This document shows, piece after piece, positions 1-64,000 of a stretch of 64,000 bases of DNA. Below the pieces are notes generated by a model. It was not told the DNA's origin, did not search any database, and worked only from the letters and a program-made list of their open reading frames with translations. Both the position numbers and the translations under genes were made by a program. The DNA comes from Eledone cirrhosa (taxonomy: Eukaryota). Location of the stretch: assembly GCA_964016885.1 (NCBI GenBank), contig OZ024746.1, positions 14,570,001 through 14,634,000 of the forward strand, read 5' to 3'. The number at the start of each line of letters is the position of its first letter. Position 1 is the first letter of the stretch.

Positions 1-151
1 CTTTCCATCTCTCTATTTTGTTGCATGCATTTCTTCTTTTTCTTCTTTTTCTTCGTTTTCTTTCTTTCTTTCCTTCTTTCTCTCTTTCTTTCTTTCTGTT
101 TACAATTTTTCACTGCCAAATCAACTTTTTCAAATACAAGTCGATGTTGAA

Positions 152-298
152 CGGTATGTCAAATCTATTTATCTATAAAACTGTCTATATTGTATTTTGT
201 CTGAGGAAGGCATAACATATTGTTAATATGATATCCCTGAAATATATATAATGAAATAAATATGGTTTTATAAATATAGTTTCCATTTATTTAATATC

Positions 299-301
<3 letters not shown>
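152..301 (+). mobile_element. Hammerhead-bearing PLE-like pLTR fragment, family 2 (diverged solo copy)
   Basis: Similar by eye to 40180-40324 (ggtatgtcaa...atgaaataaatatggttttataaatatagtttccattt...aatatcgt). Runs directly into (TA)n at 301-356. Confidence 0.8.
193..258 (+). ncRNA. Minimal type-I hammerhead ribozyme
   Basis: tattttgt-CTGAGGA(201-207)-stem II-GAAA(239-242)-tatata-TA-atgaaata. Stem I pairs using two G-U pairs; stem III is palindromic. Confidence 0.7.
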
Positions 302-358
<57 letters not shown>

Positions 359-1010
359 GGCGGGGGGGCGTGTGTATGTGTGTGTGTGTGTTTATCTTTA
401 CTGCTTTCTTTCCCCAACTAAAAAGGAAATATCAAATAATTGGATTTTTACGTAAATCATTCAGAATAGTATCATTCTATTTTTATCAATTGAGTCATTT
501 CCTTAGCTCATTTATCTTTACAATTGTAAGAATACAATTATACCTACATAATTAGATATAATTAAATTTTATTAGAGCTTTATAGAACACCAACGTTTAC
601 TTATTATCTCATCTCCTTTAATAAGATTTTACAAGTCTGCTATATTGTTGTTATCGTTTCTACCTGAGGCGACGAATATTTTTAATTATTATTCCTAATA
701 TTTGAAAAAAAAACAGTATGAATAATATAAAAACCTTCTGGGGAAAATAACCTACTTAAAATATTTTTTATGTAAAATGAAAATAAATTTCAGATAAATA
801 GTTACAAAAGGCGGATTAGTGCATTGTGTGTGAACCTATCTTGATGTATTTTTCTTCCGTGTTTATTGAATTATATATAATTATCAAAGATTCGTAGTAG
901 TAGATATTTTAATACAAAAAAACATCGAATAGAACACTCGACATAATTATATATATGTTATTTTCTATTTTACATATGTCATCTTACGCCATAGCCTTCT
1001 AAAAATTTAA

Positions 1011-1190
1011 ATAATTGTTTCTACTTTAGGCACAAGGCCAGCAATTACCCAGTGCATTACTGGTACTTTATTTTATCGACCCCGTAAGGATGAAAGGCAA
1101 AGTCAACCTCGGCGGGATTTGAACTCAGATCGTAAAGGGACGTAACTATGCTGGAAAGCATGGCGTCCGACCCTCTACTGACACTGCCAA
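1011..1190 (-). mobile_element. tRNA-derived SINE family A (Deu/Nin-like central domain)
   Basis: Minus strand has B-box-like gagttcaaatccc followed by gttgactttgcctttcatccttacggggtcgataaaataaagtaccag. Many copies in the window. Confidence 0.85.
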
Positions 1191-1211
1191 TATAATACTG
1201 GGTAAATATTG

Positions 1212-1416
1212 GTGTCAGATTTAGGCACAAAGCCAACAATTTTGGGGGAAGTGAAAATCGATTAAACCGACCCCAGTGCATTACTGGTACTATATTTTAT
1301 CGACCCCGTAAAATTGAAAGGCAAAGATAACCTCGACAGATCATAAAGGGACATAACCCTATGCCATAAAGCATGGCATCTGACCCTCTACCGATACTGC
1401 CAACCCACCACCCTTT
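1212..1416 (-). mobile_element. SINE family A copy with 16-bp TSD
   Basis: Same core as 1011-1190; flanked by direct repeat tactgggtaaatattg (1196-1211, 1417-1432). Confidence 0.85.
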
Positions 1417-2704
1417 TACTGGGTAAATATTGAAAGAAGATCTGCTGTTCCTTACTACTGTTTAAACATCATGTGTACATAGTGTTATGTGGGAAAATAA
1501 GTTTCATTTCCAAAATTGTCTGCTACCGAAAGCTTGATAAAATCATCAAATTTAATTAAGTGTCTAGAAATATGTCAGCAAATATATCTGAAGTGTATGT
1601 ATGTGTAGTGATGGTGGGTAGTGTTAGTAGTGGTGGAGATTTTGGTATCTATGAGTGTGTGTGTATCTGTTTCTTTGTATGTACGACCATTATAAAATAT
1701 ACATGACTATACAGCTCTGTTGCAAACATAAAATGTGCTTCGTCAAATACTTTTTGTGCTTATAAATATCAGCGTCTGGTCACTAAACCTTACATTATAA
1801 TTAATACTCTTAAAAGATAAATAAAACTTGTACATAACATTTTTAATATAGATTATGAACAAAATATGTTCATGATTATTCTAAACGAAATGCTTTTAAT
1901 TAATTAGAATAAATAATAGAGATTAAATTTATTATAAATTAAGTTTTATATGGCCAGTTCAGATTTTACTTAAAATAAAAATGTTGTTTTTAGAGAAAAT
2001 ATTTCGTAAAAAAATAATTATGCACCAGTAAATTATAATAACAGAAGATTTGAGTTTTGTAACAACTGGGAGGAATGTTCCTTTTGAAAAAAAGAGACTT
2101 TATTCTGTAAATTATACGTCTTAGAATGTTATAACACACATTTTGCATATCTTTAAAAACAAATTGAACGTAATATTACATTTAATCCAATATGCCCTAC
2201 AATTATATAAAAAACATTAACCCACTCATGATACACATTGAAACTTACATATAAATGAAACAAATTTGTATAAATGCACCACCATTGCTGGAAAGTTTGA
2301 AAGCGTTGTAATATTGGCCGAATAAAATGTAACGATATCATGGATCCTGCAGGTGTTATTAACGTTTGTGTGGCAGAATTTCATTTGATCGTTGAAAATC
2401 CATCTCTGATGGAAATATCAGAATGTATGTTATTGCACTGGTTGTAGTATACGTTGATTCTATTTGACTACAGGTCAGTTCTAACTGAGAAAACACGATA
2501 GTTGACTATCTTTTAGGACTATGTACGGCTAGATTATCTAATGTTTCCACTCTTTAAGATAATATAGCGCCATTTGAGGGTGTGTTTAGTAGATATGTGG
2601 TTGCTATTTCCAGGAAGTCTATAAACTACGTAATGAATTCTTATGTAATTCAGTTCTGTTTTCAGGGACTTTTTTGAGTGTCCATCATATAAGACACACA
2701 GTCA

Positions 2705-2970
2705 TTAAGTTGACGGAAATGTCGGGTATGGTGGTAGATATGTATTGAGAAAAGGATGGAATGTATTGACAAAGAATAGAAGAGTATTGCGTTGCTGCGA
2801 GAAAGGAAGGAGACTCCAATGAAGCCGTCAATGCAGCGACCATATAGTTCAGGAGTGGGGCCCGTGGACGATGAGTAGCCGACGGAATGGTTGACTTAGT
2901 TGGATCTCATTCTCGTACCCATAGCAACCTCTGTAACTCGCTGATAAACCTCAGTTGATCAGGCTCATAC
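2705..2970 (-). pseudogene. Decayed Penelope-like element reverse transcriptase fragment
   Basis: Manual minus-strand translation, with stops and shifts, gives YQRVTEVAMGTRMRSN*VNHSVGY, TGPTPELYGRCIDGFIGV and TIPDISVNL. These resemble the PLE RT motifs GxAMGxxMGPxYANLFxG, YxRYIDD and SVxFLD. Confidence 0.7.
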
Positions 2971-2999
2971 CCAGGAGATGATAATATGTTTATATATGT

Positions 3000-3385
3000 A
3001 AAAGAGAGAAAATGGGGGAAGAGAAAAAAATAGATCGAAACCTAGAGAGAAAAAGTTAAAAAGAGGAAAATGCATGTAGCATGTAGAGAGCTATAAATGA
3101 CGTTTGTTTTACTCCTTTCTCAACTGCAGACCTGCCAACCTCTAAAAACCCAAATGGGGAGTACAATGAGAACAAGTACCCCAACACGAGGAGGAATGAG
3201 GCAAAATGGGGAGATTTTACATAATGAAAACTATACCTATTTTCACAAGAGAAGTTATCTCTCACCCACCCCAAACTAGGTGGAAGATCTCCCCGTCGGA
3301 CGGGGAGAGTTGACAGGTCTGCAATTGTCTCTCTTTTTTTTCTCTCCCACAACCACCTCAATTCAAGAGGACGCTCATTCATTCT
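3000..3385 (-). mobile_element. Possible Tx1/L1-like 3' UTR remnant
   Basis: Weak similarity (agaggacgctcattcattc) to the ORF-end region of 59070-59520; GC-rich hairpin ctccccgt-cgg-acggggag near 3288-3308. Confidence 0.3.
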
Positions 3386-4419
3386 ACATTACTTTTATTT
3401 AAATTCTCCTTTTCGCGTTTAGGCTATCGGATTTGAAGAATTCTTTTTCATTCAATATTTAGGGATACTCATCTCTATGATGTTTTGTTGAGAAAAGGTA
3501 ACGTTGATTCTTATATAGATATACAATGTGTCTATGTGCGAGAAAGATAGAGTGAGGGGGAGAGAGACGATTAACCAGGCGGAAATATGTACAAATAGTG
3601 CAAGTACTTTTTCCAACGTTACCAAGATTTGTTAGAAAAAACTATTAGCTGATTATTAGATAAATTGTCTGATTCATTACTGAGTCTTTTGGGTGGATAT
3701 TTAAGTGTGCTTTGTATTTTTAATTTATAAATGTTATCTTAAAATAACTTACCTAGTCTATATAGTTGAAATAGAGACCTTGGGGAATTATATTTCACAG
3801 GTGTATAAATTTATAGTATCTGTTTAATTGGTGGATCCTACTCAAATCTGTTTTTAGCTGTAACATTCAGATAATACAGCACCTCGTTTCATTAAAATGG
3901 AATAACTGTCGAGCAAATGGCACTCACATGCAATCGATAAAAAATAATATATTTTAGAAATCTCGGTAACAGAGTTGCTCTGAAGTAATTCTAAAACTCA
4001 TAAATATAAATTTCAATTAGTATTGCAATATCTTAGTAATAATTTTCTTGTAAGAAACTTAGTTTCAAATTGTAGTTTTCTGTAATCTTTCGTTCGAATT
4101 TTGTTTTCTTTGTGTAGTATGTTATGCATTATTTAACATAAAATTATAAAATTGGCATTATCTCGAATTTTAATTAACTTGTAAAAATGATACTGTATTC
4201 CAACTGCTTATTATCTCAAGTTATTTGAATTTTTATAATGATAGAGCACGATGTTACTATGCAACTGGAAGCAGAACACATATTTTAAAGCTAAACTTTG
4301 ACATTTTGTGATAAGGAGTTTGGTGAAACGAGAATTATATCGATCACATTAAGTTCAAAGCATATAATATTAACATATAGAAACATTGACGGCCATGTTA
4401 CTGTCTCCCGTAATCATTT

Positions 4420-5000
4420 AATTGCTATAGACACCCGAATGACTTCGAAGTAGTAATTTAAATTCCATTACAATTCTTTTTTCATATACTTGGCAAAGGT
4501 GCACCAATGAAGTTACAAGCAAGTATTGTTGAGTTATCGTTTTGTGTATGATATAATGTATACCAAGCATTTTCTTAAATTTATGATTATTAAAATATTG
4601 TTTTGGTGAATATATAATTTTTTCTCGAGTTCTAAATAAGGGAAGTGGGAATACAATACACTTCAACCAAAACTCACCTTTGGAGTGTTCCGGTCATGCA
4701 AAGTAAAATAGTACTGATATAGCCTGAACGGATCCAATTTCTTTTTAAACTTTTAAATAATTCAATAAGAATTGACCTTCTACTAAGCCAATTAGGTGAA
4801 GTCAATGGACATGGTTAGATATTATAATAGATCTCCTCAGCAAAATAGATCTTTCTCCTAAATAGGAAACTTTTATATTGTATTGTGTATCTACACGTAC
4901 TTTTGGATTTTGCAAACACGAAGTGAAAGGTTCAATACCAATGTAAATTATAGTACATATCAGCGAGTAATTCTTTGAGTTTCGTAATGACTCGCTGATC
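4420..5000 (-). pseudogene. Possible heavily decayed L1/Tx1-like RT remnant
   Basis: Track ORFs contain IYIGIEPFTSCLQN..IKVSY and KMLGIHY, loosely like L1 RT motifs (LxIEPL..KxSLYADD; KILGI). No catalytic motif is retained. Confidence 0.25.
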
Positions 5001-5637
5001 AAACAACAAATATATAACGGATGGATTTATAAATGTATATCATTGTTTCACATATATAAAGATAGATAGTGTGACAAATTCATCTCATATACACTTGAGT
5101 GAGTCATTTAAAAAAACAGCCTTGTGAGTGGAATATAGTACTTACAATAACATTTCATATTTTTTTTTTTCAACTTATAAACAGATTAATAGAATGGCAA
5201 ATTCTTCCAACATATACATATTATCCTTCGTGTTTTTCTTCATTCTCTTCCTTTCTTTTGTCATGCCAGTGGTTATGGTGGTTCTTTGAAGTTCAGATGT
5301 TAATTGGAATATATATATTTTTGTGTAGATTTCCAATCTAGGACCACATTACTAGACTTCAGCTGTTACTCCACTTCTTTTTGCGTGTATTTCAAAATTG
5401 GGCGGAAAATACACTTTCTTCCATCTTAATTTCGGCTACTTTACAGTACAAGGGACTCGTTAAAGACCTCATCTTTTGATTATGAACATTAAGTAAACTG
5501 AGAACTAAGGTTGGAAACTGCCTGTTGTTCAAATAAATTAGATTAGATTCTCCCAGGGTTGCCTATATGTTTTGGTCAATGAAGAAAGGGTGACATGTTA
5601 AATGAAGAGACTCAGGCAGGGGGGAGCTACTTTATCC

Positions 5638-5709
<72 letters not shown>

Positions 5710-5725
5710 GGTGGTGGTGGTGGTG
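5638..5725. repeat. (AGT)n/(GGT)n compound microsatellite
   Basis: Directly visible. Confidence 0.95.
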
Positions 5726-8700
5726 TCTAGGGCCCTTCTAAATCTGTAAGCTAGTTCGCTTCTGTGTCTGTCTATGTGTGTGCACGCGTGTATTTGCGTG
5801 TGTGGGTGTGTGCGTATGTGTCTGTGTGTGTGTGTGATTGTGTGTGTGTGGGGGGAGGTTGTTTGGGAAAACTAAAAATGTGTACTTTAGAGACGTAATC
5901 TATTTCACCATCTGTGATGCAATAAATCAATGAGTGACTCGTTGGAAACGTAACCAATGGCGTTATCGTTCATAAATTGATATAAAATAATATCATACCA
6001 TGTGTATATTGTCATTTAATACTACACGAGGTTATTTTACTCCTATATTGATTATTTCTCACATTAATTCTACCACTACGTCTATTTTTCTGACAAATTA
6101 ACTGAATGGTTTTTAATTCAATTTCAATTCTTTTCGCGTTTTAATGTCAATTTTATTTATTTCATAATCTCCACTAAAACGCTATGCCCTCAGGGATAGA
6201 GAGAGAAATACGCTAATGATTCGTATCAAATTATTTTTATTTATATTCTTGTCATTTAAATTACTCTTGTCATGATATAGCACCAACATATTTTTGTCTG
6301 AAATGAAAACAGAAGAAACAACTTAATATCACTTATCTATTGATTAATTTGGCTAATATTATTTTTAATATTATTTATAATGTTATCTTAATATAGTGTA
6401 TATAATATTGCTTTTCCTTTTATTGTGTTGTTGCGTAGACTATTATTTGAATCACTTATTCCATTTCACTTTCTAGTCGACTGATTTGTTTATCATATTT
6501 ATCAATAACAGGAGAGGCGAAATTATTGTCAGTATAACATAGAATCCTCTCAAACGATATTAGCATCGTACTTTACAACTGACAGAAACGAATATGAGAA
6601 AATATTTGAAGAAATGTATTTATGGTTGATGGTTTATAATGTATTAACATTAAATCTAGTTTCATAGGGTATCGAAATGTAAATCTAATAGCAAAAACAA
6701 TTTTTACCTCTGACCGACATTGCAATGTTATTCGTAACAAGTTTTCAAAATATATTGAGAGATTCTTTTGCTGCTATTAGATCATATTTTATACACACCT
6801 AACATCAAAACAAATATATAAGTATATATTGTTTATCTAGATCAAAGACAACACTAGGTTTTAACGTTTTTTGTTTTTCTTTTTTATACGGTTTCAAAAA
6901 TACAAGAAACTGATTTGATAAGAAATATATATCACACATAAACAGTATACGTAAATAAATATACGCTTCTACAAAAACGCTTACATATAGTTTTCAGTTA
7001 TTTTTTAGCTTCTGAAATAGAAAATAATATAACCTCATATGCGCAACTGAACAAACCATCACGCATTATATGGACAACATTTAATTCACCGAACAAACAA
7101 AAACATATACCCTCTAGATTTATAACTATTATAAAGCTATACAAATACAAATATACATATATCACTTATAAAATGACAAAAATGGAATACAATCGATTCA
7201 GAGACTAACATTTTCATGTTTACATTTTAGGTCATTTTTAGTATGATTGCTGATGAAAATGTCAAAAAGTAAGGCATGGTGCAAATAATGGAACAATATA
7301 CACATTACTCATCATCTCAAAATCCTCTCATAGTAGTTATCTGCTCAAATATTTCGTATTCAGTGTTTGATATTTCCTCACACAATTTGTGTTAAGGGTC
7401 TTATGTTTTCTATGAGTTCTCTATGTTTATATGAATATGTTTCAGGACAAATACAATCTTATCCCACCCCATCCTCAGAGAATGTGTTTTACACTGTGAT
7501 GGATTGTAAATGTCAAGGTAGAATTTCTCTCATGATCATCTTTAAGATGATCAGTCTGTTCATCTGTGTAATCCACAACAAATATGTCAACATAACGAGT
7601 ACAAATCGTGTGGTTGTATTTTGGGACTACAATGCTTTCCCCTTTAGGCATATAGAATGACGGGAATGGGAGCCTCAGTTGTACATGCTAACAGTAATGT
7701 TTTCATTCTGTTTCTAAATATACTATAGTCTAATTTTGGTTAAAATATCCAAGGGTAAGATCACTCAGTCCATAGGACGAAATGTACGGAAAATATGCAT
7801 GGAATGGTTTTATGACATGGGCTAAACATCACAGAAAACAGTATTATTTCGAGTGAGTATATAAACGATAAAACAGCACAATAGATATTTGAAATCCTTT
7901 ATATCTATTTCAGGCTGCAGCCTCTCAAACTTTTGATCAAGCGTTTAATTATTTGCTATATGTCTGAGCATGTGTAAACAATTATATTATATTCCATTCC
8001 CATGGGAAAATATAATGAAACACCTTTAATTTCTGTACAGTCCTCATAGTTACAGTGGTTCCCAGAATTCTGTCTATTTACAGCAATAAATAAATTCAAA
8101 TCGCATGCTTTCGATATCTTTTTAGATATTTTCAGCAATTCTTGAACGGATTAGGAGTACTTGGTTTTGTTGTAATATGTGAGTAAATTTCTTTGGCTTT
8201 TCAAACAGCAAGAAATGAAATCAAATTCAAATAAGAAGGAAATACTCCAATCAAACTAAAAGTCTGAGAGTATTAACAAAAGTCGTGTGTGAAGCTGGAA
8301 TTTTCGAACTTACTAAGAACCGAAGAAATAAATTTATAAGCTATTTTATAGCACTGACTCTAATTGAAGTTATTTTCTGCGTCTGAGCTCCCTACCTCTC
8401 CTCAGAGTATTGTTTCAGAGTACGTAGAAATATAATTAAATATCCCAATAAGACTATGACTACATTGAAATAAAAACATTTGTTATGATGTTTCAATCAT
8501 AGGCACACTGCCTAAAATGACTATCCTTTTCGAGGAGGTTTTGTGAGGTACTTATTTTATCGAACCAGGAAAGAAAAACATCAAAGCCAGCCTCAAAAGA
8601 GCTTGACGAACCACACATTTATAAGCATTGTATTTCAACATCATTTTTAAAAAGTATGAAGAACTAAGTTAAAACAAACCGATAACTTTTGGAATAGAAG

Positions 8701-11700
8701 CGTAATAAATATTTACATCACCGGTCCTGAGTAAAACATACTCCAGTTATTTCATATCACCCTTACAATAAATATGTAAAGAGTGTAATTGAAATAGCTT
8801 CTAGAACTACTCATTTATTAATCATTATTATTAATTATTATAAATATAGTTACAATTAGACTAATTATGACTGAGAGAAATGGTAGAAAATTCTTTCTTC
8901 CTGTACATTTTCTGTTTAAATTTCATCAGCGTTCCCTTTGAGTTTTATACAGTGTGGGTCTTAATTTGATCAAGGTCTCCTCTGCTAATAGTAACTTTGT
9001 GTCCACTCAAAATAATTTGACATCATTTAAAACAAATTATGTAATATAAATGAATAGCTCCTTACATCATTCTGCAACAATCTAATTACTCTTTATAGAA
9101 AATAACTTTTTTATTACATTTTAAATAATTATTTTTGATTCACTATCAATCTCTCATTTATTTACAATTTCACGGTTAAAGAATTAACCAGGCAATGAAC
9201 CAAGAAAATAGAACATTAAAACTACTGAAGCTAATTCTTCAATTAGTTAGGCTCCAATGGAAACAACCATCTATTCTGACAGATGACCATTATTGCACTT
9301 CCATAATTAATAGCCGTATATTTCAAAACAAAATACACTTGTGTAGATTTTATTGAGGAAATGATTCTTTAAGCAATTCATTTCTTGTATGTGACAAAGC
9401 TTCAATTATGTTTTACTTCGGAACAAAATTAATAATTGTGACCTATGTTACATAGTTTGTTTCATACCCTTTGAAGCGAGATTGGGTTTAATTGGGTCAC
9501 CAAACTTTGTAGCTATAGACAAATATTAAAAGAAAGAAATTTACTGGACACATTTTTATTTCTAAAATTATCAATTTCTTTCTAATTTCTTTCTAAATAT
9601 TAATTTTCGCGACTTTTAGATAATAGAATATAAGATTTCGAAAGTTACCTGTTATATTGCAAAATTATTTTTATATATGACCACAAATAATATTTAAGTA
9701 TACTACCGCAAATGTTTTTCACCTGTTAGATTCCCATACAATGTTTTTTGTTAAAGAACTGCTTCGCCCTCCCAAAACTCCACAATTTGCTCTACAGTGC
9801 TTCATGTTATCCCAACACAGGACATCTCTGTAATCTCGACGCCAAAATTCATTTGTGTTCAGAATTCATCGACAACGTCGGTTTAATTACAGAGGCTGGC
9901 ATCATGCAACACTCCCTGTGAGGTTCTGTGGCCTCAACCTTCCCTTAGGTTACGAATTGGTGTTGACGGCCTATCTTTCATTCATCGACTTCAGTGATGC
10001 CTTCATCCACCAGGTTCTCCGTAAAACATCCTAATCTAACGTGGGGCGAGGAATCGAGTCGGTGATGATTATCTGAGTGAGTGATGACCTTAATGCACCG
10101 CAGTACGCAGCTTACCAACCTTACCGACGCGACTCGGACACTATCAAATGTAGTTCAACCTGCCCGAGTATTGAGCTGTTTCTACACTAATGCTGTTTCA
10201 CACTTCCTCAACCGATACTCATCTTAGACGCCACATGTAGCTCTTTCTCCTGTGTTAATCTTATCCTTTCGATCTTAAACTCGGGTGCGACCACTAGTAG
10301 GGCAGAGAAGCAGAAGATGAACACATACCTGACATTAACAAACCGATTCATTTTTGTGTTAGTTGAGACCTCCAGTAATTCCCCGCCAAATCGGAAAAAG
10401 AGCCTCATCCCTGAAGAAGGAGCTCTATGAGGTGTAATGACTAGAGTCATGGATATCACTGGCTGTTCTTCGCGGCAACACTTTCACTATCTTGTTCTCG
10501 GAGCGCATCTAAGTTATAATGCTCAACCGAAAATATAGTATTTACCTCCCTTTTTGCTATTAATTCTAATTGTTTCATTAATTTTAAATAAAATGTATTC
10601 TTCTATTTTGGTTATTGTGTATAACAATTCATTCGAAAATTCACTTAACTGTTAAATTACACAAAAAAAAGAATGAAATATGGAAAAATGTACGAGGGAA
10701 AATTGGTATTCACACTTTCACTAATTTAATGTGTATTTTTTTACAACAGAGTTAGATTAAAACTCAAACTAAACTAAACTTCATGTTAACTTTGGAACTA
10801 CAAAAGGAAAATGATTCCGTTTGATTTTCTATTTAAAATTCTATTTAAATATATTGTTTCAAATATTGATTCCATTCGTTTAGTTCTGTAGAAAATCATA
10901 GATTTATGAAGCGTTTAGAGTCTAACTATTCAAATCGTCTGTTAATTTAATATCTCTCACGTGATTTTATTTGTATAATAAGTTAAAAATTCAATACGCA
11001 TTTACAATAAAATATCTATTTAGTTTCATCAATCAATACGAAGGGGTAATATCATATTGTATTTTATTATTGCTCAGTGTTTTATCTCTATAAGTAGGAA
11101 TATATTCTTTTCAAAAACACATTATTGTATTGAGATAGCTATGTGGCACTCATTATGTGATAGATAACAGAACCTAAGATGAACTTCAACTTATTCTTTG
11201 TTATGCAACTGTTCATTAAACTTATATACAATGCTAATATAGATTACAAATAATAATTTCATGTATTCCTGAACCTCCACTAAAAGAAGGAAAGTGTATA
11301 TAGATATATCTCATATTTCGAAACAATACGAAAATCCTTACAATATTCTTCTGTCTTGTTTTATAGTTAACTATCAAATATAAATTATATCACTAAGATT
11401 AGTAACTAGTCGGACAGAAGAGTGCATTTCTTTTATATATAAAGTACAGAGGTATAATCTTGTGTTGGATTTATCTCACAATTTTGCTATTATTCAAAAG
11501 GGGAAATGGAATTTATAACGAAAACAGTACTGAATTTCTTATGGAAATTTCATATAAGAAAGTAATGTTTCAGATTGCAGAGAAATTTCATATTTTTACG
11601 TTCTTTTCGTCAACAAATTTTTTTTGTTGCAAAAGGAAAATCAAGTTATTGATTTAGTATAAAACTAAACGTAAAGAACAGAAACTACAGATCAATTACG

Positions 11701-12092
11701 GTACTGAATACTAATCAGCCTGGTTAGAATTTGTTTCTTAGACTGACGTATACCTTTGCATACTTATTCTTTATAAGAGAGAAAAAGAATTATTGCTTTT
11801 GAATATTAATGATATAATCTGCAAGAAAATAACAAAACCATGTATATTTTACCGATGCATGTATATATTTGTTCGTGTACATTTATTTATACGTATGTGT
11901 ATATGTGTATACATTTGAGCGCCATTTATTATTCTAAGAATGCAACTAATTGGAGAAGGGATACCTTTTCGACTCTTGATTGTGTCAGTTTACTTCCATT
12001 GTACCAACACTGACTTAAGACGTAATAAACATATATATATATATGTTTATGTGTGTATGAGTGTGTATTTATGTGTGTGTGTGTATATATAT

Positions 12093-12127
<35 letters not shown>

Positions 12128-12129
12128 TA

Positions 12130-12188
12130 TCACATAAGTTCTCAAACGACCTACCGCATACGGACACTTTAACCATCCCATACCAATT
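12130..12188 (+). mobile_element. Short TA-embedded repeat fragment (also at 18535-18615, opposite strand)
   Basis: cctaccgcatacggacactttaaccatcccatacca matches the reverse complement of 18535-18570 (cctaccgcatacggacgctttaagcatccaacacca). Both copies end at the same point against (TA)n. Confidence 0.65.
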
Positions 12189-12201
12189 ATATATGTATGT
12201 G

Positions 12202-12233
<32 letters not shown>

Positions 12234-12238
12234 TATAC

Positions 12239-12896
<658 letters not shown>

Positions 12897-13408
12897 ATAT
12901 TTGGGGGGGGGTCATATTTGCGTAATATTGCCAGAATTAATAACAGAACACACTCACTGTTTGGTTGGTTTTCGCTTCTCGCTGTCTTTTATATATATAT
13001 ATCTGCGATCTAACTTACTCGGTCCTCAATGTTGCCATTGACTGACCGGCGGTCAAAAATAATACAGATACAATATAGACAAACACATATATATATAGTT
13101 TACATAATTTACATAAATCTTATATATATATATATACAAGCAAATTATAAACGTAAACATGTAAGTATGTTTTTGAAACGGTGCGCGAGTTTGAAATTAG
13201 AAATTAGAAAATATAAGCTTTCACCGTATTTTAGACTAAAGAAATTTCAAGCCTGATAGTGGGGTTTATAACCCTCGGAGAAATGGAAAAAGATGAGTGT
13301 TGCCGTACATATTATTGGTGTTGTTGTTACTGCTGTTGTCATTGTTGTTGTTTGTATATGTATATATATATGTATATATATATGTGTATATATATATATA
13401 TATATGTT

Positions 13409-13449
<41 letters not shown>

Positions 13450-13477
13450 GCATATATATATACATATATTTATATAT

Positions 13478-14182
<705 letters not shown>

Positions 14183-14206
14183 CATATATATATATATATA
14201 TGTGTG

Positions 14207-14280
<74 letters not shown>

Positions 14281-14568
14281 TGTGTCTGAGTGTGTGCGAT
14301 TCTCCCTTAAGATCATATCTGAAAGATTTTATTCTAGGTTTATATTTTTTTCTCTCTTTTTGATATTAAATACATTATATTTTATACATTTTGACCTGCA
14401 GCGTTCCTTGTAACGAAATTATATTTATAATGACCTAGTTGCTATAGCGTAAATCATTTGGTTGATTTTTTTTTTCTGAGTGAATATGTAAATATAGATA
14501 CTTTGGGTGAGATGTCACATGATTTGATAGACATGATGGCAAGTACGTTTACAGAAGCAAAAGCAAGA

Positions 14569-14613
14569 ATTTAAATAAAGTAACATTATCCTTCTTGTCA
14601 TGTATAAATACAA

Positions 14614-14665
<52 letters not shown>

Positions 14666-14706
14666 ATTCATACATGACAACATGGATAATGTTACTTTAT
14701 TTAAAT
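14569..14706. repeat. Inverted repeat centred on (CA)n(TA)n(TG)n
   Basis: atttaaataaagtaacattatcc..ttgtcatgtat pairs with atacatgacaa..ggataatgttactttatttaaat, with few mismatches. Confidence 0.85.
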
Positions 14707-14748
14707 ATATGTGTATATATTTATGTGTGTGTGTGTATATACATATAT

Positions 14749-14800
<52 letters not shown>

Positions 14801-14801
14801 C

Positions 14802-14843
<42 letters not shown>

Positions 14844-14892
14844 TAAAACATGTCTATAGAATCACAAGATAAAATATATACCATTTCCTCTC

Positions 14893-14974
<82 letters not shown>

Positions 14975-16722
14975 GTATGTTATGTTGGTAATTAGTAATT
15001 AATTAAGATATGTATTAAGGTGTGCGCTAGCAGTACAAGTGTATTATAAAGTTATATCTACATAAATACTGTGTAACTGAGACTACAATAATATATGTCT
15101 TAATTAATTACTAATACGAGCGCTAGTTATATGCAAATTAGTACGTCCATTACAACATAGTAATATTTTTGAATGGGTATATATCCTCATCAAATACATG
15201 TTTCCTTGGGGCTGGTTCGATTATATACACGTCATCTGGTGAAGGTCAAAGAAAATTCGTGTATGTATATATATATATGTGTGTGTGTGTGTGTATAAAT
15301 CATTGATTATCCCGCCAATTTCGACGTATATGGGTCCAATAGCCAGGAAATGGAATAGTGAATAGCGGTGAAATTACATAATACTATTAGAGCTGTTAAC
15401 CTACACAGAACAATTGTTTTTAGTGGAGAGGCCGTGTGAATAACCAGTCGAACCTTTTGGGAATGCTGATGGCAGAAAGCTGCAAATATTTGCAACAAAC
15501 TTAATGGATTTTTCTTATAAGAGTTCTCTATCACCTAGGTTAGTTGTTTTCACAACGGCTTTAATTCCAAGCCATCTTAATAGGCTAAATGCGCGCCTGG
15601 GCACTGAACCAAAAATGTCTAAGTCCTCGTGTATGTCTACGAAATTTAACTGTAATATTACATTACTTCTAGTTGGAAGTGCTAGTGTAAAATTTAACAA
15701 TATTTATTTAAGGAGTTTACCATGCAGACTGAATAAAATATATTATTCAGTTACACTGAATTCCTAATTAGGCAAGAAATCTAAAGAATTAATGGAGATC
15801 TTGTCATGTCAGAGTAATTCTCAATGCACGTTATCGTTCGTGTTCTTCAAAATGGAGTGCAGTTCTTGTTCATAAGCATGAATTACCTTATGGTGTTTAT
15901 TACCTAATAATAAAAATGTTACCGTGCCAAATACTAAGAAGTCAGAAATTACATTATAATTTTCTAATGTGTAGTTCAGTATACGAATTTAATGTATTAT
16001 ATGTAGCTTAAAGTCTAATTAATTTAACTGTAGAGAAAAATTGTATTTATGACCTGAACATTTCTGCCATTTAAATGAATAACCTTAATTATAATATTGT
16101 CAAATTTACTCCAGTAAGTTATGAAGAATCTTTCCGATATGTCAGCATCGTAAATACAGATGACTTATTGAACTCTTTTTCTGTGTACTTTATTATAGAC
16201 ACATGATACCTTAAGAAAATTCAACTTTAAATATTTCGAATTCGTCTTCAAAGGAATATATAGTATAAAGAGGAAATTTAATTAAATTACTATTAAATTC
16301 GCGTTCGCAAGTGATTTCAATAGAAATTTGCTACGGTCTTTAAATTTCATTTGTTTTCTTCTGCTGTCATTTGATGCTTCGACCTGTCAAATGCAGATAA
16401 GGAACTAAAAGAGCATAGCATAAGCTTGCATCATCAATTGGTTATATTTAATCGAATTCAACAGAGGGTAATAATCCACAACAAAACCCAGTTATCCAAT
16501 GAAATGCAAATAATTAACCTTTGATCCCACAAAATCACTCTTCAAGCTTTATTTCTAAGTAAACTATCGTTTTAATTATTTTTCTAATATCATCTATTAC
16601 GAATCTAAATTAATTACTCGAATATTTACCAAACCTACTTCTAGTATTTTATCAGGAGATATCGTTAACTTCATATAGTCTGTTAGTGGAAATTCGATAA
16701 CACTCTCCACTTATCATATGCT

Positions 16723-17912
16723 CAGACTCAGACTCAGAAACTCCCGCGTCTTGCGACGCATGGGGCAATCATAGTGTTCCACCGTGTTCGGTCAGCAGCC
16801 AGTTGCAAAGCGTCCCGCCATTGTCTGTTTGTCGCTCGCAGGTCCCTCTCAACTGTCTGGCGCCAGTTCATTTTGGGTCGCCCTCTCCGTCTGCTTCCCT
16901 GTGGGTTCCATTTAAGTACTTGGTTCGCCAGTCTCTCCGAGGGAAGTCTCAAAGCGTGCCCAAACCAGCCCAGGCGTCGCAGATGGCAGAAGAGACTAGC
17001 TGCTGGTTGGTACGGTTCCTGACTTCCTGGTTTGTTACATGGTCGCTCCATTTAATCCCCAGGATCTTTCGCAGACACCTGGAATCGAATGCGTCCAACT
17101 TCTTCTCTTGGCTGGTCTTAAGGTGCCATGTTTCACTTCCGTACAAGAGTGTGGACAACACGTTGCTGTTGTAGAATCTCATCTTTGTTTTGAGGGTGAA
17201 CTTCCTGCTCTTCCAGATCTTGACAAGCTGGTTAAATGCTGCTGAAGCCTTTCCCATTCTACATTGCAATTCACTGTCCATGGCGCCCCCATTGTCAATG
17301 GGGCTTCCTAGGTAGGTGAAGTTGTCCACTATCTCCACCTCCCCCTGTTCAATGAAAACACTAGTTGGTGATGGGTGTGTCCCAGATAACATGCTTTTGG
17401 TCTTCTTAGCACTGATATTGAGACCTAAGCTTCCTGCTTCGACATTGATATTGTTCATAATGATTTGCAGGTCAGCTGTGCTCTCTGCAAGTGCAACAAT
17501 ATCGTCCGCAAAGTCCAGGTCAGACAACTTTTGCTCTCCCACCCAAGATATACCCTGGTCTTTAGACGTTCTTCTTAGTACCCAGTCAATGGCTATGGCA
17601 AAGAGAATTGGAGAGAGCGAGCAACCCTGACGCACACCAGTAACCACCTCAAACCAGTCACTGTAACCATCCTCTGTCCGTATGCAGCATTTGGAGTTTG
17701 CGTAAATCTGTTTGATTGCCGAAATGACTTTCTGGGGCAGACCATACTCATGCATGATGCTCCAGAGCGACGGTCGATGAATGCTATCGAATGCTTTGGA
17801 GAAATCGATGAAACTGACGGCGAGGGGCCTCTGGAATTCGTTGTACCCCTCAATGATGCGGCGTAACGTAAAGATCTGCTCTGCACAGGAACGTTTTGGT
17901 CGGAACCCTGCC
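16723..17912 (-). mobile_element. 5'-truncated RTE-clade LINE (RT and C-terminus), frameshifted
   Basis: Motifs GVRQGCSLSPILF, DLDFADD, FTYLGS, LYGSETW, GWFGH, GRPKMNW. (CTGAGT)n 3' tail. 11-bp TSD tatcatatgct at 16712-16722 and 17913-17923. Confidence 0.93.
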
Positions 17913-18143
17913 TATCATATGCTACGGATGAAGAATTATTTTTCACCATTATATCATAATTCCAGATATACATGTTTCTCAAAATTTCATTATATTTATA
18001 CAAAAATATTTTTTAACGTTTGTTAGTTCAATAAATATAATAATGAAGCAGATAATTTCTCGATTAGTTTCTTTCTTTCTGTAAATAAGTTAATAATTTT
18101 AAAAAAACACACACACACACACATACACACACACACACATACA

Positions 18144-18452
18144 TCACCTTGACTGACCAGTCTGTCGGGCGCCAATCGGCGCCGCTGGTGACAGCACGTC
18201 GTGCTGTTTTAGCCATAATATAACGCCATCCCACTGGCTGGGCAGGCAGGCCGGTATTCATTTCTACAGCTGAGTAAACTGGAGCAACGTGAAATAAAGT
18301 GTCTTGCTCTAGGAAACAACACATTACCCGGTCCGAGAATTGAACTCACAACCTTTCGATTGCAAGCCCAACGCTTTAACAACTATATATATTATTATAT
18401 TTATTATTATTACTATATATATATATATATATATATTATGCGCCTTCACATA
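18144..18452 (-). mobile_element. tRNA-derived SINE family B (CORE-like centre), head interrupted by a TA-rich insert
   Basis: tRNA-like head (gaaggcgcat..tagt.gttaaagcgtt..gagttcaattc) followed by gcaagacactttatttcacgttgctccagtttactcagctg. The tail is shared with 34857-34965. Confidence 0.8.
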
Positions 18453-18612
18453 TATATGTATATATGTGTGTGAAGGCGCATGGCTTAGTGGTTAAAGCAT
18501 TGGGCTTGCAATATATATATATACATATATATAATGGTGTTGGATGCTTAAAGCGTCCGTATGCGGTAGGTAATAAATTCCATTCGTCGCAACACTGATT
18601 CTCTTTTTTTCT

Positions 18613-18675
<63 letters not shown>

Positions 18676-18679
18676 TGTA

Positions 18680-18789
18680 TATTGTAGCAACATGGCTGAG
18701 ATAGGAAGTGTCTTGTGTGTATATGTGAATGTGTATGTATGTTCATATGCAAACATGACACTTCCTATCTCAGCCATGTTGCTACAATA
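18680..18789. repeat. 33-bp perfect inverted repeat with 44-nt TG/TA-rich spacer
   Basis: tattgtagcaacatggctgagataggaagtgtc (18680-18712) and gacacttcctatctcagccatgttgctacaata (18757-18789). Confidence 0.9.
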
Positions 18790-19429
18790 AAATATTCGCC
18801 TTCCAACCACAAAGCCCTACGTTCTAACGCTACATTCATCCCTGTAAAACGTTATTTCTCCAAAGTTAATCATACATTGAATTATGTATGTCATTTATAA
18901 ATATATGCTGAACATTTATGTAATTATATCCTGGAAATAAGAATTTAATTATCATTCATATATTTAATTACTTCCACGTGTCATTATGCGAACAACTAAT
19001 TTATCAAAATGCAAATTTCCCAGTTTGTTTGATTTTCCATATATCCAGTAGTCTTGGTATATATGGATTACCGATCCTGAACTCCAAACTTTAAATACGT
19101 TCAACGTTATTTTCGCCATTATTGATGGCATGGGTTTACTGGTAAATATATATAATAATAATAAAAAAACATCATAAATTGCGATATTCATGAGAGGTTT
19201 TCAATAATAACTATTTCTGTGAACTCGATTTGTTTTGTCAACCATTCATTTTAAAATTGTAGATGACATCGAATTAAGTTTTTTGCAACAGAGAAGTAGA
19301 AACTTCACACTCGTGAATGTATTTAATCCAAAAGTATTTGCGTCAATTTTTATTTAATTTTGGCTGAGGAAGCTCACGGCTGTACTTTATATTATATCTC
19401 TTGACGTTTACAGTTTGTTTATGTCCTTA

Positions 19430-19572
19430 ACTAGGGGTTTGACAAGAGAGGTTGATAGAATAAGTACCAGACATGAAAGAATAAGTACTGGGGTCGATAT
19501 GATTGATTAACTCCCTTCAAAGCAGTACACACAGCAGGCCGCTGTCTAATTTCTGAAACCAATAAAAGAATA
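19430..19572 (+). mobile_element. Degraded SINE 3' portion (similar piece at ~47080-47170)
   Basis: gatagaataagtaccag...taagtactggggtcgat...aataaaaga. Confidence 0.55.
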
Positions 19573-20118
19573 TGTTTTGTTTATTATTTTACTGATTTAT
19601 GTTTGAAACTCAGCTATGCTGGAGTGTATCAAGGCTTTTCAAAAATAAATCGCAGAATACCTTTGAAATTTACTGAGTGCTTCGTATTTAGCTTAATGAA
19701 TACCATATTCTATAAGAGTACGCTTGAATCCTCAAATCTTTCTTGATCTTCTTAATTTTTAATATGCCTTCTTTCTTCTTCTTTATCTTCTTCTTCTCCT
19801 CCTCCTTCTTCTTCGTCTCTTCTTCGTTATCTTCTTCTTCTCCTCCTCCTCCTTCTTCTTCGTGTCTTCTTCTTCTTCTACTTCTTCATATCCTTCTACT
19901 TCTTCACATGTGGCAATCACCATATTTCATTTTATGTTCACTTAAATCAATAATCTCATATTACATTAATTTAGATTCATTAAAATAATTCTCTTTCATA
20001 TTTTTTAATCATGATAAAATACTTTCATTTTCTTTAACTAATAAATCATCCGAAATTTACATGCACACTTCCATGGGGAAACTTTCATTTTCATATATAT
20101 ATGTGGGGGGGGGGGGGG

Positions 20119-20397
20119 TCTAAAGTCTATCTTAAGCCAGAAGGCTCATTTGGTCGGTGCTTATCCCGGTTTCATGGCATGAAGCGACTGAGAGTACAAT
20201 ACTCCAGTCATCGACAGGACGCCAGTTCATCGCAGGGTTAAACCTCCAGCTATTGCTGGTACTCATTTTCAGCTGAGTATACTGGAGCAATGTGAAATGA
20301 AGTGTTTTGCTCAAGAACGCAACACGCAACCCAGGAATCGAACCCACGACATTATGATCGTAAGTCCAACACCCTCACCACTAGGCCACCTGCCTCC
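20119..20397 (-). mobile_element. SINE family B, alternative tail
   Basis: B-box ggttcgattcc and family B core; full-length similarity to 60057-60340. Confidence 0.85.
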
Positions 20398-20485
<88 letters not shown>

Positions 20486-20553
20486 CTATCCGGTATGGTA
20501 AATACAGGTACAAAAGCATACATTTATATATATACACACATACATATGTGTAT

Positions 20554-20586
<33 letters not shown>

Positions 20587-20588
<2 letters not shown>

Positions 20589-20751
20589 ACCCGCTCCGTT
20601 GAAAGAGACTGGTTATAAACAAAGTATTGGAGATCGATTGGCGCAAAATCAGGCGTATAGCGAACTCTGGACCTGCCAGATCAAAGAAACAATTGTCAGC
20701 AATGTGAATAAAGCCCTTATTGTATAGCGAACCATGTCAATCTTCTTTCTT
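20587..20751 (+). mobile_element. Degenerate long-stem-II hammerhead element, family 5 solo copy
   Basis: gct-CCGTTGA...GAAAC-aatt-GTC-agc (20593-20700). Shares gtattggagatcga and the 3' segment with 54024-54288. Flanked by (TA)n. Confidence 0.65.
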
Positions 20752-20777
20752 GAAATATATATATATATATATATATA

Positions 20778-20829
20778 AGAAAAAGTATGACCCGACGGCA
20801 GAGCTCAAGCCGTTTCGACGGTTATTTCT
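20778..20829 (-). mobile_element. Family-4 hammerhead 3'-half fragment
   Basis: Reverse complement reads ccgtcGAAACggcttgagctctgccGTCggg, matching 60657-60688. Confidence 0.75.
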
Positions 20830-20972
20830 GAAGCTACTTCAAAAACATCTTAAGATTAAAATTTAAATAAAGGACACAATATTTTTCTCGATGTGTTAAA
20901 AATAAAACTCAAGATAGCTCCAATAACATTAAATAGTGGATTGATCTTGAAATTACAGCTAGTGGAAGCAAC

Positions 20973-21012
<40 letters not shown>

Positions 21013-21156
21013 GTTGCTTCCACTAGCTGTAATTTCAAGATCAATCCACTATTTAATGTTATTGGAGCTATCTTGAGTTTTATTTTTAACACATCGAGAA
21101 AAATATTGTGTCCTTTATTTTTATTTTAATCTTAAAATGTTTTTGAAGTAGCTTCA
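20829..21156. repeat. 328-bp near-perfect palindrome centred on (TA)19
   Basis: Arms 20829-20973/21012-21156 (145 bp, 3 mismatches seen). Produces the mirrored ORFs 20856-21092 and 20893-21129. Confidence 0.95.
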
Positions 21157-22054
21157 TTATAAATAAATGCAAAACTAAATCGTGTGCATGTTAATCATAT
21201 ACTTTACTATTTAAATGGTAGAACTATTGAATTCTTTACTATTTAAATGGTAGAACTATTGTAATTCACTGAAATCACTGAAGCCGAAAAATATATAGAA
21301 AACGCATCTATTCATGTCATTGAATATATATTTATTGTGCATGAGTAAATGTGCCTATACATATTTAGTATATACACGTATATTTGTACACATGTACTTA
21401 TTTTCAATCTATATTTATAAACGTTTCCTTGTAGCTATATGTATGAGGTTTCAAGAGTGTATGAGTGTCTGTGTTGTCTCTTTTAGTATTTTTATTATGT
21501 TATTTGGTTATCAAATTACTTCCCAAGCGTGCTAGCTTCTCATAAAAATATTCAGTAATTCAATCTACGTGATTTAACCAGCATTTAAACATTTTCATTG
21601 TCTTATATCGTATCACACATAGCTATATATGTACTATGTATGCAAGTTTATATGTATGTATACATCCAGTATATGTAAATGTTTGGTTATTAAATTACGG
21701 GACATTGAAAAAGACAAATATGATTTTATATTGTGACAAGAAATGGTATTTATTGAATGATTAAATCGAGAAAAGTTTACTAATATTTTGTAATTTAGCA
21801 AGTTATGGAGAAACGAATACTAAATTTTGAAAAAAAAACGTTATGTTTCTACTCACTACTACATATGAATATAATTATTCGCACTATAAAACAACAATAT
21901 TTCGGCATTCCAACATTTAATGTATATTTTATCAAAGACAATTTTTAAAAAATGAAAAGAGAATGAGTTATTAAATTTGTTTATGTGTATAAAACTTACT
22001 TTTTATCGTAAATATATGTAATAATGTTGTATAGCTTCACCAAATTCACACATG

Positions 22055-22652
22055 CATACATACATACATACATACATACATACATACATACATACATACA
22101 TACATACATACATACATACATACATACATACATACATACATACATACATACATGCATGCATATATATATACGAACAATTCATCTAAACAAATAGGAAATG
22201 AAACATGAATCGTAGAATTTTAAAACAAGTAAATTACAAGATGTCTATCATAAATTTACACCTTTGTTTAGTATATGGCCTGAAGATTCTTTAGATATTG
22301 CACTTAATATTTCATTATATTTATTTCCACTATTTAATGTTTTGATATCAAATATTACTTGTTGACTTCCATCTTGATTCCCTTTAAAATAAATAGCAAT
22401 ATATTCTAGCTGCTTTCAGCCGACAATTTACCCTCTTTTAAAATGTGTGACTAACCTCACTAAATATGACAGAGCACAGAGGTGTGGATAAAATCTTCCG
22501 TTTGTCACCAGTTGGTTCCGGCTGTAACTGTGAGACAGATATTATCTACTAGACTTGTAAGTAAAATTTGGTTGGCGGAAACTAAGTGACGTGTGTGTGT
22601 GTGTCTGTGTGTGTGTGTCTGTCTGTACGTATGTATGTGTGTGTGTGTGTCT

Positions 22653-22749
<97 letters not shown>

Positions 22750-22790
22750 TGTGTGTCTGCGTTTGTGTGTGTGTGCGCGTGTGTGTGTGT
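22055..22790. repeat. (TACA)n at 22055-22152 and (TG)n at 22590-22790
   Basis: Directly visible. Confidence 0.9.
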
Positions 22791-24477
22791 GAATGATTGA
22801 TGTCAGAATTGATGCGTTGAACGAAATTACTTTATGGCCTTTAATTCTGTACAAATTTCATATTTTATACCCAAGTAAAATTCCATTCAAATCTCATCCT
22901 AGTTTATCACAGAGAAACCTTTAACAACATATGAAGACGCCACCAGAAACCGAGAATGGCAAAGACTCGAAGCTGATTCTACCCCTCCCCCAAAAAATAT
23001 TAATGTTTTACACATGTGCAACTAAACAATAGTATTTACAAAACCACCACATATACTTGTATTTGTTTCAAGTAAAACAGAATTTTTAAAATAAGCAGTG
23101 AACACGAATGAAAAAGGAAAGGGTTAATTTAAACGTAACATAATTTTAAAAGAATTTTATATGTAAACTTTTGAAAGAAACATTCGATATTAAATTATCT
23201 GTTAAATTATCAGATTTGATTAACGAACCAAAATATAGTGAAACAGCAAGGTAGATGTCGAAATCAATAAATTAAAATAATACATTCGAAATAATCTATC
23301 CAATTTAAATGTCAATCTTACATACATTTTATTTCAAAAGATATAACTAAATTCATGGAACAAATTGATACTTCTTCTTCTTCTCTCGTATATACCGTTT
23401 AACATTATTATTAATGAAAGTTGCAGTTGAATGGTCAACTGATATATTAAGAGAAAAGACAGATAAACTTGAACAAAAAAGATAAAACTTGGGCATGTGT
23501 CAATGTGAGGTGACCACTGTTAAGATTAATGCGAGAGACGGAAATGTCTGACAGATATGAAATGAATTTTGATTTGGAAACGTAAGAAAACCTTTGACAG
23601 ATATAAAGTTGTAAGTGATACTGAAAAATATTGACAATAACATAGCGAATGTCAATTACGGTTACGTAACAAGTAAATGGATTTCATTTAACTAACAGAA
23701 CGTAACGACGTGTTCTTACTCGTCAAAAGCTTTCAAAATTCAGATATATCTCAGAAAGTTTCATATCATATTTTATTTCGCTTTCTCTGTATTATTTTTT
23801 GTTTTATTTATTTAGTATCTTTTCTTGTAGTCTGTGTCGTCTCTTTTCGATCTTATTTATCTATGCAAATGCGATTTCTTTTCACTGACAATTTGTTTGT
23901 ATGTTCTTAAATGTTTAGCAAACTATTATTGATTTAGAGACTCTTTAAGAGATTACAAAAACAAGGTTCGCGAGAGAGAAGGACATCATTTTGTGTCTGA
24001 CGTTATCAATATAAAAATGCTAGATTCGTGTGTCAAAAAGAAAGAATCCCATATTGTTTTTATAAATCCATTATTTTGTTATAAATTTGATTAGAATGCA
24101 CAAATGCCGGAAACACTTTTGTAAATTAGATTAGAATGCTCAAATGTTGGAAATTCCAACCGAATATATTGAATATACCATTCTAATACATGTATACCTT
24201 CTTTTCAACTGGCAGAATACACGAGTATTCTGCCAGTTAACCAAAAATGTAACACGCTGCCTTAGAATATATTCTTTTGGAATTCTGAAGTCTTTCTTCC
24301 CAAAATAGTCTCCACTTTATTTTTTACTATGGTTATAAATTAGCTAGAATAAACATACTTGGCCTGTGGTTGTAGTTACGTGTGGTATAATAATAATGTT
24401 AAAGCTACATTAGTAGTGTCCTAAATTAATACTTACTTCAATACAATTAACGATCTTCAATCATTTTTGTGACAGAA

Positions 24478-24655
24478 CTTCTTCTTCTTCGCCCACTTAT
24501 TCATGGAGAGGTCATCTAGGCAGAGTCCTCAAGCACGTCTTCCAGGGAGTCCTGTCAGATGCAACTGTTTCCAGTTCATCCGGCTGGATACCCAAGCGAG
24601 ACCAGCTGAAATCATGGATGTTATCCAACCCTCATATTCGGGGTCTACTCTTGGT
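24478..24655 (-). mobile_element. RTE-type LINE 3' end with (GAA)n tail
   Basis: Minus-strand translation ...LDNIHDFSWSRLGIQPDELETVASDRTPWKTCL resembles RTE C-termini; cttcttcttcttc tail at 24478-24490. Confidence 0.65.
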
Positions 24656-24779
24656 TTTTTTTAAAAACATCAGTTGATCGCGAGAAACTAAAAGCCTATT
24701 GTTGTTTATCTGAAAGAAAACTCAGCGATGTAAAGTTCTGAACCAATTAGGAATCGATTGAGGCCTCAAATATTTACTA

Positions 24780-24945
24780 AAAGGAGGTAGAAGGATCTGC
24801 CGGTTCTCCGTGGTTCTTAAAAACTGGAACTACAGAAAAGAATTTCCAGCAAGGCTGAAAGCAAGAATCGGCGAGGCGTTTGCTGTAAAGTTTAGATAGA
24901 ACAGGAGCTAGTTCAGGAGAACATCTCTGTAAGACTACCTTGAAC
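24780..24945 (-). pseudogene. CR1/Jockey-like LINE RT N-terminal fragment
   Basis: VLQRCSPELAPVLSKLYSKRLADSCFQPCWK..VVPVFKNHGEPADPS matches the non-LTR RT pre-domain (P..WK...V.PI.K.G....P.NYRP). Confidence 0.75.
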
Positions 24946-26609
24946 ACATACTTTACTGTGATCAAGATTTGATATGACATAAAAGAAATCATGGAGGGAA
25001 TTATATCCATATCACACATGGCTTTATAAAAGAAGAAAAAAACAAGCGGTATCGCTGAAGTTTGATAACAGCCAGGGTGAAACTTTGCATGTTTTACTGC
25101 TCCGTTTATAGATTGTTCTTGTTGAGTTCTCTCTCAACTCGTCACTTGCTGTTACATTTATTTTGATTGTTTGTTGATATTTTGGATACTGCCGCTTATA
25201 ATCTGTCTAGGTGATACCATATGATACTTAAAGGCTACCTGGACTGATTGTAGGGGCTTTAATCCTATTTTCTTCAATGATATAGTCTGCTCCAAAATAT
25301 CCCTATTCTTGTGCAAGCTTCCACTTCATATTCTGTAGGTTTTGATATCTATGGAACTGATTTTTTTCCCTATAGATCAAATAATTATCCAAAATGTTGA
25401 TAGCAATATATTTATGTGTGTGTACGTTTGTATGTATGTATGAATGCATGTATATATGCATACATATACTTATGTATATATGTATGTATGTATATATGTA
25501 CACATACATTTTAATATATCATAAAATTAAACTGCTGTACGAGCAAGTTTGCGATGTTTATTCACTTCAATTTTCATTGCAAAATATATGAGCATTATAT
25601 TTCAATTACTAATATCTCAAAATCTGAATTGCCGTGCCAGTATAGTTAACACAATAATACTAAAAAACGTTTACTGTAAACGTTTTAAAACAATCAATCA
25701 GAAAAAGTAATGAACTGACAACCATTCTACCGTTTAAACTGAAAAGTGCACTGACTAAAACGTTTTCCAGCATTTACCCATTTTAATGCAGATTTTCTTT
25801 GTATGATTTAATTATAGAAAACTTGCAACAATTTTGTCTAGAAAATATATATATATATACTTTCATATCTATATTTTGAAGAAACATAAATAAGGTTCAA
25901 TAAAAAGAAATATGTCATATTAGATTAATGCGAATTAAAATTATTTTTTCTGAATTCTGTTGCCTTAGAGAATTCTGGTGTCTTATATTTTGTATAGAAG
26001 AAATAAATGTGTACATATACGAGTGCACAGAAGGAATATAAATAAATAGATAAATAAATAAATAGATAGATATATATGTATGTAAGAATATAATTTATAA
26101 TACATAAATGTTTTTTCCTTCAGGCAACCACTATAGACAATACTCTGGAGATAAATTTATACATAATTTCATTCCATTTTATTTACAAGAATTTGTGCAA
26201 TGCGCATGTATAGATATATATATATACGTTCAAGTTGATGTGTGGGATATATTTATGTTTAATTTATATGATCTATTAAAAGTACATAGCAAGTCAAAAT
26301 CGAGAAAATATTCACTTGATTTTCTAATTATTTCTTTATTGATGCGAATTCAATAATTTATAGGATTACTGCCACGTTTGCTTAATATATCAATTTATCA
26401 AGTTTAAATCATTTTTTCATTGCAGGTAACATTAATAATAACGGTTAATTTCATTCAATTTCAGTATTGTCTATATAAACGAATCTTTATTATAAATGTA
26501 CATGAAGGTGCATTTGGCCGAACCTTTTCTTTAATCTTTCCGTTTTAAAGCTTTGTCAAACGCCCAAATATATCCAAACTATGATGAAAAGTCTGAAATA
26601 TTTAGCTGA

Positions 26610-26845
26610 TTATTATGGGAATCGTTAGAGCGTTGAATAAAAATCCTCTATGTATTTGTTCCGGCTCCTTTTTCTGGAGTCGATAAAATATAATCGACTT
26701 TCTTCTCCTCATAAACTGCTAGCCTTGTTCCAAAATTAAAAAATAATAATTATTAAAATAAAGTACCAGTCACGCACTGGGGTCGATTCAATCGACTTTC
26801 CCCTCTCCCCAAAATTGCTGGCCTTGAACCTATATAATAAACCAT
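26610..26845 (+). mobile_element. Degraded SINE family A pieces
   Basis: aaaataaagtaccagtcacgcactggggtcgatt...ccccaaaattgctggccttg. Confidence 0.7.
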
Positions 26846-28837
26846 TATTATTATTGTTGTTGTTGTTGTTGTTATAAATCAGTCTAAATATTTTCATTCT
26901 ATTCTTTAGAAACAGAATTTTGAGTGTCAACAAAATGTACTTCCTTTTCAGCCATTTTTTTCTCAATATGACTAATTTTTACCCATTCAATACATTTTTA
27001 TTCTTTTTTAACCTAGAAGCTCAGCCCATTAACAGAATGGGAAGTTACTCATTTTCTACTGGTATGGGCCCACACTGTTTTATATTCTAATTAATTAACT
27101 GAAAAAAAAGAGCTTTTTCCCCAAAGAAGACATGCAAATTTTACTGTTTTGTTGTTGTTTATTACTAATGTTTTTGTTTCTTTCTTCTTGTTATTATAGT
27201 TGTTTATTAAACAGTTGTACGATGTTATAACTGAATAAATGTAATTCATGGCCCCAGCTTTGACATTCCAGGCCTTCCCTGTATCGTTAATAACATATAA
27301 TTTCATATCTCTTTGCTTCTATTTATAGTGTCTTCGTTTTATTCTTAGTATCTTTATATAGCCATCGGAGATACACACACTTCGATCAACGCTGCTTTCC
27401 ATATAACAATTATCAATTTCCACCATTTTTGCGTGACTGAACATTAATCTATTTGGATCTATTTATGAAATGAGTTGTAAATTAGTTTGACGAAACAAAC
27501 ACAATGTGATGCTTTATCGCTCTTTGTATCTATCAAATATCTAAAACGTTCTTGAATCTACCATGTATATATTATTGCACAGCCGTTCCAAAATTCTGAT
27601 TAACTTAACAACTGTGAATATGGTTTGCTGAATGAAACCAAAATTGAATATTTAAAGTAAAATTTATGATTATTTCCCATTTTGTAGAAGTAAAGCTTTT
27701 CAATCATCAATCAAAGAAAAACTGATCTACTATAAATATATACTATTTATTTCCCATCATTTTCCATTGGCATACTTAATAATCAGTTTTTGCATAGAAA
27801 TGATCATACTGGTCATTGACTTGTTCGATCTTGTGGGAAGAACAGCAACTTCAATAATTAAATCCATGAAACGATGGTTGAATCTAAATGTATATATAAT
27901 CGAAGCATACTTCTGAGTATACATATTTCTATTTTCATATTTTGTCAGTAAATGGCTTTTTGACCTTATATATTCTAACAGAAATCATTTAATCGGAGAA
28001 TATTTAATCTTCTTCTTAAATTGTTTACACGCAAAGGTTAGTGCCAAATATATATCATGTAGCAAACTAAAAGCTAATAAATCAAAAGCTACTAAAATGT
28101 ACAGAAAATATATCTAATGTTTTGAATAAGTTATGAGAATATTTGTTTTGATGTGGACCACTATACACCTAGATTAAGAGTAGTTATAAACTCTAGAAAG
28201 AATAATTGTAATAGAGAAATAGAAGGATAATTATATTTATAGTATTATAGATTATTAAGAGTCAATATCACAGACATAGATACAAATTAATCTCTAATAA
28301 CGAAAGATTATTTATTACGTACTCAGACTGTTAACCAATTAAGCACAAGTATGTAGCTGGACCCCACACCTTCAAATCATTTTTCAGGTATTTATTTGAT
28401 GGGATGATTTATAGTTCAATACACATCTGATGCGTACAATATCTGATACGCCACGTCTTCTATTATTCAGAATGTTCCACATTGGAAATAATACCGATGT
28501 TGCTTTTGTTCTGCCTAAAAAGTTAAATCAATCATGAAACTTGGTATTCTCGTCAGATTCATTTCATGCAATTTACGTTTTAGTCTCAGAACAATTAATA
28601 AAGTTTTATATATGAAAGAAATTATCTTTATGGTATTATAAGTTATTAACAGTAAATATCACTATAGACATTAATTTATCTGTAATATCCGTAATACATT
28701 TTATTGCATATTTAAACTGTTAATCAATTATGTAAAAATCGACAGTCGATCGACTTTCGTCAAATCGGACCGAGGAAACAATGTTTCCATTGGTCTTTCC
28801 AATTTCTAATACTATTTATCGGTCACAACTCCAGGTA

Positions 28838-28961
28838 GATGGAGCAACGTTAAATAAAGTGTCTTGCTCAAGGACATAACGCATCGCCCGGTCCGGGAAT
28901 CGAACTCACAACCTCACGATTGCCAATCCAATTCTCTAACCACTCAGCCAAGCGCCTTCAC
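28838..28961 (-). mobile_element. SINE family B 5' half
   Basis: tggagcaacgttaaataaagtgtcttgctcaagga...gggaatcgaactcacaacc...gcgccttcac. Confidence 0.8.
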
Positions 28962-31900
28962 AAATATGCATCTGAAATACAAGGGAGGAAAGTGAATAAA
29001 TTAAATTAAAAAATAAAGCATTCAATTTTTTTAAATGCTTCAATTTGAGGAAACCAACGGATCAAGGATTTTATCAAATAAAATAAACTTTGTGATTTCT
29101 ACATGTGCGATAATAGCGATTTCAACAGAAAAGTTTCAACATTAATGATTATCTTCTCAATAATTATTGAGAAGATAATTTTATATCTTCATGTTAAATT
29201 TGCGATGCCGGAGAAAGTACGATTTTGGTCTTATGCCTACAGTATTAAGATTTGTCAAAGTATGATATATCATTTAAACTAATACTACATGTATCATTTT
29301 GAGACATATTAGATATTAGATATTTTGTCGTTTATAATTTTATAACGCACGTAATGAAACTCACATCATTAGTTTGGATCACTGTTTTGCTGGCACACTT
29401 TTGTCTCACCAAACATGACATACTATAAATGTATTTTTTTATAATGACATGTCACATAGCCATTAAATAAAACTTATATGGATTCACTTATGGGAATAAA
29501 TATGTGTAGCAAAAATAGGTAACCAGGGTTTAATTATTTAATGTTATACTGAAAATTAGTAAAGTCAAATATAAAATGTTCTAATCTATGACTTCGCAAA
29601 GTACTAAAGTTGGATAACGTACAACTTGAAAGGCATTGTTTTAATTATATGCTACTCAGAAGTGGAAAAGCTATATAACATACATCTGATGATACAGAGA
29701 TGAAATTTCTCACATAAGAAATAATTATAAAGCAGTAATGTGTGGACTAATTATACGAGATTTCAGGAAATCTTTTGTAACTCAGTCAAAATGTTCTACA
29801 TATAATGTACCAATAAGAATTAATTTCCAAACCATTCGTTGTGTCATTTCAGTATCTATATACAATCAATTCACAGGAAAATATTATTACATTATTCTTA
29901 ATATCCTAAATCCTGTGGTTTATAAATTCCTCTATGGAAGGATAGCTCATGTTATGTAGTCCTTAATTGTATGTGAGGTAAATTTCATCGTTGATTCCAG
30001 GATAATTATTCCCATTCAATGTAGATCTAGGCAACCAACGACTTAATATCTAAACCAAATAAACTATAAATCGTATAAATTAAAGAATATTTTATTAATA
30101 ACCTACGTATTTACAACCGAAACGTGTGCAATAAATGAAAAATACATAAACAAAGTTTCACTCAGAAATACCTGGTAGAACCGAGGTTGTAGTTGAGGCC
30201 CAAACGATCGCGAAGTAAATTGAACCCAATCCAACTAGTTATGAAACGAATTTCTTACTACCCAGTCATGTCGTCATGCCTGTGGTTATTTGATATAATA
30301 ATTTGTTTTTACTAATATAATCTTCTAATTATCATCTGACTGGTCTTCAAGAATAATGTAATCAGGTGATAATGTATAGTTTATATCAGAATGAAATATG
30401 GCTATTCTCTATGGGATGCCCTATATTTTTTTTTTCAGTGAACATTTTCAAATGGCGTTCTGTATCATTAAATCAACTAAACCTATAAAATTCTTCAAAC
30501 GTAATACTTAACATTTAAATAAGGGATAAAACCGATACTAAATTTCCTCGACTGATTAACATAAATTTTATTGTATAGTTTTGATACAAACAGTAATGAT
30601 ATACCCTATAGAATTGATTTTGATGTACCGCTACTTAGTTGCAGATAAGGTTGACTCATTCATATTCCTGATATATGTAAAGTATATATCAATTTTTCTA
30701 GTATCAATTATATCTCGTTGTAATTTTCATCATGTGCTTATGAAATCATTATTAGAAGAGTGACGTCGACAAAGAATAATGCTTTGAAATTGCTTTTACA
30801 TAATTCATATGTAGGGTATAATTTTTTAATTTTCCTTATCAGTAGCAAAACATTAATGATGAACTAGTGAAATTGCCGGTAGAACTACTAGTAACAAACG
30901 AACTATATACAATTCAACAAATATAGCCTATGCTTTCGAAAGCAATCATTATGGGTGGAATACGTTGAGTAGATACTGTATTTCCTTTCCTTTCACAAAT
31001 ATATTTCCAACAGAATCTCTCTAAAACTATTAATTCAATACCATCCATCAGTTTTCACTTGCAATCTATTTCTCTGTAGTAAGTATCAGTGACCAAATAA
31101 ATGTGTTTACATATGATTAAATATTTCGAAGGCGTTTAAGAATTAATTGATACTTTATACTATATAATTTGATACTTTATGTTTCTCGTTTCAAATCGAA
31201 TATGGGATATGTAATTGTATATATGGATATAATTAGATTTTTAACATTAAAAGAATTTACATTTCGATTCCAAAAGCCTTGAGAAGAGAAAGCGTTTCTA
31301 ACATTCGCAAATAATTTTATACATTAATTTTAAATGAATAAACCTATGATCAAAAGTATTTCAACTGTAACTATTTCGTCAATTTTTATGACATATATTA
31401 TGGAAATATTTATATTTCAAAAATATGTTATGCAATGTGTTCCCTTCTTTTTAAGTTGGTAAGGTATGATTTGATAAAGAACTGGGCGCTATTTATTAGC
31501 ATGTCGACCGATTACGTAAAGGCTTCCTCCTGTTCATATGTAATGCCTATTTTTATTAGTTGCAGTGGGACTCGAACAATAACCAGGTTGCAAACAATGC
31601 GACGATAATGTTGACATCAATACAAAAATATATTATAAATATAAAGTGAATAAAGTTTTTGTGTGCCTTTGGATGGTTAAGATCTCTCAGATTAAGCCAT
31701 TTGCCAACTCTGAAGTTTTATTAGAATGTTTTTGTAATGTTTAAGTGTTCATAAATGTATTTTCCAGTAACCTTTGTCTTACTACATAACAACTTGTATG
31801 ACGTTTCATATCATATCTGGTTCAACCACATTTTAGTCTCTATTTCATTGTACTTCTCGCAAATATATTGCCATGTAATAGTTTGTGATTTTCTCTAGTG

Positions 31901-34041
31901 GATATCACATTGATTATAAAGTTTATATATTATATCTGATCAAAAAGTGTTTACTTTCCATGACTTGATGCCAAATTTGTCAATGTCTACGTATAGCAAT
32001 CTGTATTGCTATCTTTGCTTCTGGTTGTCTAGCTTCACAGGATATCTTCCTATTCTTAATAGGTCTGGTGACGGTAATTCTCTACAATATTGTAGTCTTT
32101 ATTTGTGAATTTATGTATGGTGGTTATATTTAGCATAGAAGAGGTTATCAGTGACAGTCTATATTTTTCTTCTTTCCATATACAAACGAATTATTCGAGA
32201 GTTGAATAATTCATAACATGGACATATTAAATGATTTGTAATATGGGTGCTTCTAAGAACTTTCGACTTCCACGCTTAAAACCCACTGAAAGATTTTACA
32301 ATCACCGTGTACTTATTAAAACTTTATGTTATTGGCGGCAATATACATTGCCGAGTAGATTATTCTACGGCTATCATATATAAACATTTAATAATAAGTG
32401 GTTGAAACAGCAACCCACCAAACGGTACAGACAATACTTCAGTCATTTCCCTCAAACAGCATATATAAGAACTGTTCCAACGAAATAGTTTACCAATTCC
32501 TTTACTAAGAATGAACTCATACTGTACCAAATATGATAATGGGAACGAAAGGTAAACGAAAGCTACCCATTCATTTTTACCTTGGGATATTTGTTTTGCC
32601 ACCAGCATGGATTTTACATTTATTGAAGAACTTGTTTCTTCTCTTACACACCACGAACTCAATACTGTTTTGACATTTGGAAAGCCTTCCATTATGTTGG
32701 TCTTGGAATCTAATATCAGACCTATCAACCAGTAAGCAAAATCAGGATCTATAATTTACTAATCACTAAGATCAAGGGATTCTTTAGAGTTCAACTTAGA
32801 TGAATGGCTGACTTAGAGTTCAACTCTAAAGCAGTGCTATGATGTTTTTTGCTCCCATTCTGTTAATAAAGGTAACATGCAGTAATTAGTCATAATCCCG
32901 TCTTTATTCTTACACTATTTTATCTATGCGATCGTCCTACTTCATATTCCATGTATTAATTCTTCAGAAAATGGCCTTAACATTTACCGCCAGTTATGCA
33001 TGTATCTCATTCTAAGACATACATGTCGGGTAAACAACCTTAAAAACTGAACAGATTCTTTAAAAACATTCCAAGATAAGAAACTTGGCAACTTTTCCAG
33101 AAACCACAAATATCGACAATACCCATTACATCTAAACAAAACACATCAATTCGAAACAGTTCAGTATTATTCCTATTAAAGCGAACATTTGATAACACTG
33201 TAAACATCACAAGTAAAGGTAACGCCAAAGTAATGATCAGATATTCAAAATAAGAGATAATTCGTACATACACTTTAATCAGAAGACTATTGGAAAGAAT
33301 TACAAGCAACATACAAATACTTATCCACTGTTGTGTTATGACCTCACTTCGTCTTTTCAGCTCTATCTCTGTTCCAAAGAGTTCCAAAGACAGTATATCA
33401 CCTTAAACTAAAGACAACCCCCTCCTCCCCCGCCGCCGTGTTTTATCTTAACTTCGTTTAAGTCCATTCTATATAGCTGCTGGAACATTTTATCTCTTTT
33501 ATCGTTCTTATGCTTTGTCTGTCATTTCCTAGAAATTTTATATTTTTTCGAGACAATATTAAAGAATGTTTGTTAATGATAAAATGTTGCTTTTTCTGCT
33601 GATTATTAATACAGGTTCAAATATAATTTATCACGTCATGGAAGTTGGCCTTTTCCTCAAATCACCTCAGTTTCTCAATGTTATTATTAATTCAAGTTTA
33701 ATGATGTCGTCGTATATTCCCTTCAAAGAGCTACTGAAATGGTGTGCACAAGTAAGACATCTATAACTGATATAGCACGCCTGCAATCAAATTCTATAAA
33801 TCTATAATAGATTTATTGGTATATACCAGATGCAAATACTATATTTTTGATTATTATCAAATAAAATTATCTGCAATCTCAGTAAATATTTTATCTGTAA
33901 TCTCTGTAATTATTTGTATATTTCATAGTCTCTAAAACGAAATAACTAATCTCTAATTGCATGGAATAGTCTGATTCTTTGTACTCAATGTTCTGACGCT
34001 TGATTTTTTCATCTCGCTTACAATCTTTTTTCCAGTTTTCA

Positions 34042-34160
34042 GATTTTCTTATTTTTCTCAATCATTTTCTCTTATTTTTCTCAGTAATTTTCTTATTTTT
34101 CTCAGTCATTCTCTCTTATTTTTCTCGGTAATTTTCTTATTTTTCTCAGTCATTTTCTCT
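34042..34160. repeat. ~21-23-bp minisatellite (ttttcttatttttctcagt(c/a)a), about 5-6 units
   Basis: Directly visible tandem units. Confidence 0.85.
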
Positions 34161-34400
34161 CCTCTCACTCTTTTTTTTTTCTCCTGAGAACAGATTATGG
34201 TCCATCTAATTTTCATCTATTTGTTTCTATCTTTGTCAAAAACAACAGGGATCGATAGATAACATTTTTCAATAGAGGTTTTATCCCACCACTATCTTAG
34301 AATTAAAAATATTCCTCGTTCTTATGATTATTGTTTTCATCTGTCTAGTTCTATGTTCTATATAATGAACTATGAGAGACTTGAATTATTATGTATGAGT

Positions 34401-34591
34401 TATAATGGCAGTGGATTGGCAGTATCGGTAGAGGGTCAGATGCCATGCTTTGACGCATAGAGTTACGGCCCTTGCCATTCTGAGTTCAAATCTCGCCGAG
34501 GTTAACTTTGCCTTTCATCCTTACGGGTCGATAAAATAAAGTACCAGTAATACACTGGGTAATTGTTGGCCTTGTGCCAAAAAGTAGAAAC
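34401..34591 (+). mobile_element. Full-length SINE family A with 17-bp TSD
   Basis: ggcagtggattggcagtatcggtagagg...gagttcaaatc...gcctttcatcc; TSD aattattatgtatgagt at 34384-34400 and 34592-34608. Confidence 0.92.
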
Positions 34592-34820
34592 AATTATTAT
34601 GTATGAGTAAACATGAATATGACAGGTATACCTATAAAAGTATTCCCTGTCATATGTTTATTCGGATTACAGAATTTCACACTTACAGAATTGTAAAATA
34701 TGACCATCACTAATTTCAGGTTACAGTCAGTGATTTCGCCCTTTTGAAAAGTCTGGATTTTTTTAAATTTACAAAAAGCAATTTCTTTTTATTTAAAAAG
34801 CCATTTAGCTCAGATAAAAG

Positions 34821-34856
<36 letters not shown>

Positions 34857-34859
<3 letters not shown>

Positions 34860-34961
34860 CTGCCCGCCCAGCCAGTGGGATGGCGTTATCTTATGGCTAA
34901 AACAGCACGACGTGCTGTGACCAGCGGCGCCGATTGGCGCCTGACAGACTGAGCTGTCAAG

Positions 34962-34965
<4 letters not shown>
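34857..34965 (+). mobile_element. SINE family B tail alone, inside (TA)n
   Basis: Reverse-complement match to 18144-18252. Confidence 0.8.
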
Positions 34966-35053
<88 letters not shown>

Positions 35054-35569
35054 ATATATATATATATATATATATATGCGTGTATGTGGGTGGGTGAGCG
35101 TATGTGTGTGTTTATAAGCTCTTTAAATGGAACATGCGGAAAGAAAACTCGGATTAAACCAAGGAAAACATAGACCGAAGTTAAACTCCTATCTATATGG
35201 ATACCCCCTACTAACACTTCTTGTACAACAATTTACATTGAGCCGAAAAGATACTGGTAAGATCTCAATATTTCTGTTTACGTAAATATTCACACATCTG
35301 CTGTTATTGACTTATCATCACCACTACATGACCTGAACCAACATCATGCCCTTAAACTCTATTCTCCATTTTGATTTTCATTTATTTTCCAATAAATCTG
35401 ATGAGATATATGTGTTTACTTCTTGAGAACGCTGAGAACGCCGAGAACGCTGGTAATGCGGAGATGAATCAAACACTTAATATTAATTCTCAGTTCCACA
35501 TTATGTGTTTATTGCTCTTTTCTTTGGTTTGTATCTACACCTATATTTATACATACACACATGCATACG

Positions 35570-38500
35570 CGATCAGTCGCATATTTGGGCGTGGGAGACT
35601 ATTTATTAAATTTAAGATGAATACGATCTCCAACAGTAATGCCACAACTACAGTCATGTTGAATAACTGGTTATTCTTCTAACTATATCTTCTGACGACA
35701 CCTTTTATTCGAATTCGTAGAGATATTCGACTAAATACATAATTCATTTTACAAGGATTTGCTACAAACAGCATGGTTGAACACAACATCAACAACAAAA
35801 TTAAGGAAGTATCGAAAACAAACAACAAGAAAGGTAAACAAACTTTATTCAGTTGTAGCTACAGAAGAAACCGAATTTATAAATCGCCTTTCTTTTGGAG
35901 TTGCGAACTTAATGATGATTTATTTAATTGTTATAAAATAGCAAAAAACAATCCCTCCATTGGCTATATGAACAGAATGAAGCTACACTGGGACGAAATG
36001 CACCCAGAGCTAAATTATTTCACAGCGAAACAATTACGCCAACAAGCGACGTTTGTTGAACGTAAAAATAAGATAAATATTATTAATTATAAGTCCCCCA
36101 CAACAAACATTGGATCAACAACACGTGCTACAGGTCGCCATGCTACTAGCCTTCCTAGCAGCCAGGTCGAACAGTGCCTTGAAACAACTATGCCTGTAAG
36201 AAACTTGACACCACGTGTACCATCTAAGTCTACCTCGAATTCTGGGGAAAACACTATCGATAATAATAATAATCGAAGAAATAATAATAATAATAATCGA
36301 AGAAATTTGACACCACGTGTACCATCCGAGTCTACCTCGACTGTTGTGGAAAATACTATCGATAATGATAATAATCAAAAGTATAAACAATTGAAAATTT
36401 CCCTCGACGAAATCTTCCAGAGAGAAATTAATTCATGTATAAATATCTCTGTTGCTGAACATATTAAAACGACAATATTTAATAAAAATTTAAAAAAATA
36501 ATAATAATAATAAATAATTGTTTCTACGTTAGGCACAAGGCCAGCAATTACCCAATATTACGTGTTATTGACGAAATCGGGGATGAATATTTACGACGGA
36601 TAAAAACCCCAACATTTTGGCAAATCAACGCTTGTTTATATGCCTTAGCAACGACAGTGAAGCATTATCTTGGTGATAGCAGAGATATTAACAAGAACAA
36701 AAAACCACCAGAAATACGATCATATATAACTAAAATAGAAAAAATGATTGCTGACCTACGAAAAACCAGACAATGCTCCTTACATGCAAACAAACACAAA
36801 AAAAAACCTCACTCCTCACCAACAAAGAGTGATAAATAAAATAGAGACGATGTTTGGTAACAGTAGAACCAGAACTCTTCAATATAAGCTGATCACCCTC
36901 AGACAAGAATTGAGAGCTGTTAGCGAAAAACGCTGATACCTGAAGAAGGTAGATGAGAGAAAAGTGCTTAATAAAAGATTCAGACGAAACCAAACATCAG
37001 TCTATAGAGATATGAAGAACAAAATAATAAGTGTCCCAGAAAGTCATAGATTCCTTTTGGACAAAAATATGGAGTGAAAAGAAGAATTTCAACCAAGATG
37101 CAGTGTGGTTAAAAGAAATCCGAAAGAACTATTGCTCCTACACTACAACAAAAACATACGAAATAAGTGAGGGTACCATTGAGACTGTGATAGAAAAACT
37201 CCAAGATAAGAAAACACCAGGAAGAGACTTGATTGTCGGCTACTGGTACAAAAACCTGATATTCTATCGGAGGTATCTTAATGACCAACAAGTTCTTAAG
37301 GGAGATACACTTATACCAGAATGGTTGTCATTAGCACAAACATTACTGGTCCCCAAGAACTAAGACACCAACTTGGCAAAAAGCTACCGGCCCATTGCAT
37401 GCCAGAACCTGATGTATAAGATGTATACAGCCTGCCTGAACCTATTCCTCCAAGATCACTGTGAAAATAATAACATCATCACAGATGAACAAGCAGCTGG
37501 AAAGAAAGGGGTTTGGGGATGTGCTGAACAATTCCTAATCAACAAAACTGCGATGTCGGAGGTGTGACAACTTAGGAGGAATATGGCTACAGTCTGGTGG
37601 GACTGCAGGAACGCTTTCGATTCTGTTCCCCACTCTTGGATGATAGAGGCCCTCCAACTTGCTAAAGTCCCAGACATTATTGTCAGAGCCATAGAGAAGC
37701 TGTCTTCTTCTTGGGCTACTATCCTAAGGTTAAAGACAGAGAGGGAGGACTCTATTTTCACTGATAAAATAAAATATTGCAGGGGTATATTTCAGGGAGA
37801 CAGTCTCTCTGTGATATTATTCATCTTGTCATTAAACCCCTTGTCCTTTCTGCTCAAGAAATGTGAGGGATACATCATTGGCTCACAGGAGGACAGAAAT
37901 ACGAACCTAACCCATAATTTCTTTGTTGACGATCTGAAACTTTATGCCAAGAACATGGATGGGATGAAGAAAAATCTTGACCTGGTTACAACGTTCTCAA
38001 AGGATATAGGAATGGAGTTTGGCCAAGATAAATGCTCATACATGACTGTAAAGCGGGGAAAAACAACAACCCAATCTAGCAACATTGTCATCAATGGCCT
38101 AACTGATGAGGACTGCTACAGTTACCTGGGGATAGATAAGAACATTTCCTATAATGGTATCTGTAATAAGGAACGCGTAACCAGGGAATACTACACCCGA
38201 TTAAGAAAGATTTGGTCATTGGAACTCTCTGCGCAAAACAAAACAGTGGCTCACAATGTGTTTGCTGTGCTTGTCCTAACATCAACGTTTGGAACGATAG
38301 ACGAAATCCGAGCAGTTGATGTTGGAAGTCGAAAAATACTAAACAACACCGGAAACTTCCACATCAACAGTGACATAGACCGCCTTTATTTGAAACGTAA
38401 GCAGGGAGGCAGAGGCCTAACATCAGTCCAGACAGCATTTGAATGTCGCATCATATCCCTCTGACATCTACAAACCTCGAAGCGTAGGAGCCAGTCTCTC

Positions 38501-39660
38501 GGGCATGAAACAGATAAGATCATGAGAGTTGGGAAGGAGCACCTCGAGAGATATTACCTGTGTGATAATCAAAAACTCACACCTAGGGAAGTCGCTCAGC
38601 AGTATCGCAGTGAATCCATGGATGAAAAACTGCATGCTTATCAGCAAAAAATCATGCATGGATATGTTGCCAGGAAGCTCCAGAGTGAGATTAATATAGA
38701 TAAGGAAAGTAGTCTATCTTGGACCAACAACCGCTATATTGGCTCCCACTTTGAAGGATACGCTTTTGCAATTCAAGAACAGGAGATTAACATGAAATAC
38801 CTGATTCACAAAAGAGATAGGGATGCAGGCAAAACACCTAGATGTGATAACAAGTGCAGACTCTGTAGAACTAACATCGCGGATATCAGCCATGTCATCA
38901 GCAGCTGTCCACAGATGTCATCGCGGTACTATCTATCTATGAGGCATGATGTAGTGGCCAAAACACTGTACAATGTAGTCCGTAAAAAAGATAGCTCCGA
39001 TAATAAACACATTAAAAGCTACAGCAATGTGGAAGACATCCACGTACATAATATGAAAGAGTACTGGTGGAATGTTCCAGTAAAAACGCCAATAAAATGC
39101 AGGCATAACAGACCAGATATTATGATATGAGACAGGGAGAAGAAAGCATGCCCAGCAGATGCCAATATAATATCAAAGATTAGCGAAAAGGAGAATATTT
39201 ATGCAGAACTGATGAGAAATCTGCAGATACTCCACCCTGATTACACCTTCAGATGTATGCCTGTGATTATTGGGGCACTGTGGTATGTTAGTAACTGCCC
39301 CAATTCAAATCTTGAGAAGCTAGGCTTCACAGTAACAGAAAAAAACACAACTAGTTAGGAAATTACAAGTACAATCCATTAATGGAACAGTAAAAATATG
39401 TAAAACATTCCAAAAATGTTGCATCTAATAACTGTATATACACATGTACAGATACAATGCATATACTAATGCCCACATACAACTCAAAACATACACATCC
39501 ACACATACAATAACCTCCATATCTACACAAGCATGCATACATACATATCTACCTAGTTGATGTTGTGTAAATTCCAATGAGAGAGTCTTGTGTCTATGTT
39601 AGAAACCGACTCTCTCTCTATTGGGAAAAAATTTGTGAAATTATAAAACCAGAAGAACAT
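35570..39660 (+). mobile_element. Near-full-length decayed R4/Dong-type (RLE) non-LTR retrotransposon
   Basis: RT motifs YRPIAC, AFDSVPH, GIFQGDSLS, FFVDDLKLY, FGQDKC, YSYLGI. CCHC knuckle CRLC..ISHVISSC, RHDVV, and RLE motif HNRPDI. Multiple stops and frameshifts. Ends in (TACA)/(TA)n. The 5' limit is approximate. Confidence 0.9.
36514..36556 (-). mobile_element. SINE family A tail inserted into the R4/Dong ORF
   Basis: ataattgtttctacgttaggcacaaggccagcaattaccca after an (AAT)n run; the ORF 35773-36501 terminates immediately upstream. Confidence 0.75.
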
Positions 39661-39785
39661 ACATGATGTACGTACGTACATACATATATATACATACATA
39701 CGTACGTACATACATATATATATATACATATATACATACATACATATATATACATATATACATACATATATATACATACATACAT

Positions 39786-40465
<680 letters not shown>

Positions 40466-40469
40466 TATA

Positions 40470-41053
40470 TTTTGAGAATAAACTCTCAGTCATTTACAAT
40501 AATTAAGCTCCAGGAAGGGTCTCTTCCGAGCAGTTAATACATTTAAAGTGTACGATAAACACGAAATGTGTTTACATTGCAACAGACAAAGTTAGCTATT
40601 AATGAAATAAACTAATAAAAGTGAATACAATTTGTCTGTCTCGATATAAGTCAATAAAGACAATATTATATTGGCAACAGCCATGATTCCTGGACATATT
40701 TAAATTTCAAAATTCAAACCTGTTCTGTAGACGAATTTGAACCTCGAAACCCAAATAAGTTTCGCAACGGTGGAATGTGAATTGAAAAATAAAGAGAATC
40801 GAAATGGAATAGAAATAAAAGAGTGAAATACCCAAATCTTCTGTGCTTATCAACAGGAATCCAGTAAGATTAGTTTATCACACATCAAAAATTTTGCTGG
40901 ACTGACTACACGTGGGTAGGCAGGCCAATATAATATTGTCTTTATTGACTTATATCGAGACAGACAAATTGTATTCACTTTTATTAGTTTATTTCATTAA
41001 TAGCTAACTTTGTCTGTTGCAATGTAAACACATTTCGTGTTTATCGTACACTT

Positions 41054-41058
<5 letters not shown>
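40470..41058 (-). mobile_element. Fold-back element in (TA)n with no clear hammerhead
   Basis: 135-bp inverted arms 40541-40675/40924-41058, a 248-bp spacer, and a ~70-nt one-sided extension. Strand is inferred from the position of the extension. Confidence 0.75.
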
Positions 41059-41121
<63 letters not shown>

Positions 41122-41125
<4 letters not shown>

Positions 41126-41640
41126 TAATGAAATGACAGGAGGCTGGACTTGTGTAAATCCTTGAAAGGTTTATTATACTATGATCATTTCAATGACCGG
41201 GTTCCGTATGAATCCGGTGATATCATCAGGTATTCGAAATATAATAAGTGAATGTAATAGATAAAATCCATGGGGCTGAAAATCAAAGACCTGAGGGCGA
41301 CCTTGAGATGCTGGATGGCGGTCGTCCTCAGGTCTTTGATTTTCAGCCCCATGGATTTTATCTATTACATTCACTTATTATATTTCGAATACCTGATGAT
41401 ATCACCGGATTCATACGGAACCCGGTCATTGAAATGATCATAGTATAATAAACCTTTCAAGGATTTACACAAGTCCAGCCTCCTGTCATTTCATTATAAT
41501 ATTTAACTCCGTACTAGCACCACCAACTACAAAAACAAAGACGGTTGAACTGCTTTACGTTGAGTACTCTCCATATTATTACATTAAGATTGACCATACG
41601 GAATTGACCAGCTCTATCCAGTGGTGAACCTCAAACCTGA
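41122..41640 (+). mobile_element. Fold-back hammerhead element, family 3
   Basis: 181-bp arms 41122-41302/41320-41500 (1 mismatch seen) with a 17-nt loop; 140-nt tail; (TA)n on both sides. Confidence 0.9.
41389..41446 (+). ncRNA. Minimal type-I hammerhead ribozyme (mirror on - strand at 41176-41233)
   Basis: atac-CTGATGA(41393-99)-..accgg..ccggt..-GAAA(41431-34)-tgatca-TA-gtat. Stem III is the palindrome atgatcat; the base of stem II is imperfect. Confidence 0.8.
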
Positions 41641-41661
41641 ATATATATATATATATATATA

Positions 41662-41815
41662 TGAAAATGTTTAACCCCGACGGCAGGGCTCAAGCCGTTT
41701 CGACTGCTATTTCTTGACTCCAGAAACATTTTCCTATTACCTACTCTACTACCCTAAGTATTGAGTATTCTGGTGCGTTATGGTCCATCTGGTTCCTTAC
41801 CACACTTCCTTCGTT
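41662..41815 (+). mobile_element. Family-4 element: inverted hammerhead 3'-half (41662-41711) joined to sense tail (41720-41815)
   Basis: Both parts match the collinear copy at 60646-60782, but here they lie in opposite relative orientation. Confidence 0.8.
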
Positions 41816-41884
41816 ATACATACATACATACATACATACATACATACATACATACATACATACATACATACATACATACATACA

Positions 41885-41917
<33 letters not shown>

Positions 41918-42179
41918 CGTTTGTATTATGAATGTCGTTATCGAACTGTATATATGTGTTTGAGTGTTTGAGTATGTGGATATATGATTTGTTTGACTGA
42001 ATGAAATATAGTTGAAAGTAACTCATTTATGGATGCATTCATTTTTTTTAATGCAAAGTTAGTTTATAGCAATTTTTAATAAATCAAATATCCTAGAAAT
42101 CGGCTCGCTTTATGTGATGTTGATTTATTTCATTCTTTGAACTGTTGTACTATATTATTTGTTTGTATTGCATTTTTAG

Positions 42180-42900
42180 TTGCTATTACTATGGTTTATT
42201 GAAATATGTTGTTGGTAGTGTCGTTGGAATCGTATATACTTGGACGACTGATGGAAATATATATCCATGAGAACCTCATTCTCATACATGCCGTATATAA
42301 TGTAAGGTATAGAACTCATTTCATTTGTGGTTTTATCAAATCTGGGATTACCAAGAAACACCTGACGGCTATTCAAAACACAATTGATAGCTTTTCCCTC
42401 TTCAGAAATGTGATAACTATATTATACTGTAGAAGTGCGGAGCACTCTAGGTAAACACATGTTGTGACTATTTAACAGTATACCCTAGGTCTGTCAAATG
42501 TGCTCCATTTAGCTGCTTCGGCAAGTTTTGTCGCTTCCGCGTTTGTGAGAAAGTTTGATGAACTAGGTAATGTTCCAATCGAGCTTGAACGTAAAGAGGT
42601 GATTTTTTGCGTAAGACTGGTATGAAATTATATGAGGTGATATTAGAAGTAAATATAACCTCAATAAGTCGGTCTCGTTGATCGATGACGAAACAAATAT
42701 ACAATACTCAACATTTGTTGCAGGTTTCGATGACTCTAATGAATGTCTATGGGTTTTGTTCTCTTCGGAAGGATAGTATAAATTACAATAGAATCAACTG
42801 TTAAGGGTCTGTGCTGGTGTGACGATTATATTCTTTTAAAAATCTAATGTTTTGTTATATTATAGTCATCATTCCTTGACCCAGGACAAACTTCACCAGA
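42180..42900 (-). pseudogene. Possible highly decayed PLE linker/GIY-YIG remnant
   Basis: RKRQNLPKQLNGAH and IIYGM..IYFHQS..RFQRH loosely resemble PLE RQxxNLKxxL and IY..YIGQT..RFxEH. Weak. Confidence 0.25.
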
Positions 42901-44379
42901 TTTAGAAAGCCTGCTCTTTCGTCTTTGTTTTTTCGATTTTGTTTTTGTTTTGTTTTTGTAGAACGAACAGGTATTGGTGATAAACTAGATATAAGGCTCA
43001 GTAGAGATGAGGCATTTCAGTTTTATATCGTACATTATTTAAATAGTAATTTTAAAACTTAACCTTTAAAATTAGGTTGCACCGAACTAAACATAGTTCA
43101 TTCTCGAGATTTAACGCCAGATTTAGAAAAGGCATAGAAGGTTGTTCAAAAACTACAGGATGTAACAAAAATATCGAACCATTCAACATTTTAGTCAAAA
43201 ATAGGTATAGGTAGGGATGCTTCTAAAAATTATATTGCGCGAGAAATATTTCATTAGAATAAACCATTTCCCTAACACTGTATTTACGCTCAGGTTTTGA
43301 TGAAAAAGGACACACTTTGGCCTATCTAGATATATCTACCATAACATATGTTTTTAATATTTCGTGATAAATGCAAATATAACCTATAAATGTATAATCT
43401 TATCTCAAGGAAATTCATCGTATTTTCCATAAATTATTTACGTATTTTATTGCTTTTTTTTGATATAATTGAAAATGGTGATTACTCAAAATATATTATC
43501 TCTTATAGATACGCTTTGCATACAATAATGTGACAATATCGATATATTACATGGACAGCACACACACATAAACTCATATATACATATATGTGTATGTATG
43601 TGTTTAAATATATATATATATATATTATTTCTTACAAATTTATATTAGTAAGTCTGTGATATTACCTTTAATCTTATCTTCAGAAATTATGGCCTTCAAT
43701 TTCCTCCACATTTACAGGAAATGAATGTCTGCAACATATTTAGATGTGCCGGGAGGCTAATACGAAAGACTGAATTGCCTTTTGAAACGCAAAAATAGAA
43801 CTGAACCTCAGGGATGTATATCAAAAGCATATGTGCTGATCATCAAAACTAAACCTGAAATCTTACAAATAGAATAACACAAATGCACACACACGCATCT
43901 ATATATATATATATATATACACACACATTCGTCAGAACATGGTTTACATAGTTATGTATGTGTGTATGTACGTTTCTGAGAATATGATGTAACTGCTTAA
44001 ATATAGTACTGAAAGAATATAAATAATGAATGCGAGTATGGTCTTTAACAAGAAGTCCTTGTTCTTTGTTCAAGGGTCAACGTTTTGGGAAAAGATTATT
44101 ATCGCAAATGAAAATGTCGCACTCAATAGCAGTAGATCTGATGCGTTTATTATTTGAAAACAGAATTTAACAGATGGTTACGACTGGTTTATTGAAAAGT
44201 AGCAGAAATGTGCACAATGAAAAAGTTCATAGAGCGAAATGTTTACAGAACATAGAAGTTTATAAAATATGGTTTTCAGACATCTTTAGTTGAAATGTCC
44301 TTTTTTTCTATATCTTTCGTATCAACAGTTGTTTCTGTTTGTATCTGTGTTGTAGAAAGTATATAACAGTAAGAGTGGA

Positions 44380-44481
<102 letters not shown>

Positions 44482-44881
44482 GCTAAGAAAGGAAGAAAGA
44501 AAGAGGGAGAAATTGGAACGTGTTAACTTACCTCTCACCCTAATGACCATGCAATGCAGAGCGAGTTGACTTGCGAGTGAATCCTTTATAGACGACGAAG
44601 TTTTCTCGCAAATTCTTTAATTGGCGCGAAATTTGTTTAATTTGAGAACTAAACTGTTGAAGACATGAAGTAGATAATATGGTGATACTACGAATTTACT
44701 ACAAATATATTAAAACGGTGAGATCAAACAAATGTTCTTTTGTTTCGTGCGAAATTGAGAAATGTTGCAAATCTGTGAGTATTAAGCCATTTTGTGGGTA
44801 CCACTAAAACAATTCCAGGCACACTGCGTCTTTACCTGAACCGAAACCTAACTATTTTATCGACTTATTATTATTTGTATA

Positions 44882-45020
44882 CATCTCCCGCCAAGGTTAA
44901 CTTTGCCTTTCCTCCTTACGTGGTCGATAAAATAAAGTACCAGTCACGCACTGGAGTCGATCTAATCGACTTTCCCCTCCTCCAAAATTGCAGGCCTTGT
45001 GCCTATATAAGAAACCATTA
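44882..45020 (+). mobile_element. SINE family A 3' half (older copies at ~45790-46005, ~48220-48350 and ~48900-49025 on -)
   Basis: gttaactttgcctttcctccttacgtggtcgataaaataaagtaccagtcacgcactgg. Confidence 0.8.
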
Positions 45021-47202
45021 TTTGCATAGATCAGCTGGCGCATGATAGTCCACATGTCAGTTTGCTAGATGAGTAATCCACCGAAAAGATTAATTATAAT
45101 TACTTTAATGGACACAACTGCATATTTAAAGGACTCAACAAGTAGTAGCTGACTACCGAAATGAATACAGGGGTTTCCGTGTTCATTATTATACCTAAAA
45201 CTTGATGGTTACCTACTTGTGTACATGTTTTGGACATGTAGAAGGTTTAGACGCGGTAAAGTAAGTAAGCATTCCTTCCTTTGTCATGGATTCCGCTCTT
45301 CGGAAAACCCAACAACTGCTACTCCTCAAAGCTCCAGAAGTACATGACATATTTGAACAGACAATCTGTGATATTAACAAACATCTATTAATCGCCAAAA
45401 CCTAAGATATACCCCAAACCTAATAATCTCTTTCTACCAATCAATGCTCTTTTGTATGTTGACGTCACGTTTTAAATCAGAAATTGCTCTGTAGTGGATA
45501 TACAGAGATGGAGCCTATTTCTACTGATCCTGACTTTCTTTTGAACGAAGTCAAAAAATCCAATATTCAAATGCTCCAACATTACACCATTTCACTCATA
45601 TATAACATTGTTATTTAAGTAACTAAAATGCGCAAGTTAGATATTCTCTCCTGATAATTAATATAATGTACGCAGGTGTATTAGCTCTTGCTTTTGTTAG
45701 CAGCGGTTGTTGTCATTGTTATTGATGATGTTGAACACGCTGATGATTGATAGACATACCTGAATATCATGATGATATTATGTGTTGCATAAGCAGAATT
45801 GATACAGTGTCGGATAAAATGCCACTTGCGTTATTTCTTCTGGTTCTTTACATTCTGAGTTAAAGCCCCATCGTGTTCAACTTGGCCTTTTATTCCTTCC
45901 ATTCTTCCGTGGTTAATAAAATAAAGTACCAGTCAAATATTGAGGGTTGATTTAATCAACATTGCCTTTCCCCCAACTTTGCTGACCTTGTACTTAAATT
46001 AGAAATCAAAATCAAGATGATTGGGGTAGGGGGAAAGTTTTAACACTGGGAAACTTCATTAAACACAATATTGGTGACCTTTTTACACTGACACAATATC
46101 TACATCATCTTGTATACATTTTGACAATGCTACATATAATCGCCCATGCGCAAATAGATCAGTTGGGAAGGTCATATATATTTTAATAAATTATTTACAA
46201 TGAGATTCATTGAATTATATTGCAGAATCCTGTCAAACTGGAAACTGCAAGAATGTAAGAGTAAATAGTAAGTGGAATCAAGTCTCAGTTTAGCTCTTGG
46301 CACAGTTACATATTTTATATAATGTTAACAAAATTATCTTCAATAATGAGTTCATATAAATGGGTTATTGGAATTCTTGTACAAAACACATTAACTCTAT
46401 TTAAATTTCTATTGAAAGGCACGATAACTATTTAAATTTCATAAAAGCCTTACAATATATATTTTTCTCATTTTATTTCGTTCATGCAGCAATTCACGAA
46501 TTGTCGTCTTTTCGTTTTTTACATTTTTATTTTCTTCTCTGTGTTTATTTTCGTAGATAACATTTTTGTCTGTCCTTTTCTGTCCATTTTTGTCTGTCCT
46601 TTTCTGTTCCTTTCCAGTGGGTCTTCTTTGTCTATTATATATTTGGTTTTGGATAGGGACTAAATTGTTTTTAAATTGTTAATTAGATCAGTTAACAGTG
46701 TATTGTTGTTTAAAATTTAAATTGGTTTTCCTATCTGATCTGATAAGGATGCGAGTACAGTAAGAATAAAAAGTTATCTTCAGAGAAAATAAAAGGACTA
46801 AGGGAATACCTGAATACGTTTATAATATATTGATAAAAATAAGAAAAGAAAAGAAATGGGGAAGGGTCAAGCTCTACCCCATTGGATGGATCGTGTATCT
46901 CAGCTGTGTCTCACAGACAACATGTCAAAAGCGTTGATTCAGAGAACAGCGAGTGATACTCGCTAGATCAGCCATTCTACCTCACTGAGATCCTTACCTA
47001 TGGCAGGATGCCCTCGTCCCGATCTGATGGAAGAAAACGACTTAACAATAGAGATCTATGAAATAAGTAGCAATCTATAAAATAAGTACCGAGGTCGATA
47101 TGATCGTCTAAAACTCTGGAAAGCGATGACCCAGCCTGACCACATGCCACCAATCAAAGAATAAAAGAATAAAACAACCGAATATTAATAATATCATTAT
47201 AA

Positions 47203-47253
<51 letters not shown>

Positions 47254-49467
47254 CTCCTGAATACATTTGGGTATCCACCACGTTGGAGCGAAAACAATTT
47301 TGTTTTTAGTATATAAAACAATTTATTTCGTATATAAAACAATAAATTTTGTGAACTAGGCATTAAATCTTTTTTTAAATCATGTTTTATACGTTATAGT
47401 TACGAAAAAATGAGTTTCTAAATACACCTGAAATTTATAGGCAACTTAAGTTTCTTTTTTCATTTTCTCGTTCGTCTTCAAGGACGATAGAAATGTATTA
47501 CATTTAGACAAGAATCAACGACAGCGAAGGAAGAGCAAAAAAATATCCCCAAGTTAAAACGTCTGTTTTCCATGGGAAACACTGTAAACTATTTCAGTCA
47601 ATTAATAATCCGATACATGGGAGTAATTTCTTTGTTAAACATATTTACTTCAAATCAATAAAATTATTATTTTCGGAAGCTTTATTTATTTCACACTATA
47701 CGCATCTTCTATTTTACATTTTTCCCAATGATCTATATCATGTGCTAACAATCATTTTTACTACTTTTACATTCAGGTTATTTGGATTTTGTTTTTTTAG
47801 CGTCTGTTAAGAGGAAGATTATTTGATGACAAATCTCATTAACCATGCCATCAGAAAATGTAGTTTTTATGATCAAGCACTCGAAATATTATTGATTCAT
47901 ACAATGCAAATCTAAGTTACTACCTTTGATTTATGTATTAATATAGATCATAAAACAATACGCAATTCTCTTGCCACTACTAAACAATTGTCTCTGTCAA
48001 AGAAAACTGCAATAATATCAAAATTGTTTGTTTGTTTGTTGTTATTTCTCATGATAGTAAAATAAGCTCAAGTCTAAAGAACATTTACAAACAAAATAAA
48101 AAAACTTTTATACAACATAGTTTGCAAATTAACACGAATCCCAAAGAAATATGTTTATCGTAAACATTTATGCAGAGATCCTCTAAAAATTATATATTTT
48201 GAATTTCACACAGTAATAATTATTGGCAGAGTTGTTATCAAGTCAAATAGAATACTTCTTTTCTTTTATATTTGTTTCAATTCTCTGTACTCTGAGTTCA
48301 AATCACGTTGAGATCATGCCTTCAAAGTTGATAAATAAAATATCAGTCCAGTACTTCACTCTCTTTTTCACTGGAAGTAATCGGTTTCACTTAGACTCTA
48401 CAATGTCTAAAATGACCAAGACAAGTCGTGCATCAAAACGGTGCCCCTACGATACCATTGGGAGTTCGGAACCCTTGGAATTGATTGCCACTCAAATTGT
48501 TTAAATTAAACAAGAATATGCAATTTTGCTTCTAAAAATGCATATACATATTTTGTTGGGAACATAAGATTTATGTGGAAAATACTGTCTTGCCCTTAGG
48601 AAACATAGTTTGGTTTGAATATAAATCTACGTATGATATTAATAGTTACTTGATCGTGATAAAATGTATGGCTATGTAGTGAGAAGTTCCCTTCGCAACG
48701 ACATGGTTTCATGTTCAATCAGTACATAGGGTATGTGTTTTCTACAGTAGTCTCGGTTTACTTGCGAGTAAAATTTAATAGACAGAAGAAAGTAGAATTC
48801 GGTCGTAGGTTATATTCCCCTTCTTGGGCGATAAATGTAATCTGTCGCCTGGACTAGCAGCCCTCATCTAGATCTTGAGTGTCTTTAATGTACTTTAAGT
48901 ACTTTAAGTACTTTATTTTTATCAACCTCAGAAGTATGAAAAGCAAATTTGACCTCTGCGGGATTCGAACGCAGCACTAAATGCCACGACAGTATTTTGT
49001 CCGATGCTTTAATGAATCTGCTCTAATGTAAACTGATAAAATTAAAATTCTATCGTCTTTATATATATTTCATGAATTTTGGCAATACCCAATTTTCTGT
49101 ATATAAAATGTAACATGGCGTGTTGACAAAATAAAGATCTGCTATTTACAGGAATTCGTTATTTTTAATCTTATTCGCCGAAGATACGTTTCTTAATTAT
49201 TTTTTTTTATATTTACAGGAAATTATCATTTTGATATAAAAATATATTAGCCAATTTTTATCAATGACAATTTTCTTTTTGTACTCATTTATATTTAATA
49301 TATTTTCAGAAAACCCTGAGGTTTTGCAGCTTAATCGGTGTGTTTAGAATTTGTATATGAAAATACCGTTTGCAATTTGGTACCGGCATTCTATATTTAT
49401 CTAGAATAGGACAGAATTGATCTAATATAAAAATCTATCTTATGTCATTTTACCGTTCAGCGTATAA

Positions 49468-49500
<33 letters not shown>

Positions 49501-50143
49501 TACACATATAAATATATATTTATTTATTTCACTCCATTTCAATCTCCATCTTACTTTATCTCTTTTTATACAAAGTTAATATTTCTAATTCCACGGTAAA
49601 TTGTGTGTAAATCTAGAATTTCGACACATCACAAACAGGAAAAGCGTTATCAGAGCCTCGCATTTTATTCCAAATATACGTTGGTGTTTTTCTGTGCGAT
49701 ATTGACAAAACAAGTTACAATTTTATATATTGCAAATGTAATTTGGAAACAGCATTTTCTGTTTGGAAACCAATGTTCAATAACACCATCTCTAATTGAT
49801 TTAGATCAAATCAAATATATTTATTACTTTTCCAAAATAAGATCAACAAATATTGAAAACACTTATTAGGCCGTTTACATTATTTCTTGGATAGCTCCTT
49901 CCATCAATAATCAGAAATATTAAAAGTGATAACGACGCTTAGCTATCAATTGAAGAAAGCAAAATCTCACTACGCAAATTTGACAAACGTGACATTGTGA
50001 ACTAGGAGATTTTAGTTTGTTTCGAGGAAACAATTGATTTAGACCATCTAGTATGGAATATTATTACAAAGGAGGTATTTTTCCTGGTATTTTGTTACAA
50101 TGTAAAATGTACAGCAAAGGGTTACAACCTGTCCACTATGATT

Positions 50144-50218
<75 letters not shown>

Positions 50219-51336
50219 GGTAGAGAGTGGTCATTTGTCAGTGAAAAGAAATTAGGGGAAGATCTAGCCAATCAGTTAAAGGTGTGTGCACCCTCGAAAG
50301 GTGCATTATATATTTTAAATGTTGCATCTTTCTGTAAATTATATAGAATTAACAATTATTTTCCCATAAGCTAATATGTTCCCTCCCTCGAAGCTATATT
50401 GTACATCATATTCTTTGATAGAAAATGAAATTATCTGCAAATAAAATAAAAATAGGACGAACATATCTGCTCACAAAACCGATAGCTAACAGCCATTGCA
50501 AAATTTAGCCTTCTTGGATATTATGTTTTTACTTCAGATAAGACTCCAAGTAAATTTAAGTATCTTAAAATAAAAAGTAACTTTTTTTTTCTTTTCTTTT
50601 TTTTTTTTGTCAAGACTTTGTAACAGACAAAATTCTTTGCTGATGAAATTAGTGTCAAATAATTATATTTATCTCTACAACATGTTGCAAACAAGAATTT
50701 GTTTCGAGTCAAATTTGTTTCTTATATATTTAATTAACAGAATTAGCTGATGAAGAAATTTAGTTTCGTTTACCACTAAGAGAAGTCTGAATTAAATTGG
50801 TTGAAGTAGAGAATTGTTATATAAAATAAAATCTGTGAAAAGTGGAGTATTGATTTAAATTCCCTGCCATTTACTAGGTTGTTTATAGCAGAATCATTCG
50901 TATTGATTGAATGCCAGATTTGATAAGGAAATTTTGAATTTAGCAATTCAATCGATATACTTCAAAATATGGTAGCTGCTACATTGCTTTCCAGAAAGTG
51001 TTGGGAAATGTTTTTAATTCAAACATTCGAAAAATGACTTTAAGTTCGTAAACATAGTAAAGAGTTCGTGTCTGGCAATAGATAATATAGATCATTCCAA
51101 TGGTAATAAGTATTGCTCTACCTCTCATTTTTTTCTGTGTGTGTGTGGGGGGGGGGGTTTCTTTGTATGTGTACATAAATACAAACATACATATATACAT
51201 CAGTATCTATGTATGTGTGCGTATGTTCGTGTTTGCGTACATATATATATAGAGAGAGGGGGAAGATGAGAGAGCGGCCAAGACGGAAAAACAGACCGAC
51301 AGACAGACAGGCAGATAGATAGATAGACAAACAAAC

Positions 51337-51427
<91 letters not shown>

Positions 51428-51428
<1 letters not shown>

Positions 51429-52293
51429 TTCTTTATTAGCCACAAGGGCGCAACAAGAAAGGGGACAATACAAAGACATGCCGGGGATTTTACATACAGT
51501 CGTGTAAAAAATATAAAAACAAACAATTTCAACAATCGAAATCCCCAATAGGGGGGAGGCGCCACAAATGGGTTGTTTAATACCCCGTCGATAGAACAAC
51601 CCTCAACTCAAGGAGCGTGTTGTGCAAGTGCTCCTTTCTTCCTTTTGCTCTCTTCCTCAACCTACAGGCTTATAAACAGAGAAGGCCCAATCACTCGGGC
51701 CATTTTCGCTTCATTCACCCACCTTTCAGTAAATTTACTGGGGCGCAGTGCCTCTCTCTCCACCCTGATTCTCCTTCTAAAGTGATACTTAAAGAAGGGA
51801 ATCAATTGTTGTCCGGAGAGAAAGGCATCTGTCCTCAGTCCTCTCAACCTCGTCCACCATATAACTTCTTTCACCATAGCCACCGTACAGAGGAAAACCG
51901 CCTCTCTTTCGTTTTTGAAAGAGTCTGGCGGTTTGATCCTTACTATGGACTCGGCAGTCAACTGTATTTGTCCCATACGCGTCAGCAGTTGTTCTGCATA
52001 GTTCCACAGGTCGCTTACGCCCGGGCAGTGTACAATTGCGTGCAGAACTGTTTCAATGTCCTGCGCACATCTTGGACACGTCCTCTTGGAAGGATCCCTG
52101 CCAGGGCGTCCGTGCCTGTAGATCTTGTCACGAACCGGTAGAGCTCCTCGGTAGCACTGCCAGGCCAGGGACCTCTGGAAGTTGTCCATAGGTCCCGGGC
52201 GGAAAGTCCTACCAAACATACTGGTGAGCTCATCGTCTTCGACGCCCAGAGTCTCTGCGAGCACGTCGTCGCCCTTGTAACGTACAATCCCTC
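51428..52293 (-). mobile_element. 5'-truncated Tx1/L1-like LINE (zf-RVT C-terminus plus 3' UTR) inserted in (GATA)n
   Basis: W..YRGALPV..CPRC..ETVLHAIVHC...IWWTR zinc-binding region; aataaa before a (TATC)n tail; (GATA)n on both sides (51375-51427, 52295-52315). Confidence 0.85.
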
Positions 52294-53464
52294 TAGATAG
52301 ATAGATAGATAGATACAGAAAGCTCACAAAGAATTTGATGCTTTTCAAAAAGAATCAATCTCACTTCGTAAAACATACTTTTGTTTTGGGTAAGTATTCT
52401 TTGTCATATAAACATACTTCGATATTTGTTGTAAATTATCTACAGCAAAATCAATACCTAAGTAACCAAGAATGAAACTAATCATAGATTTATGATTATT
52501 CTAAGCAGAAAATGTGACCTGATAGGTGAGTATCATGGCTATTTTCACATAATGACCTAAAGTTTAACATTAGTGTTGATTACTTAAAATATTGCTTCTG
52601 ATTGCACCATAATCAATAGACTTATTGAGTGATCAATTTCTTCCAATTATTCCTCACTTATTCTCTATGAAGTAACTACTTTTCATTCTTTGGCGCTCCT
52701 ATTAAATTTTACCATCTCTTCAGATTTATATACATTTCCATAGCCATTTGTAATTATGTATAGTGCTTGTAAAAAAATTGTACATTAGAGTTCAGAAAAT
52801 TGTATGAAAAACACCCACAGATACATGGTCATATCTGTAAAAACCACATTCGTATTTATATCACAATTATGTATTTTATTTTATTTTTCGGACAAAAATA
52901 AGTAACATTTAGTTGATTAATCAATTAACACAATGATCTTAGCGAGATTTCAGAATTCTGCCCCAGTAATCTATGTACTGCTAAAACAACTTTGCTATAT
53001 AACTTAGATAAGACACATTTCTGCTGCTGCTTCTATGTAGTTAAATTTATATTAAGAGCTTGACACTTTCTTGGCACAAAAAAGTATTACATCAAAACAG
53101 ACGCATATTTGAAAATATGCATTTGTAAGTGTCAATATTTTGAAAATTATTATTCATATTTTCCCATGGTCAATCATAAAATGATTTTTTAAATCCTATT
53201 ATACATTATAATCTGTTTCTAACAATTATATAATTTCAAAATCTCTATGGCAACAGCAATTTAATGGAAATGCTTTTCACAGCAAACATTCATCTCGTTT
53301 TCCTTATAATATTGAATGAGAAAATAAAACCCTTTAAAATGATGTTGGAAACTGGAAGGAACAGGATAATGGGAAGTTTGGTACGAAAACTTCAGTATTT
53401 AAAAGATAAAAAGGTATAAACATGTATGTACGCGCACACACACACACACTGGCGCACGCGCAAT

Positions 53465-53469
53465 TATAT

Positions 53470-53503
<34 letters not shown>

Positions 53504-53641
53504 ATATATATATATATATAATATATATATATATATAATATATATATATATATAATATATATATATAATATATATATATATAATATATATATATATAATA
53601 TATATATATATAATATATATATATATAATATATATATATAT

Positions 53642-53717
<76 letters not shown>

Positions 53718-53735
53718 TATATATATAATATATAT

Positions 53736-53780
<45 letters not shown>

Positions 53781-53856
53781 TATATATAATATATATATAT
53801 AATATATATATATAATATATATATATAATATATATATATGTATATATATATATATA
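53465..53856. repeat. Interrupted (TA)n array
   Basis: Directly visible. Confidence 0.95.
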
Positions 53857-54074
53857 GAATAACAAGTTACCGTTATAGATAATCCAGTTAGAGGTTGTGA
53901 GTACTCTGCGTCTCGTGGATAGTTTTAACGTACGGCTTTGTTTGACTCAACAAGATGCTTCCATAGTTATGCAGCGAGTTCGCGGTATTTCCTATGCAGG
54001 TTAAACTTGGAGTAATAATAGTGAAAGAATGAAAAGTAACATGGTTGGCTGTACAATAAGGGGCTTTATTTCAA

Positions 54075-54288
54075 GTACTGACAATTGTTTCATTGATCAG
54101 GTGAGTCTAGAGGTCGCTAATCGCTTGAAGTTGCGTCACTCGATCTCCAATACATTATTTACCTCTGATTAATAAAGTACCAGTCACGCACTGGGGTCGA
54201 TTTAATCGACTTTTCCCTCCCCCCAAATTGCTGGCCTTGTGCCTATCGTAGAAATCATTATTTACCTCTGATTAACACATCAGAGTAC
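54075..54288 (-). ncRNA. Hammerhead-like ribozyme with ~80-nt stem II, split by a SINE insertion
   Basis: After removing the SINE and one TSD: GTACT-CTGATGT-gttaatcag...ctgatcaat-GAAAC-aatt-GTC-AGTAC. One core deviation (CUGAUGU). Confidence 0.65.
54173..54255 (+). mobile_element. 5'-truncated SINE family A with 20-bp TSD
   Basis: TSD cattatttacctctgattaa at 54153-54172 and 54256-54275. Confidence 0.9.
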
Positions 54289-54713
54289 GTAGATATAAAA
54301 ATAATTCACTCGAGGCAAGACATATATAGAGAAATAGCGTATAATCAAAACAATAACATCAATAATAAAATATATATGGTACATAGGTAGAGAAGTTACA
54401 GATGTAAAAGTAAAAAGAAAAAGATAAGATAGGATACATTAAAAAAGTAAGAAAATAAGAAAATGGAAAATATAAAGAAAGAAATAAGGATAATGAAAGC
54501 ATGTAAGTACAGAGTATGTTTGCGGTGGTGGTGAATAAGTGTTCTTATAAGGATTCTTTGGTGGGTTTAGTGCTAACATGAAAGACCAAATTCGAAATAT
54601 ACATAGATGCGTATATCTCTACACGTATCTATGTATATTTGAAATCAATGAAACAATTGTCAGTACTTGAAATAAAACCCCTTATTGTACAGCCAACCAT
54701 GTTACTCTTCATT

Positions 54714-54770
<57 letters not shown>

Positions 54771-56301
54771 GAAGCATTTCAGTGATGAAAAAGGTGTTAA
54801 TGTTCACAGAGAAGAAATCAATGAACACTATGGAAGTACACAATCGCGCGCACTCGCACATGCACAACATTTACAGAGAGAGAGAGGGGGGCACGCATAT
54901 ACGAAGACAATTGTCTTCCACTACGACAAGTGAAAAGTAAAAGTAGGCAGCTTCATATATTTCAACATTCCAAAAGTGACTGTTAGGTTTATAGTTTCTG
55001 TCATCATTCTACTATTGTTTACGTAAATAAGACTAATAACTATGGAAGGAATTCGAAAAGAATAATCGATGATATACAAAACATTTATATTATTTGGAAA
55101 ACAATTGACTAATAAACTATGAGACGAAATCTAAAATATAATCTATTATACAGAAAGCATTTATATAATTCGCAAGACAATTGAACGATATCGCAGACGA
55201 AATCTATTATAGATACAACGTATTATTCATATCATTCGGAAGATATTTCACTGAAAAATAATATCATTATTCCCATTTTCAATCTACTTTCATATATAAT
55301 GGTTATTATGTTATAATTTTTTATATAAATCTGTATATTGAAATTAAAATTAAAATTAGATGTGACAGTCTGGAGTCATAAAAAATTCAGCTAGAAATTA
55401 TTGAAAGCTGAATGACGAGAATGTGTTTGCGCCTGCGTATAAACTGTTGTCCGGTTTGGAGTCCGTTTTCATTGAGGTTTAGTATATTATTTTACATTTG
55501 TTATGAGAAGTCCCTACAATGATTTATTTATATAAATATATAGCGTAGATACAATTTAAAATATCTCAAAACCATTTAGAAACTGCTTTATGATATACGA
55601 TGATCAGTGTTTATGAACTTACAACAAAGGTATTTGGAGAAATTGAAAACATTTGCTTATTATGCACGTTCCTTACAGCTTTTCAATTTGATCGCTAACT
55701 TTATCAGCTTCATCGGGGAACTTTACAATCAAATGCTGGACACCTCATTTAGTAAAATCATGAGAGTAATTTGTGTGACAAAAGATTGGAAGGCGATGTC
55801 TTGCTGTAGAGTTAATTGGAAAATTGGAAAATTCAATTGCATTTGTAAATAATGTTATATAAAGGTTTAGTATCCACTTCTGAAGAACGAAATTTATATG
55901 TGATTAAAGTCTATTTCTGAAGTAGAAAACGAAGAAAAACTAGAGAATTAAGCTTTCAATTCACTCTTGTTTAGTATTTGATGAAAAGAATGTAATTTCT
56001 CATGATAAATTGGAAATGGCTGAAGTTGTAATCAATAGGTTAATTGAAGTGAATTTTATTAGATAGTTAATGGACTTTATTAGAGAGTCAATGAAGAGAG
56101 ATCTAGTCTGAACTTCTGATTTGATCTAAACAGACGACAAAAAACCTGAAATCTACTAATTCTATAATGGCGGGAGATTCCTATTTATGTCGTTACCGTT
56201 CCGCTTAATTTCTTACACGTCAACGGCTGCAGGAAAAGAAACATGTGTAGTACAAAGATTTCAGAGTACCAACGATTTGGAAAGTAAGATATCTGTGTTG
56301 T

Positions 56302-56332
<31 letters not shown>

Positions 56333-56354
56333 GAGGAGGAGGAGGAGGAGGAGT

Positions 56355-56927
56355 AATATTTGTTTCTACTATTGGCACAAGGCCAGCAATTATCCCAGTA
56401 CATTACTGGAACTTTATATTATCGACCCCGTAAGGATGAAAGGCAAAATTAACCTCGACGGGATTTGAACTCAGACCGTAAAGGGACGTAACTATGCTGG
56501 AAAGCATGGCGTCCAACCCTCTACCGTAATAATTGTTTCTACGTTTGGCACAAGGCCAGCAAATACCCAGTGCATTACTGGTACTTTATTTTATCGACCC
56601 CGTAAGGATGAAAGGCAAAGTTAACCTCGGCGAGATTTGAATTCAGGATGGCAAGAGTCGTAACTCTATGCGTCAAAGCATGGCGTCCGATCCTCTACCG
56701 ATACTGTCAATCCACTGTAATAATTGTTTCTACTTTAGGCACAAGGCCAGCAATTACCCAGTGCATTACTGGTACTTTATTTTATCGACCCCCGTAAGGA
56801 TGAAAGGCAAAGTCAACCTCGGCGGGATTTGAACTCAGATCGTAAAGGGACGTAACTATGCTGGAAAGCATGTCGTCCAACCCTCTACCGATACTGCCAA
56901 TCCTACCGATACTGTCAATCCACTGTA
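56355..56927 (-). mobile_element. Three head-to-tail SINE family A copies
   Basis: Units ~56355-56527, 56528-56718 and 56719-56927, mutually diverged, next to (AGT)n(AGG)n. Confidence 0.92.
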
Positions 56928-58349
56928 ATAATAAAAGAAAAACAGAGAGCAGAGACAGCTCCACGGGAATGAGGCTGCGTTGTATTTATGAGCGACTTTG
57001 TGCTATTCAGTTGAAGTATGGTCTTCATTTAAATGTCTCAGCAGCACTATTCCATTGGAATAGTATTCCATTGTTATTTTCAACTTCGCTGAAGTTAGTA
57101 GTTATTGGAGCTAATGCTTGGCGTTGAAAATTAAAGGCAGTCTTTGTTATGTTGAGGATGAACGTTTGATAGTGAGATCTAGTGAAACCTAGTATTTGTG
57201 GCTACAACGCAGGTTTAACTATAAAATAATCGACTATCTTGGATATATGAAACCCTAGACGCGGGAAAAGTGGTGAGAGTCGCCTACGGGAATCGAAATC
57301 GCAACTACCGTATGCAAATTTAAATTTTCTCGACGCTTCGTAAAATAATATTTTTTTTTTTAATATATCTAACGTATATGTAGTCAGTCTCGCTTTGGTT
57401 TAATCGTAATGCAACCGTATGGCAAATTCGATTTCCTTTAGCACAGGCGACTCAGTCCACTTTTTCCTTCGTGTTTGACTCTTATATACTTTCAAAATTT
57501 ATATATATATTACCATGTGTGACGGGTCCAGACATACAAAGATACATAATTGATGTTAATAGGCTATTTATAGCACCCCAACCAAAGCAAAATCAATTAG
57601 CAGTCACTATTTCTTTAACGGAGATATGTTATATATCTTTATTGGTTAATAGTTTGGAACTTTTACGACTATCTTAAGGAAATATTATTTATTTAGAAGA
57701 TGCTTACTTAACTTAAAAAGATAGTTTGTTCTATGTTAAAGTCACCTGAAGATTTGTAAATCATAAATAACGTGTGTTCAATTATACATTTGTTCATATC
57801 ATCTCAAGAGGACTAAATAAAAAAGGCAATTAGCATTGTTTTCTACCGATCAATATGCTGTTTCTTTTGAAAATAATGGGACATAGATTGACAACTGGCA
57901 GGAAATATATCACTATCTTTTCTATGAATGTTTGTATGTGGTTTAATTTTTATGTAGGAAGACTAAAGTCTTTTCAAAAGAAGAGCTGAATATAAAATTG
58001 TTTTCTACTATCTTTATCAACCCGCTAAATATGTGTATTCAAGACGCTGAAGCATTCCTTTTTTAATGTATTAAAAGTAAAACAGCACAGAGAGAGTCAA
58101 TATTTCATCTACATAAATAATCTCTCTTGAGGTATACTCCGTGTGTAATACTACAAACACGTCCAAATTGAGGCGTAGAAACAGCTTCAAAAGGTCATCT
58201 GACAAGAACTCTTGTCTGATGACCGTGATAAACAGGCGAAAGTCAAGAGTAATAAGACTCACTATTCAGCCTTAATAAAATTAATATTAAAACTTTACTT
58301 CGGTATTGAGTACTCCTTTCTCTCAGCCATCAACAGTCAACAACATACG

Positions 58350-58386
<37 letters not shown>

Positions 58387-58574
58387 AATATATATATAGG
58401 AATAAACACAGTAAATTGTGTGTTTAGAATTACAAGACCACGTTGGTTTGAAGAATATAAACTCTGAATCAAACGGAAAATACAAGATAAAATTAAAATG
58501 TACTGACCGTTTCAATAACTATTATATCCCGGACAGATTAGAGATTAATCTGTTTCGCCCTGAAAAGTTGTGTT

Positions 58575-58630
<56 letters not shown>

Positions 58631-59069
58631 AGAGTAACTCTATATAAGCATTATTAGAAATATTTCAATTTATTTCCACTTGTGTATATTTACAAAATAT
58701 GTATGTTGATAGTCAAAAATGATATAAATTGTATTTCAAGTGTAGATAAGCCATTTCTTTAAGGGACGCATGTCAGATTCCCGTCTGATATTTCCTCCAC
58801 CTTTGAATAACCTATTCACATACAATTTCTAGTCCCGGAACCTATATGCTCTTTCCCTTTTTCTTTTCAATCATCAATTTATTTCACAAATCTCTCATAA
58901 CATCCTTAAAATGTTTGTTTGTACAATACTGGTTAGACATCCAGGAGCCGCTTCTACGTCTCTATGTTCTGGAATCCACTTTTAAACAAAACATATAAAA
59001 GCGAACCATAATTATTTTTAACTATACAGGACATATATATATATTGTAAAAGAAATGTGATACAAAAGC

Positions 59070-59520
59070 AGGAGAATTACCAACCACAAGAAGGGCTTAC
59101 ATAAAGATCAAAGATTTACATGAAAACGTGTGGAAAAAAAGAGAGATAACGAAAACAAAAACAAAATAGGTAACAATGAAATAAAACAAAAAAACTCCCC
59201 AATGGAGAAGGAGACTTTTGAGTGTCGCTGGAAGTCCTCCTCTAGACTGCAAGCATATACCCAGAGGAGGCTCGTTCACTCGGACCACTTTCCAACAAAT
59301 TTTCTGGAAGGCAGCACTTCCCTCTCCACCCTCGATTTCCTTTTCAGGTGAAAATTGATAAAATCTATGAGGGCTTGGCTAAAGAGGAAAGTTTCTATCT
59401 TCAGCACTTTCAATCTCGTTCATCGCATAACCTTTTACGCCATGGTCACCAGAGAGATTAAAATCGTCCTTCCCGGCCAAAACAAAGCAGCGTGGTGAAT
59501 TTCAGAATGGACCCAACTGA
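59070..59520 (-). mobile_element. Decayed Tx1/L1-like 3' fragment related to 51428-52293
   Basis: Minus translation TRLKVLKIETFLFSQALIDFINFHLKRKSRVEREVLPSRKFVGKW aligns with TRLRGLRTDAFLSGQQLIPFFKYHFRRRIRVEREALRPSKFTERW. Confidence 0.75.
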
Positions 59521-60056
59521 TACCAGAAGTTCGACGTAACTCGATAAGCCAGAAATTCTGAGCAAAATACAAATTATACAAAACAAAACAAAACAAAAAA
59601 AAAACAGTTACACGAACATCTATTACACAAGCAATATATTTACACAAAAAGTTAGCCAACAATGCCTTTTCTTTCAGCTATAGAATTATTATCTTAAATA
59701 AAACATTCAAGATCTGATGACGTATTTCGCGAAAAATTAATATAATATTGAATCAAACAAGATTACGTCTTTGACATTTGATTTTTTATCAACTGACTGA
59801 AAGATTTAATAAATTTGCTATTACGTCTGTGAAAACAAACATTTCTTACAAAGTAACGAGTGCTGGGGTAACTGAATATGAAATAATAATTAGGATGGCT
59901 GCGATCTATAGCGAATAGCTATAGGCAAAAATAATCGCAGACTATTACAAACCATAATTAAATGTGAAGAACGGTGGGTTGTATGTTGTAAAGCAAGTGG
60001 AATAAATCATGTTTAGCAATCTAACAGTATTGTATTCTATACTAGGATTAACATTT

Positions 60057-60340
60057 CTAAAGTCTAAAGTCTGTCTTGAGCCTGAAGGCTCATCAGGCTG
60101 GTGCCTATCCCAGTTTCCATGACGTGAAGCGACTGAGAGTACAAGACTCCTCCCTGGACAGGACGCCAATCCCTTGCAGGTTTAAACTCCCAACTAGATC
60201 TTGTACTCATTTTCAGCTGAGTATACTGGAGCAACGCGAAATGAAATGTTTTGCTCAAGAACACAATACAGAAGCCAGTCAAGGAATCGAACCCACGACA
60301 TTATGATCGCAAGTCCAATACCATTACCACTAGGCCTCCA
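60057..60340 (-). mobile_element. SINE family B, alternative tail
   Basis: Collinear with 20119-20397; (agactttag) tail repeat. Confidence 0.85.
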
Positions 60341-60438
60341 CGTGAGTAATATGTGGCTGAAGTATATTATTTATTAAAATTGTTTAAACATAAAACTAAC
60401 AACTCACAAATATACATATATACACACATAAAAACTTA

Positions 60439-60551
<113 letters not shown>

Positions 60552-60645
60552 GAAGTGGTTACATTTCTACCTAACTCGTCCCTTGGACTGAGTGCTCTGC
60601 CACTACGGATATTACCTTCCAGTGTTCAACCACTATATATATATA

Positions 60646-60780
60646 GAGAGAATTAGCCGTCGAAACGGCTTGAGCTCAGCCGTCGGGGTCCTACTCGTTC
60701 CTATTACCCACTCTACTACCCTAAGTATTGAGCACTTTGGTGCGTTATGGTCCATCTGGTTCCTTACCACATTTCCTTCG

Positions 60781-60782
<2 letters not shown>
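60646..60782 (+). mobile_element. Family-4 5'-truncated hammerhead element in (TA)n
   Basis: GAAAC(60662-66)-ggct-tgagctc-agcc-GTC(60682-84)-gggg is a canonical stem III with a GUC cleavage triplet; the CUGAUGA half is absent. Confidence 0.75.
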
Positions 60783-60846
<64 letters not shown>

Positions 60847-60848
<2 letters not shown>

Positions 60849-61088
60849 GTGTATTTAATGGTAGCTATGGTGCTTCCATAGGCGGTATGCCAGTTGAGCA
60901 CTCAATGTTCTTACAGAGCAGAGTGAGAAAATTTGCTCCGAAAGCATTGCATGTGTCCGAAGAACCTGCAAGTGTAGAATCAGGCAGATCCACACAATGA
61001 TCATGTCTCGAGCTATCTGCCGGCGAAACAATTGTACCACGCAATAAACTGAGTCTAGATGCATCACTGATTTTTCGTTTGTTTATAT
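60847..61088 (+). mobile_element. TA-embedded element with degenerate long-stem-II hammerhead (family 6)
   Basis: tgtgt-CCGAAGA(60957-63)...ggcagat..atctgcc..GAAAC-aatt-GTA(61025-36)-ccacg. Confidence 0.5.
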
Positions 61089-62514
61089 TATATATATATA
61101 TTATATATATATATATATATAGATAGATAGATAGATATATATATATATACATGTATATATATATATATATGTGTATGTGTGTGTCAATATATATATATAG
61201 GTAGCTATATAAAAATATATGTGTGTGTGTTTTTTTTATGTATGTGTGTGTGTGAATGTGTGTATGTGTTTATGTGTGTATATGTGTGTCTTTAGGTTGT
61301 GTTCTACTTCTGACTATCTTATGATGGTCGTTCTCTTCTTCATGAAACTTCAGCTTTTTTTTCTAACATAATGCTCTTTTCCATGCCACTCAACCTCATA
61401 ACTCGAGCAAACAATATCTTAATTTATTTTTTTATATATATAATCAATACTTCCAAAGTTGTTTTTTTTCCCATCCATTATATTCTCAATAATTGTCTGC
61501 AGCACCATATATTGGTTGCATCAATTTTTTTCTCTATTGTTTATTAATTTTACAGCCAACACATCCCTTATGCATTCTTACGACATTTTTCATAATGCTT
61601 TGTGGTTCCATCATGGCTGTATTTGCAAGAACTACTACTATTTTGATTTTAATTTAGTAATGTTAAAAGCCGTTAATAACATGAAAGTGATTATTTTGCT
61701 CAAAGCGTTGATAAGCACTATTGCCTATTACTATTAAACTAAACTTAATCGAAAAAAAGATGAATTTATAATAGCTAAAACTATAAGCAACCACCATTCC
61801 AACGATGACTATAAAGTAGATTTAACTAGATTTTAAGACGACTTAATTACGATCTGGAATTCAACAAAATCCTTACTTCTGTCTCAAAGTTTTAAAACAT
61901 CAGGTAGTTTAACCCAGTTATAAATATCTCAATGAATTAACTTTCAGTAAAAGTTAATCCATATTTCATAATCTTTTAATTTGAAATAAAATAAAGATTT
62001 AAACACAAGTATTCTTGATATAAACGCACTGTGTAAGGAGCAGCAGATATTGCTACAGTGGTAACAACGATAACTATAGCAATTGCACCAACATCTAGAG
62101 AGAAGGAAATAGTCATAAACTATGACAAACACATTTCAGTTTAGCACAAGTCATGTCATCTTACTACATTCAATATGAAAATCCTTTTTCAACATAAAAA
62201 TGCGCTGAATTAAATTAAGAGCAATGACACAAATAACCTCTCTCGCAGGAACTTGATATATCGATTAAAATTTATCAATAAACTATATAATCTTGAAATA
62301 ATAATGCGATGTCTCCGGTTTCCCTTGGACATATTCCAAAAATTGAAAAGCATTATGTATAATAGGTGTCCACTGTCTCTAACAGAGAAAGATATTAAAA
62401 ATGAATCGCAAGGACATATGGAGGAGGGATGGATGTAACTTCTACCATAACTTCAAGTTGATCAATACCAGGGCTTTGGACTTGATAGAAGGAAGTTGTG
62501 CGGAAGTGTTTTGT

Positions 62515-62594
62515 ATGTATGTATGTATGCATGTATGTATGTATGTATGTGTGTGTGTGTATGTGTGTATATATATATATATATATATTTTATA

Positions 62595-62667
<73 letters not shown>

Positions 62668-63752
62668 TATATCTGTATAGATACATGGTGTTTACATACT
62701 TATACGTTAGATGGTCCAGTCTCGGTTATTATAATCTGTATAACTACAGATTAAACTATGTGAAAATATTGTTGCTGAAAAAATTTAATGTTTCGTTGTT
62801 GTTATAAAATGTAATAAGGAATCAACCGTACTAAACTTCAAAAACAAGAAAAATTGGAGAATTCAAATCCATCCCGAGTAGACCTTTCAGTATAAATAGT
62901 TTCAAAATAAATAGTTTCAAAATAAATAGTTGTCATATACTGAGGTAGAATTAATCAAGTATATATATTTTCTAAAGAATATTTTTTAACAACGAAGATA
63001 TTGGGAAAGTAGTAATTTCAGCCTTGCGTTCTGTACTCATGTATTGCTTGAGCAGACTGTCTTTCGTCCATATTAAAGAGAGAAAATATCATCCAATATG
63101 TTATTTCTCACATTTTGCTGTTTATTTCCTAAATATCCTTTAATTATTGATCTCTGCTTAAATAATAGCAAGCGGAATTTATTAAAATGTTCTAAAGAAA
63201 TAAAATGAATGGTTATAACAAAATATCAAACAGAAGTTGATGCATTGAACTACAGAAATATTTTCCTCTAAGAAGATTTACAAAAATCTTTTGCGCTTTA
63301 TTTATGGCTATATTTTTCGTTTGCATATTCTTTTTATCATGTTTTTCTTTTAAAACACTTTTCTCTATTTTCAACTCGACATATATTTCATACTCATCAT
63401 TTTATGATTTTTATCAAGTTTATTTCAGGGAAGTTTTGTAATTATAACTTACAGAAGAGGATGTGGAATAAGGCGTCAGATAAATACCACTTTCCTGTAG
63501 AGCTATACTTATAACTTTGACAAAAATACAGTAAATTTATAAGATTATCGACCTAAAGTTAACAGCAAAGTAGATAATTTTCTTTAAATTCTATCTGGCC
63601 ACATTTCAATAGAAACGTTTGGGAATCAAATAATTATGTATGTGGTATGGAGTAACAACTATTAATCAATAAATATGAATAATTTCTTTTATCATACTTC
63701 TTTTTGAAAATATTATATATACACACGCATACACACACATACACACATACAC

Positions 63753-63821
<69 letters not shown>
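62515..63821. repeat. (TATG)/(TG)/(TA)n at 62515-62662 and (CA)/(TA)n at 63715-63821
   Basis: Directly visible. Confidence 0.9.
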
Positions 63822-63826
<5 letters not shown>

Positions 63827-64000
63827 ATGCTTTGGGAGGGTCATTTTGCCAATAAGAAACACACGCACCAGTTGCTTTCACTCCAATTTATTATAAATTA
63901 AATTTATAAATTTAAGAATTTATAAATTTCCGGTTGGTTGGTTGGTTGGTTCCACAACCGGACGGTTGTTCATATATTGTCAAAGTTCTTTCGTCACACA

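Follow-up and report, generated by a model that had tools for sequence, protein, structure and literature searches.

A spacer-less TA-centred palindrome joined to a Penelope-like hammerhead fragment in Eledone cirrhosa is consistent with fold-back copying of target flank at insertion

In a 64,000-nucleotide stretch of the Eledone cirrhosa genome (contig OZ024746.1, positions 14,570,001 to 14,634,000; hereafter the window), we found a 328-bp palindrome that is centred on a (TA)19 run and begins at the truncated 5' end of a 52-nt piece of a Penelope-like element. We consider it fairly probable that this arrangement arose in a single event, by target-primed insertion into a (TA)n tract while the other TA end snapped back and was extended. 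This is the best available reading of the locus, although fold-back is a known outcome of target-primed insertion.

Results

The locus is built from the following parts (positions are those of the window).

20588-20752, plus strand: fragment from another hammerhead family, related to 54025-54161 and 54644-54716, whose 3' end meets the TA run at 20755 from the left; a separate insertion
20755-20777: TA run bearing the 3' end of the 20778 piece; putatively half of the cut target and the primer of reverse transcription
20778-20829, minus strand: 5'-truncated pseudo-LTR piece of a Penelope-like family, 52 nt, with the 3' strand of stem II, GAAA, stem III, a GTC triplet and the 3' strand of stem I, but no CTGANGA
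20829-21156: palindrome, 328 bp, axis 20992/20993, no spacer
20829-20973, plus strand: left arm, 145 bp, putatively copied from the right flank by fold-back; it shares base 20829 with the element piece
20974-21011: (TA)19 centre, self-complementary; putatively the other half of the cut target, which snapped back
21012-21156, plus strand: right arm, 145 bp, putatively the original host flank and template, passing unbroken into A+T-rich sequence

The palindrome was recovered by an inverted-repeat search of the window. Its arms match at 142 of 145 positions (E 1e-68 in a within-window search), and the innermost 109 bp of each arm, beside the TA run, match perfectly. The three mismatches, one TT/AA doublet and one A/G transition, all lie in the distal 36 bp; if they are counted as two events, the chance of both falling distally is about 0.06. 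The palindrome scores 133, while ten local dinucleotide shuffles, built on the 58,323 unmasked bases of the window, produced no inverted repeat scoring at least 16. The (TA)19-centred palindrome described in an earlier sequence-only reading is therefore real. That reading also had the arms facing inward onto the TA run, opposite to the geometry of the hammerhead hairpins, and this too holds: TA lies inside the arms here and outside them in four element hairpins.

12372-12697, 39999-40322, 40543-41056 and 41122-41500: element hairpins, TA outside the arms

The sequence is 75% A+T, folds as a single DNA hairpin and may extrude a cruciform. A microRNA identity over the TA centre was discarded, the best Rfam match reaching 65.9 bits against a cut-off of 84 and the matches mirroring only the perfect hairpin. 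Perfect palindromes are known to give rise to chimeric reads, and the identity of the innermost 109 bp would suit a sequencing or assembly artefact, whether from fold-back chimeric reads or from polishing across the palindrome. We regard such an origin as very unlikely, since a doublet and a transition separate the two arms, the mirror ends after 145 bp at a family-typical element end, and older, diverged palindromes of the same layout (25/27 and 33/35) are present in the window.

The element piece has two relatives in the window, which it matches (on the minus strand) at 87-89% over 41663-41714 and 60649-60695.

41663-41814 (piece 41663-41722): same family; inverted pseudo-LTR with downstream tail, 10-nt overlap, microsatellite at both ends
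60646-60781, plus strand: same family; direct copy that includes the tail and has TA on either side; its 5' end lies about 3 nt from the cut of the 20778 piece

All three copies share GAAA, a stem III of 4-5 bp (4 bp in the 20778 piece), a GTC cleavage triplet and a G-rich 3' strand of stem I, an arrangement identified against the type I hammerhead core consensus (GAAA, stem III, NUH triplet, stem I). The 5' half of the core, CTGANGA, is absent from both strands of 19371-22279, and all three copies are truncated downstream of it. Rfam reported no hammerhead in the window at the gathering score or among 139 matches up to E 1, and none among 3 matches up to E 10 in 20580-20960; it also missed complete hammerheads of sister families in the window, which carry both halves at about 200, 12600, 40226 and 41393. 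Because CTGANGA is missing and Rfam gives no match, the label "hammerhead" is taken here from the 3' half and from the complete hammerheads of the sister families. The proposed fusion of the palindrome to a hammerhead fragment thus stands as regards the 3' half, with its two relatives, but not as regards a full core or an Rfam match. The piece is a fragment, not a working ribozyme, and, as half of the hammerhead core is lacking, no function of its own is evident for the locus 20778-21156.

Judged by its architecture, the piece is a Penelope-like pseudo-LTR fragment. The family (copies 41663-41814 and 60646-60781) and the four hairpins show traits of endonuclease-bearing Penelope-like elements, namely a hammerhead near the 3' end, 5' truncation, an inverted copy with a tail and a TA target. 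The sister families likewise end on TA runs, and their hairpins carry a tail on one side, as in the published layout of these elements (PMC8557442, PMC3846280). Type I hammerheads are described as residing in pseudo-LTRs in bioRxiv 10.64898/2026.07.22.740005. A 17-nt core motif of the family has no occurrence in the PMC8557442 supplement, and a 29-nt family motif has no exact match in a bacterial and archaeal genome collection, a comparison that is uninformative for an animal genome. A Pfam scan of seven frames of the window gave RVT_1 twice and zf-RVT once, and no Penelope reverse transcriptase (RT) or GIY-YIG frame.

The window also holds LINE-type remnants at 16949-17911 (minus strand; RVT_1 and DUF6451), 35743-39130 (plus strand; RVT_1, in a frame broken by stops) and 51662-52354 (minus strand; zf-RVT). 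The RT frame at 37568-38461 has 597 homologous proteins; an Octopus sinensis protein with 49% identity is among the 120 listed. Further single-copy candidates for 3'-half hammerheads lie beside TA runs at 58525-58574 (minus strand), 61005-61080 (plus strand) and 27780-27890 (plus strand) and probably represent more families; the piece at 58556 has the 3'-half layout of the 20778 family with another stem III sequence.

The 5' cuts of all three family copies fall in stem II within about 9 nt of one another, that of the 20778 piece lying about 3 nt from the cut of the 60649 copy and about 9 nt from that of the 41663 copy. The fragment (assigned to "family 4" in the sequence-only reading) is therefore 5'-truncated as had been supposed, and its cut dates from insertion. 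This position also bears on a later replication template switch, in which a fork reversed on the TA run, copied 145 nt of nascent strand and re-entered an older, longer element, replacing its 5' part. Template switching is reported to make and lengthen inverted repeats (PMC5453318 and PMC8794818), and it would yield a join free of TA; a random return point, however, would rarely fall so close to the cuts of both relatives, and we consider this route highly improbable.

At the junction itself, the left arm adjoins the 5' end of the 20778 piece with no intervening TA. The two overlap by 1 nt exactly (base 20829), or by up to 3 nt if a 1-nt gap is allowed against the 41663 copy, so that the left arm does start where the hammerhead fragment ends, as first noticed. 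In a list of 16 other 5' junction entries, compiled by hand after the data were seen, the microsatellite is kept in nine and lacking in seven. If insertion and fold-back were one event, the central (TA)19 accounts for the half of the target that is absent from the join. No target-site duplication is readable at the locus because the insertion lies in a TA tract.

The elements' other ends show features of their own. Beyond the pseudo-LTR end, hammerhead-family tails run for about 80-170 nt, start with a sequence like TATT...AC(T)C and end on a microsatellite; the element seems to have two priming sites.

12283-12371, 40323-40410, 40470-40542, 41501-41641, 53857-54024, 60698-60781 and 41731-41814: element tails

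Five double-ended insertions (12372-12697, 39999-40322, 40543-41056, 41122-41500 and 41663-41814) have a microsatellite at both ends in every case, one bordering the pseudo-LTR and one bordering the tail. The hairpin arms, 133-181 bp long and 99-100% identical, are close in length to the 145 bp of the palindrome at 20829-21156; the double-ended insertions fit twin priming or cDNA snap-back. One element tail occurs four times within 1.7 kb, in both orientations, amid long TA tracts (12283-12409, 13472-13639 and 13942-14009), reflecting local rearrangement or repeated insertion. A longer hammerhead copy, which has a long stem II, spans 54025-54300 and is split by a dispersed repeat (54171-54263). 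About 20 nt are directly repeated on either side of that dispersed repeat, likely as a target-site duplication.

Besides its mirror, the arm has no further copy in the 64 kb, and we found no partner terminal repeat for it in the 43 kb to the right and no CTGANGA within 1.1 kb to the right. The flank beyond the right arm (21157-22049) matches only low-complexity sequence in the window, which agrees with the proposed continuation of the right arm into ordinary flank. In the last 40 nt before the TA run, the arm has a purine fraction of 0.60 and a GC skew of +0.38, outside both ranges spanned by the 18 of 18 scored element ends (0.30-0.50 and -0.62 to +0.25), which were picked by hand. Three other identities were tried and rejected. 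As an element tail, the arm aligns to none of eight tails (best z 1.1 in 16 comparisons). As a decayed hammerhead, it offers one A+T-only stem candidate (21098/20887) without a core and has no covariance-model match; a model of sister hammerheads (6 sequences from three minimal-type sister families, 6 base pairs) gave no arm match among 21 matches up to E 5, although it is a weak model that misses the 20778 piece as well. As a coding remnant, it has two open frames of 36-38 codons with no Pfam match at E 0.1; the 36-codon frame contains FLDV, which we take to resemble an RT motif. The arm is probably host flank: apart from its mirror it is unrepeated in the 64 kb, it lacks a hammerhead core, and its composition differs from that of the 18 element ends.

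Alternatively, the arm could be the end of a multi-copy element, two copies of which landed tail to tail on one TA run; the element might belong to another Penelope-like family, or be a DNA transposon that targets TA and contributes its terminal inverted repeat. Tail-to-tail ends of different families do share TA runs at 20755, 41057 and 41641, and the inverted pseudo-LTR partners in the other double-ended insertions are element-derived. Some Penelope-like clades are described as having no canonical hammerhead (PMC8557442), so the missing core does not exclude an element end. Against this, the arm has neither a third copy nor a partner repeat over the distances given above, its composition departs from all 18 ends, and it carries no tail motif or hammerhead. 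The tail-to-tail ends of the window belong to different families, and of 3540 cross-tract flank comparisons only two scored at least 20, both being known family copies on distant tracts. An element-end origin therefore appears quite improbable, and within the window the arm does not behave as a multi-copy end, matching only its mirror.

Scanning the masked window gave 20 local inverted repeats with scores of at least 13 (0-5 per shuffle under the null), four of them the element hairpins. Five face inward besides 20829-21156, making about six in 64 kb.

14571-14704, 14991-15115, 18361/18438-18510, 18680-18789 and 54595-54640: inward-facing palindromes with TA or alternating purine-pyrimidine centres
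54592-54716, plus strand: candidate second case, with arms 54595-54612 and 54623-54640 (17/18) and a hammerhead piece ending on TA

At 54592-54716, an inverted flank copy of 18-21 bp comes to within 1-3 nt of the hammerhead piece's 5' end (54644), and the join is TA-free with the layout seen at 20829, the one such case among the 16 other junction entries. The palindrome is short and alternates purine and pyrimidine. Of 3000 random positions, 6 lay at the outer edge of a listed palindrome with the score of 54644, equivalent to about 3% across the 16 junctions; the count rose to 52 (about 24%) when positions inside palindromes or microsatellites were included. As a second fold-back case, this locus is suggestive only. 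High junction scores at 14842 and 60649 come from microsatellite arms and were not counted as cases.

No element is attached to the other four inward-facing palindromes (14571, 14991, 18361/18438 and 18680): the closest listed element 5' junction lies 65-149 nt from where each of them ends, and what they rejoin is microsatellite or other sequence. The fold-back copies at 14704 and 18510 rejoin microsatellite through an AT overlap, and that at 18680 ends 7 nt from a TA run. Fold-back at TA therefore needs no captured cDNA, and breaks in TA alone suffice; the four palindromes are evidence for frequent snap-back of TA ends in the Eledone cirrhosa genome.

The palindromes at 14571-14706, 14991-15115 and 18680-18789 have unique arms of 27-35 bp beside or within microsatellite. 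At 18250-18533, 43 nt of the head of a SINE-like repeat, which we take to be a tRNA-derived SINE, have been copied in inverted orientation across a TA centre. Because the template at 18438-18510 is the head of a dispersed repeat, this case shows that flank gets copied; the copy keeps the older sequence, since a TA-rich stretch later interrupted the template. Two perfect palindromes lie more than 1 kb from any TA tract, at 29148-29179 (16-bp arms, no spacer) and 24207-24238 (14-bp arms, 4-nt spacer).

The element-free palindromes make TA breakage without a retroelement a live rival for the origin of 20829-21156. Two events would then be involved: the TA tract broke, whether through cleavage of a cruciform, collapse of a fork or an abortive cut by an element, and the break gave rise to a fold-back copy that first rejoined TA; an element inserted later in that TA, its 5' join removing the TA on the copy side. 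The four palindromes without cDNA, three of them rejoining or ending near microsatellite or TA as described, have this form. TA tracts are dense (132 in the window, totalling 3178 bp) and are hit repeatedly, AT/TA repeats are reported to form cruciforms and break (PMC12972899), and TA is missing anyway at seven of the 16 other element 5' junction entries. Yet the second event would have to strip one side of its TA completely and halt within 1 nt without visible loss, while a TA-free join follows directly from the single-event model; a second TA-free join of palindrome and element, at 54644, is suggestive in the same direction. We judge two events to be unlikely. A scan of TA tracts, which misses palindromes whose centres are not pure TA, found mirrored flanks scoring at least 20 at 2 of 61 tracts; a third hit, scoring 10, consisted solely of microsatellite and was set aside.

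The single-event model can be laid out as a series of steps. A Penelope-like endonuclease would cut both strands of (TA)n, leaving two 3' TA ends. The left end would serve as primer for reverse transcription, which would start at the TA-like site normally used by the element, immediately beyond the hammerhead; the cDNA would stop after 52 nt in stem II, at the position where its relatives stop, possibly through stalling at a hairpin. The right TA end, because it is self-complementary, would fold back, and a DNA polymerase (host delta or theta, or the element RT, indistinguishable here) would copy 145 nt of its own strand. The new strand would then unwind and be joined to the cDNA, probably through the 1-3 nt of microhomology seen at the junction, giving the order TA, cDNA, inverted host copy, TA, host. 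The idea of a snap-back at insertion, first raised from the sequence, gains from the host-like arm, the TA-free join of about 1 nt, the family-typical cut and an arm length within the range known for L1; it loses some of its force to the four element-free palindromes, and some of its novelty to the precedent in L1. Three further points tell against the single-event model: there is one clear locus only, tail-to-tail insertions of different families on one TA run are common in the window, and the seven frames scanned include no Penelope RT or GIY-YIG frame.

Discussion

If host flank is copied at a 5' junction, the second target end must be a 3' TA end that is free and can be extended; fold-back at insertion would also offer a birth route for long spacer-less palindromes. 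The layout can be counted in any good assembly. More broadly, each of the two 3' TA ends left by a TA-targeting Penelope-like element might either prime reverse transcription or snap back, and the combinations would yield hairpins of the element, tailed on one side, palindromes of host flank attached to cDNA, or, where no cDNA was caught, plain TA-centred palindromes. Given about six inward-facing palindromes in the window, such elements would be a major source of spacer-less A+T-rich palindromes, far above the fold-back rate of 0.3-0.4% reported for L1. We put this generalization forward as a tentative and rather doubtful proposal; the fold-back rate is perhaps much higher than in L1, a claim that one clear locus cannot carry. 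If it is true, these elements would be a source of potential fragile sites and of new hairpin RNAs. The origin of the inverted structures of Penelope-like elements and their microsatellite preference is named as an open question in PMC8557442.

Penelope-like elements are described as targeting TA, as carrying inverted pseudo-LTRs and 30-40 bp tails, and as capturing host DNA for use as spacers; self-priming has been proposed as the explanation of their inverted repeats (PMC8557442, PMC3846280). Endonuclease-bearing members share with our locus the TA targets, 5' truncation, a hammerhead near the 3' end and inverted repeats at insertions, but their repeats consist of element sequence arranged head to head, whereas 20829-21156 consists of host flank facing TA. 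The tails in our window (about 80-170 nt) also exceed the 30-40 bp described. We found no report of an inverted copy of target flank at Penelope-like elements in a literature search that was thin on subscription and older Penelope work. The human PATRR11, PATRR17 and PATRR22 (190-600 bp; PMC1851657) are alike in size class, A+T richness, near-perfect palindromy and a cruciform that is possible in principle; our palindrome has no shown homology or common origin with them, and a cruciform and fragility are potential features of it.

In yeast, breaks acquire fold-back insertions of 2 to about 150 bp that need polymerase delta and end joining (PMC11724301). There, as proposed here, one end folds back, is extended, unwinds and joins the other end, with a microhomology of 0-5 bp; the yeast system differs in that most copies are shorter than 14 bp, the hairpin has a 41-nt loop and the other end carries no cDNA (PMC11724301).

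The closest precedent is human L1. Short fold-back inverted duplications 5' of the target site were found in 3 + 1 events (0.3% and 0.1%), the additional synthesis spanning 52-220 bp (PMC10191854), and an inverted duplication on the reciprocal end was self-primed by 2 bp of TA/AT (bioRxiv 10.1101/2024.12.14.628481, Fig. 4D-E). The order of parts is the same as at our locus (primer end, cDNA, inverted opposite flank, flank), and 145 bp falls within 52-220 bp; self-priming by TA/AT, end joining to the cDNA, a self-complementary fold-back point and an overlap of 1-3 nt at the far junction are likewise shared. The L1 cases are somatic and rare (0.3-0.4%). The Eledone cirrhosa locus differs in involving a Penelope-like pseudo-LTR piece without poly(A), and it is known from genome sequence; it has no non-palindromic spacer because its target was a long self-complementary TA run. 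Since snap-back has been described for L1, the idea is less new than first supposed. The repair chemistry is already known, in L1 and in yeast; what is new is the element class and a self-complementary target that gives a spacer-less palindrome.
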